From Candidatus Thorarchaeota archaeon (lineage in GTDB: Archaea; Asgardarchaeota; Thorarchaeia; Thorarchaeales; Thorarchaeaceae): a DNA stretch of 62,311 nucleotides. Each line of letters opens with the position of its first letter. Position 1 is the first letter of the stretch. The position numbers and the translations under genes are program-made. Location of the stretch: contig RDNZ01000014.1 of NCBI GenBank assembly GCA_011364905.1, forward strand, positions 1 through 62,311, written 5' to 3'. Below are positions 1 to 62,311 of the stretch, one piece after another. The notes beneath the pieces are model-generated. The model saw nothing but the letters and a program-made list of their open reading frames with translations. It was not told where the DNA came from and did not search any database.

Positions 1-595
1 GTATTATCTCGTGTCCTGAAATTTTCAAGCCTTCAACTCGCCGCGCTGCACTCTCAAGCATGCCCATTCGATAAGTTGCAGTGCGAGGGCCAATTGCATG
101 AAGCCACTCAAGGTTGGCCATATCCAGTCGCTCATTTGCTGCAAAATAGACTTTGAGGTCTGCTCCAATCGCCCTAGAACGATCAAACATGGCGATCGTA
201 AGCCCAAGACTCGGTGCTGCAAAGCCAAGCAGTACCCAGATGAATATGAGTTGGTCTGCTCCGAAATACTCGTAGAAGAAAACAAAGCCAGTGAAGATTG
301 GTTGGACTAGTGCGAGGATGACCAGAACCAGGGACAGATGCTGAGTCACATCATCACTACCAAGTCCAGCAATGCCAATAACATCCTGGTCAGGTGGAAA
401 CAGATAGACTAGGACTCCTCCAGATGCGATTCCGACAACAATGGATGAGAATACGATGTAAGTAGAATACTGTAGAGCATGTTGAATCCAGACATCACTG
501 AAGCTGACATAAGACTGGAGGACCAATGAGAGAGAAATGGCAACAGCGCCGACTAAGAATCCTTGCCAACTGAAGAATTCGTATTTGCGTGCCAT
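1..595 (-). CDS. Hypothetical multi-pass membrane protein, 3' end runs off the window (not in ORF track)
   Basis: Manual minus-strand translation from ATG at 595: MARKYEFFSWQGFLVGAVAISLSLVLQSY...LISGHEII, open to the window edge, with ~4 hydrophobic segments and a GAGGTGA RBS upstream. Confidence 0.8.
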   Translation of the reverse strand, partial: MARKYEFFSWQGFLVGAVAISLSLVLQSYVSFSDVWIQHALQYSTYIVFSSIVVGIASGGVLVYLFPPDQDVIGIAGLGSDDVTQHLSLVLVILALVQPIFTGFVFFYEYFGADQLIFIWVLLGFAAPSLGLTIAMFDRSRAIGADLKVYFAANERLDMANLEWLHAIGPRTATYRMGMLESAARRVEGLKISGHEII

Positions 596-837
596 TATTT
601 CAGCTGACAGTGTCCTGATCACCTCTAACTATTCTATGAGTAAATAATACTCGGATGGACTTAAAGTTTCTCATGCTGCATCAATCACACTGGATTGTTT
701 ACTAATTACATGTTGTTTCTGCGCAGTTAGGCCTACCTGACACATATAGTACAATTCTTCGTACTTCAAAGGAGTAATTTATTAGTCTTCGACCAAAGCT
801 GTTGAGTAGCGTGAGAGAAGGCTTCGGAGTGGTGAGT

Positions 838-1536
838 ATGAATAACGACATAATCGTTGACCTTAATGAGGTCTCGCGAGTCTATTCAATGGGTGAGATT
901 GAAGTCCATGCCTTGAGAGGTGTTACTCTTAAGGTCAAGAAGGGCAGCGCCATTGGAATTATGGGACCCAGCGGATCTGGGAAGACTACGCTCCTCAACT
1001 TGATTGGTGCACTCGACAGGCCCACTGATGGAACTGTGATAATTGATGGAGTAAACATCACAAGGATGGGGGAAAGCGAGCTCACTAAGATTCGACGAAA
1101 CAAGCTCAGTTATGTCTTCCAGTTCTTTAATCTCCTACCTGTTCTTACTGCGTACGAGAATGTTGAACTCCCACTTCTAATTGGAGGAGTAGAAGAGGAC
1201 GCAAGGAGAGAACGCGTGGACCACCTTCTGTCCCTTGTTGGCTTGACTGAGCGAGCGGAACATCGTCCAGATGAGTTATCGGGGGGCGAACAGCAACGTA
1301 TCGCAATAGCCAGAGCGCTTGCCAAACCACCGGGGACAACCAGCTCAGTTATTGTTCTGGCTGACGAGCCTACAGGTGACCTTGACTACCACACAGGAAT
1401 AGAGATTCTGGACATTCTGGTTTCACTTACTAAAGGCGAAGGTGGGACGTTGATTACAGTAACGCATGATCCTGAAGTTGGCGAGAAGATGGATCATGTA
1501 TACAGGATGCGTGATGGTCAGATAGAAAATCCATGA
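838..1536 (+). CDS. ABC transporter ATP-binding protein, LolD/MacB/FtsE (type VII) family
   Basis: Walker A GPSGSGKTT, FQFFNL Q-loop, LSGGEQQR signature, LADEPTG Walker B, VTHD; ATG at 838 after GGTGAG (ORF track starts at 802). Confidence 0.95.
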   Translation: MNNDIIVDLNEVSRVYSMGEIEVHALRGVTLKVKKGSAIGIMGPSGSGKTTLLNLIGALDRPTDGTVIIDGVNITRMGESELTKIRRNKLSYVFQFFNLLPVLTAYENVELPLLIGGVEEDARRERVDHLLSLVGLTERAEHRPDELSGGEQQRIAIARALAKPPGTTSSVIVLADEPTGDLDYHTGIEILDILVSLTKGEGGTLITVTHDPEVGEKMDHVYRMRDGQIENP

Positions 1537-1543
1537 GGAGGCG

Positions 1544-4351
1544 TTGGTTGTGGCTGCGGTACCTGCTGGCTATGAGGCTTTTCACAGCATGAAGCGAAAG
1601 GGAGTGACTCTGCTATGTTTTCTCTTGGCCTCAGCCATGGCAATGGGCATCACTGTATATGTCGACTCCTACTCAGTCCATGAGTGGGGTAGCAACATCT
1701 CTTCTGTGGGCGATGTGTCTATCTCTGTAACAGGCCCAAATATCATCGACTATCTGGATCAGATTAGGAATATAGCTGGAATTTCGAAAGCAGCAGCCCT
1801 TCCCACATCTGAGGGATACATCGAATATTGGTTCAATTCAACATGGGGAAACTGGGTAGATACCATCCCTGGAAGAGTCATTGCAATAGATCAGGAGTTC
1901 ATGGACATATTCCCAGGGTATATAACACTGGTCGAGGGAGAACTTCCCAATGGAAACACTTCCCAGATTGCTATACCTGAGTATATAGCGTATGAGTATA
2001 ATTTCAAGGTTGAAGATGTTCTCAATTTCTCACTCGATTGGGACGGACCGTACCAGCAAGTTGAGGTCATCGGCATCTTCAACCAAGGCGGTGAAGGTTC
2101 ATCTACTGATTTCCTTTGGGGAGTTGATGAAATTGCGATTGTTGACTCTGGAGTCATGGTTTCTATAGACCATAAGATCTACATAGATATTGACAGGAAT
2201 AGAATAACACCTTTCGATCCTTCAGGCTCTTTAGCATTTGTCACTGGAATCGATAAAAAGATCCGTGAACTGGATCCATTGTATAATCCACAACGTCCGT
2301 GGTCGTCAAGATTCAGTGTTCATGATAGTATGGTAGGTGCAATTAACCAGTATATTTTCTGGGTTCAAGGAGCAAGAATGAACCAGGTTTTCAGGTCCTC
2401 GGCTATCATGGTACTAATAGTACTTGTCACCTTTTTGGCAATTCGGCACAATGTAAATGAGCGAAGATATGAGATATCTATGCTCTATTCGAGAGGAGCA
2501 TCCAGCAGCGACTTAGACAAAATCGTAAATCGTGAGATTGTTATTCTCTCTATTCTGTCATGCTTAGTTGGCATAGTCATAGGAGTTTTGGTCAGTAGAA
2601 TAGCAATAGCATCGACTGGATTCTTCAGATTCGATTTTCGCCTAATGATATCTGAGCCTTTCCTCGTTTCTCTCCAGTCCCTCATTATGTCAGCTGCTGT
2701 CGGAATCGCCTTGCCACTGATAACCCTCGGAGGATATCGCCTTATTTATTCAACAAAACGGAGCGTTGATGAAAACACTGGCAAGTTGGCAAAGCTGGTT
2801 CGAGGTTTCAATTTCATCAGATGGGACCTGCTTGTTGTATTGTTTGCAGGTCTTCTTCTTCTCACCTTGAACACAGGAGGCGTAACCGTAACAAGTAACC
2901 CCATGCTTAATCTAATTCTTCCAATAATCCCAATTCCTCTCTTCCTTGGAATGGCAAGTTTGGCGATTAAAGTGCTTAGAAGTGGAGCTGTCAGAATCTC
3001 TAGATATCTTTCGCCTATAGTTGGAAAGATCTCTGCATCAATTGGGATTCGGAGGATTGGCAAGGGAGCATCATCTGGAGGCGCTGCCGCGATGGTGTTA
3101 GTCCTTGCCATATGTCTTTCATGGAATAGTGCTATCGTCGATGCATCACTACCAGTCACCGTAGATAACCAAGCCAGACTGAGCGTTGGCGCTGATATTA
3201 CCTTCGCCCTCGATGAGTCGGAATTCGCTCTGTGGAACGAGTTCATGACCAATGTGACAAACAATGAATATGTAGTGGCAGACACGGTGGTCTCAGAGAT
3301 AGTTCTTTCCTTGACAAGTGACTATGGTGGAGCAAACACCTTCTTTGCAGTGAATCCAGTAGAGTACGCAAGCATCGGCTACTCTTTCTCAGGGACTCAT
3401 TTGAATGATTCAGAAATGGCTAGCATGTTAGTGTCCCTTGAATCAGTACCTGACGGAGCAATCATATCATCAGATATTGCTAATGACTACAATCTTGAAG
3501 TAGGCGATGTCTTGAGGGCAACGGAATTGGATTTAGAAGCACTGCCAATCTCATTCAGAATTATTGGAATTGTCACCTCGTTACCAGAAGTGCCGGATCG
3601 GGGAGATGTGTTTGACGGCTATTATCCGCCTATGGTGCCATACCCAAACTATCCATACTATCGCATTGTCGGGCAGTCAAGAGTCATGGTGAATCGTGAA
3701 TTTCTGAGTACTCAAATCGATATTCTAGCAGACACAGATTCGTTCCTTTGTGTTCAAACTGTTGGAGGAGCAAATGGAACTGAGATTGCAAATGATCTTC
3801 TTGAACAAGGGGGGATGAATGCAGTGTACTTGGGAGTTTGGGATTCTGTCAGTACTCGCGCTGATGAATACATGGGAGCTGTAAGTTACCACATGGATAG
3901 ATCTGTTGATACAATGATGACAGTCTTGACGATCGGTACAATAATGGGAGCTTTCGCGGTATACGCTCTAGAAGGGATTCGGGCAAGAAGGCGGGAGATT
4001 GCACTACTTCGGTCAAATGGAGCAAATACAGGATTGATTGTCAAAGCACAGGGAGCGGAAATGCTGGTTCTAATGCTGTTCAGCTTGGCACTCCTTTTGG
4101 TTTTTGCCCCATTGTTCTTGACGACATCTGTAAGAGCAGCCTCAAGTGGTTTGGGCTCATCATATCTGATATATCCGATATCTGTCTTCCTCGTCGTACC
4201 TTGGGTCATAGTTTTGTCAGTTCTAATGTTCCTTATTGTTTCTGTAGTACTTTTTATCGGAATCGCTGCTGTGCTAGGTTCAAGGGTCAACCTTGCGGAA
4301 ACCCTGAATGCCACATGGGCAGAAGCAGCGCCATATGGAGGTGACGTGTAG
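1544..4351 (+). CDS. Type VII ABC transporter permease, double FtsX/MacB-type
   Basis: Two FtsX modules (ERRYEISMLYSRGAS; RRREIALLRSNGA) with large extracytoplasmic domains; TTG start after GAGGAGG. Confidence 0.9.
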   Translation: MVVAAVPAGYEAFHSMKRKGVTLLCFLLASAMAMGITVYVDSYSVHEWGSNISSVGDVSISVTGPNIIDYLDQIRNIAGISKAAALPTSEGYIEYWFNSTWGNWVDTIPGRVIAIDQEFMDIFPGYITLVEGELPNGNTSQIAIPEYIAYEYNFKVEDVLNFSLDWDGPYQQVEVIGIFNQGGEGSSTDFLWGVDEIAIVDSGVMVSIDHKIYIDIDRNRITPFDPSGSLAFVTGIDKKIRELDPLYNPQRPWSSRFSVHDSMVGAINQYIFWVQGARMNQVFRSSAIMVLIVLVTFLAIRHNVNERRYEISMLYSRGASSSDLDKIVNREIVILSILSCLVGIVIGVLVSRIAIASTGFFRFDFRLMISEPFLVSLQSLIMSAAVGIALPLITLGGYRLIYSTKRSVDENTGKLAKLVRGFNFIRWDLLVVLFAGLLLLTLNTGGVTVTSNPMLNLILPIIPIPLFLGMASLAIKVLRSGAVRISRYLSPIVGKISASIGIRRIGKGASSGGAAAMVLVLAICLSWNSAIVDASLPVTVDNQARLSVGADITFALDESEFALWNEFMTNVTNNEYVVADTVVSEIVLSLTSDYGGANTFFAVNPVEYASIGYSFSGTHLNDSEMASMLVSLESVPDGAIISSDIANDYNLEVGDVLRATELDLEALPISFRIIGIVTSLPEVPDRGDVFDGYYPPMVPYPNYPYYRIVGQSRVMVNREFLSTQIDILADTDSFLCVQTVGGANGTEIANDLLEQGGMNAVYLGVWDSVSTRADEYMGAVSYHMDRSVDTMMTVLTIGTIMGAFAVYALEGIRARRREIALLRSNGANTGLIVKAQGAEMLVLMLFSLALLLVFAPLFLTTSVRAASSGLGSSYLIYPISVFLVVPWVIVLSVLMFLIVSVVLFIGIAAVLGSRVNLAETLNATWAEAAPYGGDV

Positions 4352-7222
4352 ATGTTTTTGTTCGCACGTCTCTCAGCAAGAGCTCCTGAGGTAATTACTA
4401 CGCTACTGATCTTCTCGCTTTCAAGTGGCGTATTGGGAGGAATATTATTCTACATGGACTCTACTGCTCCAACGGTACTAAAAGACATGACAGCTGATGT
4501 ACCGATTGACATGGAAGTTTCGTTCGGGCCCCGATTTTATACACAGAACACTTCTGATCCAAGCTATACATCGATGCAGGATGTTGTCGATATAGTGGAG
4601 GCGCAAGACTATGTCATCAACACAGAACCATTGACCTTTGTGAACATCTATGATTGGTATGTCGAAGACTACAGATATAGTAGAAGAGGATTTCTTGGTA
4701 TCAACTCCACTGCTTTTGAGACTTTCAAAAACGCGATACAACTGAATAGTGGCACGTTGTCATACGATAATGATTCGTGTCTTATTGAAAAGAATCTATT
4801 CCTAGGTGAGGGTCTGGAGGTTGGTGGGAACTACACACTATCTGTAACTGTAGAGGATTATTCTGATGGTAATTATTCTGTATACACAGTAGAGAGAGAC
4901 TTCACGGTTATGGGTACATTCACCTCAAATGTCTACAAGTTTATACCATTCTGGAATTCTCCTGAAGTGACTTATCTCCAACTCATAACCACTCCTGAAA
5001 TTCTAGAATCAATGTTTGACATGTTACCTCATGATGAATATAATGGCATTCAGAATAGAATTTGGGTCGAGTTTGATAAGAGTGGCATCATTCAGAACAA
5101 TGCTCAGACCATGATTGAATCTTTGGGAAATATCAAAAAACAGATAGAGCAGGAAACTCTTCCCTATGGCATTATTGACTCTGATTCATTCAAACTGCAA
5201 GATGCAGTATACGGATTTGCAGTTTGGTCAATGAGTGTTCGGGCTGTTGCAATTGCGTTTTCGATACCTTCAATCATAATGGGAATCATGCTGATTCAAT
5301 ACAACTCGAAACTGTTGGCGGATGAAAAAAGACGAGACGTTGGCACTATCAAAACAAGAGGCTCATCTGGTTTGCAGGCATTCACTTGGGTTCTTAGTAG
5401 TGCATTGACCACGGGCTTCCTAGGAAGCTTAGGTGCAGTTTTGACGGGGATCTTATCTGCGGTCCTTTCGGGATCGGTGAGGGAACTCCTTGTCTTTAGG
5501 TTTGACCAATTATCCGGATTTGTACTGCTATTGAAACCAGAAGCCATCATCATCGTATTTTCATTCTCATTCATTGTAGGTTTGATAGTCGCATTGCCAC
5601 CTGCTGTGAAAGCTCTAATTATGACACCTACTGAAGCACACGCAATCTTAGAAGGAGATATTCTCACCGAGTCGGAAGCAATGGGAAGCCCGGTGGTTGA
5701 TGTGGTGGTAGTTATTGTTGCGGGGTATCTGTTGATGATTCTCATGTTTGTGTTTGCATTCAGCGGATTGACTGCAATGGCATCCACAATGTTTGCAGTC
5801 ACAATCATACCTGTTATGGGTTTCTTTCTCTATTTCTTTACGAGATTGCTTTCCCGTGGGACAGCTACCATAAAATCAAGAGTTCTTGCGAGATTTAAGA
5901 GACCTTCGTTGGTGGTAGGTACAAAACTCATTTCAAGAACATCAAGACTGTTCAAGAAGTCTGAGGCAATAGGGACCATGTTTATTGCGATGGTCTTTAC
6001 GGCTGGTCTTTTCGCATCGCTTTCAGCAACAACCGGCGACACGCATATGAAGCAAGTCTTCTATTTTGAAACTGGAGCAGACATTGTGGTTGATGTCGAT
6101 CCGACATTGACTAATGTGACCATGAATCTAATGCAAAACATAACCGCTGTTGAAGGAGTTGCTCAAGTCAGTCCTGTCCTTTTTGTCACAGGTTATGTAC
6201 AATATTGGAATGCATATCAGTATGGAGGAGGAGAAAATGTCAATCGTTCAATCCCGGTCTATGGGGTCCAACCAAACACATGGGGAGAAACTGCATTCTG
6301 GCTGGATTATTTCACATTGCAGAACAGGCCAGCTATCTCAATCAACAGACTTAATGATTCAATAGAGAATGGAATCAACATCATTACAACATTCAAACCC
6401 GTGGATTACTACACAATTGACGAATTTACACGGATGCCAATTCCCCAGTACTCACCACAGCTTGATTTGCAGGTTTTCAGTTCTGGTTGGTATAACGAAA
6501 CAGACTGCACAATAATCGATGTTATGGCAAATAGCCTCGAAGGCTATAGTTTGCTAACATACTTTCCAGGAGAGCCAGACTTGAGCAGCTTCGTTGTTAT
6601 GGACATTAGTCTATTGCAGAACTGGATTAACAGTACTCATGTTTCCAAGATCTATGTTGCCCTTGAGCCTGGGACCAATTATACTCGGGCAATGTCTGAG
6701 ATCTATCAGATTGCTCCATATAGCTTCAACAAAATTGATTCTCCATTACAGCATATAGATGAGGTTCTTGATTCACGAGCCACCCAATCGATTTTTGGTG
6801 CATATACTCTTAATGTTGTATTCTCTCTCATTTACCTCAGTTTCGGAATGGTCATCGTTACAACGGTACGTGTAAGAAACTTGAGAAAGCAGTTCTCAGT
6901 CCTTCGGGCACTTGGAGCAAATCCGAAATCTATACTCCAAGCATCACTCATGGACACCCTAATCGGGATATCAGTTGCTGCTTTGATAGGAGGATCAATT
7001 GGCTGCATCCTTGCCATTTTGCTTAAGAACATTCCATTACTTTACATGGGTCTGACAACAACCCAGATATGGGGACGGCTTCCGGTTGCTTTAATCGTTC
7101 CCTGGTTGCTCCTTACAGGAATAATTGCGGTTGCTGTATTAGTATCGATTTTTGCAACCTATGTTGTTGTATCTAGAGCGTTAAACCTCAACATTGCTGA
7201 GGAAATTCAATACACAGGGTGA
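4352..7222 (+). CDS. Type VII ABC transporter permease, double FtsX/MacB-type (paralog)
   Basis: RRDVGTIKTRGSS and RKQFSVLRALGA FtsX motifs; same topology as upstream gene, abutting its stop. Confidence 0.9.
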   Translation: MFLFARLSARAPEVITTLLIFSLSSGVLGGILFYMDSTAPTVLKDMTADVPIDMEVSFGPRFYTQNTSDPSYTSMQDVVDIVEAQDYVINTEPLTFVNIYDWYVEDYRYSRRGFLGINSTAFETFKNAIQLNSGTLSYDNDSCLIEKNLFLGEGLEVGGNYTLSVTVEDYSDGNYSVYTVERDFTVMGTFTSNVYKFIPFWNSPEVTYLQLITTPEILESMFDMLPHDEYNGIQNRIWVEFDKSGIIQNNAQTMIESLGNIKKQIEQETLPYGIIDSDSFKLQDAVYGFAVWSMSVRAVAIAFSIPSIIMGIMLIQYNSKLLADEKRRDVGTIKTRGSSGLQAFTWVLSSALTTGFLGSLGAVLTGILSAVLSGSVRELLVFRFDQLSGFVLLLKPEAIIIVFSFSFIVGLIVALPPAVKALIMTPTEAHAILEGDILTESEAMGSPVVDVVVVIVAGYLLMILMFVFAFSGLTAMASTMFAVTIIPVMGFFLYFFTRLLSRGTATIKSRVLARFKRPSLVVGTKLISRTSRLFKKSEAIGTMFIAMVFTAGLFASLSATTGDTHMKQVFYFETGADIVVDVDPTLTNVTMNLMQNITAVEGVAQVSPVLFVTGYVQYWNAYQYGGGENVNRSIPVYGVQPNTWGETAFWLDYFTLQNRPAISINRLNDSIENGINIITTFKPVDYYTIDEFTRMPIPQYSPQLDLQVFSSGWYNETDCTIIDVMANSLEGYSLLTYFPGEPDLSSFVVMDISLLQNWINSTHVSKIYVALEPGTNYTRAMSEIYQIAPYSFNKIDSPLQHIDEVLDSRATQSIFGAYTLNVVFSLIYLSFGMVIVTTVRVRNLRKQFSVLRALGANPKSILQASLMDTLIGISVAALIGGSIGCILAILLKNIPLLYMGLTTTQIWGRLPVALIVPWLLLTGIIAVAVLVSIFATYVVVSRALNLNIAEEIQYTG

Positions 7223-7227
7223 ACATC

Positions 7228-8130
7228 ATGGCGGAAAATCTAGATGAACTCGCGGAACAATACAAAGTTGTTGTACGAGATCTAATGAAAGTCTACAAAA
7301 GAGGACAGAAAGAGGTCATAGCACTCAGAGGAGTTGATTTCGAAGTCCAAGAGGGAGAGTTTGTTTCAATCGTCGGTCCTTCAGGATCTGGCAAGTCAAC
7401 ATTGCTCAAGTTACTAGGGGCCCTGGATAAACCAACCGCAGGTATGATTCTTTTCGATGGACATAGCGTCTCGATACTTGATGATAGGAGAGCCATGCTC
7501 TATAGACGTCAAAAAGTCGGATTCATCTGGCAGGTTGGGAATCTGGTTCCTGGTCTGACTGCTTTCAAGAATGTCACACTTCCCATGAAGCTGGCAGGGG
7601 CCCCAACCAAACTTGCAAATGACAGAGCACAAATGCTGCTTGATACAATGGGTCTCGGCCCACGGGCAAATCATAAACCAAACCAGATGTCAGGCGGTGA
7701 GAATCAGAGATGCGCGATTTGTGTTGCCCTAGCAAACAATCCTGAGCTCCTTCTTGGAGATGAGATTACAGGAGAGCTTGACACTGAAACAACTGAGATG
7801 GTGATGGAGGCGCTCAAGAAGACGAACGAGGAGTTTGGTACCACTATCATAAATGTCACTCATAATCCGAAGGTTGCGGAATACGCTAATAGAGTATTGA
7901 GGATTCGAGATGGACTCATTGAGGGTCAAAGACACACTCTCTATGGCGACATTACAGAAATAGATGCAAAGGGGCGTATGGTGATTCCAGAAACCATTCG
8001 ACGTGTTGCAGGAATTGGCAAACGCGTGGTCTTAAGAGCAACATCAGAGGGTCTTCTTGTCAGTCCATTGGATACTGGTGAAAACAATAACTACATCGAC
8101 GAAAGCAATGATGAACAAGCAGAACAGTAG
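7228..8130 (+). CDS. ABC ATP-binding protein (LolD-like) with C-terminal AbrB/MraZ-like domain
   Basis: GPSGSGKST, MSGGENQR, GDEITG, VTHN; C-terminus EIDAKGRMVIPETIRRVAGI matches the AbrB/SpoVT/MraZ pattern. Confidence 0.9.
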   Translation: MAENLDELAEQYKVVVRDLMKVYKRGQKEVIALRGVDFEVQEGEFVSIVGPSGSGKSTLLKLLGALDKPTAGMILFDGHSVSILDDRRAMLYRRQKVGFIWQVGNLVPGLTAFKNVTLPMKLAGAPTKLANDRAQMLLDTMGLGPRANHKPNQMSGGENQRCAICVALANNPELLLGDEITGELDTETTEMVMEALKKTNEEFGTTIINVTHNPKVAEYANRVLRIRDGLIEGQRHTLYGDITEIDAKGRMVIPETIRRVAGIGKRVVLRATSEGLLVSPLDTGENNNYIDESNDEQAEQ

Positions 8131-8192
8131 CACTTTTTGGAATCTGAGTAAGGTCTTTATGGCAGCAGATATGAAGGGTCGGAGTGAGAATC

Positions 8193-8441
8193 ATGAGCTT
8201 TATGGAGATGCCCTGGTCGTATTATGCTACAATCGTTTCATTTGGTATCTTCTTTGCTTCTCTGAACATCTACATTTTCACACTCTGGTTATCACACCCT
8301 TTAGCGAGTCCGTACTGGCTAGTAGGTGTTGCTGTGGGAGCAATTATGCTTCTCTATTCAATCCGAATGGTCCGGATTCAGCAAGCTGAGCTGGTGGAGA
8401 AGAGGCGTCTCGAAACCGAGAATCAAGCCATTGAAGACTAG
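8193..8441 (+). CDS. Small two-TM membrane protein
   Basis: Two hydrophobic segments plus charged tail; GGAGTGA RBS. Confidence 0.7.
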   Translation: MSFMEMPWSYYATIVSFGIFFASLNIYIFTLWLSHPLASPYWLVGVAVGAIMLLYSIRMVRIQQAELVEKRRLETENQAIED

Positions 8442-8522
8442 GTTTTGAGCCAATACTCAGAATCTATTTCATCGACTGACTTTAGTGTGTTGAGGTAAAT
8501 ACCGGGACTAACAGAGACTTGT

Positions 8523-9830
8523 TCATGGAAAAACACGAGTTACAGTTCGCGGAAAGGGGATACTATCACGAATATGCTCGAGTTCCAGCATCCATGTGAT
8601 CATTCTATCAACTCCAACACCAAAACCTGAATGAGGAACGCTCCCATACCGACGAATGTCAATGTACCACTTGTATTTTTCAGGATCATCGCCAATACGG
8701 AGAAGATTATCAATCAGCCTTTGGGCATCAGTTTCTCGCTCGCTGCCGCCAATCACCTCGCCAAAACCGCGAGGCGCAAGGAGATCGCTGTTCTTGTAGG
8801 TTCTTGGGTCGTCAGGATTATGTTTCATGTAGAATGATTTGATTTCTTTTGGATAGTATTGAACGAACAGGAAGTTGTCGCTTTCCTTCGTGAGATACTC
8901 CTCAGCTTCAGCGCGGATATCATCGCCCCATTTGATATCAATCCCTGCCTTTTGGCATGACTCTATAGCATCTGCATAAGTCATCCTATCAAAAGGAGGA
9001 TTCACAGCAAGTAGACGGGCTGCGTCAAGACCCAACTCATTCAGCTCGAGGTTGCGATTCTTTGCCACCGCGTGACACATGTAGGAGATGAGTTCCTCCT
9101 GCCTCTTCATGTTACAATCGTGGTCGCACCAAGCCTCTTCCACTTCGAGGTGCCAAAACTCAGTGACGTGTTTCCGCGTCCGAGATTTTTCAGCCCTGAA
9201 TGAAGGCGCTAGGATGAAGACTTTCTCCATGGCAAATAGCTGCGGCTCAAGATGCATCTGACTCGTCTGGGTCATATACATCTTCTTTCCGAAGTAGTCA
9301 ACCTCGAAGAGCTCGGCTCCTTCCTCACCCATTGTGGACACAAACATTGGGCAGGTTGTTTCATAGAAACCGTTGTTTCTCAGATACTCTCGAGTTGCTC
9401 GGAATACCTCGTCTCGAATCTTTAGGACATTTGTAAGCTTTCGTGATCTCATCCATAGGTGACGATTGTCGTTCAAGAACTCCGTACTTTGATGCTCTGT
9501 TATGGGAAATTCCTCTGCAAAGTGAAGGACTTCAAATTTCTCGACTTGAATCTCATATCCTCCCTCTGCACGTGAATCCGCCTTGACAACACCTTCCATC
9601 GTTACCAAGGACTCGATTAACATCTTCTCAGCATCGGCGTATTCTTGTTCGCTGACAACTGTCTTCTTGATGACAGTCTGTACAACACCCGAAGGGTCTC
9701 GTAGAAGTACAAATACCATCTTCTTTTGCTTGCGAATACGATGGACCCATCCCCTAAGATGGACCTTCTTGCCTTCATATTTCCCTTCAAGCACGTCACT
9801 GACGTGGATATAGCTCACTATTTTCACCAA
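8523..9830 (-). CDS. asnS: Asparagine--tRNA ligase
   Basis: N-terminal OB fold (LRGWVHRIR), motif 2 FRAEKSRTRKHVTEFWHLE, GEVIGGSERE, motif 3 PHSGFGVGVDR. Confidence 0.93.
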   Translation of the reverse strand: MVKIVSYIHVSDVLEGKYEGKKVHLRGWVHRIRKQKKMVFVLLRDPSGVVQTVIKKTVVSEQEYADAEKMLIESLVTMEGVVKADSRAEGGYEIQVEKFEVLHFAEEFPITEHQSTEFLNDNRHLWMRSRKLTNVLKIRDEVFRATREYLRNNGFYETTCPMFVSTMGEEGAELFEVDYFGKKMYMTQTSQMHLEPQLFAMEKVFILAPSFRAEKSRTRKHVTEFWHLEVEEAWCDHDCNMKRQEELISYMCHAVAKNRNLELNELGLDAARLLAVNPPFDRMTYADAIESCQKAGIDIKWGDDIRAEAEEYLTKESDNFLFVQYYPKEIKSFYMKHNPDDPRTYKNSDLLAPRGFGEVIGGSERETDAQRLIDNLLRIGDDPEKYKWYIDIRRYGSVPHSGFGVGVDRMITWMLELEHIRDSIPFPRTVTRVFP

Positions 9831-9923
9831 ATTTCTAGCGTTTCATGACTTTAGATAGTCATGACTCACGTGTTCTCTTGTGTTAGAGATAAAAGGCTGG
9901 CGGTTTCATGCGTTACAACCAGC

Positions 9924-11837
9924 CTAGCGGTATCGGATAAACCAAATAACAGCGATGACAATAATTAGCCCTAGTGCAATGACTGCAGTGTAAAACAGGT
10001 ATTCAGAAGCGGTTGAAGCTGTCACAGTCACTAGCACGACCGACTCAGCCATGTTACCTCCAATATCGTACACTCTCAGCGTGACATTGTGTTCTCCTTG
10101 AGCCAATCCCCCAAAGTCAAACTCGATGTTTTCAGTAGTCCAAGAACCCGTGACAACAACTGCACCATCAACAAGAATCTCATAGGATTCTTTGAAATCG
10201 TCTGTTGCAGTCCAGTTGTAGATCTTATTCTCGGCTCCCTGAGCATAGTGTATTGCAGATGGACTGTACGTAATCACCGGAGGTATAGTGTCGCCAAGAA
10301 CTGTGACTAATACACTGTTAGCTGCTGTGTTACCACTTGTGTCGTTTGCATAGAGAGTGAAGTTGTGTATGCCGATCGATAAACCATCGAGGCTGATCTG
10401 AATCACTGGCTCGTCAGGATTTATTGTACCATTCTGAACATTTGTTTCATTGTCTAGAACCCTGTACATGTTTACATAATCGTCTGTCACATTCCATGAT
10501 AGAGTATGTCCTGTCTCGCTGAAGAAAATCTCAACAGGTCCTGGACCTTCAATGACAGGAGTCACGTTTTCATAGAATCTGAGTGTGAGTATGTTTTCAG
10601 CAGTATTTGAGTTCTGATCCATTGCAACAAGTTTGATCTTATAGTACCCGATGACGAATTTTGGAAATGCTGCAGTCACATTGAAGACGTAATTATATGT
10701 CGTGTTTTCCCATGAAGATGTAGCATTCAGAGCACCGTCAATCCACACTTGAATAGAATAAGGATACTCATCATGCAAAGTCCATGCTAGAGTCACATTC
10801 TCGGTTCCAATCAGAACATCCTTGTCGCCAGGTCCGGTTATAACCGGGGCTCTCACATCTGAAGCAACATCAGTCAAATTGTATGAGTATGAACCAAGTC
10901 CGACTGGTAATCCCAGATAGGTGACCGTCCAATTAATGAATGCTATAGGAAGATCAACAAACATAACCGTCCCATTTGCAGGAGTGACTTTCGAACCGAT
11001 TATGGTGCCATTCTTGTAGGTGACCGTGATATCTGCTCCAGCTATTGGATAAAGGCTAGTTTCGTAATAGATGAAAAGTTCCATGTCCAGATAATCAGGA
11101 CTGCCGGCTATTGGGCCAATGCTCTGATGTACAAGTATCTGCGTGCCATTTGACTCTACCTGACCGCTAGCAAGAAGGTAACCACCATAGAGGGGATCGC
11201 TCAATACGGTGAGCCTCCATGTGTAGTTGTCCTGTGGAAGATTCTCAAAGTATGCATTTCCATTTGTGACCACAACTTGTGAGTACATTGAATTATCGCT
11301 AGTCCGAAGGACAGAGAAGTTGAGGTTCTGCGCAGGACGACCTTCGATGTCAGTTATTGTTGCATTGAGGTCATCATCATTGTTCTGCCAGTCAAGATTT
11401 CCAAACTGTATATTGACATTGGCTTCCGGGCCATTTGATACTATTTGACCAGTCTTCTGTGGAGTTGTAGTGTCAAGGGGATGAGACACATTCCATTGAT
11501 ATGTGCCTTGAGGAAGGTTAATGAAATATGCATTCCCATTCCCGTCGGTCTGATCTTCATCCTCTAACAGGCCGGTTGTCACATTATAGAGTCTTACCCA
11601 AGCGTTGTTCAAGAGGGTCGTTCCATTCTTTACCGTAAACTCGAAGTCATCATCATTGAATTCTAGAAGATAGTTATAGACTCTGATGGTCACAACATAA
11701 TCTGTTGAAGCTGGTACGAATGATGTATCTATGTGGGTCAATGGAACAGGATTTCTGTTGACTGCAGTTGGAGTGGCAATGCTAGCCACGAATAGAACCA
11801 GAAAGAAGAACGCAAATGCCTTGTGTATCTTGCTCAT
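9924..11837 (-). CDS. Cell-surface glycoprotein: signal peptide, repeated beta-sandwich/Ig-like domains, C-terminal TM anchor
   Basis: Repeats NAYFINLPQGTYQWNV / NAYFENLPQDNYTWRL / VMFVDLPIAFINWTV and DVRAPVITGP / ENVTPVIEGP / DTIPPVITYS; many N-x-S/T sequons; C-terminal TM followed by RYR. Confidence 0.85.
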   Translation of the reverse strand: MSKIHKAFAFFFLVLFVASIATPTAVNRNPVPLTHIDTSFVPASTDYVVTIRVYNYLLEFNDDDFEFTVKNGTTLLNNAWVRLYNVTTGLLEDEDQTDGNGNAYFINLPQGTYQWNVSHPLDTTTPQKTGQIVSNGPEANVNIQFGNLDWQNNDDDLNATITDIEGRPAQNLNFSVLRTSDNSMYSQVVVTNGNAYFENLPQDNYTWRLTVLSDPLYGGYLLASGQVESNGTQILVHQSIGPIAGSPDYLDMELFIYYETSLYPIAGADITVTYKNGTIIGSKVTPANGTVMFVDLPIAFINWTVTYLGLPVGLGSYSYNLTDVASDVRAPVITGPGDKDVLIGTENVTLAWTLHDEYPYSIQVWIDGALNATSSWENTTYNYVFNVTAAFPKFVIGYYKIKLVAMDQNSNTAENILTLRFYENVTPVIEGPGPVEIFFSETGHTLSWNVTDDYVNMYRVLDNETNVQNGTINPDEPVIQISLDGLSIGIHNFTLYANDTSGNTAANSVLVTVLGDTIPPVITYSPSAIHYAQGAENKIYNWTATDDFKESYEILVDGAVVVTGSWTTENIEFDFGGLAQGEHNVTLRVYDIGGNMAESVVLVTVTASTASEYLFYTAVIALGLIIVIAVIWFIRYR

Positions 11838-11953
11838 CCATTGTCACTCTCGACAAAACTTGAGACCGACTACGCACTAGTCATCTCGATGCTTGGCGGC
11901 GTCGAATCCTCGCCGCGCATAAAAGGGTTTTCATAGTTAAAGACAGGAACTAT

Positions 11954-12257
11954 GGTTGTAGAATAATCCGGAATAATCTATTCATAGTTCCTCCTCCAGT
12001 TTATGTGTTCTTATGGGTGTAATTGGCAATACCCATCTGCATAGCACCTTCGGATCCGATGCTGTGAACGAACTGACGACATCGATCGAAGACATCTCTC
12101 AGCTGCTGTCACGTATACATTCAGAATCTATGCCGTTCTCACAGTCTTCATCGCAATAGATTCCTTCTATCCAATCATGATTTGAGAAATTGGATTCAAA
12201 GCGATACATGATCATTCTCTGACAGAGTCTGAGATTGTTGGTTATTATTCTACAACC
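11954..12257. mobile_element. Putative MITE / IS remnant with terminal inverted repeats
   Basis: GGTTGTAGAATAAT (11954-11967) and its exact reverse complement ATTATTCTACAACC (12244-12257), with imperfect match extending inward; no long ORF; no target-site duplication seen. Confidence 0.5.
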
Positions 12258-12311
12258 TCGAAAAAACTGGAGTCAGTGTGCAAGAATGCAAAGCCGATTA
12301 GACTTATTCAT

Positions 12312-12350
12312 AAAAAAGGGAAGAGCTACGAGAGAAAGTAACTCCCCCTC
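12312..12350 (-). terminator. Stem-loop plus U-tract downstream of the 110-aa gene
   Basis: Minus strand GAGGGGGAGTTAC-tttctctc-GTAGCTCTTCCC-TTTTTT just after the stop at 12359. Confidence 0.55.
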
Positions 12351-12358
12351 AAACTATT

Positions 12359-12691
12359 TTACTCTGATGTGCTCATTCCAAGAAAAGCTAGCGCTTCTGA
12401 AACTGTATTTTGCACTTCTATTGAAAATTCGTATCCTTCGATATCGTGATACATTAGCATAGATTGTGTGGTTCGTTTCAAGGCTTCGTCCAGTTTTCCT
12501 TCTTTTACCAGTGATATACCTATTGTAGCAATTCCTAGCTCAGTGGCTTTGACTGATGCAGGTACGATTTCTTCGCTCAGTGTCTCATCTGGTGGAAATT
12601 TCTTCATCACCTCGAGATATCTCTTGGATACTTCAGGTATCTTATGGGTCGGATACCGTGAATGTGTAACGATATACGGCATTTCTCTCAT
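12359..12691 (-). CDS. Hypothetical small alpha/beta protein (start may be 12682, MPYIV)
   Basis: Globular composition, followed by a terminator-like hairpin; no family recognised. Confidence 0.75.
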   Translation of the reverse strand: MREMPYIVTHSRYPTHKIPEVSKRYLEVMKKFPPDETLSEEIVPASVKATELGIATIGISLVKEGKLDEALKRTTQSMLMYHDIEGYEFSIEVQNTVSEALAFLGMSTSE

Positions 12692-12853
12692 CTCAAACTC
12701 AATTCTATTTCATAAAGTGTTGAACTGCAAGAAGTAGTTGCGCTCTCTCATCTGAGAGAGTCATGAAGATGTATCATTGATATGACAACACTGTAGCTTA
12801 AACTATGCCCTTATCTTCAACATAAGGTTTCCGAAATTTCTTTGAAATGAAAT

Positions 12854-13684
12854 CTATACTCGCTCTTTCAACCAGTTAAAGATGTCAGCCAAGACCTCTT
12901 CGCCGCCTTCTTCTTGAAATGGTTCATGATAAAGACCTGGGTAGAACTTGATAGTCTTGTCTTCAGAGACAATGTTATTGAAGAACTCCATGTTTCGTTC
13001 AGGAATGAGAATCATGTCGTCCCCTGTTTGTTGACCGAGAACAGGCATTGTGATTTTACTTGCGAGATTGAATCCCTCTTCGCTTGCCCTTAACCCTTCG
13101 ACAGCGAATCTAGGAGTCGCTTTGTCAAATCTGAGTGGGTCTTCACGGTTTTCCTTTACTACTTCAGGATTTCTGGAGATAAGGTCAAAATCAAGGCCAT
13201 TGCTGAAATATCTCTTAGAGTTCAGTTTTGAAAGAACGGAAGCTATGGACTTAGTGGCTCCACTCATTTTTAGACGTTGTGACACTGCGGGACAAACAAG
13301 AATAATCCCATCCACTTCTTCTGGATGATTGGCGACATATCGGATCACATGTAAACCACCAAGAGAATGACCAAAGAGGAAGAGTTTGCCATCTTGGTGC
13401 AATAATCTTAGGTATGCGACGAGTGAATCCATATCGTCTATGAATTCATCGAAGCTATCCACATGACCTTTTCTTCCTGGAAAGGTACCAAAACCTCGCA
13501 TATCTGGAGCATAGAAAATATAGCCATGGGAGGTAAACTGCTCTGCCATGAAGGATAATAAGCCACTGTGTGAACCCAATCCATGAATACCGAGAACAAC
13601 AGCTTTTGGTTCACCCTCAGGTCTCCAGCTTCTCAGTAACATGGTGGTACCATCATAACCTTGGTATGTACTCTCCTCGCTCAT
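12854..13684 (-). CDS. Alpha/beta hydrolase, lysophospholipase / monoacylglycerol lipase family
   Basis: HGLGSH, DMRGFG, nucleophile elbow GHSLGG, C-terminal YHE. Confidence 0.92.
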   Translation of the reverse strand: MSEESTYQGYDGTTMLLRSWRPEGEPKAVVLGIHGLGSHSGLLSFMAEQFTSHGYIFYAPDMRGFGTFPGRKGHVDSFDEFIDDMDSLVAYLRLLHQDGKLFLFGHSLGGLHVIRYVANHPEEVDGIILVCPAVSQRLKMSGATKSIASVLSKLNSKRYFSNGLDFDLISRNPEVVKENREDPLRFDKATPRFAVEGLRASEEGFNLASKITMPVLGQQTGDDMILIPERNMEFFNNIVSEDKTIKFYPGLYHEPFQEEGGEEVLADIFNWLKERV

Positions 13685-13736
13685 TGCTAGAACCTTTCTA
13701 ATATCCTAGCAAATCCCCCTATGTGTCTTCCGAACT

Positions 13737-14549
13737 CTATGAATTTCGTTCATCCACAAATGAAAGACGTTGTAGAGGATAATCAATCACGCTCTCGAAG
13801 TTCCTGAGAAAGTCATATCCAATAATACCATTCTTGATCAGTTTCCCCCTCGGTGATACACGGGAAAGGTCCAAAACAACCACTTGGGTATTCATGATTT
13901 GTGCCGAGCCTATCGATAAGCTCTCTATTGGAGCGAGTTGCAATTGGACATCGCCACCTATCCCACGAGCTATACCTTCAACTTCCTGAGCCTTGATCCC
14001 AAGGGATTCAGCCAAATCAGGTGTTATGACACTATTCCCAGCCCCAGTATCAAGAACGAAAGTGTATGGGCCATTTCCGTTGATATGAACTGGGACTCCA
14101 ATAAGGTGGGAGTCTTCAATGTATTGGAATTTACTCCAATCGAGGTCCAAAGAGGAACTGCCTTTTTTCAGCTTGAATGTCTTCTTATTATAGCTAAGTG
14201 ACATCGTGCAATTTTTCAAGGTGGTATGTCCTAGAACTCCGCCTTGGTTTCCAACACAACGCATGATTGACTCAAGATCTAGGACATATACTTCGTCTTT
14301 CTCAAATTCAAGAGGACCAAGACTAATGGAAACATCTGCGAAATCAGTAGGAATTCCTCCTCCGATACCTCGAGCATCTGGATGGTCCTTTTTGTGCATC
14401 TTGATATTCAATTGTTCTGCAAGTTTTTTCGTAAGCGTTGTCGTAGATGCGCCAGTGTCAAGGGTGAATTCGAAGGGACCCTGACTATTGACACTGACGG
14501 GAACCTTGACAAGGTTCCCACTGGTTTCTATTTTGGCCTCGAATTCCAA
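13737..14549 (-). CDS. Retropepsin-like aspartic protease with two tandem domains
   Basis: Two LDTGA motifs, each followed by a flap RGIGG and GVLG / GIIGYDFL. Confidence 0.9.
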   Translation of the reverse strand: MEFEAKIETSGNLVKVPVSVNSQGPFEFTLDTGASTTTLTKKLAEQLNIKMHKKDHPDARGIGGGIPTDFADVSISLGPLEFEKDEVYVLDLESIMRCVGNQGGVLGHTTLKNCTMSLSYNKKTFKLKKGSSSLDLDWSKFQYIEDSHLIGVPVHINGNGPYTFVLDTGAGNSVITPDLAESLGIKAQEVEGIARGIGGDVQLQLAPIESLSIGSAQIMNTQVVVLDLSRVSPRGKLIKNGIIGYDFLRNFESVIDYPLQRLSFVDERNS

Positions 14550-14564
14550 GAAAGGTTCACTCCT

Positions 14565-15380
14565 CTACTCAGGCTTCTTGCCAGCGATATATGCGCTGTA
14601 TGCGCCATAAAGGCTCTGGCCAGCTTTACTGGTTATCTTGACATCTTGGAAGCCTGCATCTCGCATGTTCTGCAGGTATTCTTCATCAAGAATTGCTCCA
14701 CCGATGCATCCCGTATATGTCACAACTTCATCGCGAATTTCTTTTGATAGTGGTTTGGAAAGAACAATGTCTGACACCATAACACGACCACCAGGTTTCA
14801 AAACGCGAAATGCTTCGCGAAACACCTTGCCCTTGTCAGGAGCAAGATTGATGACGCAATTACTAATAACTACATCAACAGAATTATCATCCACGGGCAT
14901 GTCTTCGATATCACCAAATCGAAAGTCGACATTAGTGATGCCTAGCTCTTCAGCGTTTTTCTTCGCCTTCTCAATCATTGCGGGCGTCATATCCACGCCT
15001 ATGACTTTCCCGGTATTGCCAACTTTCTTACTTGCCACGAACATGTCGAGTCCTGCGCCACTTCCGAGATCTAAGACGACTTCTCCTTCGTTCAGACTAG
15101 CAAGAGCGACAGGATTTCCACACCCAGCAAAAGACTCGGTAGCTCCTGTTGGCATGCCTTCAGTATCATAACCTAAAGCTTGTGCGAGATTTACCCTTGT
15201 TACTTTGGTTTCTTCTCGGGGTCCGCAGCAGCTTGAGGTTGTCTGGGCTGGAGCATCACAACAACCTTGTTCTTGTTCATCCGCAGTCCAAGTCCCTTCA
15301 GCCACACGAGAGTAAGCATCTCGTACAGCCTCTTTAATTTCATCAGATTTCATTTCACTGATTTTTTTCGTTCCACTCAT
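14565..15380 (-). CDS. arsM: Arsenite S-adenosylmethionine methyltransferase
   Basis: SFAGCGNP, VLDLGSGAGLD, GVDMT, ISNCVINL, GCIGGA; N-terminal CC pairs. Confidence 0.9.
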   Translation of the reverse strand: MSGTKKISEMKSDEIKEAVRDAYSRVAEGTWTADEQEQGCCDAPAQTTSSCCGPREETKVTRVNLAQALGYDTEGMPTGATESFAGCGNPVALASLNEGEVVLDLGSGAGLDMFVASKKVGNTGKVIGVDMTPAMIEKAKKNAEELGITNVDFRFGDIEDMPVDDNSVDVVISNCVINLAPDKGKVFREAFRVLKPGGRVMVSDIVLSKPLSKEIRDEVVTYTGCIGGAILDEEYLQNMRDAGFQDVKITSKAGQSLYGAYSAYIAGKKPE

Positions 15381-15517
15381 ACAATCACCGTTCTATATGG
15401 ATTTGAATTTGAATAATCATTGGCACCACATGATAATTGACATGAGCACTCTGAGTTGGTTTTCTTCTGATATCCGCAATTTTGGAGGACTTCTTTGGCA
15501 ACTTTATCTTCAGCCAT
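15377..15517 (-). CDS. Unannotated 46-aa Cys-rich peptide upstream of arsM
   Basis: MAEDKVAKEVLQNCGYQKKTNSECSCQLSCGANDYSNSNPYRTVIV*; GGTGA RBS; ATGA overlap with the arsM start. Confidence 0.65.
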   Translation of the reverse strand: MAEDKVAKEVLQNCGYQKKTNSECSCQLSCGANDYSNSNPYRTVIV

Positions 15518-15530
15518 TCAATCACCATCT

Positions 15531-15576
15531 ATATTGGGTGTCCAATATGTTTTTGTAAATATTGGGTGTCCAATAT
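15531..15576. promoter_or_regulatory. Two identical palindromic operator boxes ATATTGG-gtgt-CCAATAT (15531-15548, 15559-15576) overlapping the minus-strand BRE/TATA
   Basis: Exact 18-bp duplication with 7-bp inverted arms; minus strand GAAAAGTTTATATT overlaps box 2. Confidence 0.8.
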
Positions 15577-15638
15577 AAACTTTTCTTTCTATGAAGGATT
15601 GTGGTTACTTGTGGGTGCAGATGAGAAAGAATTTATTA

Positions 15639-15656
15639 CTATAGGGCATCCAATAG
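15639..15656. promoter_or_regulatory. Third, degenerate operator box CTATAGG-gcat-CCAATAG between the padR TATA and its start
   Basis: 13/18 identity to boxes 1 and 2; immediately follows TTTATTA at 15632-15638. Confidence 0.65.
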
Positions 15657-15661
15657 CTGAT

Positions 15662-16033
15662 ATGTCAGATCCCTCAGAATCTAATCCATGTTGTCCACCG
15701 GATTGTTGCGATATGAGGGGACTTCTTACATTTCAGATACTCTGGGAACTGGATAAAGAGCCAATGAATGGCCAACAAATAGCTGAAAAAATCGCAGTAC
15801 GAAGAGGCACAAAACCGACGCCTGGTACTATTTATCCAGCATTAAAGGAGTTGAAAGAGAGCGGGCTCATTAAAGGTAGTCGGCAAGGAAGACAGATCAT
15901 CTACAGGCTGACATCAGCTGGTGAGAAAGGACTCGCTGACGCTTCAAGATATTTCCTTCAAGCATTTGGTGACATTGCCGAGGATGTCAAAGTCAAGGTC
16001 ATTGTCATTAAAGGCGATGACTGTGGATGTTGA
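15662..16033 (+). CDS. PadR-family transcriptional regulator with Cys-rich termini
   Basis: RGLLTFQILWEL...GQQI...PTPGTIYPALKEL...GRQIIYRLT wHTH; N-terminal CCPPDCC, C-terminal DCGC; the ORF-track extension from 15482 runs over promoter/operator DNA. Confidence 0.9.
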   Translation: MSDPSESNPCCPPDCCDMRGLLTFQILWELDKEPMNGQQIAEKIAVRRGTKPTPGTIYPALKELKESGLIKGSRQGRQIIYRLTSAGEKGLADASRYFLQAFGDIAEDVKVKVIVIKGDDCGC

Positions 16034-16135
16034 ATACAGGTAAAGTACCAAAAAATCGTTGCATTACCATCTAACTGTAGGGCAAACAACATCCTGTATG
16101 AGTGACTTTTTTAACTTGAGAGAATAACTATAGTT

Positions 16136-16708
16136 ATGTCAAAATCAAAAGACAAGTTGTCCTCCAAACAACGTGAGGAACTACTCAAAACGCTGCAAAC
16201 TCGTTTTGTTGAGAATATGAACCGCCACAAAGGTCTCGACTGGGCCAAACTAGAGGCAAAACTGAAGGCCAGTACTAAAAGTCTGTGGTCACTCAGTGAA
16301 ATGGAAAAGACTGGTGGTGAGCCTGATGTTGTCGGTTATGACAAAAAGACGGGTGAATTCATTTTCTATGACTGTTCAGCAGAAAGTCCCAAGGGCCGCA
16401 GAAATGTTTGTTACGATGGCGTAGCCCAGGAGGAGAGGGAAAAGAAAGGAGTGCATCCAAATGGCAATGTCATTGATATGGCAGCTGCCATGGGCATTGA
16501 GCCATTAACAGAAGAGCAATATCGAGGATTGCAGAAACTTGGGGAGTTCGATACGAAGACACAGAGTTGGGTGGCAACACCTTCTGATATTAGAAAACTT
16601 GGCGGCGCTATATTTTGTGATCGCCGGTACAACACGGTCTTCGTATATCATAACAGTGCACCCAGTTTCTATAGTGGCAGAGGATTTCGTGGTTCGTTAA
16701 GGATCTGA
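16136..16708 (+). CDS. DUF4256-family protein
   Basis: RFVENMNRH, MEKTGGEPDV, ESPKGRR, GGAIFCDRRY, RGFRGSLRI pattern. Confidence 0.85.
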   Translation: MSKSKDKLSSKQREELLKTLQTRFVENMNRHKGLDWAKLEAKLKASTKSLWSLSEMEKTGGEPDVVGYDKKTGEFIFYDCSAESPKGRRNVCYDGVAQEEREKKGVHPNGNVIDMAAAMGIEPLTEEQYRGLQKLGEFDTKTQSWVATPSDIRKLGGAIFCDRRYNTVFVYHNSAPSFYSGRGFRGSLRI

Positions 16709-16788
16709 TTTTTGACATCTATGTGAGTGCACTCTGCAGTTCGACCATTGCTCACATTTAAAAGGCGATTATATAGAATCCAGTTGTT

Positions 16789-16807
16789 CCTTATATACTA
16801 TATAAGG
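16789..16807. promoter_or_regulatory. Perfect inverted repeat of TATA boxes upstream of tbp
   Basis: CCTTATATA-c-TATATAAGG ending 28 bp before the tbp ATG; another TTATATA at 16769-16775. Confidence 0.55.
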
Positions 16808-16834
16808 CAAGAGAGAGAAGGCAGGTAAGAGCAG

Positions 16835-17440
16835 ATGCCACGTCCACAGCCAAAGACAAAGATAGAGAATGTTGTAGCTTCTGTGATTTTGAATCAAAGA
16901 CTAGACCTCGATGAGATAGCAGCAACGATGCCAAACGTCGAGTTTGATCCCGAACAGTTTCCGGGTCTGGTGTACCGTCTGAAGAAACCGAAGACAGCCA
17001 CACTGATCTTCAACTCGGGGAAGATGGTATGCACCGGAGCCAAGAGCGAGAAGGAAGCAAAACGAGCTGTTCACAAGATTGTAAAGAACATCAAGGAAGC
17101 TGGGATAGAGATCACCGGCAAGCCAATCATTGTTGTTCAGAACATTGTTGCAAGCGCGAGTCTCGGAGCAGAACTGAATCTTGAGCTAGCTGCAATGAAG
17201 CTTGAGAACACATTATACGAGCCGGAGCAATTCCCAGGACTCATTTACAGGATGAGAGATCCCAAAGTCGTCATTCTGTTGTTCGGTTCAGGGAAACTTG
17301 TCATCACTGGTGCGAAGTTCGAGCCACAGATTGATGAAGCAGCTGAGAAAGTGATGGACCGTCTCCTTGAGCTTGGTGTCATGAGAATCCCAGAGGGCGA
17401 GGATTGGGGTCTCGAAGACTACGAAGAGGAAGAATGGTAA
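16835..17440 (+). CDS. tbp: TATA-box-binding protein
   Basis: Two repeats (IENVVAS...PEQFPGLVYR...LIFNSGKMVCTGAKS; QNIVAS...PEQFPGLIYR...LFGSGKLVITGAK) and an acidic tail. Confidence 0.98.
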   Translation: MPRPQPKTKIENVVASVILNQRLDLDEIAATMPNVEFDPEQFPGLVYRLKKPKTATLIFNSGKMVCTGAKSEKEAKRAVHKIVKNIKEAGIEITGKPIIVVQNIVASASLGAELNLELAAMKLENTLYEPEQFPGLIYRMRDPKVVILLFGSGKLVITGAKFEPQIDEAAEKVMDRLLELGVMRIPEGEDWGLEDYEEEEW

Positions 17441-17448
17441 TAGATCCC

Positions 17449-17493
17449 TGGTTCCCTAGGTAGCAGCCTCAGGGAGCCAATTACTCTTTTTTT
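17449..17493 (+). terminator. Stem-loop and T-tract after tbp
   Basis: GGTTCCCT...AGGGAGCC followed by CTCTTTTTTT. Confidence 0.55.
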
Positions 17494-17735
17494 CATGGAT
17501 AGTAATCACTGCATTTTCTTGTGCCCGTGTGATGGTGATCCCAGATGGTGGGGATTGGGGTATCAAGGATTATTAAGAAGAAGACTGGTAGTTCATCTAT
17601 TGTTAACTTTATTTCACTGAAACATCCTTTTTTCCATATAATATATTAGAATATCAATTAATAATAGTATTATTATAATCGTCCAAAGAGTTTTATATAA
17701 AATCGATTATATGTTACGGAAAATGTGGAGGAGAG

Positions 17736-18572
17736 ATGTTGAATAAGAATATAGTGACGATTCTAATCGTCTTTTGTCTGGGACTGACCCCACTGTCTTT
17801 AGACTCGTCAGTCGTAATTAGCCAAGATGGAGGGTGGTCAGACAATTTCAATGATGGAAATATCGATGGATGGACAGTGCAGGGATGGAATATGACAAAC
17901 GATCCCCCTACTGTACTCCCCGGCAATTTCACGGCAGATGATTTCACACTTCGAGCTTATGATAAAGAAACAAACCATGCATATCACAATAGTACAGTCG
18001 CGTACGGAACATGGGTTTTTGATGTGCATTCAGTACCAACCCCCAATAATCACAGCTATATTGCCTTTGTATCTGGTCCTGCAGTTACGATTGGTGGTGT
18101 AGACTGGGAAACCACGGTACCATATGAATACGGTCTGGCAGTCGTGAATGGTATGCTAGGACAACTACACAATACCTTCGTTTTTTATCGACGGAGTCAA
18201 GGAGGCAGCACACTGGATATACTTGGGACATATGATGTTGGAGTTATGACAGGGTGGCATCATATCGAGATTACTAGAGACTTTGAAGGAAATTTCGAGA
18301 TTTATATCAATGACACTCTAGGAATCACAGCAGCTGATACCAACTATGCGACCTCAGAGATTTTCTCGTTCTATACCCTACCAGGACTAGCTCTTGACAA
18401 CATTGCAGTTACACCACTTCCACCAGAAACAACAACACCGACCGTCCCAACTACAACACCTTCAACGACTCCAACAGGTGGCGGACCAATCAATATGACA
18501 TTACTCTTGATTGCGGGAGGAGGAATTGCAGTGGTAGTGATTGTGGCACTTGTGGTCACATCTAGGAGATAG
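17736..18572 (+). CDS. Membrane-anchored extracellular protein, probable ConA/LamG-like beta-sandwich
   Basis: Signal peptide, WSDNFNDGNIDGW, GWHHIEITRD...FEIYIND, Thr/Pro linker, C-terminal TM followed by RR. Confidence 0.8.
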   Translation: MLNKNIVTILIVFCLGLTPLSLDSSVVISQDGGWSDNFNDGNIDGWTVQGWNMTNDPPTVLPGNFTADDFTLRAYDKETNHAYHNSTVAYGTWVFDVHSVPTPNNHSYIAFVSGPAVTIGGVDWETTVPYEYGLAVVNGMLGQLHNTFVFYRRSQGGSTLDILGTYDVGVMTGWHHIEITRDFEGNFEIYINDTLGITAADTNYATSEIFSFYTLPGLALDNIAVTPLPPETTTPTVPTTTPSTTPTGGGPINMTLLLIAGGGIAVVVIVALVVTSRR

Positions 18573-18590
18573 ATTTGTCAGGATTGGAAA

Positions 18591-18639
18591 CCCTGAGGAT
18601 GGTGGGGAGAAATTCACGGATCCTCAGGGACTCCTTTTT
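18591..18639 (+). terminator. 10-bp stem-loop with GGTGGGGA in the loop, plus T-tract
   Basis: CCCTGAGGAT (18591-18600) pairs with ATCCTCAGGG (18620-18629), then CTCCTTTTT. Confidence 0.6.
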
Positions 18640-18713
18640 GTCTAAGAACTTCTTTCCAGTCTTCTCTTTGTTTTGCAACTTGACACTCTTTTGAGTTGAT
18701 GCAATTAGAAATC

Positions 18714-19886
18714 CTAGAAGAATCCAAACATCTGCCACAGTGGTGGGATGCAAATCACTAATATGACCATCGCAAGAACAAAAACAACAACCCTCCCTTT
18801 TGAAACCTTTACTGTGTCATTGAGAGGGCCTGGGTGGCCGCCTCCAGCTGATATAGCAAGAATCAAGATTGCCATCAGATAATATCCTACGAGAAGCATG
18901 ATTATTAATGCGACCCAGCCAATCTGTTTATGCCATCTTGGACCAACAACTGCTCTGAGGGCATGTCCACCATCGAGCTGAGCGATTGGGAACAGATTCA
19001 ATGCTGTAACAAGCATACCAACCCACGCAGCAAAGGCTATGGGATGCATGTAAAGCGTACCACCTGCGGGGACCATATTTGAAAATAGAAAGCCAACCAG
19101 TGTAAAGAGGAGTGGGGTGGCTAGTTCTCCAGACTGGCCTGGAAATGTTTGATCGATTGCCGCCAGCTGTTGAGCTGTAACAGGAACTGACATCAGATAC
19201 CCGATAAAGAGGACAACCATTGTAACAGCAAATCCAGCGAGAGGTCCAGCAAGACCCATATCAATGAGCTCCTCGCGATTGTTGGGTGGGCTTTTCTGCG
19301 AGATAAAGGCACCAAATGTGCCACCTATTTGTGGTAGGCCTGGGATGAAGTACGGAAGAGACGCCTCAATGCCTTTCCGTTTACACATTAAGTAATGGCC
19401 CATTTCATGTGTGAAAATTATGCCCATGAGAGCAATAATGAAGGTAATCGTTACAAAAGCTATGTCAAGATACGTCCAACCTTGAGGATAGAATAATGTA
19501 AGAAAGATGGGACTTGTCGCTTGAAGAAGACCTCCAATTGCGATTGTCGCCAGTGTGGTGATAAACAGTGCGTAATTGATTTTTGGATTACTAGGCCCTG
19601 GTCTTTGGATGGGAACAAAACGGATGAAGTATTCGCTAGCTGCTTTGTTTCTCCATCGAACAAGAGGCCAGACTTTCAGAGGTTTTGTCAAATCTGTGAG
19701 TTCTTTGAAGACTTCATCTTGTCGCTCATTTGTTTGCACGGCGCCTTCCGGCCAACGTACAATGAAGGTAGGCATACCGAATTCAAGAACACTTGTGACA
19801 ATCTCAAAATGAAGTGTTAGGATGTCGTTCAGCTCAGCAAATGTGGGATAAGTTATCACACTTGATGGTCCATCACCGAAGGCCAC
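18714..19886 (-). CDS. Site-2 protease (M50) family intramembrane metalloprotease
   Basis: HEMGH, GTFGAFI, AGPLAG, NLFPIAQLDGGH. Confidence 0.93.
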   Translation of the reverse strand: MAFGDGPSSVITYPTFAELNDILTLHFEIVTSVLEFGMPTFIVRWPEGAVQTNERQDEVFKELTDLTKPLKVWPLVRWRNKAASEYFIRFVPIQRPGPSNPKINYALFITTLATIAIGGLLQATSPIFLTLFYPQGWTYLDIAFVTITFIIALMGIIFTHEMGHYLMCKRKGIEASLPYFIPGLPQIGGTFGAFISQKSPPNNREELIDMGLAGPLAGFAVTMVVLFIGYLMSVPVTAQQLAAIDQTFPGQSGELATPLLFTLVGFLFSNMVPAGGTLYMHPIAFAAWVGMLVTALNLFPIAQLDGGHALRAVVGPRWHKQIGWVALIIMLLVGYYLMAILILAISAGGGHPGPLNDTVKVSKGRVVVFVLAMVILVICIPPLWQMFGFF

Positions 19887-20123
19887 TATACTCGTATCTC
19901 CGCTTGTCTGGTTAGAGAGTTACACAAAGGTGAATCATTTAAGAATATCCGCTGAGGCATACCGATAATCCAGAGCTTCAAATAGTTCGCAAAATCATAG
20001 TCACTGTGTATAACCTCAAGAAGATTCATGGGTTTTGTTACAGACGCAATGGCTTTGTTGCGAAGCTGAGTCTGGCTCAAGAATTCCGATGGAAACAGAC
20101 TCCCTTATCTCAATGCTACATCT

Positions 20124-20963
20124 TCATCCATAGAAATCAAACCAATACTTGAGAGTCCTCTCAGCGTAATGCTCGGAGCCATTCTTGATGTATTCCGGAA
20201 TCATATCCTCATCCATGAACTCCTTGACGGTGATGCCTGTCGTAATAGCATCTTCTACATTTGCCCGCAAGTCCATTAGAGCCTGAATATATGCTTCAAC
20301 TTCATCAGAGCCACAAACTGGACCATGGCCGGGGATTATTGTCTCAAGTCCCAACTCTTGAACCTCCTCCAATGCCATAATCCATCTATCGGGGTCACAG
20401 GTTGGATCCCCAGCGTACGGGAACCGCCCGCTAAAGATGAGGTCGCCAATGAAAATAGAGTTGTGGGGGTGCGATATTATGGTAGAAGAACCTGCAGTGT
20501 GACCACCCAACAGTTTGACTGATACTTCCTCATTGTTGCCAAGAACGAGATGAGTTCGAAAAACAGTATCGGGTAGACGAATGGAGAGACCTTGAATCGC
20601 TTCCCACAATTCCGGTCGTTCATTCTTCACTGTGTAAAAGCTCTTTTTCAGGTTATCAACAGACCAATCACTTTTCAGATTCCTCTCGCACTGATCACGC
20701 ATGGGTGCTGATCCAATAAGACTAACTGGCTCAAAGGCTTGTGCTCCAAAAACATGATCCCTGTGAGAGTGAGTGAAAACAAGTTTCAGAATCGGCTTTT
20801 TTGTTTCAGCTTCGAGAAATGCTCTCGCTTCACGACTTTGAGGATGTATCATGCCAGAATCGATCATGATGACTTCATCCTCGAGAACGATCGCACCAAA
20901 GTTCCCTCCATTTTTCCCGTCAGTGTCAGCATAGAGTCCATCAGCGAGTTTGTGGAGAGTCAT
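20124..20963 (-). CDS. MBL-fold metallo-hydrolase (cyclase/glyoxalase II-like)
   Basis: THSHRDH, GHT, GD, IPGHG. Confidence 0.9.
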   Translation of the reverse strand: MTLHKLADGLYADTDGKNGGNFGAIVLEDEVIMIDSGMIHPQSREARAFLEAETKKPILKLVFTHSHRDHVFGAQAFEPVSLIGSAPMRDQCERNLKSDWSVDNLKKSFYTVKNERPELWEAIQGLSIRLPDTVFRTHLVLGNNEEVSVKLLGGHTAGSSTIISHPHNSIFIGDLIFSGRFPYAGDPTCDPDRWIMALEEVQELGLETIIPGHGPVCGSDEVEAYIQALMDLRANVEDAITTGITVKEFMDEDMIPEYIKNGSEHYAERTLKYWFDFYG

Positions 20964-21008
20964 ATTTCTATAGTGTCTAATCTTCCAGATATAGTTGCTT
21001 ACTAAAAA

Positions 21009-21656
21009 CTAGGTTTCCATGGTGCGGATGATGCCTTCAAGGGCACCTTCTGGACCTTTGAAAACACGAACCCGAAAACCAACATCAAGTCTCTCTGCAA
21101 TGCCTCGGCATGCCTCAATGTCCACGCCGGGAATATCGACAGCTGATAATTCAACTTTCATAGACTTTTTGCACTCCTCCGCAAATTCCAGAATTGCCTC
21201 AAAGGCAGCCCGGCCAAACTTAGGCTTGCAAAGTCGAAGATACGTGTCAGGATCTTGGGCATTGAGAGAGATTTGGATGCGAGCAAGACCAGCTTCTGCG
21301 AGTTCATCAGCGACATTGCGGGTTGGATAAAGAAGGTGTGCTTGACCATCTGTATTTAGTCGCACCGGGACATTGGTCAGTTCTTTAAGTCTTCTAATTG
21401 CCGCGAGAACTGCGTCAAGATTGAGCAATGGTTCTCCGAATCCCACGATTGCTATGTCATCATAACGTGATGTCCATGTTTTGTCTATGGCTTCAACGAG
21501 TTCTTCTGGGGTTGGGTCCTCATCCAGTAGGAGATTAAAACCGAAAACACCATCGCCAAATTGCCGCACACAAAACAAGCAGTCGTTCACACACTGTGAG
21601 CTGGGATTGATGTAGAAGCTACTCCCGCGCCAATATGTCAGATTGCCTTTTGACAT
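21009..21656 (-). CDS. Radical SAM protein, TatD-associated type
   Basis: CVNDCLFC, GFGEP, RLNTDG, ISLNA. Confidence 0.85.
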   Translation of the reverse strand: MSKGNLTYWRGSSFYINPSSQCVNDCLFCVRQFGDGVFGFNLLLDEDPTPEELVEAIDKTWTSRYDDIAIVGFGEPLLNLDAVLAAIRRLKELTNVPVRLNTDGQAHLLYPTRNVADELAEAGLARIQISLNAQDPDTYLRLCKPKFGRAAFEAILEFAEECKKSMKVELSAVDIPGVDIEACRGIAERLDVGFRVRVFKGPEGALEGIIRTMET

Positions 21657-21981
21657 CAGGACAACACATCGTTCAATGATGCAGTATACTCACGAATTCT
21701 TCAGATTTTCATGCATTTAACCGTCTCTAATTGATTTCCAATTTCCTCTGAGAAAGATATTCGAAGATAGTGCAAACAATTCTGTCGTCAGCCCATAATG
21801 TAAGTGGTAGGTAGTCGAAAAAAAGACACGCTTCTCACTGTTGCAGTCATCACTGGAAACCTGCAGCTGGTCAGAGATACGAGTCGATTCTGAATATGCT
21901 TTCAGCTCTTGTTCAGTGACATATACAAGGATTTAATGTGCTTAAGGTGCAAAGGAACAATAGTTAATGAGAGTGCAACGA

Positions 21982-22326
21982 ATGGCCAAATCAAGAGAAG
22001 AACTTGCTTCACTCAAGTGTGTTCCATGCAGAGGAGACCAGCCACTTATGAAGCAGGACGAAATCAAACTAATGCTAGGTTCTGTTTCAGGTTGGACGAA
22101 ATCGGCAGGAAAGATAGACAAGATAGAGAAGGTATTCAAATTCAAGAATTTCAAGAAAGCTATGGAATTCGTGAACAAGGTCGCAGAAATTGCAGAAGAG
22201 GAAGGACACCATCCAGATATCCTCATTGAGTGGAATAAGGTGACGCTTACGCTCTATACTCACGCAATCAAAGGCTTGTTTCAGAATGATTTCATCCTAG
22301 CAGCAAAGATCGATGAAATACAGTAA
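21982..22326 (+). CDS. Pterin-4a-carbinolamine dehydratase
   Basis: CVPC N-terminus, FKNF, AEEEGHHPDI, THAIKGL, NDFILAAKID. Confidence 0.93.
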   Translation: MAKSREELASLKCVPCRGDQPLMKQDEIKLMLGSVSGWTKSAGKIDKIEKVFKFKNFKKAMEFVNKVAEIAEEEGHHPDILIEWNKVTLTLYTHAIKGLFQNDFILAAKIDEIQ

Positions 22327-22330
22327 GTTC

Positions 22331-24034
22331 CTATTTAGATGACTGTTTGATCATGTAGACGATAACACCACTCAAACCCATTGCTATTAGAATACCAGTA
22401 GCTATACTCACTGTAAGGAAATTCAATGGAAATGCCCACAGCAAAGTGAGAACTGCTGTGACTAATGTCATCAATACTGCCACAACTATTCCATACCGGA
22501 TTACCTCTCCCTCAATGCCTATTTCATCAATCACTGCAGCAGCATTCTGAATCTTTGCAGGGCTGAGAACACTTGCGAGACCTCCGCCGATTCCATTTGA
22601 TGCAGCAACATGAATTGCGCTTGCTCCGATTAGGTTACTTGTTTCAACATGATATTTCGTGAACATGGCAATTGCAGATGTTTCAGAGCCAGAAATGAAT
22701 CCCCCAAGCAATCCCATGAAAGGGGCAAGAAGCGGGTAAAAAAGGCCAATTCCAGCAGTCAGTGATGCCAGAAGGTAGATCATATTGTTTGTGGGATTGA
22801 TTCCATTAGCTAAGTCAGTTGGATTAAGCCAATTACCGCCTGAACCAACGACCCAACCACTGAAGTTCATCACATCAGCCATTGCAAAGAAGATTGCAGC
22901 TGCTAGAACTGGTCTGGGGGCCCTCTTCAAAAAGCTGGAAAATGTACGTTTCAATACATCTCTATCTGTCTTAAGGAATGGCATCGACACGATGGTCGAT
23001 ATGAGCATCAGGGTGTAAGCCTGCCATAGAAAACGGGTAGCAATCGGACTAGGGTACGCACCTATTTGTAGAGGGAAAGCAAGATCAACAAACAGAAAGT
23101 GGAAAATCTGTGGAATCATATTGGTGACAATGCTCAGGACCACTAAGACCACCCAAGGAATACTTGCTCTGTAGATACTCATATAGTTCTCAACAGCGAC
23201 ATCTTTGTCGTCGAGTGTACTTCTATCAAGTAGTGGTTTTCTACGTATTTTGTTGAAAACAAAAAGGACAAGCAGGACAGCAGCTCCAGCAAAAACATCG
23301 GTCAAGGTAGTAAGCGGTAGAAGTACATTGCAGACAATAGCCATAATACCTGCAGTGAGGCCACATATTCCAGCTAATGCAAGTCCTTCTCGACTCAATA
23401 GGAGTTTTCGGCCTCCAGCAATCCAGAGCATGGAAACCGCTATCCCAATACTGACCAGTGGCATGAACCAAGCAAAGACTGCACCTGCTTGCTGAAGAGA
23501 GACAGTTGTTCCCCAAGCGCTATACTCACCTGCAAATACAACCGCAGGAACTCCAAGTAGCGCGAATGTTGTAAGTGGATCATAACCAATTGAGGGAAGT
23601 GCGACTGCAACCATAGGTGAGAATCCAAGAGCCAACATGACTGGAGGTAACATTGACACTGGAGTTGCGCCAATTCCAACCAAGAAGAGACCAAGTCCGA
23701 AGCTAATCATGAGAATCTGCATGGGTCGACTTCCACCTCCAAGTGTCTTGAAGAAGACAATCAATCTTTGGAGGGCTCCAGTTTCTTGCATATAGGTCAT
23801 CATCAATATCGACGTGGCAACCATCAGAGAAATTGGAAATGACTTCACTATACCTGCAACACTCGCAGTTAGCGCTATGCCAATGTCGGTCTGAAAAGCC
23901 ACAATAGCAATGATGAGCGTAACAAACCAGACTATAACACCGGTGATGTCAGCAGCTTTTTTCAAAAAAACGAGAAGCACAAGAGCTAATGCTATTGGGA
24001 ATATGATTAGAAAGAAACCTAGTAATGCATCCAT
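22331..24034 (-). CDS. L-lactate permease family transporter
   Basis: Polytopic membrane protein; GGFISGSETSA, SPAKI motifs. Confidence 0.8.
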   Translation of the reverse strand: MDALLGFFLIIFPIALALVLLVFLKKAADITGVIVWFVTLIIAIVAFQTDIGIALTASVAGIVKSFPISLMVATSILMMTYMQETGALQRLIVFFKTLGGGSRPMQILMISFGLGLFLVGIGATPVSMLPPVMLALGFSPMVAVALPSIGYDPLTTFALLGVPAVVFAGEYSAWGTTVSLQQAGAVFAWFMPLVSIGIAVSMLWIAGGRKLLLSREGLALAGICGLTAGIMAIVCNVLLPLTTLTDVFAGAAVLLVLFVFNKIRRKPLLDRSTLDDKDVAVENYMSIYRASIPWVVLVVLSIVTNMIPQIFHFLFVDLAFPLQIGAYPSPIATRFLWQAYTLMLISTIVSMPFLKTDRDVLKRTFSSFLKRAPRPVLAAAIFFAMADVMNFSGWVVGSGGNWLNPTDLANGINPTNNMIYLLASLTAGIGLFYPLLAPFMGLLGGFISGSETSAIAMFTKYHVETSNLIGASAIHVAASNGIGGGLASVLSPAKIQNAAAVIDEIGIEGEVIRYGIVVAVLMTLVTAVLTLLWAFPLNFLTVSIATGILIAMGLSGVIVYMIKQSSK

Positions 24035-24037
24035 GAA

Positions 24038-25033
24038 TCAAGACCTCCTTTCGAGATAACCATTTTCGAAATACCAATCAATAGCTCGCTGAAATCCTTC
24101 AACCATGGTAACCTTTGGTTCCCAACCAAGCAACCGTTTTGCTTTCTCGTTCGAATAAACGCGATTCTGATGCATCATGTCAACAGACGCGCCATGCCAG
24201 AAGAAGGTCATTCTTTTTCGGTTTTTGAAGGGACTCAGCAAAGCCATTCCGAACTTCGCAACAGCTGAAGGGACACGGAGCTTAGGAGGTTTCACACCGA
24301 GACGCTCAGTCGTTATTTCTACAAACTCTTCCCAGCTCATAGGTTCATCAGGACAAAGTATGAAAGTGTTGTTCAGTGAACCCATTGGGGTGAGCGCAGC
24401 GGCAAAACCAGCCGCGACATCATCTATATACGTATACATGAATTCAGAGCTTAGATCGCGTGGTAAGGCGAAGACCTTGCCATTGCATAACTCTGTAACA
24501 ACCTCATACATGACATATAGGTCACCTTCTCCCATTACACCAGTGGGACGAATAATGATGTGAGCAAGCCCGGTTTCATCTGTGATATCGCGAATTGCTT
24601 TTTCAGCAAGGATTTTACTCTCACCATAACTGAAGACTGGTCTAAGCTCAGTGTCCTCGGTTCCTGGTGGAAACCTGACTGGGCCTATCGTTTCTGTCGA
24701 GGAGCAATAGATGAACCTCTCAACATCGGTCCCAACACAGGCATTCATGAGGTTGGTTGTACCTTCAACATTCACCTTGAACATTAAGGATTCATCGCTC
24801 GGATAGAAATTAAAATATGCAGCAAAGTGAATAACAGCGCTAACACCTTGGACCGCGGATTTGAGACTCGAGGTATCGAATAGGTCTGCTTCTCTGATTT
24901 CTACTTCTTTAGGGAGTCCTTCTCTATTGCTTGTTTCTCTAACGAGAGCAACAACCTGATGACCAGCCTCTAAGATCTTGGCGATTGTATAGCTACCAAG
25001 AAAACCAGAACCGCCCGTGACCAGCACTTTCAA
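24038..25033 (-). CDS. NAD-dependent epimerase/dehydratase (extended SDR)
   Basis: TGGSGFLG, YGESK, IRPTGVMG. Confidence 0.9.
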   Translation of the reverse strand: MKVLVTGGSGFLGSYTIAKILEAGHQVVALVRETSNREGLPKEVEIREADLFDTSSLKSAVQGVSAVIHFAAYFNFYPSDESLMFKVNVEGTTNLMNACVGTDVERFIYCSSTETIGPVRFPPGTEDTELRPVFSYGESKILAEKAIRDITDETGLAHIIIRPTGVMGEGDLYVMYEVVTELCNGKVFALPRDLSSEFMYTYIDDVAAGFAAALTPMGSLNNTFILCPDEPMSWEEFVEITTERLGVKPPKLRVPSAVAKFGMALLSPFKNRKRMTFFWHGASVDMMHQNRVYSNEKAKRLLGWEPKVTMVEGFQRAIDWYFENGYLERRS

Positions 25034-25153
25034 CGCGACTCACCTTGACCCTCCCCTCAGTTATTCCATCATTTATCTGTATCCCAACATCTCAGCTAAA
25101 AGTAATATCTGTTCACGTAGATTAGTAGTCAGAGTGTTTGGGTGTAGGAGATC

Positions 25154-26341
25154 TTGGTTCGAGAAACTCGCAATAGTAAAGCCTCGTCTGATATGTCGCC
25201 ATCAGAAGACACACCAGCAGGTTGGTTCAGGAGAGGCTGTTCTCTTGCTATGAATGGCAAACCAAACGAAGCTGAAAGAGCACTCAAGATTGCAGTCGAT
25301 ATGCAAGAAGTGTATCCCCTTGCTTGGGCGATTTTGGCAGCTCTTCTTCTTTCTCAAGGGCGAGAAACAGATGCCGAAAAGACGGGAAAGGTTGCTTTGG
25401 AGCAATGCAAGGACCTCAAGATGACTTGGCCAAAACTCAGAAGTATCATGCATAGCCACGCTATCATAAAACGCAAAGACTGGAAAAGCCCAAGCAGAAT
25501 CAAGATTGATGCAGCAGAGGATACAGAGTGGGGTTCAATTCTTGCAAAGTTGAATGCAATTAGTAACGATTCGCTTGATACTATCGATCATACTGAGGAG
25601 GACGCTCTGGTCAAGCAAGATGAAAAGGGAACTGAGCCTGTTCCGAGCGAGGACCAATCACAAGTAAGAACAAAGCGTAAAGAAGCAGGAAACCTTGGCA
25701 AGACACAGGCTGATGATGCAAATGCAGAAGTGTGGATTGAAGCAGCCAACGCACATTTTATCGCAGGAAGATTTCGAGACTCCGAGTCCGCATACCGTAA
25801 GGTATTATCCATCGATCCGAAGAATGGCAGAGCACAGCTTCGGATAGGCATTCTCCTGATGAAACGAGAGGAGCTTGGGAAAGCTGAGAATGCGCTTAGA
25901 CTCGCTACAAAGTACATTCCGGATAATGATGACGCTTGGCTGCAGTTGGGTATCTGTCTGGAGAAAGAGAAGAAATTCGACGAATCCACCTATTTCCTGA
26001 AGACCGCTACTACGAAGAATCCAAGAAACGTGGAAGCATGGGTCAAGCTAGGCAAATCAGACTTTTCCAGAAGTCTTTATGAAGAAGCCGCACGGAGCTT
26101 CCTCAGGGCTCTAAGAATTCAGCCAGCTCATGAACAAGCGTTATTCTACCTAGGTCGCTGCATGGAGTATCGGGGTAATAAAAATCATGCACTGCGAGTT
26201 TATAGAAAACTACTGAGTCTTAAACCAGAAGATCCAGAGATACTCGAAGAACTTGCGAAATCGTTCCACAGACTCGGTGAAACGCAGTCTGCAAACAGGG
26301 CCAAGGGATTAGCGGCTGCCCAGCGCAGGTCAATAAAGTGA
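25154..26341 (+). CDS. Tetratricopeptide repeat protein
   Basis: N-terminal TPR pair and a C-terminal TPR array (AEVWIEAA, DDAWLQLG, VEAWVKLG, EQALFYLG). Confidence 0.88.
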   Translation: MVRETRNSKASSDMSPSEDTPAGWFRRGCSLAMNGKPNEAERALKIAVDMQEVYPLAWAILAALLLSQGRETDAEKTGKVALEQCKDLKMTWPKLRSIMHSHAIIKRKDWKSPSRIKIDAAEDTEWGSILAKLNAISNDSLDTIDHTEEDALVKQDEKGTEPVPSEDQSQVRTKRKEAGNLGKTQADDANAEVWIEAANAHFIAGRFRDSESAYRKVLSIDPKNGRAQLRIGILLMKREELGKAENALRLATKYIPDNDDAWLQLGICLEKEKKFDESTYFLKTATTKNPRNVEAWVKLGKSDFSRSLYEEAARSFLRALRIQPAHEQALFYLGRCMEYRGNKNHALRVYRKLLSLKPEDPEILEELAKSFHRLGETQSANRAKGLAAAQRRSIK

Positions 26342-26344
26342 TGG

Positions 26345-27076
26345 TCAGTCTATGAACTCATTCAACAGGGGTAGAATCTCTCCAGCTTTTCCTCTGAGAT
26401 GGCAGTCTACAATTTGGGTTAGTGCTGTCCGCTCAATATTGACCTCAATAATTCTCCCTTGTCTTTGTTTCACAATTATAGGAAAGGAAGCTGCAGGCTG
26501 AACCACAGCTGATGTTCCGACAACAATGCAAGCATCAGCCAACTGCAACTCTTCATAGACTTCTCTCATAATCATAGAGTTGAGAGACTCCCCAAACCAG
26601 ACGACATCAGGACGGAGATAGTTGTTGCACGCTGGGCATAGTGGAATGCCAGTTGTCGGTCTATCCAATCTTTCATGGTAGTCGCATGATGTACACTTCA
26701 CAGCCCATATGTCGCCATGAACCTCATACACATTCAAGGACCCAGCCTTAACATGAAGCCCATCAACGTTTTGAGTGATTAATGCCTTGAGTAATCCTTG
26801 TTTCTCCCAACCTGCCAGTGCATTATGGGCGGGATTCGGAGAACATTTACCGATAAGTTCCTGTCTCCATTGATACCACTCCCAGACAAGAGAGGGATTG
26901 CGTGCAAATGCAGATGGAGTTGCAAGTTCAGTAGCATTGTAGGTCTTCCAAAGTCCATCTTCGCCTCTAAATGTAGGCACATTGGATTCTTTCGATATTC
27001 CGGCGCCAGTAAGAGCTACGAGGTAGTTGGAACTCCCTATGATGTCAGCTGCTTCTTTGAGAAATTCCGTATCCAT
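26345..27076 (-). CDS. cobB: NAD-dependent protein deacylase, Sir2/CobB family
   Basis: TGAGISKES, FRG, TQNVDGLH, HG..CxxC..CxxC, RPDVVWFGE, GTS. Confidence 0.92.
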   Translation of the reverse strand: MDTEFLKEAADIIGSSNYLVALTGAGISKESNVPTFRGEDGLWKTYNATELATPSAFARNPSLVWEWYQWRQELIGKCSPNPAHNALAGWEKQGLLKALITQNVDGLHVKAGSLNVYEVHGDIWAVKCTSCDYHERLDRPTTGIPLCPACNNYLRPDVVWFGESLNSMIMREVYEELQLADACIVVGTSAVVQPAASFPIIVKQRQGRIIEVNIERTALTQIVDCHLRGKAGEILPLLNEFID

Positions 27077-27219
27077 TTTGAAACCCAGAAGGTCTAACAG
27101 AGTCCCTTTCTTAAGCATGTCTCCATTCTGCAGCTGAAGAACACTCGGTTAAGCCATCATGCTTATTAGGCCAAACGCCAAAGCAATATTCACTATTGTG
27201 AACAATTAAGGGATTAACG

Positions 27220-27717
27220 ATGTCTATCAGCGAGGCTAAGAAAACAAAACAGATCAAACGGAGAACGTGGATGATGCCTCAAGAGGTTGAGGTCTGGTAT
27301 GTTCTTCCTGCAATCAGAAGGGAGCTCGCCAAAGCTATGAAGACAAAGACCATTTCTAGACCAAATGAGGAGGGCGAAATGGTTGACCATAAAATCACAC
27401 AAAAAGAGATTGCTAGAATGCTGGGTGTGACTGAACCAGCCATCACACAATATCTACTAAAGAAAAAAGGACGTCGCTCCAGAGGAGACCAAGTCGTCAT
27501 CCCGGACATTATTCTGAAAGAAATAGATAAATCAGCAGACATCATGATACAAGAATTCGAGAAGGCGCGGGAAACAGATGAAGAAATCTTTGAGGACATG
27601 ACACGAGAAATAAATCGCATCATCAAAATCATGAGAGATGAAGGCATAATGTGTGATATCCACAAGGAATTCTGCGCTCATGTTGAAGATCCATGTGATG
27701 CATGCGAAACAAAATAG
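27220..27717 (+). CDS. Archaeal HTH transcriptional regulator with C-terminal Cys/His cluster
   Basis: PQEVEVWYVLPAIRRELAK, TQKEIARMLGVTEPAITQY HTH, CDIH...CDAC. Confidence 0.85.
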   Translation: MSISEAKKTKQIKRRTWMMPQEVEVWYVLPAIRRELAKAMKTKTISRPNEEGEMVDHKITQKEIARMLGVTEPAITQYLLKKKGRRSRGDQVVIPDIILKEIDKSADIMIQEFEKARETDEEIFEDMTREINRIIKIMRDEGIMCDIHKEFCAHVEDPCDACETK

Positions 27718-27791
27718 CAACATTTCTCCCTAATAGCAACCACAGAAGCTTTTATTCGTAGGTTGTACACAAGTAAACTCTAGTAGGGTGT

Positions 27792-28529
27792 TTGCAGTTG
27801 ACAGGAGAAATCAAAGTCAGCATCGAAGATGCACATGCAACTATTATGATATCACGTCCTGACAAGCTAAACTCTGTCACCAGGGACATGCTTATTGATT
27901 TTAACGAACAAGTTTCACAGATCGCCAATAATCCAAATATAAGAGTGATAATTTTCACGGGTGATGGAGACCGCGCGTTTAGCGCCGGGTTCGATCTTGA
28001 AATGATAACAGGGTTGAAGGGAAAAGAGGTAACTGACTTCTTCAAACTACTCGAAAGGACCATGCGACTCATTAGAGAGAACAGAACCTGCGTAACAATC
28101 GCATCAGTAAGTGGGTACGCAATTGGTTTTGGTGCAATGACTGCGCTTTCCTGCGATTTTCGCATATTCTCAGAAACCGCTGTCTTCAGATTGCCAGAAG
28201 TTGAGCTTGGGGTGTTCCCTGGAGCGGGAGCGGCTTCGAGTCTACTCTATCTGGTAGGACCATCTCGAGCCAAGGACATTATCATGACGAGTAGAAAAGT
28301 ATCTGCTAAAGAAGCACTAGAGATCGGATTAGCTGACATGCTTGTAAAGAAGGAAGAGCTCTCAGAGAGAACAATGGAATTTGTTCAAGCGCTACTTGGC
28401 AAAGATCCCACAATCCTCGTTCGGACGAATACTATGATTGATGGTATGACTGGAAAAGATGTAGCTGAAGCAGATGAACTTGAAACAGCATATCTTGATG
28501 AATGGCTTCGTGAGAGAGAAGAAAAATAA
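27792..28529 (+). CDS. Enoyl-CoA hydratase/isomerase family protein
   Basis: RPDKLNS, AFSAGFDL, GYAIGFG, LPEVELGVFPGAG. Confidence 0.9.
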   Translation: MQLTGEIKVSIEDAHATIMISRPDKLNSVTRDMLIDFNEQVSQIANNPNIRVIIFTGDGDRAFSAGFDLEMITGLKGKEVTDFFKLLERTMRLIRENRTCVTIASVSGYAIGFGAMTALSCDFRIFSETAVFRLPEVELGVFPGAGAASSLLYLVGPSRAKDIIMTSRKVSAKEALEIGLADMLVKKEELSERTMEFVQALLGKDPTILVRTNTMIDGMTGKDVAEADELETAYLDEWLREREEK

Positions 28530-28580
28530 CCAGCTCGAAGATCATGCGAGAAACCTAAGGTGTTTTGGGGCCGAATGTAC

Positions 28581-29600
28581 TTAATCGGGTTCTTCAGATA
28601 CCTTAACCATGAGCTTGCCTCTATTGGTACCATCAAAGAGTTTCCCAATAGCTTCAGGAGCATTCTCTAGTCCTTCAATAATATCGACTTTGTACTGCAG
28701 ACGCCCCTTTTCAACCCATTTCTGAAGGTTTGATATTGCCTCTGAGGCACGAGGAAAATAATCTCCAGCAAGGAATCCTTCAATACGAGCTCGTTTTTGA
28801 ATGAGATTAGAGAGATTTGGACCCTGAGTTGCCCCTTCAATATTATACTGCGAAATTTGCCCACAAAGGACTATCCGTGCTCTAAGATTGATGAGATACA
28901 AGACGGTCTGAAGTATGGCACCACCAACATTATCGAAGTATACATCAACTCCCCCAGGGCAATGCCTTGAAAGGCTCTTGTAAAGCGATTCGGTGTTATA
29001 GTTGACTGCCGCATCGAAACCAAGCTCCTCAGTAAGCCAGCGGCACTTTTCTTCCGTTCCTGCAATGCCAACAACATGACAACCTTTTATTTTTCCAATT
29101 TGTCCAGCTGTTGAACCCACAGCTCCTGCAGCCGCTGAGATTACCAATGTCTCACCCTCCTTGGGTTTTCCGATATCTAATAACCCGAAATAGGCTGTTA
29201 TACCTGTAAGTCCGAAAACACTTAGATAAGCGGGAAGAGGAAATGCAGAGTTTCTATGGTGCTTAATTAGGCCAGTGCCTTTCGTTACTGTATAGTCCTG
29301 CCAACCAAGTAAACCATAAACAAGGTCACCCGGTTGAAACTTCTTATTATTTGATTGCTCAACCACACCAAGAGCCAGACCGCGCATGACATCTCCAATA
29401 GCCAATGGGTGTACGTAGGATATTCGTTCTTGCATCCATCCCCATGCCGCAGGATCAAGAGAAAGATAGATGTTACGGACAAGAAACGTCCCTTCTTTGG
29501 GAGTTGGGATTGGTTCTTCCTTCCAGACAAAATTAGAAGGGGTGATAGCACCGGTTGGACGCGAAGCTATGCGCCATTGGTGATTAACCTTGGATGGCAT
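28581..29600 (-). CDS. NADP-dependent oxidoreductase (CurA / prostaglandin reductase-like MDR)
   Basis: YLSLDP, TAYFGL, SAAAGAVG, YFDNVGG, CGQISQYN, GKLMV. Confidence 0.92.
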   Translation of the reverse strand: MPSKVNHQWRIASRPTGAITPSNFVWKEEPIPTPKEGTFLVRNIYLSLDPAAWGWMQERISYVHPLAIGDVMRGLALGVVEQSNNKKFQPGDLVYGLLGWQDYTVTKGTGLIKHHRNSAFPLPAYLSVFGLTGITAYFGLLDIGKPKEGETLVISAAAGAVGSTAGQIGKIKGCHVVGIAGTEEKCRWLTEELGFDAAVNYNTESLYKSLSRHCPGGVDVYFDNVGGAILQTVLYLINLRARIVLCGQISQYNIEGATQGPNLSNLIQKRARIEGFLAGDYFPRASEAISNLQKWVEKGRLQYKVDIIEGLENAPEAIGKLFDGTNRGKLMVKVSEEPD

Positions 29601-29821
29601 GGACTGGGAGTATCCTATATTCTGTCATAAGGATTCCGAAGTCTGCGGCTAATGCGCTTTAAACGAAAGCAACACAGACCTGTTTGAACTTAGGTGATAC
29701 CAACATCTCAAAGTTGCCTTTACAAACGTTTCTTTGCATTATTCTGGAAAGAGGCCTATTCGTCAGCCTTAATTAGGATTAGTGTCCCACAATGGACCTC
29801 GGTTCAGGAGAGATAATTTCA

Positions 29822-30796
29822 ATGGCAAAAACAGCCGTAATAGCAATTGGTGGAAATTCACTCATCACAGATAAGGATCATAAAACTGTACCTGACCAGT
29901 ATGCCGCCACTGCAGAGACCTGCAAGCACATAGCTGATATGATCCAAGAAGGATGGAACGTTGTTATAACATCAGGGAATGGGCCACAAGTAGGATTCAT
30001 TCTAAGAAGGTCCGAGTTATCTGAACATGAATTGCATCCCGTACCTCTGGATTATTGCGGAGCTGATACTCAGGGTGCAATAGGCTACATGATTCAAAGA
30101 GCTCTATATAACGAGTTTCACAAGCGAGGAATAAACAGGCAAGCTGCATCACTCGTGACACAAGTCCGGGTCGCCAAGGATGATCCAGCATTTGAGAGCC
30201 CAAACAAACCTATCGGTTCATTCATGGAAGAGAAAGAAGCAAAGAAACGAGCTGAAGAAGGATGGCAGATCAAGGAAGACTCGGGGAGAGGATGGAGAAG
30301 GGTTGTGCCTTCGCCAATTCCAATCGAGATTGTTGAACTTCCTGCCATCAAGGCGCTGCTCAATGATAATATCATAGTCTATGCCGTGGGAGGAGGAGGA
30401 ATTCCAGTGGTTGCAAATGATTCTGGGGCTCTTGAAGGAATTGCCGCGGTTATTGACAAAGATAGAGCATCTAGCCTACTCGCCACTGACCTCGATGCAG
30501 ATGTCCTACTCATTTCAACGGCAGTTGAGAAAGTCTATCTCAATTACGGGAAGGAGGATCAGCAAGCTATTGACAAGATGACCCATATTCAAGCTCAGCA
30601 TTATATTGAGGAGGGGCACTTCGCTCCTGGAAGTATGTTACCAAAGATTGAAGCTTGCGTTCAGTTCATCAAGAATGGTGGAGAGATGGCAATCATCACT
30701 GACCCCCCCAACATAACAAAGGCGTTACGAGGAGAAACAGGAACCAAAATCGTCGCAGGATTCGCAGTACCACCCCCACCTGAAAGACGACCGTAA
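29822..30796 (+). CDS. arcC: Carbamate kinase
   Basis: AIGGNS, GNGPQVG, KPIG, WRRVVPSP, GGGGIPV, AVIDKD, GSMLPK. Confidence 0.95.
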   Translation: MAKTAVIAIGGNSLITDKDHKTVPDQYAATAETCKHIADMIQEGWNVVITSGNGPQVGFILRRSELSEHELHPVPLDYCGADTQGAIGYMIQRALYNEFHKRGINRQAASLVTQVRVAKDDPAFESPNKPIGSFMEEKEAKKRAEEGWQIKEDSGRGWRRVVPSPIPIEIVELPAIKALLNDNIIVYAVGGGGIPVVANDSGALEGIAAVIDKDRASSLLATDLDADVLLISTAVEKVYLNYGKEDQQAIDKMTHIQAQHYIEEGHFAPGSMLPKIEACVQFIKNGGEMAIITDPPNITKALRGETGTKIVAGFAVPPPPERRP

Positions 30797-30842
30797 CCAC
30801 TAGATTAATCGTGGACCAATGCATTCGCCATATCGATGAACT

Positions 30843-31223
30843 ATGAAGCTGGAACAAGTAACCACTGAGAATGCACCAAAAGCAATTGGCCCCTACTCAC
30901 AAGGCATCAAGGCAAACGGATTTGTCTTTTGTTCAGGACAGATTCCTGCAAATCCCGCAACTGGTGAATTGGTAAAAGGATCGATTGCAGAACAAACACG
31001 GCAGTCTCTATCCAATGTGAAAGGCGTCATCGAAGCGGCGGGTTCTTCAATGTCTAAAATTGTGAAATGCACAGTTTTCCTCAAGAACATGGACGACTTC
31101 TCTGAAATGAATACAGAGTACGCCAAATGGTTCAGCGATTCGCCTCCTACGAGAGCGGCAGTAGAAGTTGCACGACTTCCAAAAGATGTCAGTATAGAAA
31201 TCGAGGCTATAGCACTTCTATGA
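30843..31223 (+). CDS. ridA: RidA (YjgF/YER057c/UK114) enamine deaminase
   Basis: [35 protein letters not shown]. Confidence 0.93.
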
Positions 31224-31357
31224 TTCACACACCAAACTTGAGGAATCGCCTGCTTATTCCCTTTCATAATCTATATAAAATGCGAAACTGCGGTCAGAGC
31301 AAGCTTTTTAGATTTACAAAAGCGGGCTGAACTTAGAAAACTTCGGAGCATTGACTG

Positions 31358-31987
31358 TTGGACTCAACACTACATAATATCGGAGAGATAGAGTCTCTTG
31401 TGGACCAAGCCTCTTCACTCATTGAGAGACAATTGTTCGATGAAGCAATGACAAAGCTCCGTATTGGGCTCGCAGCGGATCCGAAGAATATTCGTGCGTT
31501 GGAGAATCTGGTTATTTGTAATTTGGAATTAGGAAAACCAAAGCTAGCCATTCAAGCTCTAAACAATCTTCTCCAAATAGAACCATCTTCGCCAGTAAGA
31601 TGGGGCGACAAGGGCTACATCCATCTATTACTAAATGAGTATTCCGAGGGAATAGGAGCACTGAAGCAAAGTCTGAAGCTCCAGCCCCGAGATGTACGAA
31701 AATGGGAACTCCTAGCAACCGCGCTAATATCTGAAGATCTATGGGATGAAGCTGTTGATGCATTAGAGAGATCCTTGGACTTGGATCCGTCCTCAGCGGT
31801 AGCTTGGTATAATCTTGCTATCTGCCATCTGTATTTTGAAGACTTCGGGTCAGCTATTGAAGCAGCCGAATATGCAATTTCACTTGATCCCTCATTTGGA
31901 GACCTCGCAGATGAATGGATTGATCTAATTGGCGAGGACATGATTGAGGAAGAATATCCATTGATTGGCGGAATAGCTGCTTCCTGA
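31358..31987 (+). CDS. Tetratricopeptide repeat protein
   Basis: Successive TPRs (DPKNIRALENL, VRKWELLA, AVAWYNLA). Confidence 0.85.
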   Translation: MDSTLHNIGEIESLVDQASSLIERQLFDEAMTKLRIGLAADPKNIRALENLVICNLELGKPKLAIQALNNLLQIEPSSPVRWGDKGYIHLLLNEYSEGIGALKQSLKLQPRDVRKWELLATALISEDLWDEAVDALERSLDLDPSSAVAWYNLAICHLYFEDFGSAIEAAEYAISLDPSFGDLADEWIDLIGEDMIEEEYPLIGGIAAS

Positions 31988-31991
31988 TTCT

Positions 31992-33905
31992 CTATTTGAC
32001 AGTCTCAAGAAGTCCTTCAATTTCCTTTGCCGCTTTGTTCAACTTGAATGAATCTGCAGTTTCAAGAGCTTGTTCAAGTGCCGCTATGATTCGACCTTTT
32101 TCGAGACCCGCTTCGGTTTCGTCAGACATGTCCTTCAAAAGTTGGATTTTCTTGGGCATTACACTGAGGAGTCCATCAATGGCCTCTTGAGCCTCTTCTT
32201 TTGATGCGAAGGGCTTTTCGTTCTCTGTTTCGTATGAAGCAACAATTCTGTCTATTTGTCCATACAATCGACGATATTCCTCAAGTGCACTTGAGAGAAT
32301 TTGCTCAACCTCCCCTTCAGGTTCAGCATCTTTGAGAGCGGTCTCAAGCTTCTCCATAGCTCTCTCAAGAAACTCCCTTCGCTCGGGTAGCTTCGTGCGA
32401 CGGCGTTCCATCCAACGCCATTCATTAGAAATTTGACGGGTAATCGCAAGTGCATGGTTTATGGTTTCTCGGAAATCGTCAAACTTCGACATTGCTTCGT
32501 TCAGGTCAGACTCGAGCGTTTCTACAACATGCGTGAGTTGATAGCTAAGCATGTCGCTAGCCTGAGCCTCTGCAAGAACGCGGCTTTCTTTAATAGCTCT
32601 TCCAGCAGAACTCCAAAGTCTATCAACTTCATCTGGATTACGATCGGTTCTTTTTCTCTCCTCAAGCTCCTCAGATAGTTGACGAATCTCGTGACTAAGA
32701 GCCTGTAACTCCTGAATCTTTGCTTTGAGAAGGGCTTTACCAAGCCGCGCATTTAGCTCATCGGTAAGATGCTGCCTTTCTTCTGGGACTTCCTGTAAGG
32801 CTTGAGTGTTATCAATCAGCTGCTGGAGGGCATTTTCATAATCAAGCACTGCATCATGGAAAAGACCATCTTGATATTGTTGGTCAGCTCTCTTCTCAAG
32901 CTCGATAGCTCCTTCAAGAACATCATAGGGTGATGTTTTTAGAAGACTGTCAGCCATCAAAGGTGGAGATTCAGTACAAATGTCAAGAGGTTGACCAGAT
33001 ATTGTGAGCCGGACGATTGTAACCCCCTCTGAGTTTGCGACATAAAGAAGGTCGTTGTCTGCGTTTACCCAATCAATCCTCTGGCCGTTAAAGGAAATGG
33101 TTCCTACCTCTTCCCCTTTCTTCAGATCCCAAATAGTAAGTAATCCAGAAGTCAGTGCTGCAACAAGATAATAGCTACTTGCCCACATGGATGTCACTGG
33201 ATGGGAATCCTCAGATTCCAATGTTCGAACAAGCCCCCATTCGACCCGGTCATACACTGCAATCTCGCCTGTCGAGTTCCCAACCAACACAAACTCAGCG
33301 TTACCAGCCAGAACGCCGCCTTTTCCTTTCTTGTCCAATCTTGCCAGCTCGGAAGGTGCAGCATCACGAGTTTTCAACCAAACTCGTGGTTCTTCCTTCT
33401 TAGGACTCGTGCAAATGATTTTATCATCAGACCAGAGACTTGTAATGTCAGACTTGTGAAGTTGCCAGCTGGAGGTCTCATGAGTGTCTTTTTGGATTGA
33501 AACAAGCCGTCCTTCTCTGGCACCAACGTAGAAGTAGTCACCATGCAGTGCAGATGTCAGAGCTTGATAGCTAAGTTCAAACCATCCTGTCATTCCCCAA
33601 GTTTCCTTTTTCCAGACATAGACTCTCTTCTCGCAAGTGGCGAACACCTGAGTTTCATCTACATCAACCACAAGTGGGGGTGTTTCAGTTTCACCCAACT
33701 CAGCTACTAACTGCCAGTCAGTCTTTGACCAGACACGAATCCGATTGTCATGACATGCAGCATATAGAAAGTCCTCATCGTATGTAAGGTCAACTGCAGG
33801 AGCATCTAGGAGGGTAACGATTTCGTGATTCAGAACCGTAGCCCCATTAGAGCTCACGGAGCTTTTGTCCAACAGCTTCTCCCCATGACATTCAACAGGT
33901 ATCAT
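31992..33905 (-). CDS. WD40 beta-propeller fused to a TPR/MIT-like helical bundle and coiled coil
   Basis: DNRIRVWS, HKSDITSL, GEIAVYD, GLLTIWDL blades; then AIELEKRADQQYQDGLFHDAVLDYENALQQL and ~300 aa of Glu/Leu-rich helices. Confidence 0.85.
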   Translation of the reverse strand: MIPVECHGEKLLDKSSVSSNGATVLNHEIVTLLDAPAVDLTYDEDFLYAACHDNRIRVWSKTDWQLVAELGETETPPLVVDVDETQVFATCEKRVYVWKKETWGMTGWFELSYQALTSALHGDYFYVGAREGRLVSIQKDTHETSSWQLHKSDITSLWSDDKIICTSPKKEEPRVWLKTRDAAPSELARLDKKGKGGVLAGNAEFVLVGNSTGEIAVYDRVEWGLVRTLESEDSHPVTSMWASSYYLVAALTSGLLTIWDLKKGEEVGTISFNGQRIDWVNADNDLLYVANSEGVTIVRLTISGQPLDICTESPPLMADSLLKTSPYDVLEGAIELEKRADQQYQDGLFHDAVLDYENALQQLIDNTQALQEVPEERQHLTDELNARLGKALLKAKIQELQALSHEIRQLSEELEERKRTDRNPDEVDRLWSSAGRAIKESRVLAEAQASDMLSYQLTHVVETLESDLNEAMSKFDDFRETINHALAITRQISNEWRWMERRRTKLPERREFLERAMEKLETALKDAEPEGEVEQILSSALEEYRRLYGQIDRIVASYETENEKPFASKEEAQEAIDGLLSVMPKKIQLLKDMSDETEAGLEKGRIIAALEQALETADSFKLNKAAKEIEGLLETVK

Positions 33906-34083
33906 TCCGTTTTTTTGGAGTGCTTAAGGGTGTTTCTTTCGAGGTTAAAATCGCCCTAGAGCGCATCAGAAACCAATTTCTCGCACTTCAATACATAGTA
34001 AAATCGTTGAAAAGGGAGGACCCACACAGAAAGAACTTAAGACATCCACGAAGAAAAAGGCATACTACACGGAGGTAGGCATC

Positions 34084-36774
34084 TTGGATACCAGCGGATG
34101 GAGACGAGAATTAGACAAACTCGCCGAATTGAAAGGAATCTTGGTTTCGGTCAACCCAGCTATGGAAGAACAGGCAGATCGTCAGGTTCGTCAGCTCTAT
34201 GATATCTTTGCAAACTTGACCAAATTGGACAATGACCTTGCAACAGCAGGCTTCATGAAAAAGAGGAAAGTTCAAAGTCAAGTCGATAAGACGGCAAATG
34301 ATCTTGAAACAGATTTCATGAGAGTTACTCGAGACTTTGCTGAATATTTCAGGAAGGAGCATAAGGATACTCTTGTTATCGCACCGAAGATTCAGGCAAT
34401 CAAACCTGCAGAGGTTAAGGGCATCCAAGCACTCAACTTTCCGGGCATTGGAGCTGGAGATCTAAAGGATTTTGAGAAACTCCATGAGTTTGCCAAAGCA
34501 TTTTCGAAGCTGTATCTGGTGATTCATGAAGATGTTGCTCGAGAAGTGAAATCGACTCTCGATGAGAACAAAGCCACAGTTGACACCTACGAGCGCCATA
34601 TCACGATTGACAAGAGCGAAGTTGCCACTACCGTTTCAAATGATGATGTTTCAGGTTTATCCCTTCGAGACCTCATGATTCTGAACGACAAACTCCAAGA
34701 GGACAGGGAGTTCTTGGATGGAAGAAAGGATGAAGTAAGCAAACTTCTCAGTTCATCTTTGGTTGGTTCAGTTGAATCTCTTCAAGCATCCGTTGAAACA
34801 ACCGCCAGACTCGGTCTTGAATTACCAATGGAATTCTCACAAGAGCTTAGGATTATTGCGCGAGATGCCGCGAAGGCGACCACTCTCACAGCACTAATAG
34901 CTCTAGAGAACCAGTTTCATACAGCAAAAGTTAAGCTAGCAAATGCTCTCCGTGACAAAATCGTCAACATCAAACATGAAGTCACAACTAAGATTGTTGA
35001 GGGAGGTATTCCAACAACTGCAGATGTGATTCCAACTCCTCCAAATGTCAGCGTCGAAGGCGACGAGATCGCGCCTCTATTATCAGGCTATCAACGAATG
35101 GTTGAATGGGAGAATTCTGTCAAAATTGCTCTCAGAGAACGTTTGTTTGAACTACTTGATGATGTAGAAAAAGCAACCGAAGCCCCAGATGATGCAGGTA
35201 TCAAAGACATAGTCGCTGTACGCAAGTTTATCGGGGACTCGAAAAAGACCTTGAAAACAGCAGAAATTGATGGTATGGTCCGTATCTATCTCCAAGCTAA
35301 GGCAATGGATGATGAGTACCGAAAGAACATCACAGAGAGTATCCGCAGTTACTTGGCGAAGTTCAACGAACTTGCGACCTCAGCCGATAGAGTTCTGGAC
35401 GTCGCTCAGTTAAGTAAGAAAGCTCCAAAAGTAGAAGAACTTGAAGGTGGTATTGTCTACCTGCTTGGCTCGCTAACAAGTCTTCGAGGCGCAGTCGAGA
35501 GTGGTGTGGCCACCTTCCGGGAGGCATGCCAACAGGAAATCGATGCAATCGTTCATGATCTTCAGACTGTCAAACCAGCATATGCTGAGATCTTCATGCC
35601 CATTATAGTTGAACTCGATGAGGGTGCAACAAGGATTCAAGGCTTGGAGGATTTTGCAGAGATAAAGTCAGAGATGCGCTCGATTAAGGATGGCATCTTA
35701 GTCAAAGCTCAGGATGCATTGGAAAACCTCAGATACAGGCTCCAGGTGAAAATCAGACTGGCAGCAGCCAAGTTGATGGGCGCAGGAGTAGAGATCCCAC
35801 CCGAAGCGCAGGAAGCTATCAGCGAACTAAACAACGTGGGCGTCGCAGCAGACACTGTCTTTAGTCTCCCAGCAATTGCAAGAAAAATGGTCGAGATATA
35901 CGAGAAGAAGATCCAAGAGAAGATTATTGAAAAATTGGATTCTGAAGTGGATTCCCTTATCACCAGTCTTGAACGAGCCAGTAGCATAGGAGTGAAGCTC
36001 GATAAAGAGTTGAAAATGCTCAATGGTCTAAAGAAGAAACCCCCTACTGAGTTGGAGGAAGCAGCTGATGCATTTGACCAGCTCATGAACCTCACTACCT
36101 CACCCAATGTTCACAAGAAAATCAGGGAACGAGTAGATGAAGCTTATGTGCAAATCAAAGGAGCCCTTTCGCTGTTTGAAGATCAGGGAATGTCTGAGTT
36201 TGTGGAAAGACTACAGATTCTCATAGATCAAGTCCCATCGAAATTGGAAACTGACTCACCTCATGTGAACGAAGCTCTTGATGTCTGCTTGACACTCGCA
36301 AACATCCAAGAAGAGATGCTTCAGATGATTAAAAGCATGGCTACCAAGAGCGGTGAAACATATGATAATGAGCTAAAGAGCAAGAGTCAGTATTATTCTA
36401 CGATTGAGAGAGTTGCTGAGAAGCACCCAGCAGACTTCAGCAAAGTCGTTTTCAACATCAAGAAGATGAAGAGTCTTGAGGATGGCCTCACAGAGGCTGT
36501 TGATCTCGATGCAGCAATTGCCAGCTTCCACGAGCTTGAAGACCTTAGAAAGCAGTGGCTTGACAAGGCAGTATCAATGGATGATTGGCATAAGTCACTC
36601 AGAATGTTTATGACTGGTTTCAGCCCCGCTGCGAGACCTGACGAACGTGACAAGTTCATAGAAGATGCGATCAGGAAGGTCAAAGAGACATATAGCAGAG
36701 AGGATATTAGCTCGTACCTCAGTTGGGCGATTAAAGAGAGCGCTCAAGCTTTGATTGATTCGAGGAAGAAATAG
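34084..36774 (+). CDS. Large all-helical coiled-coil / helical-repeat protein of unknown function
   Basis: 896 aa, heptad-rich, no TM segment or Walker motif; recurring GLELP / GVEIP / GVKLD turns; TTG start after GGAGGT. Confidence 0.85.
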   Translation: MDTSGWRRELDKLAELKGILVSVNPAMEEQADRQVRQLYDIFANLTKLDNDLATAGFMKKRKVQSQVDKTANDLETDFMRVTRDFAEYFRKEHKDTLVIAPKIQAIKPAEVKGIQALNFPGIGAGDLKDFEKLHEFAKAFSKLYLVIHEDVAREVKSTLDENKATVDTYERHITIDKSEVATTVSNDDVSGLSLRDLMILNDKLQEDREFLDGRKDEVSKLLSSSLVGSVESLQASVETTARLGLELPMEFSQELRIIARDAAKATTLTALIALENQFHTAKVKLANALRDKIVNIKHEVTTKIVEGGIPTTADVIPTPPNVSVEGDEIAPLLSGYQRMVEWENSVKIALRERLFELLDDVEKATEAPDDAGIKDIVAVRKFIGDSKKTLKTAEIDGMVRIYLQAKAMDDEYRKNITESIRSYLAKFNELATSADRVLDVAQLSKKAPKVEELEGGIVYLLGSLTSLRGAVESGVATFREACQQEIDAIVHDLQTVKPAYAEIFMPIIVELDEGATRIQGLEDFAEIKSEMRSIKDGILVKAQDALENLRYRLQVKIRLAAAKLMGAGVEIPPEAQEAISELNNVGVAADTVFSLPAIARKMVEIYEKKIQEKIIEKLDSEVDSLITSLERASSIGVKLDKELKMLNGLKKKPPTELEEAADAFDQLMNLTTSPNVHKKIRERVDEAYVQIKGALSLFEDQGMSEFVERLQILIDQVPSKLETDSPHVNEALDVCLTLANIQEEMLQMIKSMATKSGETYDNELKSKSQYYSTIERVAEKHPADFSKVVFNIKKMKSLEDGLTEAVDLDAAIASFHELEDLRKQWLDKAVSMDDWHKSLRMFMTGFSPAARPDERDKFIEDAIRKVKETYSREDISSYLSWAIKESAQALIDSRKK

Positions 36775-36785
36775 GAGTTAAAGTA

Positions 36786-38180
36786 ATGTTCGGAAGTAGT
36801 CCACCCAAGAAACCTGCTGAGATTGATGATACAACAAAAGCAGCAGAAGTCTTCGCCATTGGTATTGGTGAATGCGGCTCAAACATTGTAGGGTCGTATC
36901 TCCAAACAAGTAGAGACAAAAAGCTACCTTCGAGAGTGAGAGGCTATCTGCTCATCAATACGGACAGAGCAGACCTCACAAAGGTTCGACAAAAATATGG
37001 TATCCCGAAAGAGCATACTCTGCTCTATGGTGCCAGCGAAATTGGTGTCGGTGGCCGGTTCATGGACGGATACAATTCGATCATGGAATCGAAGGATATC
37101 ATTTTTGACCAGCTGGGCAATCTCGGTTTTGAAGGTGTATCAGGATTTTGTATATTCACAAGCTTAGGAGGAGGTACAGGATGCGGTGGCACACCAGCCC
37201 TAATCGAACTCCTCAAACAGCGCTTTCAAGAGGAAGAGGGCAGACGTATCTTTGTCTATGTCGTAGGCATCCTTCCATTTGAGGGGCAATCAAGCGAAGC
37301 ATTGAACTCAATCTGGGCGGTATCGCGGTTACTTCGAGCTCAGTTACAGGAACGTGGCGCCGACCTTACGATACTTCTCTCGAACAGAACAATGCTGAAA
37401 CGAATTCTTCAGTGGAGAAGAGGTGATACAGTAGACTATCTCCAAAGAGAGCTTGAAGTAGACATTGCTGATATTGATTCAATTGAAACAATGGTGCCAT
37501 CCACGCTTGAGGAGAGCAGCGCAGCAGATGCAAGGACTGAACAAGCATTTGTGGAACTCGTCAACCCATTGGCTCTTGATGTTGTAGAGGCAATGCTCTC
37601 ACCAGGTGTTTGGGAGCGGTCCAAGGACGTTTTTCCGACAACAGACCTGGCGGACTATGCACGTAAACTTGATCCAGTTGTTGTCCCTGCACTCTACACG
37701 GACATTGGTCTGATTCCCGATGCAGGGAGTATGCCAAAGCAACTTCGGACAATGATTGACTATGCAGTAAAGGAGTGCTCCTATGCAGATGTGGGTGAAG
37801 AGCCAAATGCAGAGAGTGTATACTACGTGCTGTCTGGACCCACGCATATCGCAAAAGCTGAGTTTGGAATGCATCTCAAAGAAGCACTTGACAAGTTCAT
37901 TGCTCCGGGTGCTGCGATTACACCATGCTATGTCCAATATCATGAGAGAGATCCAAAGACGAACCTACTGCTGTTACTAGGCCTACCAAAGATTCCAGAG
38001 CTTGTTCAAATCATCAATGAAGCCACACAGCTTGTCAATTTACATAGCGGAGCGTCACCTTTGAAGCAGGGATGGTTCATGAGATCGAAAGGCACCAGTC
38101 GAAAGGAGCTGGTGGATGCCATTAACGATTTCCGTGAGCTCTTTAGCTACTACATGACTCCTGGCGACACAATGGAATAG
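36786..38180 (+). CDS. Divergent tubulin/FtsZ/CetZ-superfamily GTPase
   Basis: T1 GIGECGSNI, T2 INTD, T3 GVGG, T4 SLGGGTGCG, T5 ILPFEG, T6 LSN, T7 TTDLAD. Confidence 0.92.
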   Translation: MFGSSPPKKPAEIDDTTKAAEVFAIGIGECGSNIVGSYLQTSRDKKLPSRVRGYLLINTDRADLTKVRQKYGIPKEHTLLYGASEIGVGGRFMDGYNSIMESKDIIFDQLGNLGFEGVSGFCIFTSLGGGTGCGGTPALIELLKQRFQEEEGRRIFVYVVGILPFEGQSSEALNSIWAVSRLLRAQLQERGADLTILLSNRTMLKRILQWRRGDTVDYLQRELEVDIADIDSIETMVPSTLEESSAADARTEQAFVELVNPLALDVVEAMLSPGVWERSKDVFPTTDLADYARKLDPVVVPALYTDIGLIPDAGSMPKQLRTMIDYAVKECSYADVGEEPNAESVYYVLSGPTHIAKAEFGMHLKEALDKFIAPGAAITPCYVQYHERDPKTNLLLLLGLPKIPELVQIINEATQLVNLHSGASPLKQGWFMRSKGTSRKELVDAINDFRELFSYYMTPGDTME

Positions 38181-38196
38181 GAATGGTGGTCACAAA

Positions 38197-39264
38197 TTGT
38201 CTGATTCCTCGTCATTCCATTACGAAGACCTCATTGACAGACTTCTGTTGATAGTCACTCTAAACTCAACACTCATTCATTTCCTCCTTAGTTCTCAAGT
38301 TGAGGAATCTGTGGACCCTGATCGTGTGGATTCTCTCACACAGGGGCTTGTAAGAACCCGTAAATGGATGGAGGAGGCAACCACGATGAAAGGAATACCA
38401 CCATCCACACAGAATATTATGAGCCTCATTGTAAAGCGACTATCACAGGTTGAGAGTCTGTTACCCAAGCTCTCAGACAAAGCGAAACAAATGGAATCCG
38501 GGCATGCAGCACAGGAAATTCTCTCATTGTTGGACGGCAAGGAGGTTCCTCCAGAAAGCCACAAAGCTAGTGGGGCTCAATCTCAGACAAAAGATGCAGA
38601 CTTGGTTCCACTCGTTGGCGAGGAAAAACCAAAGCCTATGGAAATATACCGAAAAGTGGATGTTGAAGATGACTTGTTTGGTCTGATTGGTCAAAGCCAA
38701 AGACTGATTCAACAATACTCACAAAGATGCCATGTCCTCCTACCAACCTTTTGGCTAGAATCACTTAGAGAATTGCATCGCTATAAATCTGAATCACCTT
38801 TTCTTGGAGATGTCGTTGAGATTCCTGGGCGAATTCTGGTCAAGATAACCAAAGGTCTAATGACCGAAGCGCCAGGTGCAAGGCTCTTGCAAGACCTCAT
38901 GAAGCATCGTCAGCAGGAGAACTATCTCAATGGGTCTGAGATGGAGCGCATCGAGAGAGCAGTTGCCAAATACTTCCAAGGCGTAGAGCCTGTGCTAAAA
39001 GAAGACCAACTTGATGTCAAAGAAAAAATTTTGGAAGCCAAGACAGCGTTTGATAGCTTCGGTTGGGGAGGGCCGGAACTTGAGAAACGAATCATAAAGA
39101 GACTGAACCAAGAAGTTGAAGAGGCCATCCAAAATGCAGAAACCGCCTCTGACCCCTCACGTCAGGTGATTTATGCTGAAGTTGCAAAGCTACTGAGCAA
39201 ACTTCAACATGCCCTTTTGGCAGAACCAAGACCTAGAGAAATCCTTGCTCAGATGAAACCTTAG
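38197..39264 (+). CDS. Hypothetical helical protein, third gene of the tubulin-like operon
   Basis: 16-nt gap after the GTPase stop, GGTGGT RBS; two helical regions joined by a polar linker. Confidence 0.8.
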   Translation: MSDSSSFHYEDLIDRLLLIVTLNSTLIHFLLSSQVEESVDPDRVDSLTQGLVRTRKWMEEATTMKGIPPSTQNIMSLIVKRLSQVESLLPKLSDKAKQMESGHAAQEILSLLDGKEVPPESHKASGAQSQTKDADLVPLVGEEKPKPMEIYRKVDVEDDLFGLIGQSQRLIQQYSQRCHVLLPTFWLESLRELHRYKSESPFLGDVVEIPGRILVKITKGLMTEAPGARLLQDLMKHRQQENYLNGSEMERIERAVAKYFQGVEPVLKEDQLDVKEKILEAKTAFDSFGWGGPELEKRIIKRLNQEVEEAIQNAETASDPSRQVIYAEVAKLLSKLQHALLAEPRPREILAQMKP

Positions 39265-39356
39265 TTATCTAGAGAAGGGTAAGGGCTTAGATGTCCACTT
39301 CGCAGCCCATATAAGGGATGTCTGTAACCCTCAGTAAAGACAGGCGAGAATGAGAG

Positions 39357-40763
39357 ATGACAGGCCTCCATACTATGCTTAATCCCAAAGTGACTGCAGT
39401 TGTCGGTGTATCAACCACCAACCCATTCAGTCCAGGAAATGTGATTTTCCGAAAACTTGCATTCGAGAATGCACTACCAACCTATCCAATTAATCCGAAG
39501 GGCGGAGCCGTCGAAGGGATCAAAGTTTACAAGTCCATAACTGAGGCACCTGACGACATCGAACTTGCAGTGATCTCAGTTCCAGCAAAATATGTACCTG
39601 GTGTATTAACTGAGTGTGGTGAAAAGGGAATCAAATCAGTCATTGTAGTGTCAGGCGGTTTTAGCGAGATTGGTGAAACAGGTGCAAGTCTACAGTCGGA
39701 AATTGTTGAAATTGCAAATCAGTACAAGATGTCAATGGTTGGCCCTAATTGTATTGGTGTATATGTCCCCGACGTCTTGGACACATTCTTTCTCCCATCA
39801 GAACGAGTGGCTCGACCAAGAAAAGGCAGAGTAGCAATAATATCGCAAAGCGGAGGATGGCTCGTCGAACGACTTGAGGAGTTTGCGTCAAGACAGGTAG
39901 GAATCGCTGCTGCCGTATCTATAGGTAATGCCGCTCAGACAGAAGTGACTGATTTCATTCGCCATTTTGGAAACGATAGCAATGTGGATGTAATTCTAGC
40001 ATACATCGAAGGATTTGCTAATGACGAAGGAAGAAAATTCATTGAAATATGTGATAAGATAGTACCAAAGAAACCAGTGATTGTCCTAAAAGGAGGAGAA
40101 TCTGAAGCTGGTCATCGAGCAACTCAAAGTCACACCTCCTCGCTTGCTGGAGACCGAGCAGTGACCAATGCTGCGTTCAGACAATACGGAGTAATCCATG
40201 CCATAGATGAAGATGAGGTCATGGCCTACTCCAAGGTGTTTTCATTTAGACCAAAGGCAATGTTAGGTCCCAGAATAGGAACCATGACAGTAAGTGGTGG
40301 GCATGGAGTTATCGCTAGTGATGAAGCAGCGCACTATGGACTCACAATGCCTTTCTTCTCAGACGACCAGCAAGCAGAAATGCGAGACGTCATGACACCA
40401 GCCTATCAAGGAATAGCCTCATTTCGAAATCCATGTGATCTTACAGGAAGCGCATCAGATATTGACTATGAAAGGGTACTTGATAAAATGCTGGGATTCG
40501 ACTCAATTGATGCAGCTTTGTTGCTTCTACTACCGTATGCCCCTGGAATCTCACTTCAAATAGGAGCAAGGGTAGCGAATGTATCAAAGAATCATAACAA
40601 AACGGTGGTGGCATATGTTCCTGACTTGGAGAAATATGAAGTCATCATCCGAGGGTTTGAGTTGAATGGAATACCAGTTGGTGATACGATAGAAGAGGCT
40701 GTTCAAATGCTCAATGGTATTAGACAACGTTCAAAGTATCTGCAACGCATAGGAAAGGCCTGA
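39357..40763 (+). CDS. Acetate/acyl-CoA ligase (ADP-forming), alpha subunit
   Basis: CoA-binding domain (YPINP, SGGFSE, GPNCIG), SQSG, phospho-His motif SHTSSLAG, NPCDLTG. Confidence 0.9.
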   Translation: MTGLHTMLNPKVTAVVGVSTTNPFSPGNVIFRKLAFENALPTYPINPKGGAVEGIKVYKSITEAPDDIELAVISVPAKYVPGVLTECGEKGIKSVIVVSGGFSEIGETGASLQSEIVEIANQYKMSMVGPNCIGVYVPDVLDTFFLPSERVARPRKGRVAIISQSGGWLVERLEEFASRQVGIAAAVSIGNAAQTEVTDFIRHFGNDSNVDVILAYIEGFANDEGRKFIEICDKIVPKKPVIVLKGGESEAGHRATQSHTSSLAGDRAVTNAAFRQYGVIHAIDEDEVMAYSKVFSFRPKAMLGPRIGTMTVSGGHGVIASDEAAHYGLTMPFFSDDQQAEMRDVMTPAYQGIASFRNPCDLTGSASDIDYERVLDKMLGFDSIDAALLLLLPYAPGISLQIGARVANVSKNHNKTVVAYVPDLEKYEVIIRGFELNGIPVGDTIEEAVQMLNGIRQRSKYLQRIGKA

Positions 40764-40764
40764 T

Positions 40765-41895
40765 TTAGATCCCACTCGCAACTTTCTCATAATCTATACC
40801 CAAGGATTTTAGAGACTCTACCAGTTTTCCGCTTAGGATAAGCTGCTTTGAGGATAAATCCTCAACCTTCTGGGATCCTGTCAAGTACATCGCAACTCGA
40901 AGACCCTCAATGAATCGCTCAAGCTCAACCACAACATCGAGAGACGAGCCGTAAACTGCTGGTCGAAGCAATGGATGGGCAATTCCCGCGGCGGTGGCAC
41001 CAAGAGATAGTGCTTTGGCGATGTCAAGACCACTTCTGATCCCTCCAGTAGCAATCACATCAAGTTCGGTTGAGTCAAGAACCATTATGGCACTTAGAGC
41101 CGTGGGTATTCCCCAATCCCAAAACTCAAGCCCAATTTGGGCTCTGAGATCGTCTTCCTCTTTCTGAGCGCGATAATACTCAACTCCAGCCCAACTTGTG
41201 CCGCCTAAACCGCCAACATCAACACCTACAATACCAACTTCTTCAAGTGCCTTCGCGACATCACTTGATATTCCGGCGCCTGTTTCCTTTATGATAACTG
41301 GAATATCGACTGAATCAACAATGGCAGCAATGCTCTCAAGTGTGCCTTCAGAGTTGCAATCGCCTTCAGGCTGGATAGCTTCCTGAAGTGGATTAAGATG
41401 AACAGCAAGAATATCCGCATCAATCATCGATACAGCTTCAGGAGCCTCGGTTACATGAGTTGCACCGATGTTAGCAATTACAGGAACAGATGGAGCTGAT
41501 TCTCTTACAATTGTGAAAGTATCTGCAAGTGATGGATCCTCGACTGCAGCTCTCTGACTTCCCACTCCAATGGGCAAACCAAGCTCCTCAGCAGCACTAG
41601 CTAGTTTCTGGTTTACACTCTTTGTTTTGGGATGACCCCCGGTCATTGCTGCAATAACCAGCGGTGCGCTCGCGCGAAGACCAAAAAAGTTGATGTTGAG
41701 GTCTATTTTGTTCTTGTCGATCTCAGGGAGGGCATTATGAACAAATTCTATGTCTTCGAACATTGTGGATCGCTGACATTGAACATCTTCCTCGAGGCAG
41801 ATTTCTATGTGTTCAATTTTTCTTCGTCTTGTCATTGATGATTCAGACATGTCATCGTCAGATTCGGAATCATCATACAGTCGTCCTTCAACCAT
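40765..41895 (-). CDS. fni: Type 2 isopentenyl-diphosphate delta-isomerase
   Basis: RKIEH, AMTGG, GVGSQR, HLNPLQE, KETGAG, GGTSW, WGIPT, GGIRSG. Confidence 0.96.
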   Translation of the reverse strand: MVEGRLYDDSESDDDMSESSMTRRRKIEHIEICLEEDVQCQRSTMFEDIEFVHNALPEIDKNKIDLNINFFGLRASAPLVIAAMTGGHPKTKSVNQKLASAAEELGLPIGVGSQRAAVEDPSLADTFTIVRESAPSVPVIANIGATHVTEAPEAVSMIDADILAVHLNPLQEAIQPEGDCNSEGTLESIAAIVDSVDIPVIIKETGAGISSDVAKALEEVGIVGVDVGGLGGTSWAGVEYYRAQKEEDDLRAQIGLEFWDWGIPTALSAIMVLDSTELDVIATGGIRSGLDIAKALSLGATAAGIAHPLLRPAVYGSSLDVVVELERFIEGLRVAMYLTGSQKVEDLSSKQLILSGKLVESLKSLGIDYEKVASGI

Positions 41896-42041
41896 TGCAG
41901 TTCCTCCGACTACTATGAAGGATTACTGAAAGCATAGATAGGAGTTGCGGTCGCGGTGTGAAACGCCTCTAGACTCGGGTTCTTGCGCGATGCGAAGACT
42001 TTATTCATTGGCCAGCCTCACTCGCAAGAAGAGTGGATTCA

Positions 42042-42590
42042 ATGGCAGATGAGGAAAAGATTAGAGTTGAGGCACGAGAAGAGGAAGAAGACGCAGAGCA
42101 AAAGAAAGGGCTCTTCAGACCACTGCCCACCAGAGAAGAGCCAAAATACGTTACAGTCGGTGACCGTCCCCAACCAATCGTGAGAGTTCTTGGAATTTCA
42201 ATGCGCGAGAAAAGAAAGGAACTTCTAATACTAATCCTAATTCCGGCCTTAGTAGCTCTAATAGATACCACAATCTACTCATTTGTTATTACAGCTCAGG
42301 TTCAGAATTCTGTAACCATTGTTTTCCTTTTGCCAGCCATTGCAGCAATCCCAATCGGTCTAACATCACCTGAAGCCAGCAATTCATTAGTTGGAGCCTT
42401 TCTCGCGGATATGTTTTTTTTGCTATTCTTTGTCACGTTTCTTTCAATTCCAGGTCTATTAGTTCCGTCTCTAGGGCTTGGAGGCATCATTGTTAGTAGT
42501 ATTGCCATTTCAATAGGATACTTCATTTTGGTGATTATCGCAACATTCCTCGGTTCGATAATCGGCATAATCATGCATGAGTTCATGTGA
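42042..42590 (+). CDS. Hypothetical membrane protein (~4 TM)
   Basis: Charged N-terminus followed by hydrophobic helices. Confidence 0.75.
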   Translation: MADEEKIRVEAREEEEDAEQKKGLFRPLPTREEPKYVTVGDRPQPIVRVLGISMREKRKELLILILIPALVALIDTTIYSFVITAQVQNSVTIVFLLPAIAAIPIGLTSPEASNSLVGAFLADMFFLLFFVTFLSIPGLLVPSLGLGGIIVSSIAISIGYFILVIIATFLGSIIGIIMHEFM

Positions 42591-42744
42591 AAGTTGAACA
42601 ACTTCATTCTGGACCTCGCGGATGCAAGAGTGTTAGCAATTTCTTCTAGGGAATTCTATAATAGAGCGCCAACCAACGGCTTTGGCAAGATTCAAGAACT
42701 CGTTTCCAATACGAATGTAGAAACCATGAGAGGGTCAGGCTAGA

Positions 42745-43698
42745 GTGAAGATAGGTACCATTGCAAGTCACAGCGCACTGAATATCATTTCAGGAGCCAA
42801 GGCGGAGGGCTTTGATACTCTACTCTACTGCCCTCAGAACCGCGTGAAGTTTTACCAATCATTTGGACTTGATGATTCAATCGTTGAAATAGAGTCATTT
42901 GATGATATCTTGAAGATGGATTTGTCTGAGGTGGTTTTGATACCACATGGATCATTTGTAGCACACATAGGTGCCCAGAAAATTCTCAAGTCCGACCTGA
43001 AGATTTTCGGTAGTAAAGAGCTCCTAAAGTGGGAGAGCAATCGGGATCTAAAAACGAAATTACTGAAAGAAGCTGGCTTTGCCGTACCTAGAGAATTCTT
43101 GGATTTTGGGGAGATTGATTGCCCTGTCATCGCAAAAACTAATGGGGCAGCTGGAGGTGATGGGTACTTCATTGCGGAGAGTGCTTCTGAAATCGAGAAG
43201 ATGATGAATCCAGACCTCCAATATACATTTCAGGAATTTGTTGTTGGAACCAAGGTTTTCGTTACATACTTTCAATCGATGGCAAAAGAACGAACTGAGG
43301 TGTTCGGCGCAGACATACGATACGAAACCGATGCTGACTCTAATCTGCGATTCAATGAGCGACCAAGTTTCGTGGTAGTTGGCAATGTTCCGTTAGTGCT
43401 TCGGGAGTCGATTCTCGCAAAATACTATGATATGGGAGTTGCCTTTGTCAACGCATTCCATAAGCTCGCACAACAGAAAATGGTGGGACCATTCTGCATT
43501 GAAACAATAATCGATAAAAATAAGCAGATTTATAGCTTTGAATTCAGTGGTAGAATTGTAGCAGGAACCAATGTATGGATACCATCTTCCCCATATTCAT
43601 ATGTCCAATTCGGTGAGCCAATGTGGATGGGACGACGGATAGCAATCGAGATTCGTGAGTTAGTGGAGCAAGAAAGGTTAGACCAGGCTCTAGGGTGA
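42745..43698 (+). CDS. purP: PurP-family ATP-grasp (formate-dependent AICAR formyltransferase-like)
   Basis: SHSAL, PHGSF, GGDGYF, GNVPLVLRES, GPFCIE, RIVAGTN. Confidence 0.85.
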   Translation: MKIGTIASHSALNIISGAKAEGFDTLLYCPQNRVKFYQSFGLDDSIVEIESFDDILKMDLSEVVLIPHGSFVAHIGAQKILKSDLKIFGSKELLKWESNRDLKTKLLKEAGFAVPREFLDFGEIDCPVIAKTNGAAGGDGYFIAESASEIEKMMNPDLQYTFQEFVVGTKVFVTYFQSMAKERTEVFGADIRYETDADSNLRFNERPSFVVVGNVPLVLRESILAKYYDMGVAFVNAFHKLAQQKMVGPFCIETIIDKNKQIYSFEFSGRIVAGTNVWIPSSPYSYVQFGEPMWMGRRIAIEIRELVEQERLDQALG

Positions 43699-44786
43699 AG
43701 TTGATGACAGATTCAAAATTGCCAACCATTGGAATGATTGGCTCGCACAGCGCCGAGGAGATCGGAGTAGCGGCGAGGGCAAATGGATTTAGAACAGCTG
43801 TAGTTTGCCAGAGAGGAAGAGAGCGTCTCTATTCTCATTATAATAAGCATCTCTATGATCACATTATTCTACTTGATAAATTCAAAGATATTCTGAAAGA
43901 TGAAATCCAGGAGAAATTAGAGGAGCTAGATACCTTATGGATTCCCAATCGATCTTTTTCCGTCTATGTGGGATATGATGAGATTGAAAGAGAGTTCAAA
44001 ATCCCCATTTACGGAAACAGAATGTTGCTACGTGTTGAGGATAGAAATGCTCCAAAGAATCAATATTGGTTATTGAACAAGTCTGGAATCAGGTTGCCCA
44101 GAGTCTTCAAGCCTAGTGACATAGATAGATTAGTCATAGTGAAAGTTCAGCAAAGGAAAAAGCCTCTTGAACGAGCGTTTTTCTTTGCAAACTCGCCTTC
44201 AGAGTTCGAAGCAGAGAGCCGCTCTTTAATCAATAATGATGTTATCTCCGAGGAGTCTCTTAAATCAGCAACAATTGAGGAATTTGTGATAGCACCACGA
44301 TTCAACGCCAACTTCGAAGCATATGGGATGAGTCGCATTTTCGGGGACCTAGATCTGGTTGGTTTCGACGACCGAGTTCAGACTGGCCTATCTGGACTTC
44401 TCGACCTGCCTGCGAGAGAGCAATTGAAGCTGAAGATCAGGGTGATGAATGAAGAGGTGGGCCACAAGGGTCTGACTATGAGAGAAAGCAAGAAACCACT
44501 TGTTTATGAAGCCGCAGAACGCCTCCTCAAGGGGATTAGGAAATACTATCCACCAAAGATGATAGGTCTTTTTTCGCTTCAAGGAGCAATTACAGAAGAT
44601 TCCGAATTTGTTGTCTTCGATCTTAGTCCACGAGTTCCAGGAGCGCCTTGCGTCGGACCGACGAGTCCGGAGATGAGAAGATTATCACTCAAATATAAGT
44701 GTGAGATAGCTTCACCATTGGATCTCTGTATGTTGGACATTAAATCCGCTGCAAAAGAAAATGCCCTGAATGAGGTGTCGACGTGA
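43695..44786 (+). CDS. PurP paralog (DUF1246/DUF1297 ATP-grasp)
   Basis: GSHSA, PNRSFSVY, ERAFF, EVGH, SPRVPG. Confidence 0.85.
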   Translation: MKLMTDSKLPTIGMIGSHSAEEIGVAARANGFRTAVVCQRGRERLYSHYNKHLYDHIILLDKFKDILKDEIQEKLEELDTLWIPNRSFSVYVGYDEIEREFKIPIYGNRMLLRVEDRNAPKNQYWLLNKSGIRLPRVFKPSDIDRLVIVKVQQRKKPLERAFFFANSPSEFEAESRSLINNDVISEESLKSATIEEFVIAPRFNANFEAYGMSRIFGDLDLVGFDDRVQTGLSGLLDLPAREQLKLKIRVMNEEVGHKGLTMRESKKPLVYEAAERLLKGIRKYYPPKMIGLFSLQGAITEDSEFVVFDLSPRVPGAPCVGPTSPEMRRLSLKYKCEIASPLDLCMLDIKSAAKENALNEVST

Positions 44787-44835
44787 AATCGTACCACACC
44801 TTGAAAGAGGCGATTGAACTCAAGGAGTTGAAACC

Positions 44836-45798
44836 ATGGATCTGATTCATGATGGGAAAACTAGGAAAGTACACCAAGATCCTGAGTCAGCTGATAGGGA
44901 AATAGTCGAGTTTACTGATTCAATCGCTTTGGATGATGAGAAGGCTGAGTCTATCACAGGAAAAGCTGAGCTCGTGTATAGAATGACAGATTTCCTGCTT
45001 GGATATCTTGAAGGCAAGGGAGTTGACACCCACTTCATTCGATCCCTAGAAAGTCCGAAGATACTTGTTCGAAAAGTGGATATCTATCCTGTGTTAGTGG
45101 TGTGTAGGAACATCGCTACAAAATCATTCTGTCTCCGCTCTGGTGTAGACGAGGGGACAGTTCTTGAGAAACCTCTTGTCGAGTTCTTTTTGATAAGTGA
45201 CCGTTTGCATAATCCGCTGATAACTGAACGAGCAATCGAAACCATTGGACTAGTGAAAGATGAAATTTTGCATTTCATGAGAGCCGTGACTCTTTCTGTC
45301 AATTATTATCTTGTTGAACTCCTTAAGCAGCAAAGTCTGGTACTTGCTGATTTCAGACTTGAGTTTGGTATAACAAAAGCAGGACATATTGTTGTGGCAG
45401 ATGAGCTATCATTGGACAATATGAGTATCTGGGACAAGGGTGCGCCATACATGAATTTCGACGAAATCAAAGGGAAAGAGGAAGAATTCATCCAAGCCTA
45501 TGGAAAACTTGTCGATTTAATTACTAGAACAAAACCGGAGGAAGTTAGTAATCGAAATGAAATCCTTCAGGTAATAGTCAAACCCAAAGATGGAATTAGG
45601 AATCCTCCTGGCGAGGTGACAAAAAAGATGCTTGTTCGAATGGGATTTGGCGATGCAGAGGATGTTCGAGTCGGAAAAGTATTCAACATTATATTACGAA
45701 GACCCATCACTTCCGAAATACTGCATCAGCTCAATATCATGAACATCAAACTACTGTCTAATCCGATATCTGAGAAACACGAGGTGAGTTATGGCTAA
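44836..45798 (+). CDS. purC: Degenerate SAICAR synthetase (PurC) fused to C-terminal PurS
   Basis: GKT, THF, RN, DFRLEFG, ADE, WD skeleton; C-terminal ~80 aa PurS-like (KPKDGIRNPPG...VRVGKVF...LLSNPISE); several catalytic residues substituted. Confidence 0.85.
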   Translation: MDLIHDGKTRKVHQDPESADREIVEFTDSIALDDEKAESITGKAELVYRMTDFLLGYLEGKGVDTHFIRSLESPKILVRKVDIYPVLVVCRNIATKSFCLRSGVDEGTVLEKPLVEFFLISDRLHNPLITERAIETIGLVKDEILHFMRAVTLSVNYYLVELLKQQSLVLADFRLEFGITKAGHIVVADELSLDNMSIWDKGAPYMNFDEIKGKEEEFIQAYGKLVDLITRTKPEEVSNRNEILQVIVKPKDGIRNPPGEVTKKMLVRMGFGDAEDVRVGKVFNIILRRPITSEILHQLNIMNIKLLSNPISEKHEVSYG

Positions 45799-46490
45799 TG
45801 TCTATTGCTGTTATCAGATTTCCAGGAACCAATAATGATGATGATGTCATGAGAGCGCTCCGCCAGATTCCAGCTGCAAAACCGTATCTTGTCCCAAGCA
45901 GAAAGGGACTTGCAGGACTTCAGGACGCGGAAGGTATCATAATCCCTGGAGGATTCTCCTATGGGGATTATATGAGAGCGGGAGCAGTCGCAGCCATGGA
46001 AGTCATCAGCGCGGGAATAAGGGATTTGGCAGAAGATGGAAAGCCAGTACTCGGAATCAGCAACGGTTTTCAGATTCTTGCGGAAGCCGGCTTACTACCG
46101 GGAGCACTCTTACCAAATGTTTCTGCACGATTCATTTGTAGATGGGTTTACCTAAGAGTCAGCGATCAGCCTTCGATTTTCACAGAGAATCTTGAAAATG
46201 CAGTCATTCGTCTACCAATAGCTCATGCAGAAGGAAATTACTTCTGTTCTGAGGACTATTTGATTGCTCTTGAAGGTGAAAAACGAATCCCATTCAAATA
46301 CTGTAATGCACAAGGGGAGATTACTGAGGACTCTAATCCAAATGGGTCAATAGAAAACATAGCTGGGGTTATTAATCAGAAAGGCAACGTACTTGGCATG
46401 ATGTCTCATCCTGAACGAGCGACACGACAAATTCTAGGATCGACCGACGGTCTAGAAATCCTGGAGAACTTCGTGAGGGCAATTCGATGA
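45798..46490 (+). CDS. purQ: FGAM synthase glutaminase subunit PurQ with nucleophile Cys->Ser
   Basis: FPGTN, PGGFSYGDY, GISNGFQIL (canonical GICNGFQ), AHAEG, NPNGS, MMSHPER. Confidence 0.92.
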   Translation: MSIAVIRFPGTNNDDDVMRALRQIPAAKPYLVPSRKGLAGLQDAEGIIIPGGFSYGDYMRAGAVAAMEVISAGIRDLAEDGKPVLGISNGFQILAEAGLLPGALLPNVSARFICRWVYLRVSDQPSIFTENLENAVIRLPIAHAEGNYFCSEDYLIALEGEKRIPFKYCNAQGEITEDSNPNGSIENIAGVINQKGNVLGMMSHPERATRQILGSTDGLEILENFVRAIR

Positions 46491-48652
46491 TAAGCAAAGA
46501 TGAACTTCAGATTGCCACAAAGACCCTAGGACGAGATTTCACAGAAACAGAGCTAAGAATGATTGAAGCCCTCTGGTCAGAGCATTGCAGCTATAAAAGC
46601 AGCAAACGATGGTTCTATCTTTTCAAAACAACTGCAGACAATGTTGCGCTTGGAGTTGGAGAGGGTGCAGGTTTGTTTGACATTGGTGGTGGATATTATG
46701 CTGGCGTGTCTATGGATTCCCACAATCATCCTAGTCAGATTGATCCCTATAATGGAGCTGGATCGGGCATCGGTGGTACTATTAGAAATGTGATTTCACA
46801 AGGATGCAAGGCGGTGGGCCTTATGAATTGTTTGCGATTCGGGCACCCACAGAAACCAAAAAACGCACTCTCTCTATCAAATGCAGTTCGAGGAATATCT
46901 GACTATGGGAATAGTGTTGGAATTCCTATGGTTGGAGGAGAGATGGAATTTGACGAATCATTCGAGGACAACTGCTTAGTGAATATAGTATGCATTGGAT
47001 GCGTAAAATCAGAAAACGTTGTACGAAGTATTGCTCGAACACCAGGTCACCATATTGTCATTTTTGGGTCCAAAACAGGATGCGATGGTGTAGGTGGTGT
47101 TATCTTTGCTTCGAATGTTATCTCAGACTCAAAAGATTGGAGTACATCTGCAATACAAATCGGCGATTCACTAGCGGAGAAAGTACTCATAGACACCTTG
47201 ACAGAGCTTCTGGAAGAGCATCTTATAGACGGTCTTCAAGACATTGGGGGTGGAGGATTGGCTGCTGCAGCAGGTGATCTTGCACATTCAGGAGGTACTG
47301 GAGTAGAAATCGAACTAGACAAGGTGCCAACTCGAGGAGTTGTGAATCCCTCTGATATTATCATATCCGAATCTCAAGAGAGAATGCTTGCCATTATCGC
47401 TCCAACTAACATGGACCGTGTAAAAACCCTACTCGAGAAAAACGATACACCATATGCTGTGATTGGGAAAGTGACAGATGATGGTTACTACACAGCGAAG
47501 TATGAGGGAGAGATCATAGCTAAACTCCCAATAAGCCTCTTAGTAGATGGGGTTCTCATTCCGGAGAGAGTTGAAGGGAAAATCCCTTCTCAGACAGATT
47601 CGCTCTCATGGTTCAAAGAACCTGATGATTATGGCTCTGCGATAATGAACCTAATCAGTTCGGTGAATATTTGCGACCGATCATGGATTTACAGCCAATA
47701 TGACCAGCATGTTCAATCGAACACTGTTGTTGATATTGGGCAGAATGCAGGTGTACTGGAATTCCCAAATGGTAGATTGCTTGCATTTACCAGTGATTGC
47801 AACTCCTTTTGGTGCAAACTCGATCCACAAGTTGGAACTGCGAATTCTGCAGCAGAATCTCTAAGAAACATTGTTTCTATGGGTGCCAGACCAATCTTCA
47901 TAGCGAATTGCCTTAATTTTGGGAGTCCTGAAAAGCCTGATTCGTATGCTCAGTTTGTTGAATCAGTAAGAGGACTTGGAAGGTTCTCTCATGACTTCAA
48001 CATCCCGATTATTGGAGGAAATGTTTCTCTCTACAATGAAGCTCTAGTTGATGGGCAGAATAGAAGGATAAATCCGTCCCCACAGATCATGCTTGCAGGA
48101 ATCTTCAAAGAGAAGTTTTCACCGATCAAGCGAAATCTAGTCACACCATGGGCCAATATTTTCCTCGTGGGAGAAACATTCCCGGAACTCAACGGAAGCG
48201 AGTTTCAGAGGGTCATAGTTGGTGAGGTCAAAGGCGAACCTCCGAAGTACAGACCAAACTGGGAGAAAAAGACAATGGATGCAATTCTTGAATCGCATGA
48301 CAGAGGGCTGATTCGTTCATGTAATAACGTAGGGCGTGGCGGCATAGCGATAGCTCTTATGAAAATGGCTCTGAGAAGCGAGTATGGATTCAAATTAAAT
48401 ATGGAATACATTCCAGGAACTGTGAACAGCTTGGCTCAGAGCCTGTTTTCAGAAACATCATCTCGCTATTTAGCAGAAGTGACAGAAAGCAACCAACCTG
48501 AGTTCTTATCGATTCTAGAAAAACATGAGCTGGCCACTTGTGAACTTGGACTAACCACATTGGAACCGACCGCAGATTTTGGACGTTTCACAATTCCATT
48601 GGAAAAGGCCAAAATGGAATTCAGTGATGGGCTTGGGAAATATCTTGGATGA
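46487..48652 (+). CDS. purL: FGAM synthase synthetase subunit (small PurL), divergent
   Basis: WSEHCSYKSS, SHNHPS, SESQERM, QYD, CLNFGSPE, GGNVSLYNE. Confidence 0.92.
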   Translation: MISKDELQIATKTLGRDFTETELRMIEALWSEHCSYKSSKRWFYLFKTTADNVALGVGEGAGLFDIGGGYYAGVSMDSHNHPSQIDPYNGAGSGIGGTIRNVISQGCKAVGLMNCLRFGHPQKPKNALSLSNAVRGISDYGNSVGIPMVGGEMEFDESFEDNCLVNIVCIGCVKSENVVRSIARTPGHHIVIFGSKTGCDGVGGVIFASNVISDSKDWSTSAIQIGDSLAEKVLIDTLTELLEEHLIDGLQDIGGGGLAAAAGDLAHSGGTGVEIELDKVPTRGVVNPSDIIISESQERMLAIIAPTNMDRVKTLLEKNDTPYAVIGKVTDDGYYTAKYEGEIIAKLPISLLVDGVLIPERVEGKIPSQTDSLSWFKEPDDYGSAIMNLISSVNICDRSWIYSQYDQHVQSNTVVDIGQNAGVLEFPNGRLLAFTSDCNSFWCKLDPQVGTANSAAESLRNIVSMGARPIFIANCLNFGSPEKPDSYAQFVESVRGLGRFSHDFNIPIIGGNVSLYNEALVDGQNRRINPSPQIMLAGIFKEKFSPIKRNLVTPWANIFLVGETFPELNGSEFQRVIVGEVKGEPPKYRPNWEKKTMDAILESHDRGLIRSCNNVGRGGIAIALMKMALRSEYGFKLNMEYIPGTVNSLAQSLFSETSSRYLAEVTESNQPEFLSILEKHELATCELGLTTLEPTADFGRFTIPLEKAKMEFSDGLGKYLG

Positions 48653-48685
48653 TGAATTAGAAATATCCAGATGAGGAGGAGCGCG

Positions 48686-49831
48686 ATGAAAGGCAAACTT
48701 GTATATCCGTATTCCAACGCACTTCTAGATTACGAGTTTAGAACAGACCACCCACTGAAACCAGATAGGCTGAAGCTAACTTACCTGTTGTCCAAGGCAA
48801 TAGGATTGATTGACCAAGTTGAAGAGATTGAACCCACTCTCGCTACGAGAGAAGATCTCGAGCTATTTCATTCACCTGAGTTCATTGAAGCTGTTGTGGA
48901 TGCAGGCACAAACAACAATCCTCATCCACAGTACGGTCTCGGGACCCTAGATAATCCGATTTTCCCTCTAATACATGAAACAGGAGCCAGGTATGTAGGA
49001 GCGACCCTTGATGCCATGAGGTCAATCATGAATGGAGCATCCAATGCATTCTGTATCTCAGGTGGCTTGCATCACGCCCATAGGAGCTTAGCATCTGGAT
49101 TCTGCATATACAATGATGTAGTTGTAGCCGTCAAGATGCTCCATAAGAAGAAGAAATACAAAGTCCTGTACTTCGATTTTGACGCACATCATGGAGATGG
49201 AGTTCAGAATGCATTCTACAATTCCAAGGATGTCATGACAATTTCGATACACCAAACGGGCAGGACACTTTTCCCTGGTTCTGGATTCATACACGAAACA
49301 GGTAATGATGAAGGTGTTGGATACTCAGTCAACATCCCAGTCATTCCAGGAGCAGGATCTCCGGAGCTCATTCAGGTCTTCGATGAAGTTGTTGCTCCGC
49401 TATTTGAAGCCTTCAAACCGGACCTCTTGGTAACTCAGCTAGGAGTCGATGGACATTATTTGGATCCCCTTGCTCAGTTGACATATACTTCAGATGGATA
49501 CGAAGATGTAGTTCGCAAACTCAAAAAGATGTCATCAGACATATGCAGTTTGGGTTGGCTTGCTTTGGGCGGAGGAGGATACTATCCAGTAAATGTTGCT
49601 CGCCTTTGGACGTTGTTTCTCGCCATTATACTCGATGAAGATGTGCCTCGTGAATTACCTGAGGAGTTCAAAGAGGTGTGTATCCAGATGGGATATCGTG
49701 ACTTTCCGGTCCTCATGAGAGATGAGAATGCTATTGTCCAGATGTATTATTCAAAAGAAGAGATTTCGCTGGACCTTGCCAGAACGATTAGAAGAGTGAA
49801 AGAGCTAGTTTTCCCGTATCACGGGCTTTAG
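48686..49831 (+). CDS. Histone deacetylase family protein (AcuC-like, Zn-dependent)
   Basis: HPLKP, GGLHHA, GFCIYND, DFDAHHGDG, FPGSG, GVDGHYLDP, GGGGY all intact. Confidence 0.93.
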   Translation: MKGKLVYPYSNALLDYEFRTDHPLKPDRLKLTYLLSKAIGLIDQVEEIEPTLATREDLELFHSPEFIEAVVDAGTNNNPHPQYGLGTLDNPIFPLIHETGARYVGATLDAMRSIMNGASNAFCISGGLHHAHRSLASGFCIYNDVVVAVKMLHKKKKYKVLYFDFDAHHGDGVQNAFYNSKDVMTISIHQTGRTLFPGSGFIHETGNDEGVGYSVNIPVIPGAGSPELIQVFDEVVAPLFEAFKPDLLVTQLGVDGHYLDPLAQLTYTSDGYEDVVRKLKKMSSDICSLGWLALGGGGYYPVNVARLWTLFLAIILDEDVPRELPEEFKEVCIQMGYRDFPVLMRDENAIVQMYYSKEEISLDLARTIRRVKELVFPYHGL

Positions 49832-50460
49832 TCCATATCGTCTTCAGAGAGGGACAAATCGATCCACTTCCTAATCATCTTGATAACCAAGTCGGATGCA
49901 GCAGCCATAATTACTGAGTCTGCATCCTCACTGAGCAATGAAGAAGGATCTACACCAGATTTGGCAACTCTAAGAAGAGTTGGATAACACAAGAATCCAA
50001 GGCCCTCAACAACATCTAGATTGTCAGATCCAGTAATTCTCAGCTTTGTTCCGAGCACATTGTAAGGCGATACCTTGGGATCACTGTCGCAGATAGAAAC
50101 GAGTGTTTCTTCGTCTGCTGTAATCACAACATCGGGTTCTATGCACTCATCATAGATGATAGCCTTTCCATGATCAAAAACCACAGAGTATTCATCATTT
50201 GTATCAGATGTTCGAAGGCAGATTGTTAAATCCATGTAAGAATCAGTCACAGAATTAATGTGCTCCTCGAAGTCTTGTTCGCTCATCTTGTTTAGGAGCT
50301 TGGCATTTGCGACACTGACATTCAATGCAGCTCTGCAACCATCAACAACTGGCCCCAGATATTCCATCAGCATGTACTGATTAGTGTTAATGTTTTGGGA
50401 AATATAGCGTAAAAGGCGAGTAATGCTTTTTGATTGACCATCTTCAGCCAATGAAATCAA
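49828..50460 (-). CDS. Hypothetical protein with probable SCP2 (sterol carrier-like) domain
   Basis: YSVVFDHGKA...EPDVVITADEETLVSI...KLRITG resembles the SCP2 pattern. Confidence 0.6.
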   Translation of the reverse strand: MISLAEDGQSKSITRLLRYISQNINTNQYMLMEYLGPVVDGCRAALNVSVANAKLLNKMSEQDFEEHINSVTDSYMDLTICLRTSDTNDEYSVVFDHGKAIIYDECIEPDVVITADEETLVSICDSDPKVSPYNVLGTKLRITGSDNLDVVEGLGFLCYPTLLRVAKSGVDPSSLLSEDADSVIMAAASDLVIKMIRKWIDLSLSEDDMD

Positions 50461-50566
50461 CTCAGGTTGAGATGAAAATAATTGTATTTAGACGTGCTGT
50501 TGAGGCCGTGTATTCATAACACATTGATAGAAAAGCGATTTAGTGAACTCAAATCAAGGGTGTTCC

Positions 50567-51322
50567 ATGACCACTGACATACACACACATCTTGGTATGG
50601 GTCGTACAGATGTAGTGGATGTTAACTTCGACAACTACATAGAACATGTAGACATATTGATTTCGAGAATGGACACCTTTGGTATAGATAGAGCTGTCCT
50701 CACACCCCACGAACCTGCTGTCAGTACGGAACTCTATATGCAAGCAACCGAGGTCTATCCGGATCGACTGTTCTCAGCGTGTTCGATTTTACCGAGACCG
50801 ATGGATATTGCAAAGAAGAAACTTGATGACTTCATTGATAGAGGATGCAGAGCCCTCATGTTGGATGAGAATACCTACCATCCACGCGACCCTGCCGCAG
50901 AGGCGCTTGTGAATGAGGCTATTAGGAAGAATCTGCCCGTCTATCTCTATAATGATGTTATGACCGCTGAAACGATTACTTTCTTAGATCGCATATCAAC
51001 TCTCCATCCTGACGGAAAGTTTGTGGTGTTGAACATGGGCGGTCTATTTGGTTTTCCCCAGATAATTCCACTTATGGCGCGCTCCAATATATGGCTAGAG
51101 CTATCAACCACCTTTTTCAAGCTGGTTGAATCTCCCCTACGGGTGTTCCTCGATGCTTTGGTTCAAGACTTCGGCGTACGCAAGCTTGTTTTTGGTTCTG
51201 GATACCATAGCCAATATCCAGACATCATGGCGGCACTAAACATGATTGATTTGGATATTGAAACGAACAGGTTGATAATGAAAGAGAATGCTTGGGTTAT
51301 ACTTGGTTTAGCATTTTTCTAG
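50567..51322 (+). CDS. Amidohydrolase_2-family protein with degenerate metal site
   Basis: DIHTH retained; the expected His (PVYLY, VVLNMG) and Asp (FGSG) ligands are substituted. Confidence 0.8.
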   Translation: MTTDIHTHLGMGRTDVVDVNFDNYIEHVDILISRMDTFGIDRAVLTPHEPAVSTELYMQATEVYPDRLFSACSILPRPMDIAKKKLDDFIDRGCRALMLDENTYHPRDPAAEALVNEAIRKNLPVYLYNDVMTAETITFLDRISTLHPDGKFVVLNMGGLFGFPQIIPLMARSNIWLELSTTFFKLVESPLRVFLDALVQDFGVRKLVFGSGYHSQYPDIMAALNMIDLDIETNRLIMKENAWVILGLAFF

Positions 51323-51324
51323 TT

Positions 51325-51711
51325 CTATCCAACTAAAACGGACTGGTGAAGCAGTTGTTCGATATCTTCCGAACTTGGTAGTCCAATGATTCGCGAGTTG
51401 CCAATCTGAATCATTGGTAAGGCAATAGCATTAAGCGCCTCAATAACCTCTGGTTTTTCCTCAACCGAGGTTTCCACGACTTCTATATTGAAGTTGAATT
51501 TGCGAAAATTATTGGCAGCTTTACAAGCGGCATCCATTGCTTCATTGCAGAAGCTGCACGACTTGCTTGTGAAGACATTGATTCTTACCGGCTTGGATTG
51601 ATTGAGGTTTGTATCCAATTCCTTCAACTTTGACAGTTCGTTTCCTCGCATCATATGCTCATACTCCGAAGGATTGTGCAGCGAAATGGCCATATCAGTC
51701 CTATTCAGCAA
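51325..51711 (-). CDS. Thioredoxin-fold protein
   Basis: FTSKSCSFC CxxC, cis-Pro ALP, IGLP. Confidence 0.82.
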   Translation of the reverse strand: MLNRTDMAISLHNPSEYEHMMRGNELSKLKELDTNLNQSKPVRINVFTSKSCSFCNEAMDAACKAANNFRKFNFNIEVVETSVEEKPEVIEALNAIALPMIQIGNSRIIGLPSSEDIEQLLHQSVLVG

Positions 51712-51934
51712 AGGCTGGAGGTTTCAGACGGACATGTTCTGATACAGAATCGACAGCCCGTAAGGGAATAGCTTCCCATGAGCTGTTACTCTCTGAATGG
51801 TTTCCACGTTCTACAATGACGAGAGGTCCGTTGGTTTCATCAAACCAAACCTTCTTGACCCTCCCCAATGGGAATCCACGAAAATCGGTTACTATTTTCC
51901 CTTTTAGTAACCATTTCATCTCTTCGCTTTCCAT
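51701..51934 (-). CDS. Small PRC-barrel domain protein
   Basis: LKGKIVTDFRGFPLGRVKKVWFD...IPLRAVDSVSEHVRL PRC pattern. Confidence 0.78.
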   Translation of the reverse strand: MESEEMKWLLKGKIVTDFRGFPLGRVKKVWFDETNGPLVIVERGNHSESNSSWEAIPLRAVDSVSEHVRLKPPAFAE

Positions 51935-52042
51935 TGTGCTCAACAAGATGCTTGTAACTTAGACATAGAAGAGCGTGTGTACTACGTGGACTATTCTAGC
52001 GTAACACTCACTATGATTGAAAATGCAGATATTCAAGATTCT

Positions 52043-52636
52043 TTAGTTCTCACTGGAAGAGTCATCTTTTCCTACATCATCATAGCCCCATTCAACTATT
52101 GTGTCACTGTCACTTGGCAGAAAGGTACCACGGACCATATAGCCAGCAACACCCATGAGCAAACCTATGATATTCATCGATCCGCCAATAGCTATCCATA
52201 GTCTTGAATCACTCACTTGTTTGAGACCAAGGTCGAATTGTCCCACGCCAGTGAGCTGGTCAACACGCAGAGTGTAGTTCCCATAGGGAGCATCAACAAT
52301 CGTACTGCCTTCATAATACCTATTATCGCGCGTTTCCACTAAGTTATCATGATCCAGCGTCATGTTAATGAGAATCGTATCAAGTGTCCGGTTTTCTGTC
52401 ATCACAAGTCCAATTTGAATCACGCTTGAGTTGCCTGGCCTTAACGAAACAGCCACTTCGATCTGCTCATGATATCCATCCTTATCCCAAACGCTGAAAG
52501 TGCGCTGGTCGCCTTCTCTGACTGCGAAGTTGATGTAGTGATAAGGAGACATGTACACGATTGCGCCACCAATGATGATTATAATGGCACCACCGAAGTA
52601 AAGAAATGCTTTCTTGCTAAACCAAACACTGCCCAT
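52043..52636 (-). CDS. Membrane protein with two TM segments flanking an extracellular beta domain
   Basis: N- and C-terminal hydrophobic helices. Confidence 0.75.
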   Translation of the reverse strand: MGSVWFSKKAFLYFGGAIIIIIGGAIVYMSPYHYINFAVREGDQRTFSVWDKDGYHEQIEVAVSLRPGNSSVIQIGLVMTENRTLDTILINMTLDHDNLVETRDNRYYEGSTIVDAPYGNYTLRVDQLTGVGQFDLGLKQVSDSRLWIAIGGSMNIIGLLMGVAGYMVRGTFLPSDSDTIVEWGYDDVGKDDSSSEN

Positions 52637-52716
52637 CTAATTCAACCAATACATAGACGTAGTACTGTGAATATAGATGTAACGACCCGTGTAATTAGCT
52701 GTGAGGATTTTTCGCA

Positions 52717-54390
52717 TTGACAGAATTCAGGCTTTTGGCAGAGGTTCTTGATGAAATAAGTAAGACCCAGAAAAGGACCGAGAAAATAGCCTTGGCTTCA
52801 GAATTTCTAAAGAATGTCAATATTAATGAAGTCAGTCGAGCAGCCCTTTTCCTGAGTGGCAAGGTATTTGCGGAAAGAGATCAACGTGCTTTGAACATAT
52901 CATGGCGAGGCCTTCTTAGCGTTCTCAAGAAAGTAGTTTCTATAGATGATAGTACGATTTTCGATGCATATGAAGGAGACATTGGCGAGGCAGTAGCGAG
53001 AATTCTGGATACCTCAAAAGAATCCCGGCAATCCTCTTTGTTCACAGAAACGTTGTCAATCGCGTCAGTGAGTCAAACCTTAGATCGGATTGCCAATGTC
53101 CAAGGCAAAGGGTCCGTCAAAGAAAAGCAATCATTACTCACAAGTCTCTTCATGGACTCTTCTCCTAGAGAAGCGAGATACCTTACTGCAATCGTACTTG
53201 AGGACATGAGAACAGGTCTTTCGGAGGGTTTGCTTGCTGAAACCATCTCAACAGCTTTTGAAATCGAACCATCTCTCGTTAGAAGAGCGTGGAGTTTCAA
53301 TGGTGACTTGGGAGCAATAGCGAAGCTTGCAGCAGAGGGTGGCAAAGCCGCTCTGCAAAAAGTATCGATTCAAGTAATGCGTGGCGTTAAACCAATGCTT
53401 GCAAGTCCAGTTCCAAATATTGAATCAATGTTCGAATCAGGATCTGCATTGTATTCGTTTGAGCTAAAACTGGATGGAGCTCGAGTCCAGATTCACAAGA
53501 AGGGTACAGAGGTGCGGATCTTCTCGAGGCGACTCAGTGATGTGACAGAGAGCCTTCCGGATATCGTGAAAATGGTTGAAAGTGATGTAAAGGCCAAAAA
53601 CGCGATACTTGATGGTGAAGTCCTGGCAGTGGACGAAATGGGAAAACCGTATCCATTTCAAGTTGTAATGAAAAGATTTGGGCGAACTCGAGATATCGAA
53701 GACGCTTATAGTAACACGCGTCTGCAACTCGTTCTTTTTGATGTACTATTGATTGATGACTTGCAGTTAGTAGATGAAGGTTATAGCAAGAGGAGGAAAG
53801 AGCTAGAAAAGATAGTCCCATTACCCCTTCTGGTTGAGAGGATTGTTTCCGATGACCTGACTCAAATCCAATCCTTCTTTAAGAAAAGCAAAGAGTTAGG
53901 ACATGAAGGCCTGGTTGCGAAGTCTCTTGACTCACCGTATACTCCTGGAGTAAGAGGAGGATACTGGCTCAAAATCAAACACACCTTACGAACCTTGGAC
54001 CTGGTTATTGTTGCAGCTGAATGGGGACACGGCAGGCGTAAGGACTGGCTTTCAGACTACCATCTGGCTGTGCGTGATGAGGAGTCCGGAGAATTTCTGG
54101 TAGTCGGAAAAACATACAAGGGATTCACAGACAAGGAATTTGAGGAAATAACAAAGAAACTGATGGAACGAAAGATTTCGTCTCATGGGCATATTGTTCA
54201 GGTCAGACCTGAGATTGTTGTGGAAGTCATCGCTTCAGAAGTTCAGGAAAGTCCTACCTATAAGTCTGGTATGGCTCTGCGATTCGCGCGGATTGATCGC
54301 TTGAGGGAAGATAAGGGACCGATGGATGCCATGACACTGGCTGAATTGAAAGAGGTCTACGATAATCAATTCCAATTCAAAGCTCGTTGA
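52717..54390 (+). CDS. lig: ATP-dependent DNA ligase (archaeal type)
   Basis: KPMLA, motif I KLDGARVQ, LDGE, FDVL, EGLVAK, WLKIK, LRFARIDRLREDK. Confidence 0.97.
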   Translation: MTEFRLLAEVLDEISKTQKRTEKIALASEFLKNVNINEVSRAALFLSGKVFAERDQRALNISWRGLLSVLKKVVSIDDSTIFDAYEGDIGEAVARILDTSKESRQSSLFTETLSIASVSQTLDRIANVQGKGSVKEKQSLLTSLFMDSSPREARYLTAIVLEDMRTGLSEGLLAETISTAFEIEPSLVRRAWSFNGDLGAIAKLAAEGGKAALQKVSIQVMRGVKPMLASPVPNIESMFESGSALYSFELKLDGARVQIHKKGTEVRIFSRRLSDVTESLPDIVKMVESDVKAKNAILDGEVLAVDEMGKPYPFQVVMKRFGRTRDIEDAYSNTRLQLVLFDVLLIDDLQLVDEGYSKRRKELEKIVPLPLLVERIVSDDLTQIQSFFKKSKELGHEGLVAKSLDSPYTPGVRGGYWLKIKHTLRTLDLVIVAAEWGHGRRKDWLSDYHLAVRDEESGEFLVVGKTYKGFTDKEFEEITKKLMERKISSHGHIVQVRPEIVVEVIASEVQESPTYKSGMALRFARIDRLREDKGPMDAMTLAELKEVYDNQFQFKAR

Positions 54391-54425
54391 AGGCAGTTTA
54401 TATACTGTCTATAAGAAACACTGTC

Positions 54426-55547
54426 ATGGAGCATTCTGCCAGTTGGCGGATTGCAGGGGGTATCGGTTTGAGGGTGAAAAACGAATCCCACAAATTATCT
54501 CGACTCATTCCGAAGTTTCATTTCTGTTCGGTTCCTCTCTTTCGGGAAGAGCCTTTAATCAACTGGACCTACACTGATGCAGTCCTCTTCACTGCTTATG
54601 ACTTGTATCGTTCTCACGATTATTGGTTGGATGAAGTTGTCAATTCGGGCTCAACTCTAAAAGACGCTTTAGTCAATCTTGGATTTCCCAAAGCAAACTC
54701 ACTCGTGATCGATACAGGAGTGTTCGAGATAGAAACTAAGAAAGCAGGAATTTCAAAGGAATTAGGAATCGATGTGAACATAGAACTGAGTAAAGCTCAG
54801 ATTTTCGAAGCCTATGAACTATCAGGCGCGGACTTCTTTGTTGCTCCTGACGAAATCATTCTGCCACTAGATGGTCCTGAACGTGTTAAGGAAAAGGTCG
54901 ATATCATCAAGTCCAATCTCATAGACCTTCTCGACATAGTTAAGGCTTCGAAAACAATCGCTGTGATTCAAGGACATGAGCAAGAAATCGTTGATGACCT
55001 CCTTGACTTCTATCGAGAGAATAAGATTGGATGTCTTGCTGTAGGAGGAGTAATTCCGTTATATCATTATGATAAAGAGCTGTTGTCAAAACATCTTAGC
55101 TATGTAAGAAAAGCTGCGAAAAGTGAATGGCTGCATATTTTCGGATTGTCTCGTATGTCACTGCTTCCATACTATCTTCAGCAAGTGAAACTTGATAGTG
55201 TAGACACATCAGCGCTCACATATCTAACTGCTGGAAGAAAGTACCTTGTTGGACTAAAGCCTATTCCTGTAAGATTAGTAGATTTCGATAATTGCACATG
55301 TCCCGGTTGCAGGGCTCTATCAAAAGAAATGTCAACCCGAAGTGTAGAGTTCTTTGCTAATCTCTACATCCACAATGTTATGACCGCGTCACTTGAGAGT
55401 ATGAAGAAATACGACACACCCGCTCTACGAGATGTTCAGACCGAGAAGGAATCTGCTACTCAGGTAAAAACAGAGCAACGCAATAATAATGAATCAGGAT
55501 GGATGACTGCTGAAGAGGCACTTCATGAGAAGGGAAAAAACCAGTGA
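54426..55547 (+). CDS. Divergent tRNA-guanine transglycosylase (TGT/DpdA-like) catalytic domain without PUA
   Basis: DTGVFE, APDE, VIQG, AVGGVIP, HIFG, DSVDTSA, Zn site CTCPGC...HN. Confidence 0.82.
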   Translation: MEHSASWRIAGGIGLRVKNESHKLSRLIPKFHFCSVPLFREEPLINWTYTDAVLFTAYDLYRSHDYWLDEVVNSGSTLKDALVNLGFPKANSLVIDTGVFEIETKKAGISKELGIDVNIELSKAQIFEAYELSGADFFVAPDEIILPLDGPERVKEKVDIIKSNLIDLLDIVKASKTIAVIQGHEQEIVDDLLDFYRENKIGCLAVGGVIPLYHYDKELLSKHLSYVRKAAKSEWLHIFGLSRMSLLPYYLQQVKLDSVDTSALTYLTAGRKYLVGLKPIPVRLVDFDNCTCPGCRALSKEMSTRSVEFFANLYIHNVMTASLESMKKYDTPALRDVQTEKESATQVKTEQRNNNESGWMTAEEALHEKGKNQ

Positions 55548-55627
55548 TAGAAACAATGTACATTGACCACAGCTTTTATAGGTACAACACGACGGGAAAG
55601 GAATCATACGGATAGGAGACTTCCGCT

Positions 55628-56017
55628 ATGTGGTTTCAGATAACGTTGATTCCATTAGGCTTTTTGTTGATAGTGTTCTTTATTTTCTGGATAGTCCATG
55701 AAGGTTCCCGGTGGCAAAAACATCCTCAGCTGGGTGTCTTTGCCAGATTCATTCAAAAGTCTCCAAAACGTGGATTCCTGACCTTCTTGATACTATTCAT
55801 TTTACTAATTCCTGCTTTCCTCCTTGTTATGACAGGGATGTGGATAGATGCCCTTGGTACTAGTATTGGACCTCAAAGAGTCGATGTTGTAGACATAATG
55901 CTGGTCCTTATTCTAATACTAGCATTTACATTTCCAGTCATGTACGGCGCACTTGGAACATGGCGTAATGCTAGACGTGCAGAGGCTGAAATGAAAGTAA
56001 GACCAACTGGGATGTAA
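55628..56017 (+). CDS. Small three-TM membrane protein
   Basis: Three hydrophobic helices; AGGAG RBS. Confidence 0.75.
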   Translation: MWFQITLIPLGFLLIVFFIFWIVHEGSRWQKHPQLGVFARFIQKSPKRGFLTFLILFILLIPAFLLVMTGMWIDALGTSIGPQRVDVVDIMLVLILILAFTFPVMYGALGTWRNARRAEAEMKVRPTGM

Positions 56018-56099
56018 ACCGTCTATCGGTTACATGGATAGTTTGGGGAAAATCGACTATCCAACAATTTTAATCTAGCATTAAGTAGGTTGAGAGAGG

Positions 56100-57011
56100 A
56101 TGGCGTTTTCAAAACTAACTGATTGTTTGTATGTCGTGGCTGGGGGCGTGTTTCCTAAATGCAATACTGCTGTCATCATTGCAGATGAGGTTGTGGTTAT
56201 TGATCCAGGTTGCGAAGTGGAAGATTTACGTAGACTCCTTATATCTCTCGATCTTAATCTGAAGGATATTGACACAGTGATACTGAGTCATATTCATCCA
56301 GATCACATAACCCACGCAGCGAGGCTTCAAAGGCTCTCAAATTGCAGAATTGCAGCGAATGAAATCACTGCACCCCTCTTTAACGAGAAGGAAGCAATGA
56401 AACAGTTTCTTGGTTTCAGCAAGAGCAATCCTGTCAGAAAAGCATGGGAGCAGCTCGTCAATGAAAGAATGTACGGAGCTCTGGATGAGGGCCGAGTAGA
56501 TGAAGTGTTGAGTGATGGTGATAGATTCAGCTTTGGCGATATTACTTTGAAAATGCTTTACACCCCGGGGCATCTCCCTGATCATATGTGTATCGAGATT
56601 ATTGAACCGAATCTCGTGTTTGCATCTGACATTGACCTGACTGAGTTTGGGCCATTCTATGGCCATCCTAATTCATCTATCGGAGACTTCAAGGAGTCCA
56701 TTAGGAAACTACAACACGGCAAGTACAATGGTCTAATTAGCGGGCATTTGAAGGAACCATTAGTCACAGAGTACATAGATAGACTAACTGCATATTCAAG
56801 GCAGATTGGTATTAGAGAGGATCTCGTCCTGTCAGCCATAATTGGTGGTGCTAAAACTATCCCCGAGATAACAGCCACACCAATTATCTATCCCTCGTTC
56901 CCCAATGTTGTTTATCTACAATTCGAGAAGTGGATGATAGAGCACCATGTCGCCTCTCTGGTGGCTGCTGGACTTGTTTCGGAAGATAAGGGGAAATTGT
57001 CTTCAATCTAG
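56100..57011 (+). CDS. MBL-fold metallo-hydrolase with probable C-terminal winged helix
   Basis: SHIHPDH, TPGHLPDH, SD, SGH. Confidence 0.88.
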   Translation: MAFSKLTDCLYVVAGGVFPKCNTAVIIADEVVVIDPGCEVEDLRRLLISLDLNLKDIDTVILSHIHPDHITHAARLQRLSNCRIAANEITAPLFNEKEAMKQFLGFSKSNPVRKAWEQLVNERMYGALDEGRVDEVLSDGDRFSFGDITLKMLYTPGHLPDHMCIEIIEPNLVFASDIDLTEFGPFYGHPNSSIGDFKESIRKLQHGKYNGLISGHLKEPLVTEYIDRLTAYSRQIGIREDLVLSAIIGGAKTIPEITATPIIYPSFPNVVYLQFEKWMIEHHVASLVAAGLVSEDKGKLSSI

Positions 57012-57076
57012 CGAACTATCGCTTATACAAGATGATTTCCAGAATTGAGTGTTTGCCAATATTAATTGCAGATAGT

Positions 57077-57595
57077 TCACAAATCAAGTTCCATGTATCT
57101 AACGGTGTTTCCAAGGGAGTGTGAAACCTCTCCACCAGGATATTCATCAATGTCCTTGAAACCCATGGAATGATAGAGATGCACTGCGGTTTCAAAAATG
57201 TCTGCAGTTTCCAATCGAAGTTTTGAGAATCCAAGTTCCCTGCCCTTCTTGATGAGTTTGCTGAGCATTTTTTTACCGAGATCTCGCCCTCTATAGGCAG
57301 GTTGAATATACATTCGCTTGATTTCACCAATTCCCTCGCATTGTTTCATTAGTGCTCCCATGCCCACAACATTTTCTTCATTCACAATGACGTAGATAAT
57401 TCCATCGAGAGGACTCACTCTTGTGAAATCTTGAAGAAAGTCTCTCACATAATCCCTGTCCGATTTCCCATGAACTGATTCAAGGTCGATTTTGTACACC
57501 TGATAGTACCGTTCAGCAACCCAGGAAACATATTCGAAGTTCAAATCGTAGAACTGCTTCTTGTGCTCCTCTTCTGAGTATGGTACGAATTCCAT
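57077..57595 (-). CDS. GNAT family N-acetyltransferase
   Basis: [30 protein letters not shown]. Confidence 0.9.
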
Positions 57596-57691
57596 GAAGT
57601 TGCTCAACACCTTTTTTGGTTCTATGAGTCAAAGTTAATAAGAGATACTGAGAGAGTAACAATAGTTAATAATACTGTGGGTGGGCCCTTA

Positions 57692-59782
57692 ATGACGAGT
57701 AATCGATTGGCGAAGGAGAAGAGTCCATACCTTCTACAGCATGCGAAGAATCCTGTTGATTGGTTTCCTTGGGGAACGGAGGCATTTGATCTTGCTAAGA
57801 AGGAGAACAAACCAATCTTTCTATCAATAGGATACAGTACATGTCATTGGTGTCATGTGATGGCGCATGAATCCTTTGAAGATGACGAAGTAGCCAGTTT
57901 GATGAATGATGCATTCGTGAGTATCAAAGTGGACAGAGAGGAGCGCCCAGACATCGACGGCGTCTACATGGAAGTAGCTCAAATGATAACTGGACGAGGC
58001 GGCTGGCCTCTGACAATCATAATGACTCCGGACAAAAAGCCATTCTATGCGGGCACCTATATCCCAAAAGAAAGCCGTTACAATATGCTAGGGATGAAGG
58101 AGTTGATCCCTCGTATAGAAGAAATTTGGAAAACGGATCAAGCCAACATCGATGATGTGATAAATCGAATTCAGCAGGCCTTATCGCAATCAGGTTCTAT
58201 TAGCAAAAAGGACGACCTTACTCTTGAAGAAGTGGATATTGCATATTCGCAACTCGAGCAACGATTTGATGACGAGAAAGGCGGATTCGGATCAGCTCCA
58301 AAATTTCCCTCTCCACATAACCTAATGCTGATTCTCCGATACTGGAAAAGAAGAGGTGATGACCATGCACTATACATGGTCGAAAAGACACTTCAGGAGA
58401 TGAGAAAGGGAGGACTCTTCGACCATGTCGGTTACGGATTCCATCGATACTCGACAGATGCAGACTGGTTGGTTCCCCATTTCGAGAAGATGCTTTACGA
58501 CCAGGCTAGTCTGATGATGGCGTACGCTGAGGCGTATCAAATTACGAAAAAACAAGAGTACGCTGATGTAGTTAGAGAGATTTTCCAGTATGTAACAAGA
58601 GACTTAACCAGCACCGAAGGAGCATTCCTTTCTGCAGAAGATGCAGACTCTGAAGGTGAGGAGGGCAAGTTCTATACATGGTTTCAGGAGGAGATAGAGG
58701 AGGTTCTAAGTAAACAGGAGGCTGCTCTGTTTCTTGAAGCCTACAATATCCACAGAGATGGCAACTTCGAGGATGAAGCAACCAGAAAGAAAGCAGGACT
58801 CAACATACCACACCTAACACAGTCAATCGAAACCCTCGCAGTTTCGATGAAAATGAAACCGGAGATGGTGAGAGATACCCTTGAAAAAGCTCGAGAGAAG
58901 CTCTTTACCCAGAGAGAAAAGAGAGTCAGACCAAGCAGAGACGATAAAATACTGACGGACTGGAATGGATTCATGGTGGCATCTCTCGCGAGAGCAGGAA
59001 CGATTCTTGGTGATCAAAGATTCATCGAAGCTTCAGAAAAAGCACTCTCGTTCATTCTTGAAACTCTTATCGATGACAAGCGAAATCTTTTCCATAGATA
59101 CAAAGATGGAGAAGCGGTCATACAGGCGTTCCTTGATGATTACGCATACTTGGTGTGGGCATTGCTGGAATCCTATGAAGCTACTTTCAAACCTGAATAT
59201 CTGGAACTCGCAAAGGATCTTACATCAGATATGATAGAGAGTTTTTGGGACTCAGAGAGCGGAGGTTTCTATTTCACTGGTTCCAATTCTGAAGATCTAT
59301 TATTCAGGAAAAAGGATGCATATGATGGGGCAATACCTTCGGGAAATTCTGTTGCAGCATTGAATCTAATTCGACTAGCCAGATTTCTTGGAAACACCCA
59401 ATTGGAGGAGAAAGCAGCTGAAACAATCAGAGCTTTCTCAGATATAATTCCACGAGCACCATCAGGATTTTCATTGATGCTCAATGCACTGGAATTCACT
59501 TTAGGCGACTCGTATGAAATCGTCATTGCTGGAGACCCAGCCAAAAGCGATACTCAAGAGATGCTCAAAACAATTCGGAGTCACTTTATTCCAAACAGAG
59601 TTATTCTTCTCAAGGGGACAAAGCACCAGTCAGAGGAAATCTCTAGATTAGCTCCCTTTACCAAATTCCAGGATAGCCTTAACGGAAGAGCTACTGCGCA
59701 CGTGTGCATCGATTACAACTGTAAGCTTCCCACAACTGAAAAGAATCAACTGCAGAGTTTGCTTGGCATAGAAGACACCTGA
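57692..59782 (+). CDS. YyaL/SSP411-type thioredoxin + (alpha/alpha)6 domain protein
   Basis: [59 protein letters not shown]. Confidence 0.93.
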
Positions 59783-59791
59783 GTCCCCATA

Positions 59792-61285
59792 CTATTGGGA
59801 TGGCTTCCGTTTCATATAGAACACGACTCCTATGATGAGAATCGCAACGCCTCCACCAGCAAACGCCAGCAGAGGCCCATAGACTGTAAGGAAGTCATTA
59901 GGCCAGATGGCGGCTAAAGCATTACCAGCATCGCGCCAAGAATTGGCTATTGTAAGCAGATCAGATGAGAACGAGTTTAATGTCGCCTCATATGGAGTCA
60001 AAGCGAGGTCGATATCTCCTGTCGCATTGAATGAATCTGCAATCTCAAGAAAGGTTGTCGCAACGAAACCAGTCGACTCCGAGATATTTCCGGGAAAGAT
60101 CAAAGAGGAATTGTCGGCAAGATCATCGAATGAAGGGAGTGCTTCATCTGCTGCATCGACAAAAGCTGTCAAATCAGTTTCACTCATTATGGATGGGAGA
60201 GCTTTGATGGCGGCTCGATATGATAGATACTGAAGTGTGACTTGAGACTCAAGACCAACCCCAATGAAGTATAGAAGCGATGCCTTGAAGTTTGTCTCAT
60301 TGTCGACACCATCAAACACACTGAGGTATGACTTCAAACCATCAGCAGTTATATCTTGGCTTAGTTTTCGAAAACCTGCTTCTCCGAATTTTCCCACAAG
60401 GGCATTGGGACTATTGGGAGAATAGGTTGTTCCGACACCGAGAAGTTTGTCGCGTATCATTGGACCGAGTCTTGAGTCAATCGAAACAGAGGGTTGAGTA
60501 TCAGGAAAGAATGTGTTTGAGATGAAGTATCGCCTTGACCAAGCATCGATAAGAGCCGTGTAGGTAATCTGTGTGTAGTTGCCCCGGCCATCCGCAGGAT
60601 AGCCAAAATTCTCACCAAACGAGCCGACCCCAGGATCCACAATCGTTGCAGATGTTTCGCTATCGTTGTAGCCAACAACTAGGATTCCGTGAGCGCCGCC
60701 ACTGGCGCCCGCATCTCTAAGATAGTCATAATCATAGGATGGTAGGTATGCAGGATCAACGCTAATGAGGAGAGGATAACCTGCATCAATGGTTCTACGC
60801 AACAAATCGAATGCAGCATTTTGTCCTTCAAGCACTCCAACGTTTATTCCTTCACTCTGCCACACTTGCACATTCTGTTCCAAATTGGGAATCGTGTCTC
60901 CGAGATAGATGGTGTAATTCACGCCATAGAGTCTCGCTAGAAAGTCTGTTGGTTCAGCTTGAGAGTAAAGTGCCCCTGGAAACATTAGTAGTGTCTGGTC
61001 GAAACGGAAGTAAGCAAATGAAAAGCCAATTGTCGATGCAGCGAACACATCATACATATTGAGGTCAACTCCAGCGTACTGCATGGCCATTGTGGTCGCG
61101 GCCCATGCACAGAACCCATTGATTTCTTGCCAAACATAGTTATGCGCAGGAAGTAGACCTGAATCAGCAATAGTGAACGATGACTGGTTCTGAATTACTG
61201 CTTGGGGTTCTTGGACAGCCACAGGTGCAATTACGAGCACAATGAGGACCATGGCTACAACTGAATACAGCTTCACGAGAGTCAA
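59792..61285 (-). CDS. Membrane-anchored C39/BtrH-like papain-fold cysteine peptidase
   Basis: Signal peptide; WQEINGFCAW (Gln/Cys), AHGILVVGY (His), VDPG (Asp); C-terminal TM followed by KRK. Confidence 0.82.
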   Translation of the reverse strand: MTLVKLYSVVAMVLIVLVIAPVAVQEPQAVIQNQSSFTIADSGLLPAHNYVWQEINGFCAWAATTMAMQYAGVDLNMYDVFAASTIGFSFAYFRFDQTLLMFPGALYSQAEPTDFLARLYGVNYTIYLGDTIPNLEQNVQVWQSEGINVGVLEGQNAAFDLLRRTIDAGYPLLISVDPAYLPSYDYDYLRDAGASGGAHGILVVGYNDSETSATIVDPGVGSFGENFGYPADGRGNYTQITYTALIDAWSRRYFISNTFFPDTQPSVSIDSRLGPMIRDKLLGVGTTYSPNSPNALVGKFGEAGFRKLSQDITADGLKSYLSVFDGVDNETNFKASLLYFIGVGLESQVTLQYLSYRAAIKALPSIMSETDLTAFVDAADEALPSFDDLADNSSLIFPGNISESTGFVATTFLEIADSFNATGDIDLALTPYEATLNSFSSDLLTIANSWRDAGNALAAIWPNDFLTVYGPLLAFAGGGVAILIIGVVFYMKRKPSQ

Positions 61286-61464
61286 CTCTTTACAACAGGA
61301 TTCCTAAGAAATCATAAGGATGTCGATTTGACTAACTAATTCGAGAAATCTCATTCGTGCACATAAGCTGATTGACGCCACTTCGTAAGAATCAATCCGA
61401 AACTTCAACTATAGAGCAATGTTTATTCAGCTGGCAAAGGGAATAGGCTTGGAGCGACGTTCTA

Positions 61465-62310
61465 TTGAACTATCACTTGATCCTTACTCGTCAATGTAAT
61501 CTCAATTGCTTTTACTGCCACGGAGGCGAGGAAACAGGACCTAACACAGAAATTCAGTACTCTATGGATGAATTAGCAGCTTATTTGGAAAAGGATGATG
61601 ATGTACAGCTCATGCTCTATGGTGGAGAGCCAACTCTGAGAATTCCGTTGATCATTGAATTAATGAATCGATTCACGGATGCAAGATTTATGCTCCAGAC
61701 CAATGCTCTTCTTTTGAATAGAATTCCCGAAGACTACGCAAGGCGATTCCACTCCATACTTGTGTCCATCGATGGCACAGAAGAAACTACTGATGGCTAT
61801 CGCTCCGAAGGGGTATACAAGAAAGTCGTCAAAAATGTAAGGTGGCTTAAACAGATTGGTTATGAGGGCGATATTGTTGCAAGAATGGCTATATCAGAGC
61901 AATCAGACATCTATCGTGATGTCAGGCATCTATTAGACTTCGAAGATGCATTGTTCAATCATGTACATTGGCAACTCAATGTAATTTGGGACGCGGATGA
62001 TAATTGGAAAGACTTTGACAAGTGGACCGAAGAGGTCTATAATCCTGGAATAACGAAACTTGCTTCGGAATGGAGTGACAAGATGAAGGAGGGAGTAATT
62101 GAAGGAATTGTACCATTTGAAACATTGATGCACACTCTTCTAACAGGCGATTCCTCCGAAATGAGATGTGGTTCAGGATTGGATACATTTGCGATACATG
62201 TAGATGGGAGTATTGGAGTTTGTCCCATATCTCCCGATTGGGATTTTTCGATAGTTGGGAACATCTGGGATACAGAACCAGAACACTTGAGAAATATCAT
62301 GAAAGTTGAT
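61465..62310 (+). CDS. Radical SAM/SPASM protein (TIGR04084/AF0577-like), truncated at window edge (not in ORF track)
   Basis: Manual translation from TTG 61465: MNYHLILTRQCNLNCFYCHG...YGGEP...QTN...SIDG...HWQLN...RCGSG...GVCP. Confidence 0.88.
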   Translation, partial: MNYHLILTRQCNLNCFYCHGGEETGPNTEIQYSMDELAAYLEKDDDVQLMLYGGEPTLRIPLIIELMNRFTDARFMLQTNALLLNRIPEDYARRFHSILVSIDGTEETTDGYRSEGVYKKVVKNVRWLKQIGYEGDIVARMAISEQSDIYRDVRHLLDFEDALFNHVHWQLNVIWDADDNWKDFDKWTEEVYNPGITKLASEWSDKMKEGVIEGIVPFETLMHTLLTGDSSEMRCGSGLDTFAIHVDGSIGVCPISPDWDFSIVGNIWDTEPEHLRNIMKVD

Positions 62311-62311
62311 G

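Follow-up and report, generated by a model that had tools for sequence, protein, structure and literature searches.

The closest characterized relatives of the genes described here encode small-type FGAM synthase, the PurL-PurQ-PurS2 complex known from T. maritima (3D54/2HS0) and T. thermophilus (3VIU). Pseudoenzymes derived from FGAM synthase are known from viruses, namely the vFGARAT/vGAT tegument proteins of gammaherpesviruses (TIGR01739; PMC7605207). Among the archaea, the purine auxotroph Korarchaeum cryptofilum possesses an orphan purP pair and purB (PMC3261824, section 5), and neither retention of PurL, PurQ, PurS or PurC nor erosion of catalytic sites is described for it in that account (PMC3261824).

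The stretch of DNA analysed here (the window, 62,311 nucleotides) comes from a MAG of a Candidatus Thorarchaeota archaeon that is 81% complete and consists of 95 contigs. It contains a purC::purS fusion, purQ and purL, preceded by two purP paralogues:

42591..44835, no strand assigned: upstream junction, studied by synteny and by tblastn for remnants
42745..43698, plus strand: purP paralogue a, retained in the window lineage and mildly changed
43695..44786, plus strand: purP paralogue b, retained in the window lineage
44836..45798, plus strand: purC::purS fusion, 320 amino acids, PF01259 and PF02700, with PurC at about residues 1-235 and PurS at about residues 245-317
45798..46490, plus strand: purQ, 230 amino acids, nucleophile Cys replaced by Ser88, and Pro203Ser
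46487..48652, plus strand: purL, 721 amino acids, with Asp77, Asn101, Lys196, Cys199 and Asn474
48653..48670, no strand assigned: downstream junction, with an HDAC-type gene directly after purL

The products are homologous to those of small-type FGAM synthase over their full length, and the two systems share gene order and translational coupling. Both PurL (TIGR01736, 736 bits, cut-off 526) and PurQ (TIGR01737, 291 bits, cut-off 178) exceed their equivalog cut-offs. The PurS domain scored 41.9 bits against TIGR00302 (cut-off 39) and 47.6 bits against NF004630 (cut-off 75), and the PurC domain, matched by Pfam PF01259, scored 128 bits against TIGR00081, below the cut-off of 189.9 bits. Common motifs include the His and Glu of PurQ and SHNHPS, SESQERM and GGNVSLYNE of PurL. 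In contrast to the small-type enzyme, the window has no Cys nucleophile, an Asn in place of the Asp of DX4GAXP, TGCDG, and a PurS that is fused to PurC, and its genome contains no other de novo purine genes. Fusion of PurC to PurS occurs Thor-wide.

More closely related still are the full-operon congeners (e.g., locus L058 of G002), which have orthologous genes at the same locus, including the PurC::PurS fusion and the purP pair. Unlike the window, they also have purN, purF, purE::M, purD and guaA, and their catalytic residues are all canonical. The resemblance to vFGARAT is one of analogy, in that both would be FGAM-synthase homologues without catalysis that are kept for a non-enzymatic role. 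The viral proteins, however, consist of one chain of the large type and target immune factors of their host, whereas the window has a split three-gene complex in a cellular host, with an apparently dead PurC attached; with 47 bits against the 716-bit cut-off of TIGR01739, it has no close similarity in sequence to them and is not a member of that family. The window lineage and K. cryptofilum have both lost the de novo pathway and kept a few pur homologues, among them the purP pair.

Residues of the former active sites

An earlier note on this DNA had proposed, from the letters alone, that the three genes are full-length and catalytically eroded. The reading frames are indeed intact, and start/stop overlaps (TAATG and ATGA) link purC::purS, purQ and purL. 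The changes in PurQ that it had read as GICNG to GISNG and MPHPER to MSHPER are confirmed by comparison with solved structures and full-pathway congeners as C88S (codon AGC at 46059-46061) and P203S. The Cys-His-Glu triad is thus incomplete, with Ser88 in place of Cys and with His204 and Glu206 retained. The nucleophile is Cys in 126 of 150 diverse PurQ representatives. Among the PurQ sites that are invariant in full-operon congeners, 7% are changed in the window, and the glutamine pocket, the nucleophile excepted, appears conserved.

Measured against the same references, PurL carries E77D, D101N (46787-46789), R199C (47081-47083) and D474N. Comparison with 3VIU and full-operon congeners shows that it has neither the Asp of DX4GAXP nor an intact catalytic loop, owing to D101N, R199C, T196K and further C-loop changes. 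Lys196 and Cys199 fall in the TGRDG/C-loop region, and the change of TGRDG to TGCDG read in the earlier note corresponds to R199C. The roles of these motifs were taken from PMC13013826, which also supplied the definition of DX4GAXP, and from PMC7124931. Of the PurL sites invariant in full-pathway congeners, 88% are conserved and 12% changed in the window. The changes concentrate in residues 1-340, the catalytic half, so that altered invariant sites number 46 of 241 in the N-terminal half vs 9 of 214 in the non-catalytic C-terminal half, which stays conserved. Five of the trimmed-operon congeners have replacements at R199/D200, and the outcome differs in each of the five. Two other proposed signs of erosion did not hold, as complete-operon congeners already have Ala in place of the K of KIESHNH (VAMESHNH) and the NPPG of PurS is likewise found in the full-pathway form. 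An apparent frameshift in the PurL of G043 was rejected as decay, being a scaffold gap of 10 N.

The losses of PurC ligand residues were also borne out once the residues had been mapped to E. coli PurC and their codons verified. In E. coli numbering they are K13R, E90L, K123I, D129N, K177R, R199S, D210N, K211F and R215K; the eroded ligand residues are Leu87, Ile120, Asn126, Arg174, Ser197, Asn207, Phe208 and Lys212 of the protein's own numbering. In archaeal PurC, the substrate-contacting residues R94, S100, D175, E179 and R199 are fully conserved (PMC3261824). The window protein retains R94, S100, D175, E179 and D191, but the CAIR-binding R199, which is Arg in 100 of 107 PurC::PurS fusions, is Ser (codon 45424-45426). 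Among the congeners, E90 has been replaced four times. In three sister strains the Mg-binding Glu has become Arg (E179R), and other pocket residues vary. Of the PurC::PurS sites invariant in full-operon congeners, 21% are changed in the window.

Operon states across the genus

Synteny was examined at one locus, from the conserved gene g3 to the HDAC-type gene, in 28 congeneric species, and three states were found: a full operon, a trimmed operon, or nothing. The full operon has the order purN-purF-purP-purP-purC::S-purQ-purL-purE::M-purD-guaA. Every trimmed operon, that of the window included, retains the trio purC::S-purQ-purL. In the window, purN, purF, purE::M, purD and guaA are missing from their operon positions. 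The 154-bp gap between g3 and purP paralogue a (42591-42744) is the site of purN-purF in full-operon congeners, and tblastn detected no remnant of these two genes at this upstream junction. Downstream, the purE::M-purD-guaA segment that full-operon congeners carry between purL and the HDAC-type gene is gone. In 8 of the 28 congeners the trio has been lost entirely, in at least five events. In the tree of the flanking genes as well as in that of the operon genes (both FastTree), the full, trimmed and empty states are interleaved, and deletion scars persist in some lineages, with breakpoints that differ between lineages. Several separate events led to trimming, and several others to complete loss.

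In the remainder of the genome, the search suggested in the earlier note for canonical purC, purQ or purL found none; each of the three genes is single-copy. Searches of the 81%-complete genome for the purF, purD, purM, purE, guaA and purO families gave weak paralogue matches only. The pathway context of FGAM synthase, in which FGAR is supplied and FGAM is consumed, is therefore lacking, as purF, purD, purM and purE are absent.

Loss of the PurQ nucleophile follows the state of the operon. Of the 7 trimmed-operon congeners whose PurQ was assembled, 6 have a replacement of Cys88, whereas all 10 full-operon congeners keep it, which places the changes far from chance; among congeners, non-Cys PurQ occurs in trimmed operons only. 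The Ser codons (AGC, AGT, TCC and TCA) belong to both codon families, which argues that non-Cys PurQ originated independently three times or more, probably four times. We rejected the alternatives that the Ser variant arose once only, or that recombination spread a dead operon, because the gene tree tracks the flank tree, the Ser codons come from both families and the breakpoints differ. Erosion is graded and grows stepwise across lineages. One or a few catalytic residues are changed in three trimmed-operon species (G014, G018 and G019), so that some trimmed lineages may retain partial activity. A nucleophile-less PurQ was also found in a decayed operon of a bacterium.

Selection on the trio and its possible role

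As between-species dS is mostly saturated, selection was estimated from strain-level contigs. Six other strains, on independent metagenome contigs from six other samples (ENA, JGI), share the substitutions and keep all frames intact. Pairwise dN/dS (NG86) among the seven strains is 0.16 for purCS, 0.07 for purQ and 0.087 for purL, with dS up to 0.64, compared with 0.11, 0.03 and 0.07 for the neighbouring ACS, IDI and HDAC genes; two other trimmed-operon lineages gave 0.08-0.22. Purifying selection thus acts after the loss of the catalytic residues, with a strength equal to that on neighbouring housekeeping genes. Together with the conservation of invariant PurL sites, this upholds the view of the earlier note that selection acts on the fold and that the changes are not random decay. 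Polymorphism is 1-8% at sites unchanged from the full-pathway form vs 30-60% at changed sites, and the former active-site positions are the most variable sites today. Judged by sequence, then, the trio appears to have lost essential catalytic residues and to have come under purifying selection afterwards, as pseudoenzymes do.

We therefore favor, as the probable explanation, that the catalytically disabled PurC::PurS, PurQ and PurL are the surviving core of the operon, maintained by purifying selection in a non-catalytic role. Deletion of the genes for the other purine steps would have left purC::purS, purQ and purL as this core. PurQ has lost its glutaminase nucleophile, PurL the Asp of its ATP motif and the Arg of its catalytic loop, and PurC the Arg that binds CAIR. 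The proteins would still assemble as a PurL-PurQ-(PurC::PurS)2-type complex, whose role, to judge from the conserved regions, may most plausibly be the binding of glutamine and an adenine nucleotide, scaffolding, or both. In Bacillus subtilis, assembly of the canonical complex reportedly depends on glutamine and ADP. As several congeners have lost the trio, its role is dispensable.

It is improbable that the trio consists of relics which have no function and, the pathway being lost, simply await deletion, with the constraint a by-product, for instance of selection against misfolding of still-expressed proteins or against polar effects on the genes downstream. The broken purine pathway, the frequent loss of the whole trio in the genus, the stepwise erosion and the bacterial nucleophile-less PurQ are consistent with relics. 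However, dN/dS is housekeeping-like in three independent lineages, and a neutral frame of 721 codons would by our estimate have gained tens of stops, whereas all frames are kept in seven of seven strains. Furthermore, the changes are limited to part of the sites and, within PurL, to one of its halves, and independent deletions have repeatedly spared exactly purC::S, purQ and purL.

Similarly unlikely is that the proteins are still enzymes, either as an FGAM synthase that depends on ammonia and whose PurQ is structural, or through an additional, moonlighting activity towards a different substrate, which would be present in full-operon congeners as well and would have outlived the pathway. Possible alternative activities of PurC have been noted (PMC3261824, section 12), and PurC-like Asp-ligation chemistry has been suggested in methanopterin synthesis. 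Such activity is compatible with the nearly complete sets of PurL and PurC catalytic residues in G018, G019 and G014 and with the PurC residues retained in the window, and any retained function fits purifying selection. Nevertheless, the genome has no remaining source of FGAR or CAIR, the DX4GAXP Asp and C-loop Arg of PurL are replaced, the positions of the former active sites vary most, and in sister strains PurC has E179R and varies at other pocket residues. In PurQ of relatives, the replacement Ser mutates further to Asn or Ala, and in some the triad His has become Tyr or Gln and the Glu has become Asp. These changes, with the loss of the Mg-binding Glu of PurC, likewise disfavor the new chemistry raised in the earlier note, including a Ser-His-Glu hydrolase with Ser as the nucleophile. 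The possibility that errors of assembly or sequencing account for the substitutions, or that these are private to this incomplete and fragmented MAG, is refuted by their identical presence in the six independent assemblies, with related substitutions in other species.

Implications

Beyond this genus, we tentatively consider, as a possibility held with low confidence, that FGAM synthase has repeatedly and convergently been turned into a non-catalytic sensor or scaffold that binds glutamine and adenylate in purine auxotrophs of both Asgard archaea and bacteria, with the genus preserving every intermediate. Among the nearest PurQ cluster representatives, about one in seven has no nucleophile, so the phenomenon may be common. 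Our literature searches found no published report of a dead PurLQS in archaea or bacteria, and to our knowledge pseudoenzymes have hardly been studied in these organisms, in contrast to the thorough work on those of eukaryotes and viruses.

Public records name the trio as ordinary PurQ, PurL and PurC, and metabolic reconstructions of Asgard archaea could thus wrongly credit it with steps of purine synthesis. At one locus in one genus, the full operon, the trimmed operon with its disabled core and the empty site form a natural time series, which offers replicated independent transitions, convergent removal of catalytic residues and measurable purifying selection after catalysis has ended. It makes testable how a metabolic complex turns non-catalytic and what job a dead FGAM synthase may do.

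The trimmed pur locus and the loss of its pathway

The purC::purS, purQ and purL genes of the window are intact open reading frames recognized by Pfam and NCBIfam, and the overlaps at their junctions (TAATG and ATGA) make them look translationally coupled. The locus is laid out as follows.

42745-43698 and 43695-44786: two PurP paralogues (purPa and purPb), directly 5' of the trio
44836-45798, + strand: purC::purS fusion (SAICAR synthetase and PurS domains), 320 aa
45798-46490, + strand: purQ, 230 aa
46487-48652, + strand: purL, 721 aa
directly 3' of purL: HDAC-type gene

Against the NCBIfam models, PurS scores 41.9 bits (TIGR00302, cut-off 39), PurQ 291 bits (TIGR01737, cut-off 178) and PurL 736 bits (TIGR01736, cut-off 526); the PurC domain, at 128 bits, falls below its cut-off of 190 (TIGR00081). 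The fusion itself is ordinary in Thor-type archaea, with about 115 protein clusters in which the catalytic residues are 90-99% conserved.

A search of the host genome, an archaeal MAG that is 81% complete, for canonical copies elsewhere recovered purC, purQ and purL once each, and found none of purF, purD, purM, purE and guaA. We compared the locus across the genus, in each of its 28 species genomes, between g3, which lies next to the type-2 IPP isomerase gene, and the HDAC-type gene. Nine genomes and two fragmentary ones carry the full operon, purN-purF-purPa-purPb-purC::S-purQ-purL-purE::M-purD-guaA. Trimmed loci retain purC::S-purQ-purL in every case, together with the purP pair (the window and congener G005), without it (G014, G010, G041) or with guaA (G018, G021). 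In eight genomes, some of them 92-97% complete, the locus is empty and g3 abuts the HDAC gene across a gap of 13-166 bp. The three states are interleaved both on the tree of the trio and on one built from ten flanking genes, with at least four or five independent origins of the trimmed locus and at least five of the empty one. Deletion is proven by remnants, whose breakpoints differ: in G014, 42 codons from the end of purF and 34 from the start of purPa survive, and the lineage of G018 and contig L095 retains codons 393-497 of purF plus ~19 codons from the end of purD. No pathway-gene remnants were found in the window.

Several features of the neighborhood deserve mention. In congener G002 (L058:15572-17011), PurE and PurM form a 480-aa fusion (TIGR01162 and TIGR00878), with purD and guaA next in order; the entire purE::purM-purD-guaA block of the full-operon congeners is deleted in the window's lineage. 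The full operon of G007 has an in-frame TAA in PurL (L047:2630-2690) with no N run nearby; it may reflect either a true nonsense mutation or an error of sequencing, the MAG being in 460 contigs. In one trimmed-operon lineage (L094:8890-10501 and the contig of protein P0052), purL and the HDAC-type gene are separated by an insert made up of a 112-aa ORF and a gene of the arylsulfotransferase family. The g3 gene (42033-42590), a conserved 185-aa ORF between the IPP isomerase gene and the pur locus, is present in 28/28 congeners whichever the operon state, has no match in Pfam or NCBIfam, and shows the highest strain-level dN/dS among the neighbors (0.28).

The PurP pair (42745-44786) is kept in a purine auxotroph at a dN/dS of ~0.1, each protein having ~10 changes at genus-invariant sites, Asp-to-Asn among them; the pair may serve to recycle the AICAR that histidine synthesis releases. 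Orphan purP genes have been described in archaeal purine auxotrophs (PMC3261824, section 5). PurO (PF07826), the family for the final step to IMP, was not found in the five genomes searched, one of them full-operon.

Catalytic-site substitutions and their recurrence

We aligned the trio with reference structures (T. thermophilus PurL 3VIU, T. maritima PurQ 3D54_D and five PurC structures including E. coli 2GQR) and with congeners that have the complete pathway, and checked the coordinates of substituted codons on the DNA. In PurQ, the nucleophile Cys is Ser88 (codon AGC) and the Pro preceding the triad His is Ser. PurL carries E77D within the ESHNH motif, D101N at the Asp of the DX4GAXP ATP motif of the PurM superfamily (PMC13013826), D474N and, in the TGRDG segment, T196K and R199C; the catalytic loop that begins there closes over the intermediate and serves as an allosteric switch (PMC7124931, PMC13013826). 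PurC has changed at K13R, E90L, K123I, D129N, K177R, R199S, D210N, K211F and R215K (E. coli numbering); of the residues fully conserved in archaeal PurC (PMC3261824, section 12), R94, S100, D175 and E179 are retained and R199 is lost. Most of the substitutions listed in the earlier note are thus borne out. Two of its motifs are not signs of erosion, as full-pathway congeners already have VAMESHNH, with no Lys, in PurL and NPPG in PurS.

The same sites have been altered repeatedly. The PurQ nucleophile is Cys in every full-operon genome and Ser in 6/7 trimmed congeners with an assembled PurQ; four more non-Cys PurQ from public metagenomes, all within trimmed operons, have Ser, Ser, Ser with His->Gln, and Ala with Glu->Asp. 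The Ser codons are AGC in the window's lineage, AGT in G018/G019/L095 and in G010/L096, TCC in G005 and TCA in G041. AGY and TCN Ser codons cannot interconvert silently, and G005 and G010, which are close relatives, took different routes, so at least three, probably four, independent Cys->Ser events occurred. That four of four replacements are Ser, though Ser accounts for 2/7 of the single-step non-stop replacements from TGY, suggests that the nucleophile elbow still needs a small residue. In PurL, R199/D200 is changed in five trimmed congeners with five outcomes (Cys, Pro, Asn, His; D200Y) and D474N has at least two independent origins; in PurC, E90 has become Leu, Gly, Asn or Met.

Changed sites among those invariant in full-operon genomes (leave-one-out counts)
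Protein: full-operon genomes; trimmed genomes; window
PurL: 0.5-3.2%; 4.3-14.8%; 12.2%
PurC::S: 0-6.1%; 4.5-24.8%; 20.6%
PurQ: 0-3.8%; 4.2-11.9%; 7.4%

The erosion levels of the three proteins climb together from lineage to lineage. Erosion goes hand in hand with loss of the pathway and is convergent.

The best 150 50%-identity cluster representatives of PurQ (P0241-P0390) have 126 Cys, 19 Gly, 2 Ser, 1 Asp and 1 Ala at the nucleophile; 23/150 lack Cys, with Gly in most, and one of these carries a PurQ annotation in a Coriobacteriia MAG. Nucleophile-less PurQ seems common and is annotated as an ordinary enzyme. A bacterial operon, purB-purS-purQ-purL-purF-purN-purH-purD (L097:8254-16909, a Logan SRR28283476 contig), has Gly at the PurQ nucleophile, a truncated purH (197 aa) and neither purC nor purM, and seems to be a further pur operon in partial decay whose PurQ is dead. 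A second, partial PurQ-like match with the canonical Cys (43% identity) lies on a short contig of G018 (C231:3099-3569; L035) and could be a paralogue or contamination, which stands at 7% in that genome.

Purifying selection after pathway loss

Because dS is saturated between species, we used six contigs of the same lineage from six other samples, with PurQ 94-99% identical to the window's. All six have the window's trimmed architecture, intact frames (321/230/721 aa) and the key substitutions, and such independent assemblies exclude an artefact.

dN/dS in the window's lineage (mean dN / mean dS, 21 strain pairs, PurL dS up to 0.64)
Trio: purC::S 0.16; purQ 0.07; purL 0.087
purP pair: purPa 0.11; purPb 0.087
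Neighbors: ACS 0.11; IDI 0.03; HDAC 0.07; g8 0.10; g6 0.06

Two further trimmed lineages give 0.08-0.22, and full-operon pairs 0.09-0.13. We would expect a neutral 721-codon frame to have acquired tens of stop codons over such divergence. Sites invariant in full-operon genomes are polymorphic among the strains in 1-8% of cases where unchanged in the window's lineage and in 30-60% where changed, as compared with 15-25% of sites variable in full-operon genomes; some of the formerly essential sites have therefore been released, and the remainder stay constrained. In PurL, released sites concentrate in the catalytic N-terminal half (46/241 versus 9/214, Fisher p = 5.5e-7), with the same direction in 9/9 trimmed lineages and a hot spot at residues 181-300. 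Intact frames, this partition of sites and the dN/dS values argue against the three genes being functionless relics. The main claim of the earlier note, catalytic erosion under selection and not random decay, is supported.

The mildly eroded G014, G018 and G019 may possess residual or alternative enzyme activity; such activity is unlikely in the window. The former PurC pocket still varies between strains (E90 Leu/Ser; K123 Ile/Lys/Glu; E179 Arg in three strains), and in one strain the PurQ Ser has turned into Asn (AGC->AAC). This continuing change fits lost catalysis and not a new catalytic mechanism, and speaks against the enzyme with new chemistry that the earlier note had offered as an option. 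Drift of the nucleophile position to Asn or Ala, the missing Asp of the ATP motif and the E179R change of sister strains all weigh against activity in the window.

A putative pseudoenzyme complex

The pathway has been deleted, and the trio, without the residues needed for its own reactions, is kept by purifying selection, in repeated events. We propose that the proteins still fold, probably still assemble, and serve a non-catalytic role, of which ligand binding or scaffolding would be the most plausible because the glutamine pocket, minus its nucleophile, and the non-catalytic half of PurL are conserved. Formation of the canonical Bacillus complex requires glutamine and Mg-ADP. Whatever the role, the eight congeners without the trio show that it is dispensable.

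By sequence, the trio belongs to the small-type FGAM synthase and PurC families, but it departs from them in catalytic residues and pathway context. The herpesvirus vFGARAT/vGAT pseudoenzymes (PMC7605207) are the nearest functional analogy, although their architecture is unrelated and the trio does not match the viral family. A literature search turned up no description of PurL/PurQ/PurS/PurC retained in a disabled state. The genomic evidence supports a cellular, split-type pseudoenzyme complex that derives from FGAM synthase and is joined to a dead PurC; a single genus preserves every stage of its evolution.
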